Source of the DNA: a bacterium
Lineage (GTDB): Bacteria; Patescibacteriota; Minisyncoccia; Minisyncoccales; PEYH01
Assembly: GCA_021163545.1 (NCBI GenBank)
Contig: JAGGTU010000045.1
Coordinates: 1 to 45,599 of the forward strand
DNA length: 45,599 nt
Direction of reading: 5' to 3'
The notes beneath the pieces were generated by a model. The model saw only the letters and a program-made list of their open reading frames with translations, had not been told where the DNA came from and made no database searches. Every line of letters begins with the position of its first letter. Positions within the stretch are counted from its first letter, which is position 1. Positions 1 to 45,599 of this stretch are shown here, piece by piece. The translations under genes were made by a program, and so were the position numbers.

Positions 1-866
1 ATCACCTTGAACTAGGAGAATTGTGGGATTTAATTGATGTAAAAAGAGCGGCTAAAATTTCAGGTTCTAGATTCGGAATTCTTAAAAATGAGGCTGTTTT
101 GCTGGAGTTTGCTTTAATTAAATTTACTTACGATTTTCTAACAAAAAAATATAATTTTATACCTGTCATTCCGCCAATTTTAATTAGACCAGAGGTAATG
201 AAAGGAATGGGCTATATAGATACAGAGCAGGATTTACAAGAGAGATATTTTTTGGAGAAAGATAATTTGTTTTTAGTGGGAACGGCAGAGCAGGCGGTGG
301 GCCCTATGCATAAAGATGAAATTTTTCAAGAGAAAGATTTGCCAAAACGTTACTTGGCTTTCTCTACCTGTTTAAGAGAAGAGGCAGGTTCCTATGGCAA
401 AGACACCCGAGGAATTTTTCGAGTTCATCAATTTGATAAAATTGAAATGTTTTCTTTTACAAAACCAGAGGACTCACAGAGAGAACTTCAATTTTTGTTG
501 GAGATAGAAAAGGAATTAATGAAACAATTAAAAATTCCTTTTCAGGTGGTAAAAGTTTGTACCGGTGATTTGTCCCGCCCTTCTGCCCAAACTTTTGATA
601 TTGAAGCCTGGATTCCTTCACAAAAGCGATATCGCGAAACCCATTCTTGTTCAAACTGCACAGATTTTCAGGCAAGAAGGTTAAATATAAGATTTAAAAG
701 AGAAAAAAGCAACAAAATTGAATTTGCCCATACTCTTAACGGAACGGCCTTTGCTATTGGTAGAACAATAATTGCTATTTTAGAAAATTATCAGCAAAAA
801 GACGGAAGAGTTTTGGTTCCGAAAGTATTGAGAAAATACGCGGGAATTAGAAGAATCCCTAAATAA
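1..866 (+). CDS. serS: seryl-tRNA synthetase, C-terminal part (5' end lies outside the window)
   Basis: The reading frame is open to the left edge (frame of nt 3: HLELGELWDLIDVKRAAKISGSRFGILKN). It carries class II aaRS catalytic core signatures (FRVHQFDKIEMF, TLNGTAFAIGRTIIAILENYQ). The TTG at 21 in the ORF track is internal. Confidence 0.9.
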   Translation, partial: HLELGELWDLIDVKRAAKISGSRFGILKNEAVLLEFALIKFTYDFLTKKYNFIPVIPPILIRPEVMKGMGYIDTEQDLQERYFLEKDNLFLVGTAEQAVGPMHKDEIFQEKDLPKRYLAFSTCLREEAGSYGKDTRGIFRVHQFDKIEMFSFTKPEDSQRELQFLLEIEKELMKQLKIPFQVVKVCTGDLSRPSAQTFDIEAWIPSQKRYRETHSCSNCTDFQARRLNIRFKREKSNKIEFAHTLNGTAFAIGRTIIAILENYQQKDGRVLVPKVLRKYAGIRRIPK

Positions 867-904
867 AATTCAAAATGCAAAATGCAAAATGACAATGCAA
901 AATT
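864..904. repeat. heptamer tandem repeat (TAAAATT/CAAAATG x3/ACAATG/CAAAATT)
   Basis: Direct reading shows period-7 units from 864 to 904. The array covers the serS stop codon, the 15 nt spacer and the ATG (882) of the next gene. Confidence 0.7.
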
Positions 905-1667
905 ACAAGAGAGAATAGTAGAAATAGGTGGGATAAAAACATTTATAAGAACGAAGGGGCAGGGGAAACCCTTTTTGATTTTGCATGGATGGGGAGGAAG
1001 TTCCGATTCTTGGAAGGAAGTGCAAACCAAATTAGCTAATCGATTTTGGGTTATTGTGCCAGATTTACCCGGTTTTGGCAAAAGTGATGCCCCCAAAAAA
1101 GCGTGGAATGTAGAATGTTATGTCGAGTTTGTTTTTGCATTACTCAACAAATTAAATATTGTTAATGAGTTTTATCTTCTCGGACATTCTTTTGGGGGCG
1201 CAATTGCAACTAAAATTGCAGTAACTCATCCAGAAAAAATTAAAAAACTAATTTTGGTCAATGCGAAAGTCATAAGAAGTCATAGAAATCCTATCAAGAT
1301 GATGGCTGCTTCTATTACAAAATTGATAAATCTACTTTTTGGTTGGGTACCTGGATATAAATATTTAAGAAGACTTTTTTATCGATTTTTCTTAAGGAAA
1401 ACAGATTATTTAGAGGCAAAAGGAATCATGAGAGAAACTTTTAAAAGAGTGATCTCTGAAAATTTAAAATATCTTTGTCCTAAAGTAGCCTCACCCACTT
1501 TAATTATCTGGGGCAAAAGAGATAAAATTACTCCTTTAAGGGAGGGCTTAAAACTTCATAGACTCATTCCAAATTCAGAGATAGTTATAATAGATGAAGC
1601 CAAGCACGCTCCTAATCTTTCTCATCCTCAAAAACTAGCTCAAATTATTAACCAAAAGATTGTATAA
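882..1667 (+). CDS. alpha/beta-fold hydrolase
   Basis: 261 aa ORF with an HGWGGSS oxyanion region, a GHSFGG nucleophile elbow (GxSxG) and a C-terminal DEAKHAPN histidine region. Confidence 0.8.
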   Translation: MQNDNAKLQERIVEIGGIKTFIRTKGQGKPFLILHGWGGSSDSWKEVQTKLANRFWVIVPDLPGFGKSDAPKKAWNVECYVEFVFALLNKLNIVNEFYLLGHSFGGAIATKIAVTHPEKIKKLILVNAKVIRSHRNPIKMMAASITKLINLLFGWVPGYKYLRRLFYRFFLRKTDYLEAKGIMRETFKRVISENLKYLCPKVASPTLIIWGKRDKITPLREGLKLHRLIPNSEIVIIDEAKHAPNLSHPQKLAQIINQKIV

Positions 1668-3301
1668 TGAGGATACTTCTTATAGCCCTATGGGCTTTGC
1701 ATCAAATCAAGGCAATTCTTTTTTGGGTCTATCTTTGGCAATTAAAAGAATATCACAGAAAAAGATTTATTGATCATTTTAGGACCCATAAAGGAAAGAG
1801 TATTTTTTTCAATTGGCAGATAGGAATAAAAATTGTTTTTCTGTGCCTTCTTTTTCTTGTGAAATCAATCTTTCTGGTTTACATAGTTTTGCTGCTTTAT
1901 TTATTGGGAAGTTTAAAATCCCTTGTAAATTTTTATAAAAGACGTCTTAAAAAACCTATTTTTACTTTCAAGGCCACCATAATATGCGGAGGATGTTTTA
2001 TGTTATTTGCATTCATAGTGAGCATTTTGCTTGTTTTTGGTGTTGATATTATTCAACTTGTTCAATGGCTTCTTGTGATGGATTTATTAACATTTTTATT
2101 TGTTAGCCTTTTTGTTTTTCTGATGCATCCCCTTACTCTCTTTTTTCAATATAGATTGTTGCAAAAAGCAAAGAATAAGAGAGAGCAATTTAAAGATTTA
2201 ATAGTAATTGGTATTACCGGAAGTTATGGCAAAACTACAACAAAGGAAATTATATCTTTTGTGTTGGCTCATAAGTTTAAAGTACTAAAAACAGAAAAAC
2301 ATATTAATGCTGAGGTAGGTATTGCTAAGACAATCTTAGAAAAGTTAAGCGATCAAGAGATTTTTGTTGTGGAGATGGGCGCTTATGAAAGAGGAAAAAT
2401 AAAGCAGGTATGTAAAATGGTAAAACCAAAAATCGGAGTTTTAACAGGAATAAACCAGCAACATATGGCAACTTTTGGAAGCCAGAAGAATATCGTTAAA
2501 GGGAAGTTTGAGTTGATAGAGGCGTTGCCAGAAGACGGAGTGGCGGTGGTGAATTGGGACAATAGATTTATAAACTCAAAACTCAAAAGTCAAAAGTCAA
2601 AACCACAACTCAAAAGTCAAAAATTAAAAAATATTAAAATTATTAAATACGCTATTAAAAATAAAAATGAGGCGGATGTCTGGGCAGAGGATGTGAAAGT
2701 TCAAAAAGAAAAACTTTCTTTTTGGATATCTACAAAAGAAGGAAAGAAGGAGTTTTGTGAAGTAAACTTAATTGGTGGGCACAATGTTTATGCTATTTTG
2801 GCGGCTTGTGCGGTGGCAAAAGAATTAGGAATGTCATTAAATGAAATTATTCAAATTTTAAAGGAAATAAAGCCAGATTTTGGAGCAATGAAATTAAAAA
2901 AAGGAGTGGGTGGAATTAATGTTATTGATGCTTCATATTCAGCAAACCCGGATGGGGTAATATCCGCTCTAGATTATCTTAAAATTTGGGAAAATAAAAA
3001 GGTAATTGTGATGCCTTGTCTTATCGAACTTGGAAGCGTTTCAAAAGAAGTTCATAGAAAAATAGGTGAAAAAATTGCCGAGGTTTGCGATTTAGCAATT
3101 ATAACCACAAAAGATAGGTTCAAAGAGATACAAGAAGGGGCCATTAAAAAAGGAATGAACAAAGAGGGAATTGTGTTTATCGATCAACCAAAAAAAATTG
3201 CTGAGACAATTAAAAATTTTTGCCAAGAGAAAGATATCGTGCTTTTAGAAGGAAGGGTACCCTCGGGGCTAGTAGACTTGTTAATACTTCCTCAGGAATA
3301 A
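1667..3301 (+). CDS. murF: UDP-MurNAc-tripeptide--D-alanyl-D-alanine ligase (MurF-type Mur ligase) with an N-terminal polytopic membrane domain
   Basis: Mur ligase P-loop GITGSYGKTTTKE, plus NAEVGIAKT, VVEMGAYERGKI...GVLTGINQQHMATFGS and DASYSANPDGV. The first ~170 aa form 5-6 hydrophobic helices. The start overlaps the upstream stop (TAATG). Confidence 0.8.
   Translation: MRILLIALWALHQIKAILFWVYLWQLKEYHRKRFIDHFRTHKGKSIFFNWQIGIKIVFLCLLFLVKSIFLVYIVLLLYLLGSLKSLVNFYKRRLKKPIFTFKATIICGGCFMLFAFIVSILLVFGVDIIQLVQWLLVMDLLTFLFVSLFVFLMHPLTLFFQYRLLQKAKNKREQFKDLIVIGITGSYGKTTTKEIISFVLAHKFKVLKTEKHINAEVGIAKTILEKLSDQEIFVVEMGAYERGKIKQVCKMVKPKIGVLTGINQQHMATFGSQKNIVKGKFELIEALPEDGVAVVNWDNRFINSKLKSQKSKPQLKSQKLKNIKIIKYAIKNKNEADVWAEDVKVQKEKLSFWISTKEGKKEFCEVNLIGGHNVYAILAACAVAKELGMSLNEIIQILKEIKPDFGAMKLKKGVGGINVIDASYSANPDGVISALDYLKIWENKKVIVMPCLIELGSVSKEVHRKIGEKIAEVCDLAIITTKDRFKEIQEGAIKKGMNKEGIVFIDQPKKIAETIKNFCQEKDIVLLEGRVPSGLVDLLILPQE
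2574..2629 (+). repeat. in-frame heptamer microsatellite (ACTCAAA/AGTCAAA units) inside murF
   Basis: Period-7 units read directly from the sequence. They encode the low-complexity insert NSKLKSQKSKPQLKSQKLKN. Confidence 0.7.
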
Positions 3302-3311
3302 ATATCTAATT

Positions 3312-4598
3312 ATGACACTGACAAGGAAACAAAAACCCATTTTTATATCTCTATCACCAAATGTGGAAAAAGACGATGTTTGTTTAACATTGAGATTAAT
3401 TTTCAAACCTTGGAGGTGGCAAAAAGGGGAGAGTGTTGAGTTGCTGGAAGAGGAATTTAGGCAATATTTTGGCGTTCAATATGCTTTTTCTTTTAACAGT
3501 GGTAGATCTGCATTCTTGGCAATTTTAAAATCACTAAACTTAAATAAGGGCGATGAAATATTAATTCAAGCATTTACTTGTAATGCTGCTGTGAATCCAA
3601 TTCTTGCTTTGGGTTTAAAGCCGGTATATATAGATATTGAAAAAGACACCCTAAACATTGACCCAAAAGATTTAGAAAGAAAAATTGGACCCAAGTCAAA
3701 AGTAGTGTTAGTTCAACATACCTTTGGTCTTCCTGCAAAATTAGATGAGATCTTAGAAATTTGCCAAAAACACAATCTTATTTTAATTGAAGATTGTGCA
3801 CATTCGTTGGGCGCCTTGTATAAAGACAAGAAGATTGGAACTTTTGCAAAAGCAGCATTTTTTAGTTTTGGAAGGGATAAAATTATCTCTTCTGTTTATG
3901 GAGGAATGGCTATAACAAATGATCCTGTTTTAGCTGAAAACCTAAAGAGTTATCAAGAAAAACTTAAATATCCCGGCTGCTTTTGGATTTTTCAACAACT
4001 TTTACATCCAATTTTAGTTGAATACCTAATAAAACCCCTTTATCGATTTGATGAATTTGGGAGGTATCTCCTAATTCTTTTCCAAAAAATAGGTATTTTA
4101 TCAAAAGGTGTCACAAAAAAAGAAAAAAAAGGAAAGCTTCCGCGGTATATTCCCCAAAAAATGCCAAACGCTTTGGCTGTTTTGGCATTAAATCAAATGA
4201 GAAAACTCAAGAGATTTAACCAACATAGAAAAGAAGTAGCTGAAATTTATCAACATGAATTGAGGGATATAGGTTTAATTTCCCCAAAAAATCAAGAAGG
4301 GAGAATTTTTATGCGGTACCCTATCATTTTGGAAGGAAGAGATACAGATAGGATTTTAAAAGAGTTCCGAAAAAAGAAAATTTTTCTTGACGATGGTTGG
4401 AGAAAGACACCGATTGTTCCTCCAGATACTGACCAAAAAAGCATGGGGTATCAATTCGGAAGTTGTAAAATAGCTGAACTTGTAGCTAAATACATTGTAA
4501 ATCTTCCCACTCATATTAATATTTCTAAAAAAGAAGCTCGAGCAATTTCGGATTTATTGAAAGATTTTGTTTCTGTTGATCTTTCAAAAGAAACGTGA
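3312..4598 (+). CDS. DegT/DnrJ/EryC1/StrS-family PLP-dependent aminotransferase
   Basis: 428 aa ORF with IEDCAHSLGA and FSFGRDKIISS (putative PLP lysine). Overall layout matches the sugar aminotransferase family. Confidence 0.8.
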   Translation: MTLTRKQKPIFISLSPNVEKDDVCLTLRLIFKPWRWQKGESVELLEEEFRQYFGVQYAFSFNSGRSAFLAILKSLNLNKGDEILIQAFTCNAAVNPILALGLKPVYIDIEKDTLNIDPKDLERKIGPKSKVVLVQHTFGLPAKLDEILEICQKHNLILIEDCAHSLGALYKDKKIGTFAKAAFFSFGRDKIISSVYGGMAITNDPVLAENLKSYQEKLKYPGCFWIFQQLLHPILVEYLIKPLYRFDEFGRYLLILFQKIGILSKGVTKKEKKGKLPRYIPQKMPNALAVLALNQMRKLKRFNQHRKEVAEIYQHELRDIGLISPKNQEGRIFMRYPIILEGRDTDRILKEFRKKKIFLDDGWRKTPIVPPDTDQKSMGYQFGSCKIAELVAKYIVNLPTHINISKKEARAISDLLKDFVSVDLSKET

Positions 4599-4631
4599 TA
4601 TATTTTCTTATTCAAAAAGGAGGTGACAAAA

Positions 4632-5210
4632 ATGGAGCGTTCTTTAACATTGAAAGGTCACAGACTTATGCTACTTTATAAGAAGGAGGAGATAGATAAG
4701 GCAATCAAGAGGTTGGCAAAAGAAATATATAAAACTTACTGCTCATACCTTACCGAGAAAAACTTTCTTTTAAAAATAATCGTGATCTTAGAGGGAGGAA
4801 GATGGTTTGATGCAGCCCTTGCAATGGAGCTTGGTAAATTGTTTCCCGTGGGCGCTATAGCCCACGATAGTATTTCTGTTTCAAGTTATAAAGATAATAC
4901 CAGCCCCAAAGAGGTTCAAATCTTAAAAGATACAAAAAACCCCATCGGTGGACAGCATGTATTAATAGTTGATGATATAGTGGATACAGCTGGAACGCTG
5001 GCAAAATTGTTAAAAATACTGAAGGCGCGAAATCCAGCCTCTTTGAGAACTTGTGTGCTCATAGACAAGACACCAAGAAGAGAAAAGGAAATCCCTTTGG
5101 ACTTTGTTGGGTTTAGGCTTCCAAAACCACTATTCCTCATAGGCTTTGGTTTAGACTGGGCAGAGGCGGGACGCGAATTAGAGGATATCTATTATATTGA
5201 GGGATTGTAG
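4632..5210 (+). CDS. hpt: hypoxanthine(-guanine) phosphoribosyltransferase
   Basis: PRPP-binding motif VLIVDDIVDTAGTL. The ATG at 4632 follows the SD AAGGAGGTGA (4617-4626). The GTG at 4623 in the ORF track lies inside that SD, so it is unlikely to be the start. Confidence 0.85.
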   Translation: MERSLTLKGHRLMLLYKKEEIDKAIKRLAKEIYKTYCSYLTEKNFLLKIIVILEGGRWFDAALAMELGKLFPVGAIAHDSISVSSYKDNTSPKEVQILKDTKNPIGGQHVLIVDDIVDTAGTLAKLLKILKARNPASLRTCVLIDKTPRREKEIPLDFVGFRLPKPLFLIGFGLDWAEAGRELEDIYYIEGL

Positions 5211-5231
5211 CAATATTTGGGAGTTTAAAAC

Positions 5232-5258
5232 AGGTCGCCTTTTGGCGGCCTTTTATTT
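5232..5258 (+). terminator. intrinsic terminator after hpt
   Basis: AGGTCGCC-TTTT-GGCGGCCT hairpin followed by TTTATTT. Confidence 0.6.
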
Positions 5259-5286
5259 AGATAAAAATTGTGTAAAATAATATAAT

Positions 5287-5490
5287 ATGGAAATAATTGG
5301 TCAAGATATAAGACAATATATACAAGAAAGAATTTTAGAAAAAAAGCCCCAGACCCAAGAGGAAGTACTGAAAATTTTAGATGAGGTTTTTCATGAACTA
5401 AAAGCCACAGGTAAAATAAGAAGTGACGCAGATTTAGAATATTGGAAAAATTATTTTTCTCAGAGGTGGCAACAATTTTTAGATAGATAA
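5287..5490 (+). CDS. hypothetical small protein (67 aa)
   Basis: Only an ORF with no recognisable motif. A TAAAAT -10-like box at 5273-5278 would give a near-leaderless mRNA. Confidence 0.4.
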   Translation: MEIIGQDIRQYIQERILEKKPQTQEEVLKILDEVFHELKATGKIRSDADLEYWKNYFSQRWQQFLDR

Positions 5491-5494
5491 TAAT

Positions 5495-6076
5495 ATGCTT
5501 AAATATACAGATCTCAAGAAAGGAGTTATTTTTTTAATGGATAATCAGCCTTTTTTGGTTTTGGAATCAAGTCTAGTGAAATTACAGCGTCAAAAGCCTA
5601 TTTTAAGGGCAAAAATTAAAAATTTAAAAACAGGAGCAATAATCACCCAAAGTTTTACTCAGGCAGATGAATTTGAAGAAGCAGAGATTGAGAAAAAACC
5701 ATTACAATTTCTTTATAGTCACAGAGGAAAATTTGTTTTTATTGAACCACAAAAACCTCAAAATAGAATTGAGTTTAATGAAGATTTTATAGGTGAAAGG
5801 TGGAAGTATTTGAAAAAAGGAGCTCAGGTCAATGCAATTATTATTAATAATCAAATTGTTGATATTGAGCTGCCAATCAAAATGGAATTTAAAGTTATTG
5901 AAGCCCCACCTTCTTTTAAAGGTGATACTGCTCAAGGAGGCACCAAAACTGTGACTATTGAGACCGGCGCAAGGATAAATGTGCCGATGTTTATAGAGGA
6001 AGGGGATATAATAAGAGTGAATACTCAAGATGGCACTTATGTTGAAAGGGTGAAAAGCAGAGATAAAAGCAATTAA
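5495..6076 (+). CDS. efp: translation elongation factor P
   Basis: The N-terminus (LKKGVIFLMDNQPFLVLES...KIKNLKTGA) and the three-domain length of 193 aa are typical of EF-P. Confidence 0.92.
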   Translation: MLKYTDLKKGVIFLMDNQPFLVLESSLVKLQRQKPILRAKIKNLKTGAIITQSFTQADEFEEAEIEKKPLQFLYSHRGKFVFIEPQKPQNRIEFNEDFIGERWKYLKKGAQVNAIIINNQIVDIELPIKMEFKVIEAPPSFKGDTAQGGTKTVTIETGARINVPMFIEEGDIIRVNTQDGTYVERVKSRDKSN

Positions 6077-6097
6077 AGTTTCTTTGGAAATTTGGTG

Positions 6098-6237
6098 TTT
6101 CTGACAAAATTACCCTTCGCTCAGCTGCGCCTACTCTGCTAAGCCTCCCTTCGCCACTTAGCGGGGTCTTGCTCGGCTAAGCAGGAGTAGATCCCACTGC
6201 CTACCTGAGGCTGAACTCAGGGTAATTCTGCCAGAAA
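6098..6237. other. GC-rich long-hairpin element A (140 nt) in the efp-femAB spacer
   Basis: A 19 bp outer stem pairs 6098-6116 with 6219-6237. An inner 15 bp stem pairs 6131-6145 with 6175-6190. There is also a CCTGAG/CTCAGG hairpin at 6204-6221. The element is GC-rich in an AT-rich background. Confidence 0.55.
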
Positions 6238-6318
6238 GTGTTTGAACGAGCTCTTAACTAACAATTCAGCCTGCGTGGCGCGTTTTCAAAAAATTTTATT
6301 GTGATCACTGAAGCAAAT

Positions 6319-7377
6319 ATGGAAATACAAAAAATCACAGATAAAAACCTATGGGAAAACTTTCTTAAAGATTGTTATCCAAAGACATTTCTTCAATCCT
6401 GGAATTGGGGAGAGTTTTCAAAATCAATGGGACAAAAAATTTGGAGGTTGGGAGTGTTTGAACAAGAAGAACTGTTGGCAACCTGTTTGGTAGTAAAAGT
6501 GAAAGCAAAGAGAGGCACTTTTTTAATGGTGGAGCATGGACCGAATATAAAAAATTCCAAGTTTCAAATTCCAAATTCCAAACAAATTCCAAACCCCAAA
6601 TTCCAAATTCTAAACATTCTTTTAGGAAAACTAAAAAAAATAGCAAAAGAAGAGGAGGCGAGTTTTATAAGAGTTTGTCCTATTTGGGAAAGGAGCAAGG
6701 AGAATGAAGAAATTTTTAAAAAATTAGGGTTCAAAAATGCGCCAATCCATGTTCATCCAGAGATTAGCTGGATTTTAGAGCTAGACAAAACAGAAGAGGA
6801 ACTTTTATATGGGATGAGGAAAACAACAAGATATTTGATTCGCCGGGCTCAAAAAGATTCAGAGATTCAGATTAAAAAAAGCCAATCGCTGGAAGATTTA
6901 GAAAAATTCTATAAGATTTATCAAGAAACAGCCTCTTACCATAGTTTTGTGCCTTTTTCTTTTGATTATCTAAAAAACGAATTAGAGGTATTTAAAAAAG
7001 ATGATCAAATCTTAATATTTTTGGCAAAGTACAAAGAAGAGGTTGTCTCAGGGGCAGTAGTTGTTTATTGGCAGAATGGAGGATTTTATCATCATGGAGC
7101 CTCTTTGAGAAAATATTCAAAAATTCCAACCAGTTACTTAATTCAATGGGAAGCAATAAAAGAAGCAAAAAAAAGAGGTTGCGATTTTTATAGTTTCTGG
7201 GGAATTGCTCCAGAAGACAAACCTAATCATCCTTGGAAGGGCCTAACTTTGTTTAAAAAAGGATTTGGTGGCAAAAAAGAGGAATACGTCAAAACAAAAG
7301 ATTACCCTCTTTCATGGAGATATAAAATAAATTGGGTTATTGAAACATTGCGCAAAATCAAGCGAGGTTATTATTAA
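6319..7377 (+). CDS. FemAB-family (aminoacyl-tRNA-dependent) peptidoglycan peptide-bridge transferase
   Basis: FLQSWNWGEF N-terminal signature and a two-lobe GNAT-like length. ATG at 6319 is preferred over the GTG at 6301. Confidence 0.75.
   Translation: MEIQKITDKNLWENFLKDCYPKTFLQSWNWGEFSKSMGQKIWRLGVFEQEELLATCLVVKVKAKRGTFLMVEHGPNIKNSKFQIPNSKQIPNPKFQILNILLGKLKKIAKEEEASFIRVCPIWERSKENEEIFKKLGFKNAPIHVHPEISWILELDKTEEELLYGMRKTTRYLIRRAQKDSEIQIKKSQSLEDLEKFYKIYQETASYHSFVPFSFDYLKNELEVFKKDDQILIFLAKYKEEVVSGAVVVYWQNGGFYHHGASLRKYSKIPTSYLIQWEAIKEAKKRGCDFYSFWGIAPEDKPNHPWKGLTLFKKGFGGKKEEYVKTKDYPLSWRYKINWVIETLRKIKRGYY
6554..6613 (+). repeat. in-frame heptamer microsatellite (ATTCCAA units) inside the femAB-like gene
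   Basis: Eight period-7 units, with one 4 nt interruption, read directly from the sequence. They encode KNSKFQIPNSKQIPNPKFQILN. Confidence 0.7.
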
Positions 7378-7378
7378 T

Positions 7379-8179
7379 ATGGCCAAGTATTATAGGAAAT
7401 ACAAAAAAATTCGAAAAAGGAGATCTCCCTTAAAGGCAATTTTACAAAGCCAATTTTTTTTATTTACTTTTTTGTCTTTTTTCCTAATCTTTGGACTTTT
7501 CTATTTATTTGTTCTCTCGCCCGTTTTCTCTATCCAAGAAATCAAAGTAGAAGGAAATTTGCATTTTGTTTCTAAAGAAGAAATAAAAGAATATATTCAT
7601 GCGGCTGTAGGAAATAATTTTCTGAAATCAAAAAGCCTCTTTTGCTTTTCAAAAAAGGCACTCTCCCACTCACTCCTTCAAAATTTTCCAGCAATTTATG
7701 AGATTAAAATAAAAAGAGTTTTGCCACATATTTTGCTAGTTCAAATTCAAGAAAGAGATCCGGTGGCACGTTTTTGTAAAGAAGAGAAATGCTTTTTAAT
7801 GGACAAAGAGGGTGTTATTTTTTACCCTGCCACATCAAACAATCTGGTTATTTTTAAAAAAGAAAAGGCAGAAATTCAAATAGGAAAAGAAGCAGTTAAT
7901 AAGGAATTGCTGGGCAAGATGCTGACTATATTGAATGTTTTAAAAGAAGAATTGACAATAGAAACCCAAGAGGTGTTTTTGGCTCCTTTAGAGATAAAAA
8001 TACACACAAAAGATGGCCCCATATTGATTTTGGCACCCCAAAAAGATCTGAAAAATCAGATTGAAGACTTAGAGGTGCTTGTAGAGAAACAAATAGGTAA
8101 GGAAAATTTAGGAGAGATTGAATATATAGATCTTCGTTTTGATAAAATCTTCTATAAAGCCAGAGAAAGAAAGGAATAA
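7379..8179 (+). CDS. ftsQ: cell division protein FtsQ/DivIB-like (TM anchor + POTRA)
   Basis: Basic N-terminus, one TM helix, then SIQEIKVEGNLHFVSKEEIKEYI, which looks like a POTRA domain. ATG at 7379 lies directly after the upstream stop. Confidence 0.6.
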   Translation: MAKYYRKYKKIRKRRSPLKAILQSQFFLFTFLSFFLIFGLFYLFVLSPVFSIQEIKVEGNLHFVSKEEIKEYIHAAVGNNFLKSKSLFCFSKKALSHSLLQNFPAIYEIKIKRVLPHILLVQIQERDPVARFCKEEKCFLMDKEGVIFYPATSNNLVIFKKEKAEIQIGKEAVNKELLGKMLTILNVLKEELTIETQEVFLAPLEIKIHTKDGPILILAPQKDLKNQIEDLEVLVEKQIGKENLGEIEYIDLRFDKIFYKARERKE

Positions 8180-8183
8180 TTGA

Positions 8184-9929
8184 TCATTTTTCTGGGATGT
8201 AGTAAATAAATATTGAATTACCCGCCCGAGCTACAGGTTGATATTCTTCCAGCCATTTATAATATTCCGCTGGTTGATCAAATCCTTTAATTGGCTTTCC
8301 AACCCCACCTTGTAAAAATGTAGCTGAAACAGCTAACCAACCTTTTGGTTTTTCTTTTTTTGGATCAAACTTCTGCCATCTTTGCCCCAGTCTGTATTCC
8401 ACATCGTCTCCGCCAAAATAATCTACATATATTTTCTGGATGTTTCTTTCTTCAACAAACTTCTGAAGTCTTTTTAAATCCTGACCCCAATCATAATTTG
8501 AATCAACAACATATTTATATCCATTTTTTGGTCCTCCAAAGGCTTCATTGAAATAAGAAAGGTAATGAGGAAAGCATAAGAGGGAACTTAAGACATACCA
8601 GAGCGCCAACACTCCCACAAATCCTAAAAATACTTTTTTCTTTTTTTTCTCTAATTTCTCATAAACTGATTTTACCCCACAGACAGTTAAAAGATAGGTA
8701 AATGGGAAAATTGGTAAAAGGTGTCTTACGCCGATATTTAGGTTGCCAGTAATAGAAGTAAACCAATAAATAACAAAGAAAAGCAAGAAGGCAAGAAGTT
8801 CAAAATTGGCAATCATGCATTGTCGCAGATGGATACCTCTTAGGTGTTTAAGTTGGAGAAGATAAAACCCTGCTAAAAAAAGCATTAAAATAATCAATCC
8901 CAAAGGCACTTTCATGAGAAATACTAAAGGAAAGTAATATTTTATGCCGCCTCCTGAGACAGTTCCAAGAAAATAAACAGTGTTGCCATAACTTACTCTC
9001 TGTGTTGCCATTAAGAGACCTAAAAGATAATGAGCAAGCGGTCTTGTGAAATTATTCTTTGTCATCCAGATGCAAAGATTTTTTAAGGGCTTCCATGGGC
9101 TCGAAGCGAGAATTTCTTGAGTGTCAGCGATTTGTTTCTCTTGGGGATAGGCGAATGTATGGAAATAATAAAAAGGCCAGATAATCAATACTACCGCTAC
9201 AATGCCCGCGCAGATTGCCTTAATGATATATTGGGCTAAATTCTTCCAATTAAAACCGGTCTTTAAAAGTGGCCATAGAATAACAATGATGCCAAAAAAC
9301 GGAATCAAAAGAATTAAAGAAAATTTTATAAGAAGCGCCGCTCCCAGAACAATTCCAGCCATGATCAAGTTCTTCCAGTTTGGATTTTTTAAAAAGTAAA
9401 TCCAAAAATAGGTCGCTAAAATTGCTCCAAAGGCGGCTCCAACATCTGTGGTGACCAATCTTCCATGTGCCAAAATAGTAGGGGAGAGGGCAGCAAAAAT
9501 TAAAGCTAGAATTGCAAATTTTTCCCCAACAAGTTTTTTTGCCCAAAAATATATAAACCAACAGAAAAGCATCATTACAATTATCATTGGAATTCGAGCA
9601 AAAAACATTATCTGATCTGGGTTATTTCCTGATTTAAAGATAAACTGATTACCAAACCACCATTGATTATTTACGCCTTCTGTCCATGAGGGATGATTTT
9701 CAGGAAAATTCAGATTTAGAAACATTAAAGGAAAAGCTGCCAAATCTTTGATTAAAGGAGGATGTTCGGGGTTTAAGCGATAGTCATTCTTATAAAGGTA
9801 AGAAAAACCCGCAGGAATATGCGCAAGCTCATCCATTGTTAGAGAAATTTCTCTTGCAGAGAAAAAAGCCAAAAAGAAGGCAACCAATAATATTGAGGCA
9901 ATTAAGCAATAAAGATATATTTTCTTCAT
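8184..9929 (-). CDS. GT-C fold (ArnT/PMT, GT39-like) membrane glycosyltransferase
   Basis: 581 aa with more than 10 TM helices, an N-terminal loop DELAHIPAG and a C-terminal soluble region containing NYDWGQDL. Confidence 0.65.
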   Translation of the reverse strand: MKKIYLYCLIASILLVAFFLAFFSAREISLTMDELAHIPAGFSYLYKNDYRLNPEHPPLIKDLAAFPLMFLNLNFPENHPSWTEGVNNQWWFGNQFIFKSGNNPDQIMFFARIPMIIVMMLFCWFIYFWAKKLVGEKFAILALIFAALSPTILAHGRLVTTDVGAAFGAILATYFWIYFLKNPNWKNLIMAGIVLGAALLIKFSLILLIPFFGIIVILWPLLKTGFNWKNLAQYIIKAICAGIVAVVLIIWPFYYFHTFAYPQEKQIADTQEILASSPWKPLKNLCIWMTKNNFTRPLAHYLLGLLMATQRVSYGNTVYFLGTVSGGGIKYYFPLVFLMKVPLGLIILMLFLAGFYLLQLKHLRGIHLRQCMIANFELLAFLLFFVIYWFTSITGNLNIGVRHLLPIFPFTYLLTVCGVKSVYEKLEKKKKKVFLGFVGVLALWYVLSSLLCFPHYLSYFNEAFGGPKNGYKYVVDSNYDWGQDLKRLQKFVEERNIQKIYVDYFGGDDVEYRLGQRWQKFDPKKEKPKGWLAVSATFLQGGVGKPIKGFDQPAEYYKWLEEYQPVARAGNSIFIYYIPEK

Positions 9930-9944
9930 ATTGAATAAATTTAA

Positions 9945-11516
9945 TTATAAAATCTCAAAACTAATTATGGGGTAGTCTTTTTTTATTTTACCTTGGGGAT
10001 ACTGTTTTTTTAACTGTTCCAAAATTGTTTCATCTTCTTTCATTAAAAGAATCAAAGATCTTTTTTCTGCTTTTATCTTATCTACATCTTCTGGCTTCAA
10101 ATACACGGCTCTTATTTCTCCGTATTTTGAGATTTCCTCAAAGACTAATGTTTGTGCTGGCATGGGTATTCCATTTAACCAAGAGACAGGCACACCGTCT
10201 TCATTTACAATCACATATCTTTTTACATCTTCTTCAAAAGAGGTAAGATATTCTCCCATTTGAACAAAATTCTTACAAAAAGCCCCTTTTACATTTTCGT
10301 TTTTGGCGAACAAAATAAAGTATCGATTAGCTTGATTTGATAAAACAAAAAGAAGAAAGACAATAGCCAGCGTTTTTAAGAACAAGGGAGCAAATTTGTA
10401 TTGTGTGAGTATTTTTCTTATTTTTTCATACACCCAAAGAGCTGCAAATCCGACAAAGATATATACAAAAGGAATGGTACCAATTGTACGGAGAGAGTGG
10501 GGGATACCTTCATAAGTTAAAATGCCCGGCAAAAGGAAAACAAAGAAGCCAAAAAGAGGGATAAAATAAAAGAAAGCTCGTTTGTTTTTCTCTTCAAGAA
10601 AAACAAAAAACCTATTTACAAAGATCAAAATACCTACAAGAAAGAGAATACCTATTGGCCAAAATAATTGAGGAGCGCCAGAGATGTTGTGCCGCCAGTT
10701 TCTATCGCCAGCAAAATTAAACATTAAAAGATGTTTAAATAAGCTCTCTCGAAAAGCGCTTATAAAGTCTTTCTGGGAAAAAATTGAGATGGGGCCTAAT
10801 CTTCCAAAAAAATCTTGCGGATGATAAAGAAAATAAATACCCAAAGGAAGGGCAACTAAAAAAGTCGGAAGTAGGAATTTTGCGCTCAAAATTATAAATT
10901 GTTTTAAATTTTTTCTTCTTCCAATCACCAAAAGATATAACCAGATGGCCAACAGAAAGAATACCCCTAACCTAAAAGAAGAATATGTATAAAACCCAAG
11001 ACCAAAGAATATACCTGATAGAATTATCGCCCACCCCTTTTGTCTTCGATATCCTAACAACAAAAAATAAAGCCAAAACGTCAAAACAAACGGCAAAAGA
11101 ATGCCTCTGAAACCAATTCTTGAGAAATTTGTATGCCAAAAAGATGTTGCCAGAAAGAACGAAGCCAACAAAGAGACTATGTCTCTTTTTTCTTCACCAA
11201 GATGATAGAATATTTCTTTTGAAAATAGGTATAATCCTAAAACTGTGAGAACTCCAAAAAAAACAGAGACAAATCTTAGTGAAAAGGTGCTTGTGCCAAA
11301 AATCTTAAAAGAAAGAAATACTAAATTAATAAATAGCCCTTCCCTTCCGTTATTTTCAGGATAAAAAATTTTACCCGGAAATAAATAGGCCTCATTTGCA
11401 TTAATTGCTTCATCCGGATAAAGTCCCGGGGGAATAGATTTAAGTTGCCAAAGACGGAAAAAAGAGGCGACAAAAAGAATGAAAAATAAAAGACAAATTT
11501 TAGTTTTTTTGGCCAT
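9945..11516 (-). CDS. GT-C fold (GT39/ArnT-like) membrane glycosyltransferase
   Basis: 523 aa polytopic protein with a first-loop PPGLYPDEAINANEAY motif typical of the family. Confidence 0.7.
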   Translation of the reverse strand: MAKKTKICLLFFILFVASFFRLWQLKSIPPGLYPDEAINANEAYLFPGKIFYPENNGREGLFINLVFLSFKIFGTSTFSLRFVSVFFGVLTVLGLYLFSKEIFYHLGEEKRDIVSLLASFFLATSFWHTNFSRIGFRGILLPFVLTFWLYFLLLGYRRQKGWAIILSGIFFGLGFYTYSSFRLGVFFLLAIWLYLLVIGRRKNLKQFIILSAKFLLPTFLVALPLGIYFLYHPQDFFGRLGPISIFSQKDFISAFRESLFKHLLMFNFAGDRNWRHNISGAPQLFWPIGILFLVGILIFVNRFFVFLEEKNKRAFFYFIPLFGFFVFLLPGILTYEGIPHSLRTIGTIPFVYIFVGFAALWVYEKIRKILTQYKFAPLFLKTLAIVFLLFVLSNQANRYFILFAKNENVKGAFCKNFVQMGEYLTSFEEDVKRYVIVNEDGVPVSWLNGIPMPAQTLVFEEISKYGEIRAVYLKPEDVDKIKAEKRSLILLMKEDETILEQLKKQYPQGKIKKDYPIISFEIL

Positions 11517-11550
11517 TATTTTATTTTAACTAAAAAGAAGGAAAAATAAA

Positions 11551-11595
11551 CCACAAACAAAAAGCCCACAAAAGAGAAAATCTCTTTTGTGGGCT
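11551..11595 (-). terminator. intrinsic terminator after the lipid kinase gene
   Basis: 13-14 bp hairpin AGCCCACAAAAGAG/CTCTTTTGTGGGCT, followed on the minus strand by TTTTTGTTTG. It overlaps the TAG stop codon. Confidence 0.65.
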
Positions 11596-12505
11596 AAGGA
11601 ACGAAGACCTCAAGCATCCTTTTAAGTATATCTATTTCAAAATAAGTAGCAGGCATTATTGTTTCTCCATCTACTTGAGCATTTATTGGAGTAGCAGACT
11701 TAACAGTCATTTTTGTAAATTGGAAGATTCTAAATGTAGGATCAAGGATATGAGCACCTTGCCACACAGAATATGCCTTTCTTAATATAGACCATTTGCT
11801 TAGTGGAAGAACAACACATGCGTCTAAAAAGCCATCATCAATTTTTGCTTGAGGGTTTATCTTGAAACCGCCTCCGTAACGAAAACTATTTGTAATTGAA
11901 AGCATAAAAACTTCTCCAGCAAGACTTGATCTATTACTCTCAATTTTTATCTCTATTGGTTCAAATCGGGTCCAAGGCAAAAAGAAGTAAAGAAGAGCAA
12001 TCACATAGCACCATTTTGCATCCAAAGGCAGGAGGTATCTTTTTAACCGCTTCATCTTTGGCCGAATCTTAAGATCTTGAAGCTGATTGATAAAAGCATC
12101 AAATCCAAAACTGACTGTGTTTACAAATAATCGGTCATTTATTTTGCCAAGATCTACCCGTTTTGTCTTACCCTGACCAATGATCTCAAGCGCCTTTTTG
12201 ATTTTTCTGGGTATTCCTAAGGCTGAGGCAAAATCTACACCACTGCCAAGAGGTATGAGTCCAACTTTTACGTTTTCAAGTGGTAAACACTGGAGACCGT
12301 GATGGAGTGTACCATCGCCACCACAAAAAATTACTGTATCAAAATTTGTATCTTGGAGAGCCTCTTTTCTATCTTTTCCAACAATAAACACTTCTCCTTT
12401 TCCAAGAACAGCATTTGCTGTTTTGATAAGAGTGTTCTGTTTTCTTTTGGAGATTCCCAACTGCGCCTCAGGATTAATTACCAAAAGGTATCTCATCCAT
12501 ATCAC
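11594..12505 (-). CDS. diacylglycerol kinase-family lipid kinase (YegS/BmrU type)
   Basis: GGDGTLHHG catalytic motif, and the 303 aa length fits the family. Confidence 0.8.
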   Translation of the reverse strand: MIWMRYLLVINPEAQLGISKRKQNTLIKTANAVLGKGEVFIVGKDRKEALQDTNFDTVIFCGGDGTLHHGLQCLPLENVKVGLIPLGSGVDFASALGIPRKIKKALEIIGQGKTKRVDLGKINDRLFVNTVSFGFDAFINQLQDLKIRPKMKRLKRYLLPLDAKWCYVIALLYFFLPWTRFEPIEIKIESNRSSLAGEVFMLSITNSFRYGGGFKINPQAKIDDGFLDACVVLPLSKWSILRKAYSVWQGAHILDPTFRIFQFTKMTVKSATPINAQVDGETIMPATYFEIDILKRMLEVFVP

Positions 12506-12558
12506 CTCCTATAAAGAGCTTTATGATATTCTACAATAAAAAATGCCAAATAACAAGA

Positions 12559-12585
12559 TTAGCAGTCAAAAGTCTTGACTGCTAA
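12559..12585 (+). promoter_or_regulatory. CIRCE operator (HrcA binding site)
   Basis: TTAGCAGTC-N9-GACTGCTAA compared with the consensus TTAGCACTC-N9-GAGTGCTAA. It lies immediately upstream of hrcA. Confidence 0.85.
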
Positions 12586-12602
12586 TTCACGATTATTATA
12601 AT
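12575..12602 (+). promoter_or_regulatory. sigma70-type promoter of the heat-shock operon
   Basis: TTGACT (12575-12580), a 16 nt spacer, then TATAAT (12597-12602). The -35 box lies inside CIRCE. The ATG is 5 nt after the -10 box. Confidence 0.6.
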
Positions 12603-12607
12603 GAATA

Positions 12608-13333
12608 ATGATGATTGATATAACCCCTCGCCAGAAGAAGATTTTATTCAAAACAATTGAGGAATATATCAAAACTGCCCAACCAGTGAGTTCTTTAAGA
12701 TTGAATGAGCGATATAATTTCAATGTTAGCCCAGCCACTATCAGAAATGAGATGATGGAGTTATCAAGAAAAGGTTTACTCTTTCGTCCTTATAGTTCCT
12801 CGGGCAGAATACCTACAGATAGAGCCTATCTTTTCTTTGTAGAGGAATTTATCAAAAACGTAAAACCTCATAAAAATCTACTTAAGGAGCTAAAAGAAAT
12901 TAAAACGAGCCTAGATGATTTACTAGACTTTTCACAACATCTGACCAGAATTTTGAATGAATTTTCCTCAAGCTTGGTATTAAATTATCTTTTTGAAAAA
13001 GACCTTTTATGGGAGGAAGGGTGGACAGATGCTTTACTTGAGCCAGAATTTTCAGATAGAAATTGCGTAAAAAAATTTGCAAGACTAGTTGAAGAAACAG
13101 AACGTAAAATCCAAGATATTTTTTACAATGAGCCTTTTAGAAGTGTAAAAGTATTTGTAGGAAAAGATAACCCGATTAACAAATGCGATGAGTTTAGTAT
13201 AATTGTCTCGCGAGTAAAAATTCCAAAAACTCAAAAAGGTGCCTGCGTTATACTTTTGGGACCAAAAAGGATGCCCTATAAGAGAAATTTACAAGCCATT
13301 TATACATTACTTGAGTTTGTTGAAAAAATATGA
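12608..13333 (+). CDS. hrcA: heat-inducible transcription repressor HrcA (short form, 241 aa)
   Basis: N-terminal wHTH signature PVSSLRL...VSPATIRNEMMELSRKGLL...SSSGRIPTDRAY. Confidence 0.85.
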   Translation: MMIDITPRQKKILFKTIEEYIKTAQPVSSLRLNERYNFNVSPATIRNEMMELSRKGLLFRPYSSSGRIPTDRAYLFFVEEFIKNVKPHKNLLKELKEIKTSLDDLLDFSQHLTRILNEFSSSLVLNYLFEKDLLWEEGWTDALLEPEFSDRNCVKKFARLVEETERKIQDIFYNEPFRSVKVFVGKDNPINKCDEFSIIVSRVKIPKTQKGACVILLGPKRMPYKRNLQAIYTLLEFVEKI

Positions 13334-13848
13334 AGAAAGAAAAAAACTTGGAAAAGGAAATAGAGAAGCTGAAGAAAGAAATAGAAAAACTTAAAAAAGA
13401 GAAAGAAGAGTATTTAGCAGGATGGCAAAGAGAAAGAGCCAATCGCTTAAATTATATAAAGGAAGAAAAAGAGAGATTAAAGGAGTCTTTAGAAGTGGCA
13501 AATGAGGGTTTAGTTTTAAAACTTCTTTCTGTTTTAGATAGTTTTAAAAGAGCAGAAGAAGTAATCCCGCAAGACCTAAAAGGAAACCAAATTATTCGAG
13601 GTTTTTTACAAATTAAGAATCAGCTGAAAGAGATTTTAGAGAAAGAAGGATTGGAGGAAATTCAGGTAGAAGTAGGGGAGAAATTTAATCCAGAAATTCA
13701 TGAGGCGGTGGGCGCAATTGAAGAAAAAGATTTACCTGAAGACGTTGTCGCTCAGGTTTTGGAAAAGGGGTATAAGTTTAAAGGGAGGGTAATTCGTCCA
13801 GTGAAAGTAAAAATTTCTTTCAAAAAGGTCGAAAAAAATAAAAATTAA
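13330..13848 (+). CDS. grpE: nucleotide exchange factor GrpE
   Basis: Coiled-coil N-terminus and a C-terminal FNPEIHEAVG...EKGYKFKGRVIRPVKVKI. ATGA overlap with hrcA. Confidence 0.85.
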   Translation: MKKEKNLEKEIEKLKKEIEKLKKEKEEYLAGWQRERANRLNYIKEEKERLKESLEVANEGLVLKLLSVLDSFKRAEEVIPQDLKGNQIIRGFLQIKNQLKEILEKEGLEEIQVEVGEKFNPEIHEAVGAIEEKDLPEDVVAQVLEKGYKFKGRVIRPVKVKISFKKVEKNKN

Positions 13849-13866
13849 AAATTATTCTGGCGGCTT

Positions 13867-14304
13867 ATGGCCTTAGTACCCTACAACCCCTTTAGAGATA
13901 TAGAAAGATTTTTTGATGAATGGGCAGCAAAATTTGATGAACTTTCCTTTCCAGAAATTTCCTTAATAGAGGAACCAAAGATGGATATTTACGAGAAGGA
14001 TGGGAAACTTGTAGCAGAAATTGCTATGCCTGGAGTTGATCCGAAGTCTATTGATGTTTCAGTAGAAGATAATGTATTAAGGGTGGAGGCAAAAAAAGAG
14101 GAGAAGGTTGAGGAGAAGAAAAAGAATTATTATAGAAAAGAGATCAAGGCCGGTTACCTCAAGAGAATGGTTGCCTTACCTGTTGATGTTGTTGGAGAAA
14201 AGGCTAAAGCTATATATCAAAATGGGGTTTTGAAAGTAGAAATTCCCAAAAAAGAAGAGAAAAAGAAAAAGGAAAAAAAGGTGCCTGTAAAAGTAGTAAA
14301 ATAA
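13867..14304 (+). CDS. Hsp20/alpha-crystallin family small heat-shock protein
   Basis: Alpha-crystallin domain (DIYEKDGKLVAEIAMPGVDPKSIDVSVEDNVLRVEA...NGVLKVEIPK). Confidence 0.85.
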   Translation: MALVPYNPFRDIERFFDEWAAKFDELSFPEISLIEEPKMDIYEKDGKLVAEIAMPGVDPKSIDVSVEDNVLRVEAKKEEKVEEKKKNYYRKEIKAGYLKRMVALPVDVVGEKAKAIYQNGVLKVEIPKKEEKKKKEKKVPVKVVK

Positions 14305-14305
14305 A

Positions 14306-14364
14306 TTGGAGATTCTGACCCCCTCTTACTTTTAAACAAGTAGGAGGGGGGATTGAATCTCCAA
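14306..14364 (+). other. 23 bp two-segment hairpin between hsp20 and dnaK
   Basis: 14306-14315 pairs with 14355-14364, and 14319-14331 pairs with 14338-14350. One pair (T14326/G14343) is a G-U wobble only on the + strand. No U tract follows. Confidence 0.55.
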
Positions 14365-14398
14365 AATAGAATTGAATAAAATTAATTTTCCCAAACTT

Positions 14399-16279
14399 AT
14401 GGCAAAAATACTTGGAATAGACCTAGGTACCACCAATTCAGCTATGGCCATTATAAAAGATGGTCAGCCCCAAATTATTGAGAATAGAGAAGGCGCAAGA
14501 GTCACTCCTTCTGTTGTTGCTTTGACAAAAAACGGAGAGAGACTGGTTGGGGTTTTGGCTAAAAGACAACAGATTACCAATCCAAAAAATACAATTTTCT
14601 CTGTAAAAAGACTTATTGGAAGAAGATTTGAAGATCCTGAGGTACAGAGAGATCTTAAGATTTTACCTTACGAGATTAGAAAAGCATCGGATGGAGGTGT
14701 GGAGGTAAAAATGGGAGATAAGTGGTATCGACCTTTTGAAATTTCAGCTATGGTATTGCAGAAATTAAAACATGATGCAGAAGAGAAATTGGGAGAAAAA
14801 ATAGATCAAGCAATTATTACTTGTCCTGCATATTTTGACGATTCCCAAAGAAAGGCTACAAAGCTTGCAGGAGAGATAGCCGGATTTGAGGTCAAAAGAA
14901 TTATTAACGAACCAACAGCTGCAGCCTTGGCCTATGGCCTAACTAAAAAAGAAAACCAAAAAATTGTTGTGTATGATTTTGGAGGAGGAACTTTCGATAT
15001 ATCAATTATTGAAACTGGAGATGATACAGTTGAGGTTAAAGCTACAGGAGGTGATACTCATCTTGGAGGAGATGATTTTGACCAAAAAATCATTGGTTGG
15101 CTGGTAGAACAATTTAAGAAAGACCAAGGAATTGATTTAAGAAAAGATCCTTTAGCCCTTCAGCGGTTAAAGGAAGCAGCAGAAAAAGCCAAAATTGAGC
15201 TCTCAACCACTTATGAGACAGAAATTAACCTTCCCTTCGTTACTTCTGATGCCTCAGGGCCAAAGCATCTTTATTACAAACTTACACGAGCTCAACTTGA
15301 GGAGATGGTAAAAGAATATGTAGATAAGTCTATTGAGCTTGTGAAGCAGACTTTAAAAGAGGCAAAGATGGAGCCAAAGGATATTGATGAAATCATTCTT
15401 GTTGGAGGACAAACAAGAATGCCATTAATTCAGCAGAGAATTAAAGAAATTTTTGGCAAAGAGCCTAGAAAAGATATCAATCCAGATGAGGTAGTTGCAA
15501 TTGGAGCAGCAATTCAAGGAGGAATTTTGCAAGGCGAGGTGAAAGATGTCTTACTTTTGGATGTTACTCCTTTATCTTTGGGCATTGAGACTTTGGGGGG
15601 TGTGAATACAATTTTGATTCCAAAGAATACCACTATTCCCACTGCAAAGACTCAGATTTTCTCAACTGCTCAAGATAATCAAACCTCAGTTGAGATTCAC
15701 GTGCTTCAAGGTGAAAGACCCATGGCAAAGGACAATAAATCTTTGGGAAGGTTTATCTTAGATGGCATTCCTCCTGCTCCAAGAGGCGTCCCTCAAATTG
15801 AGGTGACCTTTGATATCGATGCCAATGGTATTTTAACTGTTACCGCAAAAGATAAAGCAACAGGAAAGAGTCAATCTATAAGAATTGAGGGGTCTTTGGG
15901 TGTTTCAAAGGAAGAGGTTGAGAGAATGAAAAGAGAGGCGGAGATGCATGCAGAAGAAGATAGAAAGAAAAGAGAACTGGCAGAGACAAAGAATAATGCT
16001 GACGCAATAATTTACACTGCTCAAAAAACTTTAAAAGAATTTCAAGATAAGATTAAAGAGGAGGATAAGAAAAACATCGAAGAAAAGATTGAGAGTTTGA
16101 AGAAATTGAAAGAGAGTGATAATATAGAAGATATAAAGAGGGGTATTCAGGAGCTCTCGGAAACAATGCAAAGAATTGGAGCAGAGCTTTATAAATCTCA
16201 AGGAAGTTCTGGTAGTTCTCAGGAGGATTCCTCACAAGATGAAGGTGGGCCAAAAGAAGGAGAGTATAAAGAGAAATAA
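14399..16279 (+). CDS. dnaK: molecular chaperone DnaK (Hsp70)
   Basis: [17 protein letters not shown] and the rest of the Hsp70 signatures. ATG at 14399 ([14 protein letters not shown]) is preferred over the TTG at 14372. Confidence 0.95.
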
Positions 16280-16302
16280 TTGCCTGGGAAGTAATTTGAA
16301 AA

Positions 16303-16450
16303 AGCGCTCGGCAACAAAGTTTCAAAGTACCGGCTGCCCAAATCCCAGCGAGATTTGGCAGCCTGAGGCCCTGGGCGGCTGACTCCTCGCTTCGCTCGGA
16401 GACCGTGCTCAGCCGTCTCCGAGAGCTACTTTGAAACTTGTTGCCTCGCT
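16303..16450. other. GC-rich long-hairpin element B (148 nt) in the dnaK-dnaJ spacer
   Basis: A ~24 bp outer stem pairs 16303-16329 with 16427-16450. Inner hairpins pair 16332-16344 with 16352-16363 and 16395-16403 with 16415-16423. Confidence 0.55.
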
Positions 16451-16511
16451 TTTACAGGAATATCGCTATTCTCAATTAGCTCAAATAATATTGGCAACCA
16501 AATAAAAAATT

Positions 16512-17600
16512 ATGAAGGATTATTATAAAATTTTAGGTGTTCCACCGGATGCTTCAGATGAGGAGATAAAAAAAGCCTATAGACGTTTGGCTCATAAATA
16601 TCATCCAGATAGGGGAGGGGATGAAAAGAAGTTTAAGGAAATAAATGAGGCCTATCAGGTTTTGTCTGATAAAGAAAAAAGGGCCCAATATGATAGATAT
16701 GGGAAAGTTTTTGAGGGTGCAGGAGAGGGTTTTCGGGGACCTTTTGAGGGATTTGATTTTGATAATTTCTGGCAATCGGACTTTGAAAGAAAAACCGGTT
16801 TTGATTTTGAGAATTTAGAAGATTTATTTGAGGAATTTTTTGGTTTTTCTGCAAGAAGAAAGGAGGATAGAAGAAAAGGCAGAGATTTAGAAGTAATAGT
16901 TGAGATGAACCTAGAAGAGGTTTTAAAACCTCAAAAGAAAAAAATAACTTTATACAAATATGTAGTCTGCCCAAGATGTGATGGTAAGGGGGCTGAGCCG
17001 GGATCTCAATTGAAAGAATGCCCAACATGTAGAGGCAGGGGAGAAGTTCAGCAAATTAAAAGAACTTTTTTTGGGACTATTTCAAGATATACAACTTGTC
17101 CTACTTGTAAAGGAGAAGGATATATTCCTGAGAAACCATGTAATGTATGCAAAGGCGAAGGCCGAATTAAAAAAGAAGAAACAATCGAGATTACTATTCC
17201 CGCGGGCGTTGACTCAAACCAGATCTTACAATTTAAAGGTTTGGGAGATGCAGGACGAAAAGGAGGTAAATCAGGAGATTTGTATGTAAAAATACATATT
17301 AAACCCCATCCACGATTTAAGAGAAAACATGATGATCTTTATACTATAGTTCAAGTTCCTTATTCTCTTGCAGCACTAGGAAGTGAAGTAGAGGTGGAAA
17401 CACTGGAAAAAACGGTTTTACTTAAAGTGCCTGCAGGTACAGAATCTGGTGAGGTTTTCAGACTTAAAAATTTAGGCATTCCTCATTTTGGAGGATATGG
17501 AAGAGGGGATTTGTATGTTGAGATTCAGATTAAAACCCCAAAAAGATTGACAAAAAAGCAAAAAGAGTTATTAAAGAAGTTACAGGAAGAAGGGTTGTAG
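16512..17600 (+). CDS. dnaJ: molecular chaperone DnaJ
   Basis: J domain with HPD (KYHPDRGG), a G/F-rich region and four CxxCxGxG repeats. Confidence 0.93.
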
Positions 17601-17651
17601 GTGAGTGATTAAGTGGTTAAGTGATTGGAGTGATCGAGTGAATAAGTTGTT
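17601..17651. repeat. degenerate 8 nt tandem repeat (AAGTGATT-like x6)
   Basis: GAGTGATT AAGTGGTT AAGTGATT GGAGTGAT CGAGTGAAT AAGTTGTT, directly after the dnaJ stop. Confidence 0.65.
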
Positions 17652-17686
17652 TAAAAATTACAAATTAAAGATTAAAAATTACTGCT

Positions 17687-17759
17687 GCCCCCGTAGCTCA
17701 ATTGGTAGAGCAATGGCCTTTTAAGCCAGAGGTTCCGCGTTCGAGTCGCGGCGGGGGCA
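17687..17759 (+). tRNA. tRNA-Lys (anticodon UUU)
   Basis: Manual cloverleaf: acceptor GCCCCCG/CGGGGGC, D arm GCTC-AATTGGTA-GAGC, anticodon loop CTTTTAA, T arm CCGCG-TTCGAGT-CGCGG, discriminator A. No CCA is encoded. Confidence 0.9.
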
Positions 17760-17799
17760 CTTAGACTTCTTTCTTGTATATTCGGAAAAAGAATCAAAA

Positions 17800-17830
17800 A
17801 GCCGGGCTTAAAGAAATCCTGGCTTTTTAT
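17800..17830 (+). terminator. intrinsic terminator after tRNA-Lys
   Basis: AGCCGGG...CCTGGCT hairpin followed by TTTTAT. Confidence 0.5.
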
Positions 17831-17840
17831 ATTCAGATGC

Positions 17841-17867
17841 TTGACAGGGTAAATAAAGGATTATAAT
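17841..17867 (+). promoter_or_regulatory. candidate sigma70 promoter of the methylthiotransferase gene
   Basis: TTGACA (17841-17846) and TATAAT (17862-17867), but the spacer is only 15 nt. The ATG lies 10 nt after the -10 box. Confidence 0.45.
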
Positions 17868-17877
17868 TTGCAAAAAA

Positions 17878-19158
17878 ATGAGAAAATTTTCTCTTATAAC
17901 TTATGGGTGTAAGTTGAACCAAGCAGATTCAGAGATAATCTACGGAATTTTGTCAGAAAAATTTCAGCCCTCATCAGAAGATGAGGCAGATTTTGTTGTG
18001 ATAAACAGTTGTGGAGTTATTGAAAAAACTCAAAGAAAAATAGAAAGAAAGATTCAGGTATTAAAAAAGAAGCACAAAAAAATAATTTTAGCAGGATGTC
18101 TTCCTCTTATTTCAGAAAAAATAATGAAGCAAGTTGATGGAGTTATAGGTCCTCAAAACGTTTTAGAAATTCAAGAGGTAGTAAATCAGGTATTTGAGGG
18201 AAGAAAACCTGTTTATCTTAATAAAACCCCAATTGACAAGGCCAAACTTTGCTCTCTCAAAATGAGAACTCCTTTTACTACTACGGCTATCATTCCAATT
18301 TCAGAAGGTTGTCTTGGAGAATGTGCCTATTGCGCAACAAAATTTGCTCGAGGAAAGTTATATAGTTTTTCTCAAGATTCTATTTTAAAAGAAATTAAAA
18401 TGGCTCTGCTTGAGGGATTTAAAGAGATACATTTAACATCACAGGATATTGCCTGTTTTGGGTTAGATAGAGGTAAATATGAATTGCCAGAATTGTTACA
18501 GAAGATTATAGAAATTCCCGGAAATTTTTGGGTGAGAATTGGAATGGGCAATCCCCAGCATTTTAAAAAAATTTTAAACCCTCTTCTTTCTCTTTATGAT
18601 TCCCCAAAAATTTATAAATATCTACATATTCCAGTACAAAGTGGTTCAGATAGGGTTTTAAAAGATATGAAAAGAGGATATAAGACAAAAGATTTTCTTG
18701 AAATTATTGAAGCTTTCAAAAAGAGATTTCCAGACCTTATGCTTGTAACCGATATTATTGTTGGCTATCCAACAGAAACCAAAGACGATTTCAAAAAAAC
18801 AGTTGATCTTATTAAGGAAGTCTCTCCCCGAATAGTTAATATTACTAAATTCTCAAAAAGAGAGAAAACAGAGGCTAGCTTACTAAAAGATTTACCAGAT
18901 AGAATAAAGACAGAAAGATCTCGTTTTTTAAATAGAATTTGTCTCAAAATTAAAGAAGAAGATAGTAAAAGATTTGTAGGGAGAGAAGAGAAAGTGTTAG
19001 TAATAAGAAGAGGAAAGAATAATACATTTCTTGCAAGACCCATACATTTTAGAGCTATTATTTTAAAAAATGCAAAAATTGGAAAGTTTTTGAGGGTTAA
19101 AATTAAAAAAGCAAAACCAAATTATCTAATAGGAGAAATAGTGCAACCAAATTCCTAA
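17878..19158 (+). CDS. MiaB/MtaB-family radical SAM tRNA methylthiotransferase
   Basis: N-terminal UPF0004-type cysteines, a radical SAM CLGECAYC (Cx3Cx2C) motif and a C-terminal TRAM-like region. Confidence 0.85.
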   Translation: MRKFSLITYGCKLNQADSEIIYGILSEKFQPSSEDEADFVVINSCGVIEKTQRKIERKIQVLKKKHKKIILAGCLPLISEKIMKQVDGVIGPQNVLEIQEVVNQVFEGRKPVYLNKTPIDKAKLCSLKMRTPFTTTAIIPISEGCLGECAYCATKFARGKLYSFSQDSILKEIKMALLEGFKEIHLTSQDIACFGLDRGKYELPELLQKIIEIPGNFWVRIGMGNPQHFKKILNPLLSLYDSPKIYKYLHIPVQSGSDRVLKDMKRGYKTKDFLEIIEAFKKRFPDLMLVTDIIVGYPTETKDDFKKTVDLIKEVSPRIVNITKFSKREKTEASLLKDLPDRIKTERSRFLNRICLKIKEEDSKRFVGREEKVLVIRRGKNNTFLARPIHFRAIILKNAKIGKFLRVKIKKAKPNYLIGEIVQPNS

Positions 19159-19174
19159 ATTAGCGTTATATTTT

Positions 19175-19747
19175 ATGTCAGGTGAATTTGAAAGAGATCT
19201 AGTTAAACGGGCTAAAAAAGACCCAGAAACCTTTGGGTTGATATATGACAAGTATTATCAGCCAATTTTTGGTTATATTTTAAGGCGTACAGCCAATGTT
19301 GCTCTTGCCGAAGACTTAACGGCTCAAACATTTTTAAAGGCTTTAAAAAACCTGTGGCGTTTTCGTTGGCAAAATGTGACAATTTCAGCTTGGCTTTATA
19401 GGATCGCAACAAATGAAGTGAATTCTTATTACCGGAAAAAGAAGGGTTTTAAAAATGTTTCTTTGGAGGAGGCTAAAAATTTAAAATCAGATATTAATGT
19501 ATTAGAAGAAATTCAGAAAGCTGAAGAAGAATTGCAAAAAGAAAAAGATTTTCTTTTGCTTCATAAAAAAATTGCTAAATTGAAACCCAAATATCAAACA
19601 GTAATTGCTTTGCGATTTTTTGAAAAAAAGAAAGTTTCAGAGATTGCTCAAATTTTAGGGAAGCCCGAGGGTACAATAAAAGCCCAAATTCATAGGGCGT
19701 TAAGGCAGCTTAAAAAATTATTAGAGGAAAACGAAACAAAAAATTAA
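19175..19747 (+). CDS. ECF-type sigma-70 family RNA polymerase sigma factor
   Basis: Region 2 (FGYILRRT...AEDLTAQTFLKA, WLYRIATNE) and region 4 (YQTVIALRFFEKKKVSEIAQILGKPEGTIKAQIHRA). Confidence 0.85.
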   Translation: MSGEFERDLVKRAKKDPETFGLIYDKYYQPIFGYILRRTANVALAEDLTAQTFLKALKNLWRFRWQNVTISAWLYRIATNEVNSYYRKKKGFKNVSLEEAKNLKSDINVLEEIQKAEEELQKEKDFLLLHKKIAKLKPKYQTVIALRFFEKKKVSEIAQILGKPEGTIKAQIHRALRQLKKLLEENETKN

Positions 19748-19765
19748 TTCTATCATTATATCAAT

Positions 19766-20551
19766 ATGGAAGAGCTTAAGAAAAAAATAAATCAAATAAA
19801 AAAACCGGAAATAGAGCTTCCTTATTTTAAAGCCGCTTTAAAGGGTAGATTACTCAAAGAACATCAAAAAATGGAGAAGCGTTTTCTTATTGCGCCTTTA
19901 TTAAAACCGGCTTTGGTTAGTCTACCTATTTTAATAATTTTGATTTTAGGAGTTTTAATACTGCCTCAACAGTTTATGGAAGCTCGTGCTCTGAAAATTG
20001 CAAAGGCTCACCCTGAAATTCAAAAGCTAATTCAAGAATACAATATTCGACCTACAGATATTAAATTGCAAGATCAAAAAGCCTATCTTTTATTTATGCC
20101 GGAGGAAACACCAGAAAACATATTGGAAGTAGAGAATCAAAAGAGGATGCTTTTGGAAATAGCTTCTGAAAAAGAAACTCTTAAAAAATCCGAAGGAGTT
20201 TTAGCAATAGTGGATTTGCAACGAAAAAATGTTGCCAGCATTAAAACAATAAGAGGTAGGGAAGTGGTGCCACTTACTTCACAGGAAGAACAATTAGTCA
20301 AAGAAGTTGTTGAGAAAGAAGAAGTTTTAAAAGAAATTCTGCCTCCTACAATAACCATCGAGAAGATAGAACCTGCTTTACCGGAAAAATTAAGATTAGA
20401 AAAAAAAGGTACGGAAATCCAGATAGCTCCCCCAAAAAATTTCGAAAAAAGGGCAAAGATATTATACAAAAGCGATGGTAAGAGATGGATGGTAGAGGTA
20501 AACTTACAGAAAAAAAAGATAGAAAAATTACAGTTAATCGGCAATCAATAA
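19766..20551 (+). CDS. single-pass membrane protein, possible anti-sigma factor
   Basis: One TM helix (PALVSLPILIILILGVLIL) and position directly after the ECF sigma gene. No zinc-binding anti-sigma motif is visible. Confidence 0.35.
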   Translation: MEELKKKINQIKKPEIELPYFKAALKGRLLKEHQKMEKRFLIAPLLKPALVSLPILIILILGVLILPQQFMEARALKIAKAHPEIQKLIQEYNIRPTDIKLQDQKAYLLFMPEETPENILEVENQKRMLLEIASEKETLKKSEGVLAIVDLQRKNVASIKTIRGREVVPLTSQEEQLVKEVVEKEEVLKEILPPTITIEKIEPALPEKLRLEKKGTEIQIAPPKNFEKRAKILYKSDGKRWMVEVNLQKKKIEKLQLIGNQ

Positions 20552-20595
20552 AGGTCAAATCAAATGAAGAAAATAATTAACTTTATTGATGGCTT

Positions 20596-21249
20596 ATGAG
20601 AAAGTTTATTGGAGGCATACTTCTTGCTGCAGTCCTTTTTCCCAGTTTTTCTCTTGCTTTAGAGGTTCCTCAAATAGGTGAGCCTACCACTTTTTCTGAA
20701 GCGATTTCACCATATTTGTCAAAATGCTGGCCTAGAGGTATTGAGGTACTCTCACCAAATGGAGGAGAGATATGGCAGAAAGGGAAGATTTATAAAATCA
20801 GGTGGACTCTTCTAAAAAACTTGAATGAGGAGCCTTCCCAAGAATGTCTCAATATAGAACACTATATGCCAAAAATGGTAAGAATGGATCTTATTAAATC
20901 TGATGGCACGTTTGTCAGACATATTGTCACCACAAGATTAAATAAATGGGAGTATTCTTGGAGGATCCCGTATTCGATACCTTCCTCAGATGACTATAAG
21001 ATAAGAATTAGGGTTTGGCCTTTGGGTTATTGGGAGTCTTTAAAGAAAAAATGTAAAGATAATCGATGCCCTGCAATTTGGCTCTGGGTTCCACATTGGA
21101 GCGACGAGAGTGATAGACCTTTTTCCATTGTAGATGAACCTCCTCTACCACCCCCTTATGATTTTCAACAGGTGATCAGTCTGTTGGAAGATATAGCTCA
21201 ACAGTTAAATCAAGCCATCAGCCTTCTTACATCCTTGCTTAGAAGCTAA
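20596..21249 (+). CDS. secreted hypothetical protein
   Basis: Signal-peptide-like N-terminus MRKFIGGILLAAVLFPSFSLALE. A GGEIWQKGKIYKIRW beta-rich module is present. Confidence 0.5.
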   Translation: MRKFIGGILLAAVLFPSFSLALEVPQIGEPTTFSEAISPYLSKCWPRGIEVLSPNGGEIWQKGKIYKIRWTLLKNLNEEPSQECLNIEHYMPKMVRMDLIKSDGTFVRHIVTTRLNKWEYSWRIPYSIPSSDDYKIRIRVWPLGYWESLKKKCKDNRCPAIWLWVPHWSDESDRPFSIVDEPPLPPPYDFQQVISLLEDIAQQLNQAISLLTSLLRS

Positions 21250-21268
21250 AATTAATTTCTGTTGATTT

Positions 21269-21305
21269 CTCAAAGGCGCCCGTCATCTTGGCGGGCGCCT
21301 TTGAG
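21269..21305. terminator. 14 bp GC-rich hairpin, possible terminator
   Basis: CTCAAAGGCGCCCG-9 nt-CGGGCGCCTTTGAG. There is no clean U tract on either strand. Confidence 0.45.
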
Positions 21306-21389
21306 GTTGATAAAAATAACAATTACCCATTTTTTCTGAGCTTCTTCTTTTCAAAATCAAGAAGTTTGGGTAAAATAAATACAATATCC

Positions 21390-22427
21390 ATGAGAAAATT
21401 ATTTTTCTTTATTTTACTTTTAATTGGTATCGGTTTATTTGTTTTTGCGTTATATTCCACCGATCTATCTGAAGTAACATCGGCCCTGTTAAAATTATGG
21501 CCATATAAATTTCTTATAATCCTCTCATGTTTATTTTTGGGAGAAATTTTAATAAGTGCTCTGCGATGGTTCTTGATTTTAAAAACTCAAGATCAGAATC
21601 TAAGATTTCGCCCTCTTTATTTTGCAAAATTAGTTGGGTTTTCGTTCAGTTATTTGACACCAGTTGTATTTTTTGGAGGCGAGCCTGTAAGATATGCTAT
21701 TTTAAAGGAAGAGACTGATGTTCCTTCAAAATATATTATTTCTTCTATCATTCTTGAAAAGCTTATTTTGTTTTTAATTTCAACTATTTATTTTTTTATT
21801 GGGGTTTTTGTTTTCGTATTTTATTTGCCCGTAAATTTATTTACCAAACTCCTGATAATCGGTGTAGTGTTTCTTGGATGTCTTTTTGGCTTTTTCCTTT
21901 ATTTAAAACTTCGATCAATTACTCTCAAAGAGGGTCTATTTTCTTGGCTAATGAAGAAACTCTATCTTTCAAAGATTAGAATTTTCAAAGAGAAAGAAGG
22001 AACCATCAAAGAGGTTGAGCGCGAGATAAGTCGTTTTTTTGCTGCGGATAAAAAAATTCTTTTTCAAATATTCATAATGGGAGGCGTTGAAATTTTTCTT
22101 ATAATTTTATCCTTCTGGCTTATTATTATTTTTCAAGGCAAATATTTGGATCTTTTTAAAATTTTTGCTATAAATAGTATGACAGCTCTTGCTGCTTCCG
22201 TGCCTCTTCCGGCTGCTTTAGGAAGTCTTGAGGTAAGCCAAGCTTTTCTTTTTCAATTTTTTAATTTGTCTCAAGCCAGCGGAGTTGCGTTTAGTTTGAT
22301 TTTTAGGGGCATTAATTTGCTTTTTGCATGTTTTGGTATAATTTTCTTCTTGTATTTTCAAATTCGAATTTTGAAGAAAAAAATCCTTGATTTTGTCCAA
22401 AAAATTGCAAAATTCTATGAGAAATAA
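21390..22427 (+). CDS. polytopic membrane protein, UPF0104/lysyl-phosphatidylglycerol-synthase-TM-like (flippase-like) family
   Basis: Eight or more TM helices with a family-like N-terminal layout. ATG at 21390 (MRKLFFFILLL) is preferred, because the ORF-track start at 21288 lies inside the upstream hairpin. Confidence 0.5.
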   Translation: MRKLFFFILLLIGIGLFVFALYSTDLSEVTSALLKLWPYKFLIILSCLFLGEILISALRWFLILKTQDQNLRFRPLYFAKLVGFSFSYLTPVVFFGGEPVRYAILKEETDVPSKYIISSIILEKLILFLISTIYFFIGVFVFVFYLPVNLFTKLLIIGVVFLGCLFGFFLYLKLRSITLKEGLFSWLMKKLYLSKIRIFKEKEGTIKEVEREISRFFAADKKILFQIFIMGGVEIFLIILSFWLIIIFQGKYLDLFKIFAINSMTALAASVPLPAALGSLEVSQAFLFQFFNLSQASGVAFSLIFRGINLLFACFGIIFFLYFQIRILKKKILDFVQKIAKFYEK

Positions 22428-23619
22428 ATCATTCAAAATAGGCATTTTAGTTGTTGGCATTCTCCTCCTTATAGGAGTCTCTTTAAGTATTGGGTTTTAT
22501 CTAGGTCTGCAACAAGTACCAAAACCGCCAGAAAACCTACCCTCAGGAGTAGACCTTTCTGTTTTATGGGAGGTTTGGGATGCTTTAGAGAAAAGATTCA
22601 TTGGAGAGCTAGATTATCAAAATATGATTTATGGCGCTGCAAAGGGGTTAGCGCAAAGCTTGAATGATCCTTATACTGTTTTTTACACGCCTGAGGAAAG
22701 TAAAATGTTTTTAGAAGATATCTCAGGCAGTTTTGAAGGGGTGGGGATGGAAATAGGTATAAGAGACGGGCAGCTAACAGTAATTGCTCCACTTGAGGGA
22801 ACACCCGCAAAGAGAGCAGGTATTTTGCCAGGAGATAAAATTATCAAAATCGAAGACATTTATACAAGAGATTTAACTATTTATGAAGCAGTGAAAATGA
22901 TTAGGGGCGAAAAAGGAACAACAGTGAAGCTAACTATTTTTAGAGAGGGATGGGATGAACCAAAAGAAATTGAAATTACAAGAGATGTAATTAATATTCC
23001 CTCAGTAAAAGTAGAGATTTTAGATGACAATATTGCCCATTTAATCATTTATCAGTTTAATGAGAATACAACTTTTCAATTCATACAAGCCGCACAAATT
23101 ATAGAAAATAGCAATGCAAAGAAGATCATTTTGGATCTTAGAAATAATCCGGGCGGGTTATTAGATAAAGTTCAGGAGATTGCCGGATGGTTTTTAGAAA
23201 AGGGTAAGGTTGTTGCAAAAGCTCAATATGCCGATGGCACGGAAGAAGTTTATAAAGTTAAAGGTCCGGCTACATTTTTAAACTATCCGCTTGTTATTTT
23301 GATTAATCAGGGAACTGCCTCGGGAGCAGAAATTTTAGCAGCCGCTTTGAGAGAACAAAGAGATGATGTAAAATTAATAGGGGAGAAAACCTTTGGTAAG
23401 GGCTCGGTGCAGGAAACAGTAAATATTGGTAGAATAAAGATAGAAGGGTTACTAAAAGTTACCACCGCCCATTGGTTTACACCAAAAGGACGACTTATTG
23501 ATAAGAAAGGTTTAGAGCCGGATATCAAAATAGAGCTTACTCAGGAGGATATAGAACAAGGAAAAGACCCACAGCTTGAAAAAGCCAAAGAAATATTAAG
23601 CCAAATAACAAAACCATGA
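22417..23619 (+). CDS. S41-family C-terminal processing peptidase with PDZ domain
   Basis: PDZ domain ([17 protein letters not shown]), plus [16 protein letters not shown] and FGKGSVQ. ATG at 22417 is preferred over the TTG at 22387. Confidence 0.85.
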
Positions 23620-24071
23620 AGGTCATCCTTTTAAAAGACATAGAAAAATTAGGAAAAAAATATGAAGTTAAAGAGGTATCAGATGGCTATGCTAGGAATT
23701 TTCTTATAAGAAGAGGGCTTGCAAAACCTGCAACAGAAAAGCTTATTAAATGGGCCGAAGAACAAAGAAAATTGGCAGAAAAAAAAGCCCAAGAGCAATT
23801 AAAGAAAGTCCAAAAATTAGCCTCTAAATTAGATGGACAGGAGATTGAATTTGTTGTTAAAGTAGGCAAGCAAGAAGAGCTTTTTGAGAGCATAAATCAG
23901 ATGAAGATAGCCAAAAAATTAAAAGAAATGGGATTTGATATTAAGAAAACTCAAGTTGAACTTGAGAAACCCATCAAAGAACTGGGCGAATTCCCTGTAA
24001 AAATAAATTTAGACCAAGGGCTTGAGGCGGAAATAAGAGTAATTGTGGTTTCTGAGGAAGAAAACGAATAA
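23616..24071 (+). CDS. rplI: 50S ribosomal protein L9
   Basis: [36 protein letters not shown]. Confidence 0.9.
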
Positions 24072-24074
24072 AGA

Positions 24075-24347
24075 TTACTCTACATTGACAACTTTGACAA
24101 TTCGTTGAGTGCCATCAAATTTTCTTTTTCTTTTTGTAAGAAAGCGTACAATACCTGCTTTCTTGGCATAAAGGGTGTCGTCCTTTCCTCTATCTACATT
24201 TTTACCTGGCAGAAATTTTGTACCTCGCTGTCTCACTATAATCATGCCTGGATTAACCTTTTGTCCACCAAAAACCTTAACCCCTAAATATTTAGGTCTT
24301 GAATCCCTTCCTAATTTTGTTGATCCAGCGGATTTAGTCTTTGCCAT
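24075..24347 (-). CDS. rpmA: 50S ribosomal protein L27
   Basis: [31 protein letters not shown]...[10 protein letters not shown]. Confidence 0.93.
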
Positions 24348-24380
24348 ACCAGTATATCAATTATTATTTATCGTTAATCA

Positions 24381-25106
24381 ATGAATTGTAGCAGAAAAAG
24401 AAGCTCCGGTCAAGATAATATAAAAATTCCGTATCATCTTGGTATTATTATGGATGGCAACAGAAGATGGGCAAGACATCATGGTTTGCCAACACTTTCG
24501 GGCCATAAAAAAGGACTTGATACTTTCAAAAAAATAGCAAGATATTGCTATAAAAAAGGCGTCAAAATTCTAACAGTCTTTGCATTTTCAACTGAGAATT
24601 GGAATAGGTCAAAAAAAGAGGTAAATTATTTAATGAAACTTTTTGAGTCAATGCTTACAGATAAGAACCTAGAAGAATTGAATAAGAAGGGGGTAAAAAT
24701 AAATATAATAGGACAGAAATGGCGACTACCAAAAAAGTTACAAAAGAAGATTAAAGAAGTAGAACAAATAACTAGAAAAAATAGAAAAGCAATTTTAAAT
24801 ATAGCCCTTTCCTATGGAGGCAGAGCGGATATAGTTCAGGCAATAAAAAAAATTGTAAAATTAAAAATACCCTCAAGGGAAATTGATGAAACCCTTGTTT
24901 CAAAATACTTATGGACCAAAGGGCTTCCTGATCCTGATTTAATTATTAGAACAGGCAAGGAAAAAAGAATCTCCAATTTTTTAATCTGGCAATCTGCCTA
25001 TTCTGAACTTTATTTTTCTAACAAACACTGGCCAGAGTTTACAGAGGAAGATCTTGAAAAAGCTTTTTTAGATTACTCAAACCGCCAAAGACGCTTTGGT
25101 AAATAA
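24381..25106 (+). CDS. uppS: undecaprenyl diphosphate synthase (cis-prenyltransferase)
   Basis: HLGIIMDGNRRWA, FAFSTENWNRS and RTGKEKRISNFLIWQSAYSELYF. Confidence 0.9.
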   Translation: MNCSRKRSSGQDNIKIPYHLGIIMDGNRRWARHHGLPTLSGHKKGLDTFKKIARYCYKKGVKILTVFAFSTENWNRSKKEVNYLMKLFESMLTDKNLEELNKKGVKINIIGQKWRLPKKLQKKIKEVEQITRKNRKAILNIALSYGGRADIVQAIKKIVKLKIPSREIDETLVSKYLWTKGLPDPDLIIRTGKEKRISNFLIWQSAYSELYFSNKHWPEFTEEDLEKAFLDYSNRQRRFGK

Positions 25107-25115
25107 GTTTTATTA

Positions 25116-25511
25116 ATGCAAGAGATAGAGATTGCTACAACTCAAAAACACGAGCTAATAGATATAACTGAGGCGATACAAGAGGAAATTCGAAAAGCCA
25201 ACATCCAGACTGGCTTAATTTTTATATTTTCTCTTCATACAACCTCGGGCATTTTGATAACCGAAAATGAAGAAGGTCTCAAAGAAGATTGGATGCAATT
25301 TTTCAAGAAGATCACTTCAGGTATTGACTATCATCACGATCATTTAGATGGTAATGCTCCTTCTCATATTTTTGCAGGAATATTAGGACAAGGCACATTG
25401 GTGCCCATTAGAAATGGAAGATTGGTTCTGGGCACGTGGCAGAGAATTTTTTTAGCAGAACTCGATGGGCCAAGAAATCGTAAAATAGCGCTGCAATTTA
25501 TTAAAAATTAA
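25116..25511 (+). CDS. YjbQ/UPF0047 family protein (secondary thiamine-phosphate synthase-like)
   Basis: HTTSGILITENEEG...HIFAGILG...LGTWQRIFLAELDGPRNR. Confidence 0.8.
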   Translation: MQEIEIATTQKHELIDITEAIQEEIRKANIQTGLIFIFSLHTTSGILITENEEGLKEDWMQFFKKITSGIDYHHDHLDGNAPSHIFAGILGQGTLVPIRNGRLVLGTWQRIFLAELDGPRNRKIALQFIKN

Positions 25512-25523
25512 TCTCTAAATAAT

Positions 25524-26102
25524 ATGCGCAAGACAAAAATTCTGCTTTTAATTCTTTTGACGATCTTGCTCTTTTTGGTCGCCGGTATAGTTTATCTTTC
25601 ACAGTCTTCCAAAAAGGAGACTGCACCTTCCATCTTAGAGGAAGAATTAACAAAACCAAGTTCTATGAAAATTTCAAGCCCTGCCTTTGAGAACAATCAG
25701 TTTATTCCTGTTAAATATACCTGTGATGGTGAAAATATAAATCCTCCTTTGAAAATTGAGGATGTTCCCGAAGGAACAAAAACCCTGGCTTTGATTGTAG
25801 ATGATCCAGATGCACCAATGGGAGTTTGGAGTCATTGGGTGTTGTTTAACATCGATCCATCGGTTCAATTTATTGAGGAAAACTCTTATCCTGAAGGAGC
25901 AATTCAAGGGTTAAATGATTTTAAAAAACATTCATATGGAGGACCCTGTCCGCCATCAGGCGCACATCGCTATTATTTTAGGTTGTATGCATTGGATACA
26001 ATACTTGATCTTTCATCTGAAGCAACAAGAGAAGATGTGTTGAAAACTATCAAAGATCATATCTTAGCCTCGGCTGAATTAATGGGTTTATATCAAAGAT
26101 AA
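25524..26102 (+). CDS. YbhB/YbcL (PEBP) family protein with an N-terminal membrane anchor or signal
   Basis: DDPDAP...WSHWVLFNI...GPCPPSGAHRYYFRLYALD. Confidence 0.85.
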   Translation: MRKTKILLLILLTILLFLVAGIVYLSQSSKKETAPSILEEELTKPSSMKISSPAFENNQFIPVKYTCDGENINPPLKIEDVPEGTKTLALIVDDPDAPMGVWSHWVLFNIDPSVQFIEENSYPEGAIQGLNDFKKHSYGGPCPPSGAHRYYFRLYALDTILDLSSEATREDVLKTIKDHILASAELMGLYQR

Positions 26103-26104
26103 AA

Positions 26105-26926
26105 ATGGAAAAAGTTGTTTTAGTTGATTTAAACGATAATCCAATTGGAGTCGAGGAAAAACTAAAAGCTCACAGAGAAGGGAAACTTCATCGAGCCTTC
26201 TCCATTTTTATTTTTGACCCAAAAAAAGAAAAAATTCTTCTGCAGAAGCGTCACAAAGATAAATATCATTCTGGAGGGCTATGGACAAATACCTGCTGTT
26301 CTCATCCAAGACCTAATGAGTCTCTCAAAGAAGCAGCCCACCGACGGTTAAAAGAAGAAATGGGATTTGATTGTAAATTGCAACATCTTTTTTCTTTTAT
26401 TTATAGGACAGATTTTGGACAAATAAAGGAATTTGAGATTGACCATATCTTTGTTGGTTGTTATCAAGGAGAAGTTAAACCTGACCCAAAAGAGGTAGAA
26501 GATTTTAAATGGGCCAAAATTAATGATGTTCTAAAAGATTTAAAAGAAAAACCAGATAAATATACCGTTTGGTTTCGTTTGAGCTTTGAAAAAGTTATAA
26601 ATTTACTGAAAATGTTATCTTTAAATTTCAAAGAGTATCAAAAACTTTCAAGAAAAACAGCAATCTATCCAGACAAAGATAAGAATTTTATTTTTCCAGC
26701 TCTAGGATTAGCAGGAGAAACAGGGGAGGTGATTGAGAGGATAAAAAAAATTATCAGGGATAAAAAGAAAATGGAAGAGGAGGATAAAAAAGAGCTTAAA
26801 AAAGAGTTAGGAGATGTTTTATGGTATTTATCTCAACTTGCCAGCGAGTTAAATTTATCATTAGAAGAGATCGCTCAGGAAAACCTTAAGAAAATTGCTG
26901 AAAAATATAATAAAAAAATACCCTAG
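26105..26926 (+). CDS. idi: type 1 isopentenyl-diphosphate delta-isomerase (Nudix) fused to a MazG-like NTP pyrophosphohydrolase domain
   Basis: The N-terminal ~165 aa carry LHRAFSIFIFD...LLQKRH..K.HSGGLWTNTCCSHP. The C-terminal ~100 aa carry LGLAGETGEV...ELGDVLWYLSQLA, typical of the all-alpha MazG family. Confidence 0.75.
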   Translation: MEKVVLVDLNDNPIGVEEKLKAHREGKLHRAFSIFIFDPKKEKILLQKRHKDKYHSGGLWTNTCCSHPRPNESLKEAAHRRLKEEMGFDCKLQHLFSFIYRTDFGQIKEFEIDHIFVGCYQGEVKPDPKEVEDFKWAKINDVLKDLKEKPDKYTVWFRLSFEKVINLLKMLSLNFKEYQKLSRKTAIYPDKDKNFIFPALGLAGETGEVIERIKKIIRDKKKMEEEDKKELKKELGDVLWYLSQLASELNLSLEEIAQENLKKIAEKYNKKIP

Positions 26927-26977
26927 TGCCACACCTTAATATTAAGCGACATTTCTGCACTTGGACATTATTCGTTA

Positions 26978-27928
26978 TTATTTCTCCTTTAAGCCATGAT
27001 ATTTCCGATGAATTTCTCGAAGACGAGGTTTTGTTATGTGAGTATATACTTGAGTAGTAACAATATTTTTGTGTCCCAAAAATTCCTGCACAGTACGTAA
27101 ATCTACACCCTTCATTAAAAGATCTGTTGCAAAACTGTGGCGAAGGGTGTGACAGGTAGTATTGGCGGGAAGACCAGCCAAAAGTGTATATTTTTTAACT
27201 ATTCTTTCAACGCTTCTGCGTGTCAACCTGCTTGAGGGATCTTTTCCTCGATAATTAATAAATAAAGCTTTATTCTTATCGCCTCTGGTGTTTAAATACT
27301 CTCTTAACCATTTGACAGCTCTTTCTGATAAGTAAACCGTTCTTGGGTATCCCCCTTTTCCAATTATTGAAATTTCTAAATCTTTTGTATCTGGTTTTAT
27401 TTTAATCTGGTCTCTATTTAAAGCCACCAATTCACTCACTCGGAGACCCGTGGAAAAAAGAACCTCTAAAATAGCTCTATCTCGTAAACCAATTACATCT
27501 CTTGTATCTGGAGTCTCCAGTAGCTTTTTTACTTGCTCTAATGTTAAAAAATGAATAGTTCTTTCATCTTTATCTTTTGGCAATTTTACCTTTTCAGGGG
27601 GTAGCGAAGGTATATCTTTTTCAGCAAAAAAGGTTAAAAACGACCTTAAAGCAATTAAATAATAGTTTTGAGTGGATCTTTTAATAGGTTTTTTAGTGTT
27701 TTTGGATATATAATGACGCGAGAGAAAAACCCTATATTTCCAGATATGCTCTTTTGTTAGTTCTGGCGGTGTAATTGTATCTAACTTGTTTGCTTTGAGC
27801 CATTTAAAAAAACATTTTAAAAATCTTTCATAATTTTCTTGCGTTTTATTAGAAACACCTTTTTCAATTTCAAGCCAGTCTAAAAAATCTGATAAATATT
27901 GGGGAAGTGGTTTAAAGTCTTGGGACAT
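26978..27928 (-). CDS. XerC/XerD-type tyrosine site-specific recombinase
   Basis: C-terminal catalytic region (R..., HTLRHSFATDLLMKGVDLRTVQEFLGHKNIVTTQVYTH) and an N-terminal SAM-like core-binding domain. Confidence 0.85.
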   Translation of the reverse strand: MSQDFKPLPQYLSDFLDWLEIEKGVSNKTQENYERFLKCFFKWLKANKLDTITPPELTKEHIWKYRVFLSRHYISKNTKKPIKRSTQNYYLIALRSFLTFFAEKDIPSLPPEKVKLPKDKDERTIHFLTLEQVKKLLETPDTRDVIGLRDRAILEVLFSTGLRVSELVALNRDQIKIKPDTKDLEISIIGKGGYPRTVYLSERAVKWLREYLNTRGDKNKALFINYRGKDPSSRLTRRSVERIVKKYTLLAGLPANTTCHTLRHSFATDLLMKGVDLRTVQEFLGHKNIVTTQVYTHITKPRLREIHRKYHGLKEK

Positions 27929-28046
27929 ATTGGTATATTAAGACAGAGTTCTCCAATTTCGATTAACCTACATTATGTGACATTATCTCTTTTTATTATA
28001 CTCCCTCCCTATTCAGGATTGTCAAGTTTATAATCGCAAAACAACT

Positions 28047-28355
28047 TTATTCAATTACAATTTCTTTATTCAAAAAGAAAACAATTTGTTTCCAAAAATT
28101 TATTAATTTAATTTTAGCTTTTTGATGCCACCAAAGTTTAATTTTTTCTCCTAAATTCAAGAAAAAAGGAAGGATTTTTTGGTGCCAAAAAGTACTAAAA
28201 GAGCCAAAATATGGTTTTGTTGAAGTGACAACTTTATGAACAAACTCTTCTGCCTCCTCTTGTCCCGGAGGACCTATTTGGGAAAAAGTAAATGAAGGCA
28301 GAAAGAAAACACCTATTAAAGCTAAAAACAGAGCAATAATTATTAAAACTCTCAT
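28047..28355 (-). CDS. small membrane/secreted hypothetical protein (102 aa)
   Basis: N-terminal hydrophobic helix. An ATGA start/stop overlap with gltX suggests translational coupling. Confidence 0.45.
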   Translation of the reverse strand: MRVLIIIALFLALIGVFFLPSFTFSQIGPPGQEEAEEFVHKVVTSTKPYFGSFSTFWHQKILPFFLNLGEKIKLWWHQKAKIKLINFWKQIVFFLNKEIVIE

Positions 28356-29935
28356 GATTGAAGCAAATTTTTTGCTTTTTTAATTCTTTCCAAAGTTTTT
28401 TCTTTTCCTAAAATTTCAGCTATTTCAAAAGGTGGGGCAGAAGCTTCTTTTCCAGTCAAAGCCACTCTTATTGGCCAAAGGAAGTATCCCCTATCCCCTA
28501 CTTTGCTGAACTTTTCTGCTTCTTTGACAAGCATGTTTTTAAGATTTTCTGCATTCCAATCTTTTTCTTCAATTTTTTGCAAAGTCTCCTCTGCTCTCTC
28601 AAGTGCCTCTAAAATATTTTTTTCTTCCGCATCCTTCCATTTAAGTAGCTCCTTTTTGTAATTTAAATCTTTTTTAAAGAAAAAATCTATCAGTTCAGGA
28701 ATTTCTGAAAGCACTCTTAATCTTTCTTGATAAATAGCAATCATCTTTTTTATTTTCTCAAATTCAACTATCTCCCCCGTCTCTTGAATTATAAAACTCT
28801 GCCTGATGATTTCTCCTCCAAATACTGGAGGGTATTTGTCACTTTCAATTTTTGGTTTTATTAGTTCAGCTTCAATAAGGTATGGAAGACACAAGTTGGT
28901 TAATTTATCTATATTTTTCTGACGAATATAAAAACCATTGAACCAAATTAGTTTTCTTTTATTAAAAACTGCAGGTGACTTTTGGCATCTTTCCAGAGAA
29001 AATTCTTTTATAAGCGAATTCAATGAGTAAATCTCTCTTTCTTTGTCTGGATTCCAACCTAAAAATGCCATAAAATTAATTAAGGCTTCGGGTAAAAACC
29101 CTTCTTTTCTATATTCTCTTAGAGCAACAGCACCATGCCGCTTACTTAATTTACTTCTATCTGGACCCAAAATTAATGGTAAATGGGCAAATTGAGGAGG
29201 TTTGAGTCCTAAGGCCTCATACAAAAGAATTTGTTTGGGAGTATTTGGAATGTGATCTTCTCCTCGAATAACATGTGTGATTTTCATTTCGAAATCATCT
29301 ATTACCGCTGCTAAATTATAAAGAGGAGTATTTTCGTCTTTAGCAATCACAATGTCTCCAAACTCTGAAGAATCACTTTCAATCTTTCCATGAATTAAAT
29401 CGTTAAAGACAACTTTTTTATTAGGGTTTTTAAACCTTATTACATATGGCTTTTTTGCCTCCAAATACTCTTTAACCTCTTTTTCACTGAGATTTCTACA
29501 TTTTCCGTTATATCTGGGAGGCTGGCCGATGCTCATAAAGTATTGTCTTTTTGCCTCTAGCTCTTCTTCAGAACAAAAACAATAATAAGCTTTGCCTTCA
29601 TCTAACAATTTTTGGATATATTTTTTATAGATTTCTTTTCGCTCACTTTGCCTATAAGGACCATAGTTACCAATATAACCTTCCCCCTCAGCTACAGGAC
29701 CCTCATCCCACATTAATCCCAACCATTTTAGCCCTTCTATGATATCTTTTTCCCATTCTTTTTTAGATCTTTCTAAATCTGTATCCTCAATTCTTAAAAT
29801 GAAAACACCGTTGTGTTTCTTGGCAAAGAGATAATTAAATAAAGCAGTACGCGCAGTACCTATATGAAGAGGCCCGGTTGGAGATGGAGCAATTCTTACC
29901 CGGGGTCTTGCGATTTTAAGTTCTAAGTCGGCCAT
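28352..29935 (-). CDS. gltX: glutamyl-tRNA synthetase
   Basis: RIAPSPTGPLHIGTARTALFNY (HIGH region), ILRIEDTD and KLSKRHG (KMSKS equivalent). Confidence 0.92.
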   Translation of the reverse strand: MADLELKIARPRVRIAPSPTGPLHIGTARTALFNYLFAKKHNGVFILRIEDTDLERSKKEWEKDIIEGLKWLGLMWDEGPVAEGEGYIGNYGPYRQSERKEIYKKYIQKLLDEGKAYYCFCSEEELEAKRQYFMSIGQPPRYNGKCRNLSEKEVKEYLEAKKPYVIRFKNPNKKVVFNDLIHGKIESDSSEFGDIVIAKDENTPLYNLAAVIDDFEMKITHVIRGEDHIPNTPKQILLYEALGLKPPQFAHLPLILGPDRSKLSKRHGAVALREYRKEGFLPEALINFMAFLGWNPDKEREIYSLNSLIKEFSLERCQKSPAVFNKRKLIWFNGFYIRQKNIDKLTNLCLPYLIEAELIKPKIESDKYPPVFGGEIIRQSFIIQETGEIVEFEKIKKMIAIYQERLRVLSEIPELIDFFFKKDLNYKKELLKWKDAEEKNILEALERAEETLQKIEEKDWNAENLKNMLVKEAEKFSKVGDRGYFLWPIRVALTGKEASAPPFEIAEILGKEKTLERIKKAKNLLQS

Positions 29936-29944
29936 ATTTTTATT

Positions 29945-31111
29945 TTAAGCCCTCCCTTCTTTAAAATCAACGAGATTTAACTCTTTCAGGATATATTGTG
30001 CGATGATTTTAGCCGAATTTGGGACAGCCAATTCCTTGGCTCTTTTTCTCATTTCTTTTAATATTTCAGGCTTCGAGAAGAACAAATGCAGTTTTTTAAC
30101 CAGAAAATGAGGTCTGAAATTGGGTTGCTCAATTACTAGAGCAGCTCCATATTTTTCAATGATATATGCATTTTCTTTTTGATGATTTTGCGCCGATTCA
30201 GGCAAAGGTACCAAAATTGAAGGAAGCCCATTTGCTAAAATTTCAAAAATCGAACCAGAACCTGCCCTTGAAATCACTAAATCCGCTACTTTAAAGGCAT
30301 GTTTTAGTTGTTCTTCATTCAAAAATCCATACAAATGATAATATTTTTGCAGGGATTTTTCTTTTTGAAGAATGACTTTCGTTTGAAGCTGCATCTCTTT
30401 AAGGTTGTTTTTTCCACACTGATGGATGACTTCGAATAACTTTAGAATGTCCAAGAGAGCTTGCAGAATGACATCATTTATTCTTTGGGCCCCTTGAGAC
30501 CCTCCTAATATTAAGAGAACTGGTTTTTCGTTGGTTAAATTAAAAATTTTCTCTCCGGTTCCTTTATTTCCTTTTGTAATTTCTTCTCTGATAGGATTCC
30601 CAACAAAAAGACATTTTTCTTTTGTTCCCGTTTGTGAGAAATATTTTGTATGTTTGAGTGGAAAAGCTAAGAATATTTTTTTAGCGAAACGAGCGCAAAA
30701 TTTGTTAGCCCATCCAGGTATTGAGTCAGATTCGTGTAAAAATATGGGAACATCTAAAAAGGATCCTGCTAAAACCACAGGCAAAGAGCCATATCCTCCC
30801 TTGCTAAAAATTAACCTTGGCTTTATTATTCGAAGAAATAAAAATGCTTGCCCAATTCCAGCCAACATTTTAAAAATATCAATAAAATTAGCAAAAATAG
30901 CGCTAGGGGTAATATATCTTCTAATTTTACCTGCTCTAATATACTTTACTTGCACCCCTTCTCTAATTAGATTTTCTACAAATTGGTCTTTTGGGCCAAG
31001 ATAAAAAAACTTTAAAGCTTTTGCTTTGGAATGTTTTTTTAATTCTCTTATAATTGCAATTATTGGAAAAGTATGCCCTCCTGTTCCTCCTCCGCAAAAT
31101 ACTAAGTTCAT
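29945..31111 (-). CDS. murG: UDP-GlcNAc:lipid I N-acetylglucosaminyltransferase MurG
   Basis: GGGTGGHTFP N-terminal motif and GT28 layout. It lies next to ftsW. Confidence 0.88.
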   Translation of the reverse strand: MNLVFCGGGTGGHTFPIIAIIRELKKHSKAKALKFFYLGPKDQFVENLIREGVQVKYIRAGKIRRYITPSAIFANFIDIFKMLAGIGQAFLFLRIIKPRLIFSKGGYGSLPVVLAGSFLDVPIFLHESDSIPGWANKFCARFAKKIFLAFPLKHTKYFSQTGTKEKCLFVGNPIREEITKGNKGTGEKIFNLTNEKPVLLILGGSQGAQRINDVILQALLDILKLFEVIHQCGKNNLKEMQLQTKVILQKEKSLQKYYHLYGFLNEEQLKHAFKVADLVISRAGSGSIFEILANGLPSILVPLPESAQNHQKENAYIIEKYGAALVIEQPNFRPHFLVKKLHLFFSKPEILKEMRKRAKELAVPNSAKIIAQYILKELNLVDFKEGRA

Positions 31112-31119
31112 AGTTTTAT

Positions 31120-32211
31120 TTATTTTTTGCTTATATTTAATAATATACCACAGCCAGCCAGTTCACAAATTAAGGCCGAGCCACCATAACTTAAAAAAGG
31201 CAAAGGCATTCCAGTTAGAGGTAAAACTCCAATCATTGTACCCATATTTATAAAAGCCTGGATAGTAATCCAAGAAGTTACCCCAACGGCCAAAAGTTTT
31301 CTAAACTCATCGTTTTGTTCTTTAGCGCATCTAATTCCCCTCCAGGCAAAGAGTAAAAATAAACAAACCACCACAAATGTGCCTAAAAATCCCACCTCCT
31401 CTCCAAAGACAGCAAAAATTGAGTCTGTCATAGGTTGAGGCAAAAACCCTAACTTCTGTTCTCCTAATCCCAATCCTTTTCCAAACAATCCACCTGAGCC
31501 TACCGCAATTAAAGCTTGTTTTATATGATACCCTTTTCCTAAAGGATCTGTTTCAGGATTTAAAAACACAAAGAGCCGGTTAAATCTATAGGGAGTAAGT
31601 AAAATTAAAAGACAGAGAGCGACTCCTCCAATACAGGCTAAGATAACGATGTGTGAAAAAGGAGTCTTGGCAGAAAAATACAATATCCCACCCAGCAAAC
31701 CGAACATCGCCAATGTACTAACATCAGGTTGAAGAATAAAAATTATGCTTAAAATCGCCAAAATTGTCAAGAATGGTAGCAGCATATTCTTGAACATAGG
31801 TCTTTCTCTTTCCTGCTTTGCCAACCAAGAGGAAAGATAAATTAAAAAGGCCAATTTTAATAATTCAGAGGGTTGAAAAGAAAATCCAAAAATATTGATC
31901 CATCTTCTTCCGCCAAAAATTGTGACTCCTAACTTTGGTACAAAAACCAAAGAGGTCAAAAAAACCGCAAAAATAAAAATCCAAAAAGAATTTTTTCTTA
32001 AAAAATCAAGATCAAGTCTATATAAGACAAAAGCCAGAATAACACCGGGAACAAGACCGTATAATATTTGATGAAATAAAAAATAAGTAGATTTTCCCGT
32101 TAACTGTAAAGATTTAGCGCTTGAGGCTCCAGCGATTGCTATGAGACCAATCAAATTCAAAAGAATTACTACAGATAAGAGAATATAGTCTAGCTTTTTG
32201 TGTTTTTTCAT
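31120..32211 (-). CDS. ftsW: SEDS-family peptidoglycan polymerase FtsW/RodA
   Basis: 10-TM SEDS layout with QPSELLK, PDVST and TDSIFAVFGEE motifs. Position is between murD and murG. Confidence 0.88.
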   Translation of the reverse strand: MKKHKKLDYILLSVVILLNLIGLIAIAGASSAKSLQLTGKSTYFLFHQILYGLVPGVILAFVLYRLDLDFLRKNSFWIFIFAVFLTSLVFVPKLGVTIFGGRRWINIFGFSFQPSELLKLAFLIYLSSWLAKQERERPMFKNMLLPFLTILAILSIIFILQPDVSTLAMFGLLGGILYFSAKTPFSHIVILACIGGVALCLLILLTPYRFNRLFVFLNPETDPLGKGYHIKQALIAVGSGGLFGKGLGLGEQKLGFLPQPMTDSIFAVFGEEVGFLGTFVVVCLFLLFAWRGIRCAKEQNDEFRKLLAVGVTSWITIQAFINMGTMIGVLPLTGMPLPFLSYGGSALICELAGCGILLNISKK

Positions 32212-33572
32212 TTTTTTGCTAATTTTTGAAGATATTTTTTAAATTGGTCTCCCCTATCCTTATAATCTTTAAATAACCCAAAACTGGCCGACGCTGGAGA
32301 CAATAAACAGGTACCTTTTTTTGTAACTTTCAAAGCTGTTTTTACAGCTTCTTCCATATTGTTTACAAGAAAACATTTTGGTTTGTATTTCTTTGTGGCT
32401 ATTTTTTGAATCTCTTTATAAATTCTTTTACCCGTCTCTGGAAACAAAATAAGATTTGGAATTTTCTTTTTTATTATCATTTTAATCAACTCTGTGAAGT
32501 CTTGCTTTCTTTCATATCCTCCCAACATTAAGGTTTCTATGTTTTGGAGGGCTTCTAAGGCCTCCATCGTTGCCTCTGGTACGGTAGCCAAAGAATCATT
32601 ATAATAAGAAACACCTTTAAACCTACCCACAAATTCTAACCTATGTTCTAAGGATTTAAACTTGCAAACCACCTTTCTTATTATGTTGGGAGAAATGTCA
32701 AATACTGAAGATACTGTCACGGCAGCCATGACATTTAAAAGATTATGTCTGCCTTTTAGAGGAATTTCTTTAATTGGAAGAATTTTTGTATCTTCAAAAA
32801 CAATCCAGCCATTTTTCAGATAACACCCTTTTTTATTATGAAAACCAAAAGGAATAGTCTTAGCTTTTGTCTGGGAGGCTAATTTTCTAAGGGCTGATAT
32901 TTCATAGTTAAATATAAAAATGTCTTTTTCTGTTTGCCAGCGGGTAATATTCCTTTTAGTAGAAAAATATTCTTGAAAGTTCTTATAATAATCAAGGTGC
33001 TCTTTATAGATATTTAAAAAGACAGCAATTTTAGGGCTTATTTTTAAACCTTGCAATTGATGGGAAGAGAGTTCAAAAACAAAAAGACACTTTCTTTTTC
33101 CTTTTTTGAAAAAATCCAAGGGCGGTTTTCCGATATTTCCAATTAATTCAACCCTCTTTCCCCCTTTCTTTAAAATTTCATAAATTAAAGTTGAGGTTGT
33201 ACTTTTTCCTTTTGTGCCGGTAATACCTATCACTTGGTTTCCGTAATTTTCCAAGAAAATATCTGTCTGACTAGTTAAAATATGATTTTCTGATAAATAT
33301 GGCTTTATCTTTTCTGTCGGAATTCCGGGAGTTTTTATTATTACCTCATATTTTTTGATGGCCTCAAGGTATCCTGGTCCCAAAAAAGCCTTAATATTTC
33401 TCAGTTTTATCAACTTTTTTAAATTTTTATTAAGTTTTTTAAATTCTACCTGATCTGCTAGACCAATTTTTTTATTGGGAAACAATCTTCTTAAAAATCT
33501 CAAACTTGATTTGCCTTCTCTACCAAGGCCTAAAATTAATATAGTTTTTTGTTTTAGCAAATCTAACTTCAT
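32208..33572 (-). CDS. murD: UDP-MurNAc-L-alanine--glutamate ligase (MurD-type)
   Basis: Mur ligase P-loop GITGTKGKSTTSTL. The N-terminal Rossmann motif ILGLGREGKS is typical of MurD. Confidence 0.88.
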   Translation of the reverse strand: MKLDLLKQKTILILGLGREGKSSLRFLRRLFPNKKIGLADQVEFKKLNKNLKKLIKLRNIKAFLGPGYLEAIKKYEVIIKTPGIPTEKIKPYLSENHILTSQTDIFLENYGNQVIGITGTKGKSTTSTLIYEILKKGGKRVELIGNIGKPPLDFFKKGKRKCLFVFELSSHQLQGLKISPKIAVFLNIYKEHLDYYKNFQEYFSTKRNITRWQTEKDIFIFNYEISALRKLASQTKAKTIPFGFHNKKGCYLKNGWIVFEDTKILPIKEIPLKGRHNLLNVMAAVTVSSVFDISPNIIRKVVCKFKSLEHRLEFVGRFKGVSYYNDSLATVPEATMEALEALQNIETLMLGGYERKQDFTELIKMIIKKKIPNLILFPETGKRIYKEIQKIATKKYKPKCFLVNNMEEAVKTALKVTKKGTCLLSPASASFGLFKDYKDRGDQFKKYLQKLAKK

Positions 33573-33604
33573 TTATTTTAGAATATCACAGAATTTCTTA
33601 TTTA

Positions 33605-33637
33605 TAAAGATAAAAGCGCCCCTCGAAGCGGGGCGCC
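33605..33637 (-). terminator. intrinsic terminator after the 151 aa gene
   Basis: On the minus strand, a GCGCCCC-GCTTCGA-GGGGCGC hairpin followed by TTTTATCTTT. It lies between the cassette and the murD start. Confidence 0.7.
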
Positions 33638-33644
33638 TGTCATT

Positions 33645-34100
33645 TTATTCTACATACTGCATAAGGTTGGCTGTTTTTTGCTTTAAAGTTTGCCATTCAA
33701 AAAGAATATCTGTCACCTCTTTAATCAATCTCCACAGTTTCCGGGTACTTTTACCAGTTAGAGGTTCAATCATCACCGAATTTCTATAGATGCTAAAGCC
33801 CAGAAATTTAAGCTTCCTAAGATCTCCCGTCTTCGGATTGATCTTTTTTATTTCTCGGGATAAAGGATGTTGAGAACGCTCGTTTATTTCTTCTTCAGTA
33901 ATTCGCCAATTTGCTTTCATGACTACAGTTTTTGGGCTTATTATTAAGGCCAACCAAGGATTCGGAAGAGGTCTTGGTATCAGCCTAACAGCAATTTCTA
34001 ACTCGTCCCTTCTGAAGACTCGATCAGGTTCCCAATAGTAATGCTTCTTTTTGGATTTTCTATCCCACCAAAACCAACACCTTTTTAGAAACCCAACCAT
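33645..34100 (-). CDS. hypothetical basic, Trp-rich protein (151 aa), partner of the nuclease gene
   Basis: The ORF has a strong SD AAGGAGGTGA (34104-34113) that overlaps the nuclease stop codon. I recognise no motif. Confidence 0.6.
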   Translation of the reverse strand: MVGFLKRCWFWWDRKSKKKHYYWEPDRVFRRDELEIAVRLIPRPLPNPWLALIISPKTVVMKANWRITEEEINERSQHPLSREIKKINPKTGDLRKLKFLGFSIYRNSVMIEPLTGKSTRKLWRLIKEVTDILFEWQTLKQKTANLMQYVE

Positions 34101-34111
34101 TGGTCACCTCC

Positions 34112-35125
34112 TTAAAGCAACTTAGGTTGAGAAAATTTCTTCAAAGGAGCAACTTCCTCAAGTTGCTCTCTGATGATTTCAATATCTACTTTACCCCAAT
34201 CAAATTGACTGACTGGGATAGGTTGTGAGGTAATAAGTTCTGGATGCGAGCAAATTTCAAGATAGTCACAGTACCAGCAATGATTGCCTGTTATTTTTGG
34301 AAAGAGCTGTTTATTTTGAGAGAGCAAAAAGGATTTGATTAATACCGCAAGGTCGGCATAGTGATGTTCGTTTCTTGGGGTTACAAGAACTCTTTTGTCT
34401 ATTTTTTCTTCTGTGATTGGGTTTTTGCCTTTCCATCCAAGAGGATAGCGAATAATACCAGCCTCCTTTTTGCCAAAGATTCTTCTAAATGCCCAGCTGT
34501 ATATCGTAAACTGGTAATCATGATGAACAGGGAACTGAAGACGCGGATCCTCTTCTCCATAATCTTGCCATCCTGTCTTAAGATCTACAATATACCACTT
34601 GCCACTTCCATAAGGAATCTCTCTTATTTGGTCTATAGCTCCGACAAGGAGAACGTCGTATCTGCCAGGAGCACAAACAGTAAATCTCCGCTCAACCGGT
34701 GCAACGGGCGGAGGAGCATTACGGTTATCTTCCCAATACTTTGCAATCATTGAAGCACCAAGTTCTTTATATTTTTCTTTCTCTTTCTCTATTTCAGTCT
34801 TTGTTTTACCTCGAAATCTAATCTTGCAAGGATTATGGAAACGCTTAGCATTCTTTTCTTTTAAAACATCCTCCCAGAGACTAATCCATAATTTCACAGC
34901 CGATTGCTTGCTTGTAGGAAAAAGAATCGTCAATCCCCTCTTCAACCTTTTTGCTTGTTGCTCTGGAGTAAGTCGATAAAAACTTGCAATAAGTTGATGT
35001 ATTGCCTGCCCAAAAACAAGATAAATTGCTTGAGGAACCTCTATTTTCGCCTCATATCTTAAAAAATAACAATAAGGACAACGGCCGTAATTCAAAAGCT
35101 TCGTTGCCGAAATTCTAATTGCCAT
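34112..35125 (-). CDS. Cas4/AddB-like PD-(D/E)XK nuclease with a 4-Cys iron-sulfur cluster signature
   Basis: N-terminal cysteines GRCPYCY and a C-terminal CWYCDYLEIC (CxxCx5C). Motif II is GAIDQI, motif III is IVDLKTG, and a QxxxY motif (YQFTIYSW) is present. The SD AAGGAGGTGA lies at 35130-35139. Confidence 0.8.
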   Translation of the reverse strand: MAIRISATKLLNYGRCPYCYFLRYEAKIEVPQAIYLVFGQAIHQLIASFYRLTPEQQAKRLKRGLTILFPTSKQSAVKLWISLWEDVLKEKNAKRFHNPCKIRFRGKTKTEIEKEKEKYKELGASMIAKYWEDNRNAPPPVAPVERRFTVCAPGRYDVLLVGAIDQIREIPYGSGKWYIVDLKTGWQDYGEEDPRLQFPVHHDYQFTIYSWAFRRIFGKKEAGIIRYPLGWKGKNPITEEKIDKRVLVTPRNEHHYADLAVLIKSFLLSQNKQLFPKITGNHCWYCDYLEICSHPELITSQPIPVSQFDWGKVDIEIIREQLEEVAPLKKFSQPKLL

Positions 35126-35162
35126 CTTTTCACCTCCTTTGGTAAAGTTCTTGAAATGCTTT

Positions 35163-35191
35163 ATTTAACAAAAAAATTGTTTTAATGTCAA
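35163..35191 (-). promoter_or_regulatory. candidate promoter of the nuclease cassette
   Basis: On the minus strand: TTGACA (35191-35186), a 17 nt spacer, TTAAAT (35168-35163). The -35 box overlaps the stop codon of the upstream membrane protein gene. Confidence 0.5.
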
Positions 35192-35874
35192 GCTAGTTTT
35201 TCTTTAGGAGGATGGGTGTCTTTATAACCGAGATAAACAAGATAAGCGACAAGAAGATAAAAAATATGAAAAAGTCTTCCTGCAGGAATATAAAGAACTC
35301 CTATAAGAGCTATTCCTAAATAAATCACAAAAGCATACAAAGAATAGAAATTGGCAAGATTTTTTGAAGTGAACCCTTCTTTTTTTAAATTTCGAAAGAT
35401 AAAGAAAAGTAATCCCAAGATAGAGATAAAAATCATTCCTCCCGAAAAATAACCATGGGGAGGCGCTTTTGAAATATTATAATAAACCTCTCCCCTTGTT
35501 GAAATTTCCTGGGCTCTCATTAAAAATCCAAAATAATATAAAAAGAAGAGTATTGTTCCCAGCAAAGAAGAGATAAAAAGAGTTATTCTTTTGGGATATA
35601 TTTTCCGGGCAATATAAACTAAACCTAAAATGCCATGGATTCCAAACCACACTCCTCCAAAAAAGATGATTGTACGAGCAAACGAAGGAAAAACTTTCCA
35701 ACAACTTAAGGCAAATCCGTTAAAAATCCACCATAAAGCCCCACTGAACCAGAAACTTGCATAAAGAGAATCTGTCAATGATAGTTTTTTATTTCTTCCA
35801 ATCCAATAAGAAGAGAAAGCACAGATGAGACCTATGTAGAATGAAGTTAAACCATCTAAAATAGAAGTGTCCAT
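35188..35874 (-). CDS. polytopic membrane protein, function unknown (228 aa)
   Basis: About 7 hydrophobic helices. There is a 1 nt gap to the upstream gene, so translation is probably coupled. Confidence 0.6.
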   Translation of the reverse strand: MDTSILDGLTSFYIGLICAFSSYWIGRNKKLSLTDSLYASFWFSGALWWIFNGFALSCWKVFPSFARTIIFFGGVWFGIHGILGLVYIARKIYPKRITLFISSLLGTILFFLYYFGFLMRAQEISTRGEVYYNISKAPPHGYFSGGMIFISILGLLFFIFRNLKKEGFTSKNLANFYSLYAFVIYLGIALIGVLYIPAGRLFHIFYLLVAYLVYLGYKDTHPPKEKLA

Positions 35875-35875
35875 A

Positions 35876-36865
35876 TTAATAAATTTTTTTAATTTGGTTT
35901 ATTTTTCTTCCATCGCTCCAAAATCCAATTTCTAAAGCCTCCTTATTTTCTCCCTTGACAACCTCACAATTTTTATTAAAAAGAGCACAATCTATTGTAG
36001 CGTCAATAATCTTTCTATATCCATAATAACTCAAATTATTTGGGGGATAAAAAGCCGAGACATGATTACTCCATAGAGGAGGATTTCCATAAGCGTCAGA
36101 AGGAATTAAAAACATATGTCTGTTTAAACCTTCTGTTTTTTGAAGGAGTTTTTTCTTTACCTTTTCTCTTAAGACCAATCTGTCGCTTTGAGAAAAAAGG
36201 GCAACAAACCAAGTCTCGGGATTAAGATTTCTTAAATCTCCAAAAGGGAGTCCATAAATACTTGCTGGAAGATAAGGAAAGGTTTCTCCTGGAGTGATCA
36301 AAATTATTGCTTTGGGCAAAGGGATTTCTTCCGATAAAATATTTGTTGCTACCGCTCCACCCATTGAGGAACCAATTACAATAAATTGAGAGAGGTCATT
36401 TTTTGGAGCGATTTTTTTAATTTCTAAAATTGCTTCTTTTAGAACTTGTCTAGCAGTAAGAGGGAATACTTTTGGCCGGAATAGACTAAAAGTACCCTTT
36501 TGATAAGAAAGAAAAATAACAATATTTCCTCTCTTTGCCTCGTGGAAAATTAAAGGAGAATACATTTTGTAGTCTACAGGAGAAGACGGAGCCAACCCGT
36601 GCAAAAATAAAATTACCGGAGAAGAATTTAGATCTACCCCTTTGGGAATAAAGAGATAAAAATTGTTATCTTGGTGGGTGAATTTTTTAACTAAAACCTC
36701 CTTTGTTTTGTAATCGCAAGGGTTGTTTAGAAGATTGGGCCACACACTCTGATTCTGTCCTTTTGGATGATAGAATAAGGAGTACCAAACAAAATAAAAG
36801 TAATAAAAAACCCCAAGAAAGATAAGAAAGATGATTATTGATATTATTAGACTTCTCTTTCCCAT
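35876..36865 (-). CDS. membrane-anchored alpha/beta hydrolase
   Basis: N-terminal TM helix, FLHGLAPSS, and a GSSMGG nucleophile elbow. ATG at 36865 is preferred over the TTG at 36904, which would overlap the upstream gene. Confidence 0.65.
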   Translation of the reverse strand: MGKRSLIISIIIFLIFLGVFYYFYFVWYSLFYHPKGQNQSVWPNLLNNPCDYKTKEVLVKKFTHQDNNFYLFIPKGVDLNSSPVILFLHGLAPSSPVDYKMYSPLIFHEAKRGNIVIFLSYQKGTFSLFRPKVFPLTARQVLKEAILEIKKIAPKNDLSQFIVIGSSMGGAVATNILSEEIPLPKAIILITPGETFPYLPASIYGLPFGDLRNLNPETWFVALFSQSDRLVLREKVKKKLLQKTEGLNRHMFLIPSDAYGNPPLWSNHVSAFYPPNNLSYYGYRKIIDATIDCALFNKNCEVVKGENKEALEIGFWSDGRKINQIKKIY

Positions 36866-36881
36866 TTTAGCGGAGCGAGAA

Positions 36882-38180
36882 CTATTTAATGTATAATTCT
36901 TCAAATTGCTTTAGAAGAAATGGTAGTTTTTTCCTTTTTTTTGCTTGTTTGAGAGCCAAGGAAAAAGCCAAGATTGTTTCTTTTTTTGTTCCCACACACT
37001 CAAAAGGTTTGGTTTCTTTTTTCCCTAATAATTGTAGCATAAGAGGCAAAAGAGATTTGTCCTCAAAGAGATTTTTTCCAAAAATCTTGACCAAATCTTT
37101 CTCTTTTAAAAATGGATACAAAAGGGTAAACACAAAAAGGCATTTTGGACATTTTAAACACCATTTTGGTTTTCTTGCTGAAAGTTTATAAGCATTATTG
37201 CAGCTTATAAATACAAAATGATATTTTTTTAGCTTTGCAAAGATTTGGGCAATTTCTAACTCTGAAAATTGTCGCAAAGCACTAAAAACATCTATATTTT
37301 TTAAAAGATATTTTTTAGCTAATCTGTTGAATTCTTTCTCAAACTTTGAAGTTTTTGACCATTGATGATTTATCCATCTCCCTTTGTATTTTAAATTAGG
37401 TTCATTTGCACTTTTCTCCCAAGAAAAAGCAACTCGTCCATAATTAAACAACGCCGCCACAATTAAGGAAAGATAAGCCAAAAAGGCAGAAAAAGGAACA
37501 TGTCCATTTAAAAACTTGCCAGATTTATTGAACTTCAAGAGTAAAGGGTCAAGCTTTCTTTCAATGAAAATGATTTCTTTTAATTTGGCAATTTCTGAAA
37601 TTTTTACCTGTGGAACTCTGGCATTTAAAATCAACCCTCCTAAAATATTACCTTTCTTTTTTAAAAGCTCTATTGTTACCGGAGAATCTTTCCCCCCTCC
37701 GATTGGCACTAAAATTTTATTTTGGCTAAATTCATTTTTGCTTGCTTTATATAAAGGTTTTTTCTGATTAACTTTAATGTTTAAAAAGCCACGTTTTGTA
37801 AAATCAATTTGGTTCTTATAAAAATATTCTCCCATGCCATTTAAAATAATTTTTCTTAAAAACATTTTTTCTTCCTTGTGTAAATTTCCCGCATCAATCA
37901 ATATTTTTGGCGAGCAGGTCAATTTCCAATAATTGAGCATCTCAATGAGGCCTAAATGAAAAACAAGATTTTCTAAATCTTCTTTGTCTATGTTTTTAAG
38001 ATGTTTGAAAGGAACTTTTTTAACCGTGATTTTCGTTTTAAATTTTAAATCTCTTAAACCAGAGGTAGATCTAATTAAAAAATTAAACCAAATTTCCAAA
38101 TCAGGTTTTCGATACTTCCATTCAAACCCTTGATAAACAAACTCAGGATATTTTTTTCGTAAAGTGTTTGTTTTTTTCAT
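36882..38180 (-). CDS. PP-loop (adenine nucleotide alpha-hydrolase-like) protein with a CxxCxxC motif; possible MurL-like UDP-MurNAc-L-Ala-L-Glu epimerase
   Basis: VPIGGGKDSPV resembles the SGGxDS PP-loop. WCLKCPKC forms a cysteine cluster. The gene lies directly downstream of mraY in the dcw-type cluster. The MurL assignment is an inference from context only. Confidence 0.45.
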   Translation of the reverse strand: MKKTNTLRKKYPEFVYQGFEWKYRKPDLEIWFNFLIRSTSGLRDLKFKTKITVKKVPFKHLKNIDKEDLENLVFHLGLIEMLNYWKLTCSPKILIDAGNLHKEEKMFLRKIILNGMGEYFYKNQIDFTKRGFLNIKVNQKKPLYKASKNEFSQNKILVPIGGGKDSPVTIELLKKKGNILGGLILNARVPQVKISEIAKLKEIIFIERKLDPLLLKFNKSGKFLNGHVPFSAFLAYLSLIVAALFNYGRVAFSWEKSANEPNLKYKGRWINHQWSKTSKFEKEFNRLAKKYLLKNIDVFSALRQFSELEIAQIFAKLKKYHFVFISCNNAYKLSARKPKWCLKCPKCLFVFTLLYPFLKEKDLVKIFGKNLFEDKSLLPLMLQLLGKKETKPFECVGTKKETILAFSLALKQAKKRKKLPFLLKQFEELYIK

Positions 38181-38192
38181 ATTGGATTTTGA

Positions 38193-39287
38193 TTATCCCA
38201 GTAGTGCAACAGCTACCCCTACAATTGCAGCAATTATACCAATCACCCAAAAACGCATTGTTACTTTATAATGGGGCCAGCCTTTTGCCTCAAAATGATG
38301 GTGAATCGGAGCCGCCAAAAATATTTTCTTTTTGAAAAATCTCTTTGACAAAAGTTGTAAAATTACTGAGGCAGACTCGATAACCAGCAAGATTCCTATA
38401 ATTGGTAAAACTAAAACCGAATCTGTTAAAAATGCAACAACGGTTAATGCCGGACAGAGCCCCATTATTCCTGTTTCTCCCATATAAAATCTAGCAGGTG
38501 GAATGTTAAACCACAAAAACGCCAAAATCGCTCCAGCAACTGTTGCGCAAAAAGCAGCAAGGTCAATTTGCCCTTTAAAAAAGGCAATTGTACCATAAGC
38601 ACCAAAGATAGTAGCGAAAGCTCCACCCGCCAGTCCATCTAATCCATCAATAACTCCTCCTGAATAGGTTGCCATTGTCACTAAGATAAAGAAGGGAATA
38701 TATAAAGCACCCAAATAAATATCACCTACTCTTGGGATATGTAAAGTTTGCCATTCTAATTTGTAATAAAACCAAAGTCCTCCAATTAACCCGATTAAAA
38801 ACATCAAAAATAACCTTTTTTTCAAACTTAATCCTCCTCCAATGTATTTTCCTCCACCTTTCACTTGGAGAATGTCATCTACTAATCCCACTAATGCCCC
38901 TGAGACAAGAGCAAAAAAAGGAAGCCATGTTTGAGAACGGCTCAAGAAATTTAACTTTTGAAAAATCCAAAAATCAATTTTTGATAAAAGAAAAAAAATA
39001 ATTCCTACAAGCAATGGAACCACCCATACAAGAAGTCCTCCAAAACGAGGTACCTTTGTTTCTTTTTCTGTATGGAATTTCGGAAATATTTCTAACTTTT
39101 TGCCATCAATTGATTTTTCTCGTGGAGACTTCTTCCAGAGTTTATGCTTGTATAAAAAATTGGTTAAAAAAGGAGTCAAGAAGAAAGCCAGGCAAAAAGA
39201 GAAAGAGCCCAAGAAAAAAACCTTCAAGACGTTTATTATTAAAAACGGATCATATAAATATTGAGGAAGTTGTGTTTGTCCTACCAT
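38193..39287 (-). CDS. mraY: phospho-N-acetylmuramoyl-pentapeptide transferase MraY
   Basis: 10-TM layout with DDILQV, GLDGLAGG and APIHHHFEAKGW. Confidence 0.92.
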   Translation of the reverse strand: MVGQTQLPQYLYDPFLIINVLKVFFLGSFSFCLAFFLTPFLTNFLYKHKLWKKSPREKSIDGKKLEIFPKFHTEKETKVPRFGGLLVWVVPLLVGIIFFLLSKIDFWIFQKLNFLSRSQTWLPFFALVSGALVGLVDDILQVKGGGKYIGGGLSLKKRLFLMFLIGLIGGLWFYYKLEWQTLHIPRVGDIYLGALYIPFFILVTMATYSGGVIDGLDGLAGGAFATIFGAYGTIAFFKGQIDLAAFCATVAGAILAFLWFNIPPARFYMGETGIMGLCPALTVVAFLTDSVLVLPIIGILLVIESASVILQLLSKRFFKKKIFLAAPIHHHFEAKGWPHYKVTMRFWVIGIIAAIVGVAVALLG

Positions 39288-40351
39288 ATATACGCTTGTT
39301 TAATCCAAGTTATAAGTTTCTCCATGTCTTTAAAGCGATTTTTTGAGCCCAAAATTACATTTATAATAAAGCCGTCTTTTAAAGTTGGGTGTTTGATCAC
39401 CAAAAGAAAGCATTCTTGTGCAAGAGGGGTGTAGCCGGTTTTGCCAAAAATAATCTCATTTGAATATTTTGCAAGAAGTTCGTTTGTATTTTTTACTTTA
39501 TGATGGAAAGAATTGTCGGTTCTATATAAATAAAATTCTTTTTTTTGAGTAAGTTTAATTAAAAAATCAGCCCGCGGATCTGTTTTACTTTTTTGAATAA
39601 TAAACTTTGCTAGTTTGGCTAAGTCTTTTGCTGTTGAATAGTTATATGGCTCACCTGAGAAATCCGGATCAAGTCCTATAGGGTCAACGAATCTTGAATT
39701 TATAAGTCCTATTTTCTCTGCCTCTTTTTGCATTAGCCCAACAAACTTTTTTACTCCTATTACCTCTGCTAAGGCAAAAGTAGCATCATTGCTTGATTCA
39801 AGCAGCATAGAATGCAGAAGATCTTTAACGAAAAACCTCTCCCCTTCTTTGAAAAACCCTATCTCTTCTTCTGTTTCAATAGCTTCCTTTGAAAATTGTA
39901 CAATTTTGTTTAAATCGTAGTTTTCTACGATTATAAAGCCTGATAAAATCTTGCTTAAACTGGCAATGGGCACTCTTTTTTGAGGGTTTTTAGCAAACAA
40001 GAGGTATTCGTTTCCAAGTTCGTCTACTGCCACAGAAAGGACTGCAGTAGCATCAATGTCCAACGGATCTACGTCCCATCTTCGGAAAGGTTTTAAGAAT
40101 GAATAATCTACAGGAATTTGGGCAAGCATTTGATTATAAATCTTGGAAGTATATTTCCAATTAAGATATCCTTCAAATATCTGTTTAAACTCAAACAAAG
40201 CAGCTCCAATGCCACAAAGTAGTAATAATATTAGAGAAAATTTAAAAAAGCGCCTCAGCTTTGGTTTGTTCTGCCAGTTGAAAAATCTGCCCAAATTTAT
40301 TAAAAAATTCAACAACTTATTTATCCTCATTTTTATCTTCCTGCTTTTCAA
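39281..40351 (-). CDS. serine-type D-Ala-D-Ala carboxypeptidase (S11, PBP5-like)
   Basis: SxxK (IASLSKIL), SxN (ESSNDA) and KTG (GKTGYT) motifs, plus an N-terminal TM anchor. The exact start is uncertain because the ORF overlaps the aspS 3' end. Confidence 0.8.
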   Translation of the reverse strand: MKSRKIKMRINKLLNFLINLGRFFNWQNKPKLRRFFKFSLILLLLCGIGAALFEFKQIFEGYLNWKYTSKIYNQMLAQIPVDYSFLKPFRRWDVDPLDIDATAVLSVAVDELGNEYLLFAKNPQKRVPIASLSKILSGFIIVENYDLNKIVQFSKEAIETEEEIGFFKEGERFFVKDLLHSMLLESSNDATFALAEVIGVKKFVGLMQKEAEKIGLINSRFVDPIGLDPDFSGEPYNYSTAKDLAKLAKFIIQKSKTDPRADFLIKLTQKKEFYLYRTDNSFHHKVKNTNELLAKYSNEIIFGKTGYTPLAQECFLLVIKHPTLKDGFIINVILGSKNRFKDMEKLITWIKQAYIW

Positions 40352-41732
40352 CTTTTATATGTAGTTCTTTTAATTGTTCTTCTCCTACTTCAGATGGGGC
40401 ATTCATCATCAAATCGCGGGAGTCTCCTGTTTTTGGGAAAGGAATAACCTCTCTAATGTTTGGTTCTTTAAGCAATATAGCAAGAAGCCTATCAAGACCA
40501 AGCGCAATTCCACCATGAGGAGGGACTCCATATTCAAAAGCCTCAAGAAGATGGCCAAATTTTTCTTTGACCTCTTCTTTTTTATGACCCAACACCTCAA
40601 AAACAGTTTCTAAAATTTCTTTTTTGTAACTTCTTAAACTTCCTCCCCCAATTTCATATCCATTTAAGACTAAATCATATTGATATGCTAAAATTTCCCC
40701 CGGCTTTTCCTTAATCAATGAGAGATCCTCTGTTTGAGGACGAGTGAAAGGGTGATGCATTGCTTTCCATCTTTTTTCTTCTTTTGACCATTCAAACATA
40801 GGAAAATTAACAACGAACAAAAAGGCTAATTCGTCATCATTTTCTTTGTTTTCTCGTAAATCCGGCTTGTCAGTTCCATACTCTTTCATGACATCTTGAT
40901 AATTTAAACGTAAAAAAGGAAACTCTTTGATTCTTTTTTCCGGAAATATTTTCTTAACAACCTCTTGTATCATTTTTTCAACTATTTGAAGAATATCTTC
41001 TTGTTCTACAAAAGACATCTCTATATCAATTTGGGTAAACTCTGCTTGTCTGTCAGCTCTCGGATCTTCATCTCTAAAACATCTTGCAATTTGAAAATAT
41101 TTTTCTACTCCTGCAACCATTAAAAGCTGTTTATATTGTTGAGGGCTTTGTGGAAGAGCATAAAATTTTCCAGGTTGAAGACGCGAGGGAACCAAAAAAT
41201 CTCTTGCACCCTCAGGTGTTGATTTGGTTAAAATAGGGGTTTCAACTTCTACAAAACCATTATCTTTTAAGAAATTTCTTACTTCATGAATCACCTCCTG
41301 GCGAAGAATCAAATTTCTTTTTAATCTCTCTCTTCTTAAATCTAAATATCGATATTTTAATCTTTTTTCCTCGCTTATTTCGTATCCTTCACTCTGAATT
41401 GAAAAAGGCAAACTTTTTGCCTCAGATAGTATTTTAAGGTCCTGGGCCAATAATTCTATTTCTCCTGTAATCAAATCAGGATTTTCTGTGCCTTTTGGTC
41501 TTTTTTGGACTACTCCAGTTATCTCTACTACCCACTCTGGTTTTAGTCGTTTTGCTAAATCAAAAACCTGAGAGGATGTATCTTTTGCAAATGTTACCTG
41601 CAGAAGACCAGATCTATCTCTTAGATCTATAAAAATAATTTTTCCATGAGTACGAGCAGTATTTACCCAGCCACAGACTTTTACTTGTTGGTTAATAAAA
41701 TTTGGTGTTTGAAAAATAAGAGTTCTTTTCAT
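40317..41732 (-). CDS. aspS: aspartyl-tRNA synthetase, bacterial-type core without the GAD insertion domain
   Basis: FYALPQSPQQYKQLLMVAGVEKYFQIARCFRDEDPRADRQAEFTQIDIEMSF, then DKPDLRE runs almost directly into NFPMFEW...MHHPFTRP. Motif 3 is GGIALGLDRL. Confidence 0.92.
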   Translation of the reverse strand: MKRTLIFQTPNFINQQVKVCGWVNTARTHGKIIFIDLRDRSGLLQVTFAKDTSSQVFDLAKRLKPEWVVEITGVVQKRPKGTENPDLITGEIELLAQDLKILSEAKSLPFSIQSEGYEISEEKRLKYRYLDLRRERLKRNLILRQEVIHEVRNFLKDNGFVEVETPILTKSTPEGARDFLVPSRLQPGKFYALPQSPQQYKQLLMVAGVEKYFQIARCFRDEDPRADRQAEFTQIDIEMSFVEQEDILQIVEKMIQEVVKKIFPEKRIKEFPFLRLNYQDVMKEYGTDKPDLRENKENDDELAFLFVVNFPMFEWSKEEKRWKAMHHPFTRPQTEDLSLIKEKPGEILAYQYDLVLNGYEIGGGSLRSYKKEILETVFEVLGHKKEEVKEKFGHLLEAFEYGVPPHGGIALGLDRLLAILLKEPNIREVIPFPKTGDSRDLMMNAPSEVGEEQLKELHIKVEKQEDKNEDK

Positions 41733-42100
41733 AAATAATTTTTTATTTTTTCTACAATTTGGGAGGGCGTATAATTAGCTTTAAGTAAATATTCTTTTAC
41801 TCGAAGGCGCTTTGCCTGTTGTAGTAATTTTTTGTCTTCTAAATTAGAAAGAATTATAACAGGAGTTTTCTTACCTTCTTTTCTTATTTCTTTTAAAAAC
41901 GAAATTCCATCTTTACGTGGTAAGAGTATATCCAAAATAATTAAATCTATGTTTGTTTCTTTTGCAAGCATTTCTTTTCCCTCCTCGGCGCTCTTGACAG
42001 ATAAAACTTCCGCCCCTAATTCTGTAAATTTTTTACTATAAATCTCCACTAATAGAGGCTCATCCTCTATTAAAAGAATCTTCTTTGCGTCTTGTGGCAT
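41729..42100 (-). CDS. stand-alone response regulator receiver (CheY-like) protein
   Basis: KILLIEDEPLL, DLIILDILLPRKDG, and PVIILSN...K. No output domain is present. ATGA overlap with aspS. Confidence 0.85.
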   Translation of the reverse strand: MPQDAKKILLIEDEPLLVEIYSKKFTELGAEVLSVKSAEEGKEMLAKETNIDLIILDILLPRKDGISFLKEIRKEGKKTPVIILSNLEDKKLLQQAKRLRVKEYLLKANYTPSQIVEKIKNYL

Positions 42101-42106
42101 TATCCT

Positions 42107-42115
42107 ATTATATCA
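42107..42115 (-). promoter_or_regulatory. extended -10 promoter element of the receiver-aspS operon
   Basis: On the minus strand, TGATATAAT (TGn + TATAAT). The ATG at 42100 lies 6 nt after the -10 box, which is leaderless geometry. Confidence 0.5.
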
Positions 42116-42129
42116 AAAAATCTTGAAAT

Positions 42130-42470
42130 TTCCAGAAAAAAATACCCCACAAGGGGGCATAATAAGGGAGGGCGAGGCGGACTTTCAAGGAACTGGTGGG
42201 ATGGAGTGAGGGGATGCCGCGCCCTCCCATTTTTGGCTTTTTGAAAAAGATCTATTAAATAATATGCAATATAAGTCTACAAAGCAATGAAGGGGGAGCA
42301 GAGGGAGAAAAGGCTTTAGCCTTTTCTCCCTCTGCGGACACAAGGCTACCTCTGGGGTTGAGGTAGCACGTTATTGGCAGAAAGCGCGACAGTAGACTCT
42401 TTATTGTTGATAGGGGTGAGTAAGATGTCCAAACCGCGCTTTCCGCCATTTCTATGTCAAACAACTTCAT
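42130..42470 (-). ncRNA. candidate structured RNA R2 (~335 nt), family unknown
   Basis: It runs from promoter 42502-42475 to a terminal hairpin (42166-42174 with 42220-42228), then CCCC-UUGU-GGGG and a U7 run (42136-42156). Internal helices: 42376-42388 with 42435-42447, 8 bp 42345-42352 with 42360-42367, and a perfect 17 bp stem 42298-42314 with 42319-42335. Confidence 0.45.
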
Positions 42471-42474
42471 TTTT

Positions 42475-42502
42475 ATTATATGCTGCTTTAAATAACTGTC
42501 AA
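42475..42502 (-). promoter_or_regulatory. near-consensus sigma70 promoter (minus strand) for R2
   Basis: TTGACA (42502-42497), a 16 nt spacer, TATAAT (42480-42475). Confidence 0.6.
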
Positions 42503-42573
42503 CAAGAGTGCATGTATCGCTCCATAAGGTATCAGAAAATCCAATGATGCTAATAATATGTTTCAATTGATTG

Positions 42574-42634
42574 AGAAAAAATAAAGGGGCAGACCATGGA
42601 GGTAGCTGCGGTGAAAGGAAAAATGGTCTGCCCC
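42574..42634 (-). terminator. intrinsic terminator ending R1
   Basis: A perfect 12 bp stem pairs 42586-42597 with 42623-42634 (GGGGCAGACCAT/ATGGTCTGCCCC). It is followed on the minus strand by UUUAUUUUUU. Confidence 0.7.
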
Positions 42635-42830
42635 GGAAGGGTAGTGGCACCCAACTTGGCAAGGGGCGGAAAACGCGAGCTGAAAATGGGGGTTTAAGGA
42701 TGAGGGGAATAAACGCCTTTTGGTGGTGAGACACGTTTTCCGCCCCATCTTAGACTTGTAAAGGGTCTAACAGGGAGGGCTCCTTAGCTCAAGGAGCCAA
42801 TGAGCCCTCCCTCTCCCAGGGTAAGCTGGT
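42574..42830 (-). ncRNA. candidate structured RNA R1 (~250 nt), paralogous to R2
   Basis: It runs from promoter 42866-42837 to terminator 42574-42634. Helices: 15 bp 42663-42677 with 42732-42746, and 10 bp 42773-42782 with 42802-42811, which competes with 42778-42785/42791-42798. Confidence 0.45.
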
Positions 42831-42836
42831 ACTTTC

Positions 42837-42866
42837 ATTATAAATTTAATTGTCAAATTCTGTCAA
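42837..42866 (-). promoter_or_regulatory. sigma70 promoter (minus strand) for R1
   Basis: TTGACA (42866-42861), an 18 nt spacer, TATAAT (42842-42837). Confidence 0.55.
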
Positions 42867-42878
42867 GTTCGGTAAAAT
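42850..42878 (+). promoter_or_regulatory. candidate valS promoter
   Basis: TTGTCA (42850-42855), a 17 nt spacer, TAAAAT (42873-42878). It interdigitates with the divergent R1 promoter. Confidence 0.5.
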
Positions 42879-42919
42879 AAAAAAGATGCTTTTATCAAAA
42901 ATAAGTTTAATACCCAAAA

Positions 42920-45277
42920 ATGGAAAAACAGTACAATTTTAAAAAATCTGAAGATAAGTGGCAGAAATTTTGGGAGAAAGAAAAGATTTATAAATTTGAC
43001 GCAAAAAAGAAAGGCAAAATTTTTTCTATTGACACTCCCCCACCCACTTTAAGTGGCAAAATGCATCTTGGGCATTTTTTCTCATATGCCCATCAAGATA
43101 TTATTGCAAGATATCACAGGATGCTTGGAGAAAACGTTTTTTATCCTTTTGGAGTTGATGATAATGGTCTGCCAACAGAGAGATTAGTTGAAAAGATAAA
43201 TAAAGTTCGACTTTTTGATTTGGGAAGAGAGAAATTTGTAAAGTTGTGCCAAAAAACTATCAAAAAAATTCTCCCTGAATTTGTTTTTGATTGGAAAAGA
43301 ATGGGTTTGTCTTGTGATTTTTCGTCTATTTACTCCACAATTTCTCCTGAGGTTCAAAAATTAAGTCAATATTATTTTCTTGAACTTTATAAACAAGGAA
43401 GAATCTATCAGAAGGAAACGCCGGTTTTATTCTGTCCCGAATGTCAAACAGCAATTGCTCAGGCGGAAGTTGAGGAAGTAGAACAGCAAACCTATTTTGT
43501 GGATATTGGTTTCAAGTTAAAAGGTGGAGGTCAGATTATAATTTCTACCACAAGACCAGAGCTTCTTCCAAGCTGTGTAGCAATTTTTGTGCACCCCAAA
43601 GATAAAAGATATAAAAAACTTGTTGGCAAAACTGCAATTGTTCCAATTTTTGAGCAGGAAGTACCTATTTTGACAGATGATTTAGTAGATCCCAAAAAAG
43701 GAACAGGAGTTGTAATGTGTTGCACTTTCGGAGATACTACTGATCTTGAATGGTATTTTAAATATAAACTTCCTCTTAAAATTTCCATCACAAAAGATGG
43801 AAAAATGAACAAGCTTGCAGGAAGTTTTGAGGGTTTGCCTATTAAAAAAGCGCGCAAAGCCATCATAGATGAATTAGAGAAAAGAGGCTTACTTCTTTCC
43901 AAAAAGGAAATAATCCATATTGTAAAAGTTCACGAAAGGTGTCAGACAGCAATTGAAATCTTGCCAGCTCGCCAATGGTTTATTAAGTACCTTGATCTCA
44001 AAGACAAGTTTCTGGTTGAATCCAACAAACTAAATTGGTATCCAAAGTTTATGAAAGCCAGATTAGATAACTGGATTAAAGGGCTTAAATGGGATTGGTG
44101 CATTTCAAGACAAAGATATTTTGGAATTCCAATACCTGTTTGGTATTGCAAAAGATGCAATGAAATAATTCTACCTCGAGCTAAAGATTTACCAGTTGAC
44201 CCCCTTCATCAGAAACCAAAGAAAAAATGTAAATGTGGATCCAAAGAATTTGTTCCTGAAAAAGATGTTTTAGATACTTGGGTTACCAGTTCTTTAACAC
44301 CACAAATTGCTTTGTCATTGATAAAAAATAAGAAAGTTCGCGAGAAAATGTTTCCGATGTCTTTAAGACCACAAGCTCATGACATTATTAATTTCTGGTT
44401 ATTTTATACTCTTGCCCGTTCGTATTTGCTTTTCAAAAAAATTCCCTGGAAAAATGTAATGATTTCCGGTTTTGTTTTAGATCCAAAAGGTGAGAAAATG
44501 TCTAAATCCAAAGGGAATGTAGTAGAACCTCAAACTGTGGTTGCAAAATATGGAGCCGATGCAGTAAGATATTGGGCTTCGCAAGCAAAATTAGGAGAAG
44601 ATCTAAGATATTCAGAAGAAGAGATAAAGCAAGGTAAAAGAACTGTAACAAAGCTTTGGAATGCTTCAAGATTTTCTTTGATGCATCTTAAAAAATACTC
44701 TCCAAAAAGAGTAAATCCAAAGGAATTGGAAGATGAGGATAAATGGATTTTAACCAAGCTTTATAAGACCGTAAAAGAGTATCGAAATTTTATGGATAAA
44801 TACGAATATTCAAAAGCAAGAGAGGTCTTAGATAGATTTTTCTGGAAAGATTTTTGCGATAATTATTTAGAGATAATAAAGCCAAGAGTTTATAATCCAG
44901 AATCTTCCCAAAAATTGAAGTCAGCTCAATTCACTCTTTACACTTCCCTACTCTCAATTTTGAAACTCTATGCACCCTTTATGCCTTTTATCGCTGAGGA
45001 AATCTATCAGATGTATTTTAAAAAGTTTGAAGAAGAAAAAAGCATTCACATAACTTTGCTTCCAAAGCCAAACAAGAAATTATACTTCCCAAGAACTGCT
45101 CATAATTTTGAATTCGCAATTGATGCAATATCGCAAATTAGAAAATACAAATCAGAACACAAACTACCAATGAACGCAGAGATTGAAGAGATAAAATTAA
45201 AAACGAAAAACAAAAAACTTCTAAAAAAATACACCCCTCTTTTGGAAAACGTTTTGAATGTAAAGAAGATTAAATAG
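42920..45277 (+). CDS. valS: valyl-tRNA synthetase (compact, 785 aa)
   Basis: TPPPTLSGKMHLGH (HIGH region), DWCISRQRYFGIPIPVWYC, KMSKSKGN, and an editing-domain TTRPE...GTGVVMCCTFGD. Confidence 0.9.
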   Translation: MEKQYNFKKSEDKWQKFWEKEKIYKFDAKKKGKIFSIDTPPPTLSGKMHLGHFFSYAHQDIIARYHRMLGENVFYPFGVDDNGLPTERLVEKINKVRLFDLGREKFVKLCQKTIKKILPEFVFDWKRMGLSCDFSSIYSTISPEVQKLSQYYFLELYKQGRIYQKETPVLFCPECQTAIAQAEVEEVEQQTYFVDIGFKLKGGGQIIISTTRPELLPSCVAIFVHPKDKRYKKLVGKTAIVPIFEQEVPILTDDLVDPKKGTGVVMCCTFGDTTDLEWYFKYKLPLKISITKDGKMNKLAGSFEGLPIKKARKAIIDELEKRGLLLSKKEIIHIVKVHERCQTAIEILPARQWFIKYLDLKDKFLVESNKLNWYPKFMKARLDNWIKGLKWDWCISRQRYFGIPIPVWYCKRCNEIILPRAKDLPVDPLHQKPKKKCKCGSKEFVPEKDVLDTWVTSSLTPQIALSLIKNKKVREKMFPMSLRPQAHDIINFWLFYTLARSYLLFKKIPWKNVMISGFVLDPKGEKMSKSKGNVVEPQTVVAKYGADAVRYWASQAKLGEDLRYSEEEIKQGKRTVTKLWNASRFSLMHLKKYSPKRVNPKELEDEDKWILTKLYKTVKEYRNFMDKYEYSKAREVLDRFFWKDFCDNYLEIIKPRVYNPESSQKLKSAQFTLYTSLLSILKLYAPFMPFIAEEIYQMYFKKFEEEKSIHITLLPKPNKKLYFPRTAHNFEFAIDAISQIRKYKSEHKLPMNAEIEEIKLKTKNKKLLKKYTPLLENVLNVKKIK

Positions 45278-45288
45278 TTGGCTAAAGT

Positions 45289-45393
45289 AAAAAGGGTGGT
45301 TTTCGGATTTGGCCTTTCGGGATTGTTTTTTCGCGCGAGAGCCCACTTCCCTTTCACCTCCTTTTTAGATTTTTTCCGAAAACCACCCTTTTT
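45289..45393. terminator. GC-rich long-hairpin element C; probable bidirectional terminator between convergent valS and trpS
   Basis: A perfect 19 bp stem pairs AAAAAGGGTGGTTTTCGGA (45289-45307) with TCCGAAAACCACCCTTTTT (45375-45393), enclosing a 67 nt insert. A/T runs at the stem ends give U tracts on both strands. Confidence 0.55.
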
Positions 45394-45461
45394 GCCAAAA
45401 GAATATACCTCCAAAGATCTATATTTATTTTAATTCTAATTTACCAAACATGTCAATTCAA

Positions 45462-45599
45462 TTATTTAATCCCCATTGCCTCTTTTACCAATTCTAAGGT
45501 CTCTCTTACTTTTTCTTGCGTCTTCACTCTCCCCTCTTCTAAAATTTCTTTGATTAGTTTTGGTTTTTGTGCAAATTCTTTTCGTTTTTGACGAATCGG
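45462..45599 (-). CDS. trpS: tryptophanyl-tRNA synthetase, C-terminal 45 codons (rest lies outside the window)
   Basis: My own minus-strand translation gives PIRQKRKEFAQKPKLIKEILEEGRVKTQEKVRETLELVKEAMGIK*, which resembles the conserved TrpRS C-terminus. It is absent from the ORF track because it is short. Confidence 0.55.
   Translation of the reverse strand, partial: PIRQKRKEFAQKPKLIKEILEEGRVKTQEKVRETLELVKEAMGIK

Follow-up and report, generated by a model that had tools for sequence, protein, structure and literature searches.

The window analyzed here, a single stretch of 45,599 nucleotides, includes a cluster of division and cell-wall genes in which two minus-strand genes lie at the murL|murD junction, with the murL-hydrolase-membrane genes on one side and murD on the other. 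The host is an uncultured, Pacebacteria-like CPR bacterium with a genome of ~0.49 to 0.5 Mb, represented by an assembly that is 90% complete. The locus raises the question of what a nuclease and a small basic protein are doing in such surroundings, and whether the two genes belong to the cell-wall pathway or form a unit of their own. A preliminary description, prepared by reading the DNA without database searches, had proposed that they constitute a self-contained cassette with the layout of a compact defense, phage-derived, or DNA-repair module.

Architecture and expression signals of the cassette

Both open reading frames are present as first described, encoding a 337-aa nuclease and a 151-aa partner, and the cassette reads in the order promoter, Shine-Dalgarno (SD) sequence, nuclease, SD, small protein, and terminator (Table 1).

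Table 1. Features of the cassette and its boundaries, in window coordinates.
Feature	Coordinates	Strand	Description
Candidate sigma-70-type promoter	35163..35191	-	TTGACA 35191-35186, 17-nt spacer, TTAAAT 35168-35163
SD of nuclease gene	35130..35139	-	AAGGAGGTGA; GGAGG core 7 nt 5′ of ATG
Nuclease gene	34112..35125	-	337 aa, PD-(D/E)XK
C-terminal tail of nuclease	34112..34129	-	FSQPKLL + stop; candidate beta-clamp-binding motif Q-x-x-L-[L/F]
SD of small-protein gene	34104..34113	-	AAGGAGGTGA; same 10-mer as the nuclease SD
Small-protein gene	33645..34100	-	151 aa
Candidate intrinsic terminator	33605..33638	-	AGGCGCCCCGCTTCGAGGGGCGCTT plus T-run; hairpin 33638-33614
Extended -10-like element	33573..33590	-	TGTGATATT; outer cassette boundary; ends 9 nt before murD ATG

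The promoter that had been proposed to overlap the preceding gene does so by containing, in its -35 box, the TGA stop codon of the upstream membrane-protein gene. Although their upstream genes differ, 10 orthologous loci keep this element 5′ of the nuclease, and the pattern TTGACA-N17/18-T(T)AAAT or TATAAT occurs there in nine relatives. A consensus promoter scan did not list the cassette promoter because its -10 box lacks an A at position 2.

The identical strong SD claimed for both genes stands out against its surroundings, wherein none of 10 neighboring genes has an SD and, across the genome, GGAGG lies within 20 nt upstream of only 14 of 349 long ORFs. Nuclease orthologues also keep an SD. 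As had been noted, the SD of the small-protein gene runs into the nuclease stop codon (TAA, 34114-34112), sharing its final two bases, an arrangement that allows for predicted translational coupling. The two genes are coupled or overlapping in most loci examined.

The candidate terminator upstream of murD consists of a hairpin with a 9-bp stem, including seven GC pairs, followed by a T-run. A hairpin and T-run are present at the same position in eight relatives, and the stems differ in sequence among these genomes yet stay self-complementary through compensatory changes. The fact that promoter, SD, and terminator accompany the nuclease in every genomic context examined indicates that the cassette is an autonomous unit. 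Beyond the terminator, the extended -10-like element TGTGATATT is conserved in five relatives and partly in two others, and likely drives transcription of murD-ftsW-murG-gltX as an SD-less mRNA with almost no leader.

Genes surrounding the cassette have housekeeping functions (cell-wall, hydrolase, and membrane genes), and annotation of the neighbors reveals no defense island at the window locus. In relatives, fragments of IS elements or transposases are found at the same junction. The composition of the cassette is mildly atypical. The GC enrichment, which had been judged by eye, is real and moderate, with the nuclease GC of 0.391 falling at the 91st percentile of genome ORFs and the small-protein GC3 of 0.368 at the 95th. 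The fit to genomic codon usage lies at the 8th percentile for the nuclease and the 5th for the small protein.

In five genomes of the family, murL and murD are adjacent with nothing intervening, and direct adjacency of murL-murD or mraY-murD is observed in eight genomes. Because murL and murD adjoin directly in those five genomes, the cassette lies outside the core cell-wall pathway, as had been supposed, and it plays no part in peptidoglycan synthesis. The locus documents the murL|murD junction as a recurrent insertion/deletion hotspot in these genomes.

The nuclease and its C-terminal tail

The larger protein matches PF12705 (PDDEXK_1) with 87.4 bits (cut-off 22), wherein residues 4 to 292 align to profile positions 1 to 246 of 247, and it is the sole PF12705-type ORF in the genome assembly. 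In an alignment of 28 sequences, residues C16, C283, C286, C292, E145, D165, D181, K183, Q205, and Y209 are invariant. The CxxCx5C, D...DxK, and QxxxY motifs that had been recognized by eye therefore hold in the profile alignment. The proposed N-terminal Cys pair is upheld for C16 but not for C19, which varies among the 28 homologues. The four invariant cysteines (C-Xn-CxxCx5C) are the predicted ligands of a [4Fe-4S] cluster, and E145, D165, D181-x-K183, and Q205xxxY209 make up the catalytic set.

An AF2 model of the nuclease (pLDDT 90.8) includes a helical insertion of ~90 aa at residues ~45 to 135. Its leading Foldseek matches are AdnA (7sjr, 2.5e-7) and ACE1 (9iab, 4.9e-7), and further matches include Cas4 (4ic1), RecE, Dna2, AddAB, and Exo5. 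Profile, alignment, and model together show that the larger gene encodes a predicted stand-alone PD-(D/E)XK nuclease of the Cas4/AddB/AdnA type with a complete set of catalytic residues, in agreement with the original Cas4/AddB-like assignment. The gene is under purifying selection (dN/dS 0.12).

The idea that this is the only RecB-family enzyme of the lineage was ruled out, in that an AddB-like protein of ~950 to 1030 aa is encoded by 24 of the 26 genomes of the family, among them three of the same genus, in which it is ~970 aa long. That such a protein is missing from the 90%-complete assembly is probably an assembly gap.

The nuclease ends in a short peptide that is conserved beyond the catalytic domain. 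The sequence is QPKLL here and QPRLL, QPRLF, or QPRLK[F/L] in homologues, with P334 and L336 invariant. This tail is conserved though disordered, as judged from its low pLDDT of 56, both features being in keeping with a clamp motif. It is kept in distant relatives of ~345 aa, and also in the two orthologues whose genomes lack the small gene (G001 and L043). The bacterial consensus for binding the beta sliding clamp is QLxLF/QLxLxL (PMC4564189), to which the match is imperfect, with Pro at position 2 in the nuclease versus Leu in the consensus. Among 432 ORFs of the genome, only two end in Q..L[LF]. One is the nuclease and the other is an EndoQ homologue (match to 5zb8, E 2.5e-53) that ends in QKTLF, and bacterial EndoQ members have been reported with C-terminal clamp motifs (PMC4858679). 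Thus, as a candidate motif, the nuclease tail fits the conserved terminal peptide pattern of beta-clamp-binding proteins. Such a tail points toward a role in replication or repair rather than in classic defense.

The small protein and its linkage to the nuclease

The partner was first described as a basic, Trp-rich protein with no recognizable motif. Its pI of 10.1 and eight Trp residues bear out the first part of this statement, but its family shares the motif NW...E..E.S.HPL...FS, with N64, W65, E71, E74, S76, H78, L80, and F102 invariant. Homologues form 20 clusters (50% identity) among 1.84 billion proteins and are confined to a few CPR lineages. With a dN/dS of 0.23, the small protein is the product of a real conserved gene under purifying selection, so that the lack of homologues and coding signal named at the outset as a refutation does not apply.

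Searches of Pfam (even at an E value of 10), NCBIfam, PHROG, and PADLOC yielded no match for the small protein, and a profile search of PDB returned nothing. In the AF2 model (pLDDT 86.7), a basic/aromatic helix at the N terminus precedes an alpha/beta core, and a long helix forms the C terminus. Foldseek comparison of this model with PDB and BFVD gave no match with E <0.2, the top PDB match being 2ffm (E 0.28, probability 0.63, TMt 0.53), and the Nfu_N structures 1pqx, 2k1h, and 2ltl are among the top 32 matches, all with E > 0.2. A divergent family member, P0049, whose homology to the family is supported by hhalign (probability 96.5%, E 7e-10), scores 27.1 bits against Nfu_N (PF08712; threshold 27), and another, P0051, scores 19.3 bits. 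Comparisons by hhalign of the small-protein family with the bona fide Nfu_N protein of G017, or with an alignment of three Nfu_N fragments, were not significant.

These similarities are statistically marginal, and we only tentatively suggest that the small protein may be a divergent Nfu_N-like domain. The Nfu_N domain (PF08712), as in SAV1430 (2ffm/1pqx) and the N-terminal domains of NFU1 (2ltl/2ltm), is likewise a small alpha/beta domain, and the segment HPL(A/S)..(I/L)...FSIY.(N/D)S.mIEP...W..(I/L) aligns with SPLA..LF...GV..VF...DsITV.K...W of Nfu_N. The small protein differs by adding the N-terminal basic, Trp-rich helix and the long C-terminal helix.

When the mraY-murD region is compared among relatives, the cassette is present in some and missing from most. 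It occurs in four of the nine genera of the family and in two families of a 401-genome sample of the order. The pair is flanked by murL or mraY on one side and murD on the other in g1, g5, L111, and L112, adjoins rpsB-tsf in G017, and is divergent with a separation of ~3 kb in family f17. There, a neighboring protein of ~640 aa, which has no informative domain, was considered as a third component and rejected, given that paralogues of its N-terminal domain occur elsewhere in the genome and that the f1 loci do not have it.

Among the 401 genomes of the order, the small gene is present in all five that have the nuclease and in three of the 396 that lack it. The view of the two genes as a pair is supported by this co-occurrence, but each gene is also found without the other and the pair is therefore not obligate. 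Four relatives (G001, L043, L047, and L050) have the nuclease without the small gene, which is cleanly missing from G001 and L043, and in G004 the small gene carries a 10-bp frameshifting deletion. Conversely, G018 (100% complete) and G041 (96% complete) have kept the small gene without the nuclease, which indicates that the small protein has value independent of the nuclease.

The nuclease and murD trees, compared over 11 shared loci, are congruent, and this agreement shows mostly vertical descent inside a single family, during which the unit, or one or the other of its genes, was lost repeatedly, rather than the fast turnover of a defense island. The agreement also points to one relocation. 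In the nuclease tree, the sequence from family f17 nests within the f1 clade, and there has probably been at least one lateral transfer. Identity of GltX proteins was set aside as a yardstick for such transfer because it saturates at 62 to 68% across the order and gives no resolution; the congruence of the nuclease and murD trees was used instead.

Possible roles and relation to known systems

We tentatively favor an explanation in which the cassette, operating outside cell-wall synthesis, is an accessory operon for a DNA-end nuclease that is recruited by the clamp and optionally helped by the small protein, and regard it as plausible if somewhat short of probable. By analogy with its structural relatives, the nuclease would process DNA ends or flaps. 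Its disordered C-terminal QPRL[L/F] tail may recruit it to DNA via the beta sliding clamp, and recruitment of this kind would make the enzyme replication- or repair-associated and additional to the AddB-like protein of the relatives. The small basic protein, whose translation is predicted to be coupled to that of the nuclease, would assist as a non-essential factor by binding either the nuclease or DNA. We judge this helper dispensable because G001 and L043 lack its gene and G004 carries it in frameshifted form. If the Nfu_N-like affinity is real, the small protein may help load or stabilize the Fe-S cluster.

Patchy presence, together with atypical composition and codon usage, would fit a defense gene or a foreign gene equally well. 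An unlikely alternative to the DNA-end nuclease operon is a two-gene anti-phage or anti-plasmid module, wherein invading DNA would be destroyed by the Cas4-like nuclease, with its small partner serving to sense, regulate, or inhibit. The mildly foreign composition and codon usage are in keeping with this possibility, as are the presence of the unit's own promoter and terminator, the frequent loss of its components among close relatives, the IS fragments at the junction, and the probable lateral transfer into family f17. A close structural relative of the nuclease, ACE1, is a defense-associated Cas4-family enzyme (PMC12094033). However, the neighbors are housekeeping genes rather than a defense island, the nuclease tree follows that of murD, and the family is tiny and limited to a few CPR lineages. 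PADLOC-DB v2 yields only weak Cas4 or Cas4-like matches for the nuclease (best 8.5e-7) and none for the partner or the three upstream genes. Moreover, the nuclease is kept when the partner is lost, and vice versa, and a clamp-binding-like tail is more typical of replication or repair factors. The reading first proposed is supported in part, by the self-contained layout, variable presence, and atypical composition of the cassette, whereas the PADLOC result and the agreement with murD speak against its defense option. Overall, the cassette resembles an accessory module for DNA maintenance more closely than it does a proven defense system.

It is improbable that the two genes are unrelated neighbors, such that the small protein belongs with the murD, cell-wall, and division genes or is a general Nfu_N-like factor, and the nuclease was inserted independently. 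The small gene does stand alone between murL and murD in G018, lies directly upstream of murD in G009, and occurs without a nuclease orthologue in G041, just as the nuclease stands alone in four relatives. Against this, the small gene is missing from most murL-murD genomes, the co-occurrence is strong, the genes are coupled or overlapping in most loci, and the two remain together after leaving murD, both at rpsB-tsf and in the f17 context.

A bolder version of the favored explanation, which we consider similarly doubtful, is an undescribed system in which a clamp-tethered Fe-S nuclease is combined with a dedicated Nfu_N-like cluster-handling partner and mobilizes itself by recombination. The partner would serve one client nuclease by delivering or gating its [4Fe-4S] cluster, and this nuclease would cut replicating foreign DNA or stalled-fork structures.

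Descent from a phage or mobile element, as a domesticated recombination remnant made up of an exonuclease and a single-strand annealing or DNA-binding partner, is very unlikely. The best viral matches of the nuclease are PHROG "exonuclease" families (phrog_69, 1.7e-17), RecE is among its structural matches, the partner is basic, and relatives have transposase fragments at the locus; but the partner has no Pfam, PHROG, PDB, or BFVD structural match to RecT/Redbeta, Erf, Rad52/Sak, or Sak4, no other phage genes flank the cassette in any context examined, and the nuclease co-diverges with murD. Least probable of all is nucleotide salvage, a reading that leans on general knowledge of CPR biology and in which the nuclease would degrade imported or damaged DNA in a minimal-genome organism (~0.49 Mb) under modulation by its partner; the strong expression signals would suit it, but most relatives of like genome size lack the cassette, no context examined links it to competence genes, and bulk degradation would need no clamp-binding tail.

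It is common for Cas4-family nucleases to stand alone outside CRISPR loci, and few of these have an assigned role. The subfamily described here offers handles in its conserved clamp-binding-like tail and in a portable promoter, SD, and terminator within an SD-poor genome. The partner family, tiny and unannotated, adds a polar motif that is invariant and may be connected with Fe-S handling. Were the connections to the clamp and to Fe-S both to hold true, the cassette would show how ultra-small CPR genomes can gain a nuclease coupled to replication and how a helper can be dedicated to one Fe-S client. Otherwise, it is an accessory nuclease restricted to its lineage, with little general importance. 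Should the combination of clamp-tethered nuclease and Nfu_N-like partner prove true, it would constitute a new functional class joining Fe-S trafficking with genome defense or maintenance in minimal-genome CPR bacteria.

Among known systems, Cas4 (SSO0001, 4ic1; type I-C, 8d3q) is also an Fe-S RecB-like nuclease that has the same motif order and is matched in structure. The cassette nuclease is ~130 aa longer and falls far below the Cas4 thresholds (TIGR00372, 26.4 versus 65 bits; PF01930, 14.3 versus 22.7), and no cas genes lie beside it in about 12 orthologous contexts. ACE1, the Argonaute-associated Cas4 family enzyme, is a stand-alone nuclease of similar size class and the second structural match (E value as above, TMt 0.60). 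It is also the best PDB sequence match, which is non-significant; the similarity is one of structure only, and sequence identity is ~16%. Unlike the cassette nuclease, ACE1 is co-encoded with a long-A pAgo; the 151-aa partner is unrelated to Argonaute, and the operon and its flanks contain no Argonaute-like gene. With EndoQ (PMC4858679), the nuclease shares a short conserved Q-x-x-L-[L/F] peptide at a disordered C terminus, although EndoQ has a PHP rather than a PD-(D/E)XK fold and the cassette motif has Pro at position 2.

The closest resemblance in structure is to the nuclease domains of AdnA (mycobacterial AdnAB) and AddB (Bacillus AddAB), which provide the best Foldseek matches (7sjr_A; 9np6_A, TMq 0.53; 4cej_B) and share the PD-(D/E)XK core, together with [4Fe-4S] ligands formed by an N-terminal Cys and a C-terminal CxxCx5C. 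In AddB and AdnA subunits, the nuclease domain is fused to UvrD-like active or inactive helicase domains, giving proteins of ~900 to 1200 aa. In contrast, the cassette nuclease stands alone at 337 aa with no helicase or UvrD-like domains, and carries instead the additional ~90-aa helical insertion and the clamp-motif-like tail.

A predicted Fe-S nuclease and its small partner

The 337 aa nuclease can be assigned from its sequence to the PD-(D/E)XK Fe-S enzymes. A profile search matched PF12705 (PDDEXK_1) over the whole domain with 87 bits and Cas4 models only far below threshold. In an alignment of 28 sequences, E145, D165, D181-x-K183 and Q205xxxY209 are invariant, as are the four Fe-S ligands C16, C283, C286 and C292. 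The nuclease core, CxxCx5C and QxxxY motifs of the preliminary description therefore hold among homologues; of its N-terminal cysteine pair, C16 is retained and C19 is not conserved. The best PDB structural neighbours of the AF2 model (pLDDT 90.8) are the AdnA nuclease domain, ACE1, which is an Argonaute-associated Cas4-family enzyme (PMC12094033), Cas4 SSO0001, RecE, Dna2, AddAB and Exo5; a PDB sequence search found no solved structure close in sequence. Because 24 of 26 genomes of the family also carry an AddB-like protein of ~950-1030 aa, the enzyme is an addition and not a replacement.

The nuclease ends in QPKLL (QPRLL, QPRLF or QPRLK[F/L] in homologues), a feature absent from the preliminary description. 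P334 and L336 are invariant in the 28-sequence alignment, yet the tail has low pLDDT, a combination characteristic of short linear motifs. Bacterial clamp-binding motifs take the forms QLxLF and QLxLxL (PMC4564189), which the tail matches at Q1, L4 and [L/F]5 (or [L/F]6). As an internal control, we scanned the C-terminus of every ORF of 100 aa or more in the same genome (432 in all); just two proteins end in Q..L[LF], the nuclease and an EndoQ homologue of 415 aa (PDB 5zb8, E 2.5e-53; TIGR00375, 2e-59). The homologue's own ending, QKTLF, is a textbook beta-clamp-binding motif. A CPR copy whose clamp motif is of the bacterial type is noteworthy, as EndoQ is found mainly in archaea. EndoQ binds PCNA via a C-terminal motif, and beta-clamp motifs reportedly occupy the same place in its bacterial members (PMC4858679). 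Orthologues without the small partner (G001, L043) keep the nuclease tail, and distant ~345 aa relatives have similar ones, so the partner does not dock on it. We infer that the tail may bind the beta-clamp.

The 151 aa partner is basic and Trp-rich, as first described (pI 10.1, 8 Trp). The statement that it has no recognizable motif stands for database families, with no match in Pfam, NCBIfam, PHROGs or PADLOC, and fails for its homologues, which share invariant N64, W65, E71, E74, S76, H78, L80 and F102. These residues, a dN/dS of 0.23 against a close orthologue (0.12 for both the nuclease and murD) and a confident AF2 fold (pLDDT 86.7; helix, beta-sheet, long-helix architecture) establish that the small gene is real. 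Its family is extremely small and undescribed, with 3 clusters in a word-indexed search of 5.8 billion proteins and 20 in a profile search run exhaustively on 1.84 billion representatives.

The model has no significant structural neighbour in PDB or BFVD. Its top PDB fold match, not significant, is the Nfu_N protein SAV1430 (2ffm; probability 0.63, TMt 0.53), and three further Nfu_N structures (1pqx, 2k1h, 2ltl) are among the top 32. The divergent member P0049, whose homology to the family is clear (hhalign 96.5%, E 7e-10), scores 27.1 bits against Nfu_N (PF08712; gathering 27), and a second, P0051, scores 19.3. The best PDB sequence matches of P0049 are NFU1 N-terminal domains, aligned exactly over the family's conserved HPL...FSI..S..IEP...W segment; hhalign of the core family against Nfu_N sequences was not significant. 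This tentative Nfu_N link, weak but consistent, stands at roughly even odds. A distinct, bona fide Nfu_N protein (36.8 bits) is also encoded in G017 as a stand-alone gene. It has a hydrophobic/basic helix at its N-terminus and an architecture like that of the 151 aa family, to which it has no detectable sequence similarity.

Expression signals

Re-reading the sequence bore out the coordinates and sequence features first described. The SD AAGGAGGTGA precedes both genes, its second copy overlapping the nuclease stop codon. The candidate promoter, TTGACA-N17-TTAAAT, overlaps the stop of the preceding membrane-protein gene, and a 9-bp GC-rich hairpin with a T-run, the clean terminator proposed before murD, lies 3' of the small gene. 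Neighbours had been said often to lack an SD; indeed, all 10 that flank the cassette (window 28352-41732) do so. In a genome-wide scan, just 14 of 349 long ORFs have GGAGG in the 20 nt ahead of them, and the full 10-mer AAGGAGGTGA precedes ~14 ORFs, including that for acyl carrier protein. Because it is missing from neighbours and rare genome-wide, the SD gives the two cassette genes an unusual translation start.

For phylogenetic footprinting, we aligned the 130-nt regions that precede the nuclease gene at ten orthologous loci, where the upstream gene may encode a membrane protein, a hydrolase, MurL, MraY, an IS200 transposase or a 640 aa protein, or may be an IS remnant. TTGACA is strictly conserved in all ten, followed 17-18 nt on by TTAAAT, TAAATA or TATAAT and then by an AAGGAGG SD. 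A GC-rich hairpin with a T-run is always present 3' of the last cassette gene, its stems differing while self-complementarity is kept; in G001, where the small gene is missing, it directly follows the nuclease. Because promoter, SD and hairpin are conserved across contexts, the predicted expression signals appear autonomous and a self-contained cassette is well supported.

Beyond the terminator, the extended -10-like element TGTGATATT, whose conservation extends to G001, G003, G004, G018 and L043, stops 9 nt short of the ATG of murD. This proximity, together with a murD that lacks an SD, suggests a separate, nearly leaderless murD-ftsW-murG-gltX mRNA starting just past the cassette terminator.

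Features of the window and of related loci
Feature	Contig or locus	Position (strand)
murD, adjacent to cassette	window	32208-33572 (-)
TGTGATATT element	window	33573-33590 (-)
Small gene	window	34100-33645 (-)
Nuclease gene	window	35125-34112 (-)
Alpha/beta hydrolase (342 aa) and polytopic membrane protein (228 aa) genes	window	35188-36904 (-)
MurL-like epimerase gene (432 aa)	window	36882-38180 (-)
EndoQ homologue (415 aa), outside window	G000 contig C34	4565-5812 (-)
Stand-alone Nfu_N gene, G017	L115 (contig C52)	1474-1854
Deletion in small gene, G004	L068	4673-4700
mraY in two tblastn pieces, G001	L067	10298-11544
HTH_32 transposase fragment, G020	L035	10867-11214
Hydrolase and membrane genes, G020	L035	11843-13583
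IS200/Y1 transposase	L111	3104-3778

The mraY-murD junction and cassette descent

The genome, of a CPR lineage, spans 485 kb (~90% complete, ~35% GC). On the minus strand, the gene order is aspS, S11 peptidase, mraY, MurL-like epimerase, alpha/beta hydrolase, membrane protein, nuclease, small gene, murD, ftsW, murG, gltX. The epimerase matches NF041275 (3e-76), and its orthologues match Pfam MurL_N and MurL_epimerase_C. An alternative D-Glu route uses MurL with a MurD2-type L-Glu ligase (PMC8788868); given its MurL-like neighbour, MurD here is probably of this type. Some family members have mraY-murD without murL (genus g9, G017, L111, L112). The cassette itself stands outside peptidoglycan synthesis, at a junction where accessory genes are repeatedly gained and lost.

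Synteny in relatives, proposed earlier as a check, revealed a variably present cassette. Among 26 family genomes from nine genera, the small gene occurs in 4/9 genera and nuclease orthologues in 3/9. Eight sites are empty, with murL-murD adjacent in G006, G014, G011, G023 and G025 and mraY-murD adjacent in G019, G024 and G017. Elsewhere the junction holds the small gene only (G018), the nuclease only (G001, a congener of the window's genome, and L043/L044), the pair only (G016, L112), the pair with hydrolase and membrane genes (the window, G004, G020) or the pair with an IS200 transposase (L111). The G004 small gene has a frameshifting 10-bp deletion, ATTGCTGTTA, and the two overlapping pieces of G001 mraY may reflect a frameshift; each of the two may stem from real decay or from an error in MAG assembly. 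An IS481-like fragment separates the membrane gene from the nuclease in G020, and a transposase separates mraY from the nuclease in L111; such mobile-element debris marks the junction as an insertion hotspot.

The pair also occurs elsewhere. In G017 it adjoins rpsB-tsf, and in another family, f17 (G114, L045/L046), the two genes diverge on either side of a 640 aa gene, with CAP and sortase genes nearby. For 11 shared loci, the maximum-likelihood nuclease tree is congruent with that of murD, which indicates vertical co-descent and implies an intragenomic move of the pair in G017. The nuclease of f17 falls inside the clade of the window's own family (support 97/98), suggesting one lateral transfer in a mostly vertical descent with loss. 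The block had looked GC-richer than its neighbours, and against genome ORFs it is mildly atypical: nuclease and small gene fall at the 91st and 85th percentiles for GC, the 84th and 95th for GC3 and the 8th and 5th for codon fit.

The hydrolase and membrane genes are 84% and 83% identical to those of G020, from another genus, whereas identity is only 50-64% for murL, murD and the nuclease on their flanks. G016, of the same genus as G020, has neither gene, and G001 lacks the membrane gene. The pattern suggests that these two genes form a second module that recently entered the junction by lateral transfer, or that they are under constraint of unusual strength.

Possible roles of the cassette

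The best-supported reading, which we hold tentatively, is that the cassette encodes an accessory Fe-S nuclease with a translationally coupled, dispensable helper. The enzyme would process DNA ends or flaps and be recruited by the sliding clamp, and the helper might bind the nuclease or DNA, or support the Fe-S cluster. The preliminary description had grouped defence, phage-derived and repair modules together; we prefer the repair-type reading. A defence role, which patchy distribution and atypical composition would fit, is unlikely, as the PADLOC scan proposed for it, the genomic context and the nuclease tree all give it no support.

Still less probable is that the two genes are coincidental neighbours. 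The small gene does stand alone in some genomes, and the nuclease in others, so co-occurrence is incomplete. The pair has nevertheless been relocated together and is linked in several contexts, and in an order sample of 401 genomes from 245 genera all five nuclease-positive genomes carry the small gene (eight genomes in all) versus 3/396 nuclease-negative ones. Less likely, too, are a remnant of phage recombination and a role in nucleotide salvage.

An accessory end- or flap-processing nuclease with a helper is a concrete and testable hypothesis for a family confined to a few uncultured lineages. Compared with known systems, the nuclease forms a new subfamily, narrow in its distribution, within a well-known superfamily, and what is novel is the combination of such a nuclease, bearing a clamp-motif tail, with an undescribed partner and a portable promoter, SD and terminator.

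Follow-up and report, generated by a model that had tools for sequence, protein, structure and literature searches.

In an uncultured member of the Patescibacteria (CPR), the gap of about 820 bases between two tRNA-synthetase operons contains a small non-coding RNA gene in three tandem copies, here called R1, R2 and unit C. This gene evolves fast and has not been described before. The gap lies in a stretch of DNA of 45,599 nucleotides that is referred to below as the window. The family is new, but it belongs to a known class, bacterial sRNA genes, and introduces no new principle. We give about even chances to the fuller reading, that R1, R2 and unit C are tandem paralogs of an undescribed sRNA family in one Patescibacteria lineage that putatively acts in trans through anti-SD C-rich segments.

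The neighbours of the locus are valS, the receiver gene, aspS, an S11 peptidase gene and a glycosyltransferase gene. The spacer has a GC content of 0.43-0.53 versus approximately 0.33 in its surroundings, and its minus strand is C-rich. Relative to shuffled sequences the minus strand gives folding z scores of -7.4 and -9.4, and the plus strand gives weaker ones (-5.5 and -7.1). An earlier note on this DNA had described two non-coding, structured, C-rich minus-strand RNAs with promoters and terminators. All the promoters, helices, hairpins and motifs that it listed are present at the coordinates it gave, and the general description is supported by the promoter count, the folding scores, the homologs and the broken reading frames described below. 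R1 and R2 are real units, but the family members number three, as judged with a model trained only on foreign single-unit loci (the leave-out model). In the whole window this model reaches E<0.01 just three times, always within the spacer (42369-42454, 42658-42751 and 42157-42237). A plus-strand stretch at 45289-45394 that was matched by our first family model is not matched by the leave-out model and is not counted as a member.

Promoter signals lie at the following positions (L numbers denote loci in other genomes):

42837-42866, minus strand: R1 promoter, TTGACA-18-TATAAT, 12/12 in the promoter scan, conserved in L001, L005, L072 and L160
42475-42502, minus strand: R2 promoter, TTGACA-16-TATAAT, 12/12 in the promoter scan, conserved in L001 and L072
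42259-42287, minus strand: weak promoter-like site of unit C, TTGCTT-17-TATTAT, 8/12, read from the sequence and aligning with the relatives' TTGACA-17-TATAAT
42100-42134, minus strand: promoter of the receiver-aspS operon with extended -10, TGGAAA-16-TGaTATAAT, conserved in all relatives, including those without the RNA
42850-42878, plus strand: valS promoter-like site from the promoter scan, TTGTCA-17-TAAAAT, divergent from the R1 promoter and overlapping it

The R1 and R2 promoters are the only perfect TTGACA-N16-18-TATAAT sites in the 45.6-kb window, where 0.04 are expected, and two such sites were reached in 0 of 100 shuffles. TTGACA promoters are kept in the relatives' units as well; the unit C site scores under the threshold of the promoter scan. 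The -10 of the operon promoter is only 6 nt from the receiver ATG at 42100, and therefore the receiver-aspS mRNA is expected to be leaderless; the promoter directly abuts the sRNA terminator. The earlier claim that the neighbouring genes have their promoters outside the units stands for the receiver-aspS operon, whose promoter is separate, but not for valS, whose promoter-like site overlaps the R1 promoter region. The transcript ends of R1, R2 and unit C given here are predictions from sequence.

R1 consists, in order, of a short 5' hairpin, the GGGAGGGCUC hairpin, the core closing helix with its C-rich interior and a terminator with a large loop:

42574-42830, minus strand: R1 transcript, about 255 nt between predicted ends, fold z -7.38, structure kept in L005, L001 and L072
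42772-42812, minus strand: R1 5' hairpin GGGAGGGCUC...GAGCCCUCCC, from the fold; its outer stem is invariant among orthologs and its inner part is remodelled
42663-42746, minus strand: R1 family core, a 15-bp closing helix around a 52-nt interior, from covariation; leave-out model 22.6 bits, E 0.004
42576-42634, minus strand: R1 terminator, from the fold and orthologs, with a 12-bp perfect stem, a conserved 25-nt loop (UUUUCCUUUCACCGCAGCUACCUCC) and a U tract

The arms of the R1 core helix are GGGGCGGAAAACGUG (42746-42732) and CGCGUUUUCCGCCCC (42677-42663), and the interior that they enclose is 40% C and 8% G and contains UCUCACCACC and CCCCUCAUCC. In the terminator 42634-42623 pairs perfectly with 42597-42586, with the U tract following; among the orthologs, one pair of this stem has changed in a compensatory way from A-U to G-C, and two G-C pairs have become G-U. 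The same terminator module also ends R2 in L001 and L072.

R2 is organized around a core of the same kind:

42290-42468, minus strand: R2 body, from the fold, with the core closing helix, a GCUACCUC/GAGGUAGC hairpin (42367-42345) and an 18-bp perfect hairpin (42335-42298)
42375-42448, minus strand: R2 family core, helix UGGCGGAAAGCGCG/CGCGCUUUCUGCCA around a 44-nt interior, from fold and covariation; leave-out model 26-27 bits

Within this helix GGCGGAAAGCGCG (42447-42435) pairs with CGCGCUUUCUGCC (42388-42376), and ACUCACCCCUAUC sits in a 20-nt loop of the predicted fold. The 18-bp hairpin, which shows one G-U change among orthologs, is not followed by a canonical U tract in the R2 body; since R2 has no convincing terminator of its own, it probably reads through into unit C, which would then also be the 3' end of the R2 transcript.

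The third copy, unit C, lies closest to the receiver gene:

42135-42256, minus strand: unit C, leave-out model 22.0 bits, E 0.006 (whole window) or 1.4e-5 (local), aligning over its full length with L002-4 and L166

A 5' AAUAGAUC motif (42256-42249) is followed by a helix AUGGGAGGGCGCGGC/GCCUCGCCCUCCC (42230-42216 and 42178-42166) around a C-rich interior (CAUCCCCUCACUCCAUCCCACC) and by a terminator made of a small hairpin (42160-42142) and U7. On the minus strand GGGAGGGC/GCCCUCCC hairpins occur at 42811-42773 and 42228-42166. What had been described as a clamp hairpin at the 3' end of R2 is really the third copy of the family closing helix, with an AA to GG change compensated by UU to CC. 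The alignments indicate that unit C is the ortholog of the relatives' single unit.

Across the family the closing helix is 14-17 bp long, with the consensus GGAAAGCGCGG/CCGCGCUUUCC. With the arms of 11 related sequences registered by hand, 95.2% of the cells pair, versus 83% in shuffles and at most 54% when the arms are slid against each other, and 8 of the 15 pairs change on both sides. The covariation score of 0.47 versus 0.24 was equalled in 0 of 500 shuffles, and a wider sequence set agrees. Examples are L166, in which GGGAAAGCGCGG becomes GGGAAGACGCGG together with CUUUCCC becoming UCUUCCC, and the AA to GG with UU to CC exchange of unit C. Read on the promoter strand, the core helix has 7 G.U or U.G cells and 0 A.C cells; the strand assignment made earlier from such wobbles thus holds across the homologs, with further G-U changes in the R1 terminator stem and the 18-bp hairpin. 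These patterns show that compensatory changes have preserved the helix, and that its wobble pairs exist solely on the transcribed strand. The paralogy of R1 and R2 is likewise upheld by the shared covarying helix and the family model, but direct sequence similarity between them is confined to the helix arms.

A homolog search in relatives, one of the checks that had been proposed, found the family conserved, patchily, at the same locus. Homologous units, one or two in each, occupy the same gap between valS and receiver-aspS in seven related Patescibacteria lineages (L160, L001/L072, L005, L002-4, L161-165 and L166-169, with L157/158 borderline). L160, a 98% strain, comes from metagenome JGI 3300017593, which also contains L152 and L162. 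Each of the relatives' units has a promoter, a 14-17 bp closing helix, a C-rich and G-poor interior and a terminator that abuts the conserved promoter of the leaderless operon; in L005 the unit is located directly before aspS. A 5' AAUAGAACCUU motif is conserved in L002-4, L161-165, L166 and unit C. Unit length ranges from 120 to 330 nt and interior length from 42 to 100 nt, varying between members, and the interiors are poorly conserved even between close orthologs, whereas the closing helix is far more conserved (in lineages with 52-64% receiver identity). The close relatives L152-156, L159 and L170 keep the operon and its promoter, with the RNA unit absent at the locus. More distant receiver-aspS loci from a metagenome scan (L073-L151, 30-54% receiver identity) have no RNA unit there and carry a histidine kinase gene or other genes upstream. 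Taken together, these comparisons show a family passed down at this site in seven lineages, which has been duplicated, with an exchange of modules, in the clade of the window and has disappeared from some of the close relatives. The locus provides a concrete sRNA family backed by comparison, in which duplication, module exchange and loss can be traced among close relatives.

Two side observations belong here. The losses from L152-156, L159 and L170 indicate that the family is dispensable. The unit invariably points the same way as the downstream operon and lies directly against its promoter, an arrangement that would also fit a role in cis.

No Rfam family reaches its gathering threshold anywhere in the window, and at E<=10 the spacer and the L002 unit give only sub-threshold noise (rli52, miRNA hairpins, SorY and mmgR). 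ARAGORN finds no tmRNA. Thus the earlier judgement that the locus is not RNase P, tmRNA, SRP, 6S or T-box RNA is confirmed by the cmscan-type Rfam search and ARAGORN, and it extends to all other Rfam families. The mmgR/suhB and SorY matches on the L002 unit score 18 bits, versus gathering thresholds of 41 and 111, with E about 0.2. These RNAs and the L002 unit share a single-stranded, C-rich (UCCUCCC-like) segment and, after it, a GC hairpin that serves as terminator, and cmscan aligned the 3' third of the L002 unit to them; only the terminator and a few C's match, which is resemblance and not membership. A search for literature on sRNAs of CPR/Patescibacteria found no relevant reports. Regulatory RNAs in this group are thus almost undescribed as far as our search went, and neither Rfam nor the literature searched holds such a family.

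The composition of the interiors suggests a function. Across the family they are 24-42% C and 7-21% G, and the motif CACC[ACU]CC occurs in 6 of 12 interiors versus 0.49 expected, the motifs falling in predicted loops. In the window CCCCUCA lies at 42707-42701 and 42213-42207, CUCACCACC at 42730-42722, CUCACCCC at 42420-42413 and GCUACCUC at 42606-42599 and 42367-42360. In the L002-L004 interiors, UCACCUCCUU reproduces the canonical 16S 3' tail exactly. The earlier note had called the C-rich motifs complementary to the GGAGG-type SD used in the window. They are indeed C-rich and anti-SD-like, but those of R1 and R2 match the anti-SD only with one mismatch (CACCACC and CACCCCU), and strong SDs (AAGGAGGUGA), although present, precede only 4-5 of the 44 window genes, among them those at 4632, 11594, 33645 and 34112. 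Those genes rank top in a duplex-energy scan; over all 44 start regions, a small set, the scan shows no enrichment versus random coding segments, and start regions bind more weakly on average.

Trans-acting anti-SD pairing is our best guess for the function, suggested by these motifs and predicted loops. The RNAs would act in trans, with the single-stranded C-rich segments (often CACCNCC) as the pairing region. These segments would pair with the G-rich ribosome-binding sites (AAGGAGGUGA) of the minority of genes that have them, and the pairing would occlude the 30S subunit from the mRNA. The stable closing helix and the terminator may present the seed and shield the RNA from degradation. If the anti-SD reading is right, the family would reveal a means of controlling the few SD-led genes of a reduced genome that is mostly SD-less or leaderless; should it be wrong, the conserved helix hints at an RNA-protein partnership. 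We find it rather unlikely that the more elaborate version holds, in which a locus-fixed CPR sRNA cassette has diversified rapidly by duplication and module swaps and carries copies or near-copies of the 16S anti-SD tail in a protected loop, as ribosome mimics that titrate the few strongly SD-led mRNAs; if true, reduced genomes that are otherwise SD-less or leaderless would have a post-transcriptional control system devoted to their SD-dependent minority of genes. As a separate observation, the most conserved part of the RNA is the helix and not the proposed seed, which suits a protein-binding or processing role at least equally.

Among the other explanations, the one that survives best, though we still consider it unlikely, makes the units a cis module of the receiver-aspS operon, either an attenuator or read-through switch or a source of transcriptional interference with the abutting leaderless promoter, with the RNAs as by-products or leaders. 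The common orientation of unit and operon in every carrier lineage, the position directly before aspS in L005, the run of the terminator U tract straight into the conserved operon -35 (CTGGAAA) and the likely read-through within the cluster, where R2 lacks a clean terminator, all fit such a module. However, the ATG is separated from the terminator by a conserved promoter with an extended -10, which gives a leaderless mRNA; the operon and its promoter persist without the RNA unit in L152-156, L159 and L170; and a single leader is a difficult reading of three units that each have promoter elements. Sensing of a ligand or tRNA would require conserved interiors, and these are not conserved; nor does any T-box or other leader model match. 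A T-box leader is recognized by a Stem I with specifier loop and a conserved T-box antiterminator sequence. We do not regard the units as such leaders, because there is no Rfam match, their interiors lack conservation and the operon is set apart from the RNA by a promoter.

Somewhat less probable still is an RNA with a protein partner, in which the conserved helix would serve for binding or processing (by RNase III or another dsRNA-binding protein, for instance) or as a Y-RNA-like scaffold, and the pyrimidine-rich interior would be a spacer or a sponge for a C-binding protein. Conservation of the helix far beyond that of the interior, the 42 to 100 nt range of interior length and the 5' AAUAGAACCUU motif shared by several lineages and unit C would all be accommodated; however, none of the linked genes (valS, receiver, aspS, S11 peptidase and glycosyltransferase) is a candidate partner, Rfam gives no match to Y RNA or another RNP family, and the enrichment of anti-SD-like motifs in the interiors is left unexplained.

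We think it improbable that the locus is a selfish or structural DNA element of the MITE/REP type, with the helix as terminal inverted repeats at the DNA level and the promoters and terminators incidental. The interior does evolve fast between conserved inverted repeats, close relatives carry the unit only patchily, copy number runs from 0 to 3 with swapped modules, and the window has other GC-rich spacers with long hairpins. Yet the units always occupy one locus in one orientation, a search for a dispersed repeat or MITE found no further copies in the window's other 44.8 kb, target-site duplications are not evident, and perfect consensus promoters are conserved in orthologs. The non-Watson-Crick cells of the arms, moreover, are G.U on the transcribed strand (7 versus 0 A.C), which DNA-level constraint does not predict.

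It is very improbable that the locus is a gene for a small protein or a leaderless peptide, or a housekeeping RNA (6S, SRP, RNase P or tmRNA) that has diverged strongly: minus-strand ORFs of 71, 61 and 159 codons exist in the spacer, the ATG at 42470 is 4 nt after the -10 box and strong promoters are usual in housekeeping RNAs, but indels and stops interrupt these ORFs in the orthologs, codon periodicity is lacking, no housekeeping family matches in Rfam even at E<=10 or in ARAGORN, and the unit is absent at the locus in close relatives and present in three copies here. The 71-codon ORF, raised earlier as the coding alternative, is not conserved; it suffers frameshifting indels and an early stop in L001, and its substitutions fall 23/24/19 by codon position. 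From one lineage to another, the reading frame that starts with the AUG at the base of the helix differs in both frame and length. These comparisons indicate that the R1, R2 and unit C units are non-coding.

Other candidates were rejected. A replication origin was suggested by the divergent genes; the spacer contains no DnaA boxes, and the local skew tracks gene orientation. A tandem array of the TIGR or CRISPR-like kind was also considered, and the spacer contains none. A TIGR array is described as a short-period tandem array adjoining a Tas (Nop-domain) gene (PMC12045711), whereas the neighbours here are valS and receiver/aspS.

Among known sRNAs there are two further comparisons. RsaE/RoxS RNAs are Hfq-independent, occur in AT-rich genomes, have unpaired C-rich loops proposed or shown to pair with G-rich SDs, and end in an intrinsic terminator; C-rich loops (here predicted) and an intrinsic terminator are shared with the present family. 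RsaE, however, measures about 100 nt, its sequence is strongly conserved and it has two conserved motifs of the UCCC type, whereas the units described here are 120-330 nt long with non-conserved interiors and a conserved closing helix, and the RsaE/RoxS covariance model gives no match in them at the gathering score or at E<=10.

The Cuckoo/CcsR sRNAs of the Alphaproteobacteria (RSs0680, alpha-r14-type) form tandem paralogous clusters of variable copy number, built of modular stem-loops whose fast-evolving stems are kept by compensatory mutations and whose anti-SD-like C-rich motif is unpaired; they are located in a conserved intergenic neighbourhood, with an exact CCUCCUCCC in each of 2-4 adjacent small hairpins (PMC4615179). 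The present family differs in belonging to another phylum, in the absence of the DUF1127 partner gene and in a reversed pattern of conservation, since here the long closing helix is conserved and the C-rich region is a large interior. CCUCCUCCC is absent from the RNA strand of the spacer, where the only CCUCC occurrences are at 42167, 42598 and 42774. The families are alike in variable copy number, in stems kept by compensatory mutations, in anti-SD-like C-rich motifs in (here predicted) unpaired regions and in the clustering of paralogs in a conserved intergenic setting, with three copies here and one or two in the relatives, always in the gap between valS and receiver-aspS.

The 819-nt gap at 42101-42919 lies between two divergent operons, and we consider it highly probable that it carries a real, previously undescribed family of small RNA (sRNA) genes, which is present in the window as three tandem paralogs on the minus strand. 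The flanking genes are as follows.

40317-41732, minus strand: aspS, in the same operon as the receiver gene
41729-42100, minus strand: receiver, first gene of its operon
minus strand: S11 peptidase, then glycosyltransferase, the remaining members of the receiver-aspS operon
42920-45277, plus strand: valS, divergent from the receiver-aspS operon

GC content in the gap reaches 0.43-0.53, against about 33% for the window, and C is in excess on its minus strand. The promoters of the upstream units R1 and R2 are both 12/12 and lie where an earlier note had placed them, as do all the helices, hairpins and motifs that it named; apart from these two, the 45.6 kb contain no perfect TTGACA-N16-18-TATAAT site, and the number expected is 0.04. 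The minus-strand RNAs fold at -106.5 kcal/mol (R1; z -7.4 versus shuffles) and -126.2 kcal/mol (R2; z -9.4), and the plus-strand z values are weaker (-5.5 and -7.1). At 42851-42878 lie 2.8 copies of the 10-nt unit TGTCAAATTC; this repeat is the source of two minus-strand TTGACA boxes and of the TTGTCA box of a divergent valS promoter-like site, so the R1 and valS promoters overlap back to back.

The earlier note had counted two units. A covariance model trained without the window sequences, built solely from single-unit homologous loci of other genomes or metagenomes (L002-4, L161, L165 and L166), finds three places in the window at E<0.01, all within the gap. These matches, and the parts of the third, are listed here.

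42658-42751, minus strand: R1 core, 22.6 bits
42369-42454, minus strand: R2 core, 26-27 bits
42157-42237, minus strand: unit C, 22.0 bits
42287-42259, minus strand: weak promoter-like site of unit C, TTGCTT-17-TATTAT
42256-42249, minus strand: 5' motif of unit C, AAUAGAUC
42160-42142, minus strand: terminator of unit C, followed by U7

The hairpin GGGAGGGC...GCCCUCCC, previously described as a clamp at the 3' end of R2, is the third model match. Over its whole length unit C can be aligned with the single unit found in L002-4 and L166, so it is the ortholog of that unit; in its helix AUGGGAGGGCGCGGC/GCCUCGCCCUCCC a change of AA to GG is compensated by UU to CC. R1 and R2 are additional copies that lie upstream and have new, perfect promoters. 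No U tract stands behind the 18-bp hairpin of R2, and thus the R2 transcript probably runs on into unit C.

Related loci were retrieved by searching valS against GTDB species genomes, by searching a receiver alignment against metagenomes, and by following receiver homologs to their contigs. The closest relatives place the organism among the uncultured Patescibacteria (CPR); their own taxon labels differ by source (Saccharibacteria, Pacebacteria or "bacterium"). Homologous units lie in the same gap and on the same strand as in the window.

L160 (98% strain): R1 and R2, differing from the window by one loop base
L001, L072: R1 and R2, terminator modules swapped
L005: R1 alone; receiver gene absent
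L002, L003, L004: single unit
L161, L162, L163, L165: single unit with an additional 5' helix
L166-169: single unit
L157, L158: borderline unit

The units share a plan. A promoter of the TTGACA/TATAAT type is followed by a short single-stranded 5' stretch, which reads AAUAGAACCUU in several lineages. Next, a closing helix of 14-17 bp (consensus GGAAAGCGCGG/CCGCGCUUUCC) surrounds a C-rich, G-poor interior of 42-100 nt (24-42% C, 7-21% G), and a GC hairpin with its U tract comes last. Directly after the terminator stands a conserved operon promoter, CTGGAAAT...TATAAT, whose -10 box is 6-7 nt from the operon ATG (6 nt in the window), so the receiver-aspS mRNA is leaderless. The distribution is patchy: L152-156, with receivers 85-86% identical to that of the window, have a 190-nt AT-rich gap and no unit, the gap shrinks to just ~95 nt in L159 and L170, which are not carriers either, and more distant CPR receiver-aspS loci have different genes upstream.

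Gene content at this locus is also fluid. Where the receiver gene is lost (L005:5560-5650) the sRNA unit lies directly before aspS, and at L171:2866-4132 a HicAB toxin-antitoxin pair and an HD-domain gene stand between receiver and aspS. Three loci (L161:2420-2500, L162:1990-2480 and L165:470-560) show the receiver promoter with its -35 part, CTGGAATTTTGTTAAATTT, duplicated 2-3 times in tandem, the copies alternating with C-rich repeats CTACCTCAGCCACC[G/T]CCCACCGCCCTTA; similar C-rich repeats occur upstream of the sRNA promoter. Outside its own clade, the nearest relatives of valS are in DPANN archaea (Woesearchaeota, Pacearchaeota; 52-60% identity), with other bacteria ranking behind them, which suggests that an archaeal-type valS was gained by transfer.

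Covariation was measured on the two closing-helix arms of 11 distinct units in an ungapped register chosen by hand. Standard pairs fill 95.2% of cells, versus 83% with partners shuffled and at most 54% with the arms slid; 8 of 15 pairs are altered on both sides, and the covariation score is 0.47 versus 0.24 (0/500 shuffles as high). A wider sequence set gave the same picture. Compensations include a G-C<->A-U exchange that sets the R1 clade apart from the remaining units, a double swap in L166 and, in L005, an A-U. The core helix has seven wobble cells; each of them reads G.U or U.G on the promoter strand and would be A.C on the opposite one, bearing out across homologs the earlier strand assignment. 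Further changes are two G-C->G-U and one compensatory A-U->G-C in the terminator stem of R1, and one G-U in the R2 18-bp hairpin. Together the compensations and wobbles argue for selection on a minus-strand RNA rather than on DNA inverted repeats, as judged from few, related sequences in a hand-chosen register.

Coding, the alternative raised in the earlier note, fails: the 71-codon ORF (ATG 42470) suffers indel frameshifts, stops after 41 codons in L001 and has substitutions of 23/24/19 at codon positions 1/2/3. A 61-codon ORF in R1 likewise diverges by frameshift, and where AUG or GUG stands at the helix foot, the frame and length of the opened ORF vary by lineage. By these comparisons the units are non-coding. 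They belong to none of the known families compared: an Rfam scan gave no family at gathering score (hairpin noise only at E<=10), RsaE, T-box and housekeeping-RNA models included, and ARAGORN found no tmRNA. The cuckoo motif CCUCCUCCC of cuckoo/CcsR RNAs is absent from the spacer, which likewise has neither an array of the TIGR type nor a Tas gene beside it. The nearest analogues are RsaE/RoxS and the clustered cuckoo/CcsR RNAs that Alphaproteobacteria carry (PMC4615179); in this phylum almost no regulator of the kind was found described, and a full-text literature search returned no comparable CPR sRNA family.

As to function, we tentatively propose, at somewhat less than even chance and on circumstantial grounds, an Hfq-independent, anti-SD-type sRNA that would act in trans, its C-rich segments covering ribosome-binding sites. 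The 16S-tail-like CACC[ACU]CC occurs in the interiors of 6 of 12 units (0.49 expected; about four independent lineages). L002-L004 have an exact UCACCUCCUU; R1 and R2 have versions with one mismatch, UCUCACCACC and CUCACCCCUA, and in addition CUACCUCC in the conserved 25-nt terminator loop. These segments fall in predicted loops, and enrichment and placement together fit such a mechanism. Strong SDs, always AAGGAGGUGA, precede 4-5 of the 44 predicted genes (4632, 11594, 33645 and 34112; weaker at 28352), with products including a phosphoribosyltransferase, a DAG-kinase-like protein, a PD-(D/E)XK nuclease and a hypothetical protein; most genes have no SD. SD-led genes rank top in a duplex scan, in which start regions as a class bound no better than random coding segments. 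There is room for a role of the helix in protein binding or processing, since the helix is conserved within the family and the proposed "seed" is not; the invariant terminator-promoter junction allows as well that the unit influences the leaderless receiver-aspS operon in cis.

An element at 45289-45394 (plus strand), just past the valS stop at 45277, has a 14-bp helix GGGUGGUUUUCGGA/UCCGAAAACCACCC around CCCACUUCCCUUUCACCUCCUUUUUAG, in which the 16S tail is copied exactly as UCACCUCCUU. Read on the minus strand, the same bases yield a perfect SD at 8-10 nt ahead of a GTG that opens a 41-codon ORF (45346-45221). The element scored 25.6 bits with our first family model; the leave-out model has no match there, so any homology to the sRNA family is tentative. 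U runs behind the helix on both strands give it the look of a bidirectional terminator, apparently one that separates convergent genes, of which the minus-strand gene is putative. GC-rich intergenic regions (0.47-0.48 GC) with a long closing helix and complex interior also lie at 6077-6318 (after efp) and 16280-16511 (between dnaK and dnaJ), and comparable long hairpins follow valS in L001 (8340-8560); the lineage of the window seems rich in structured intergenic elements.
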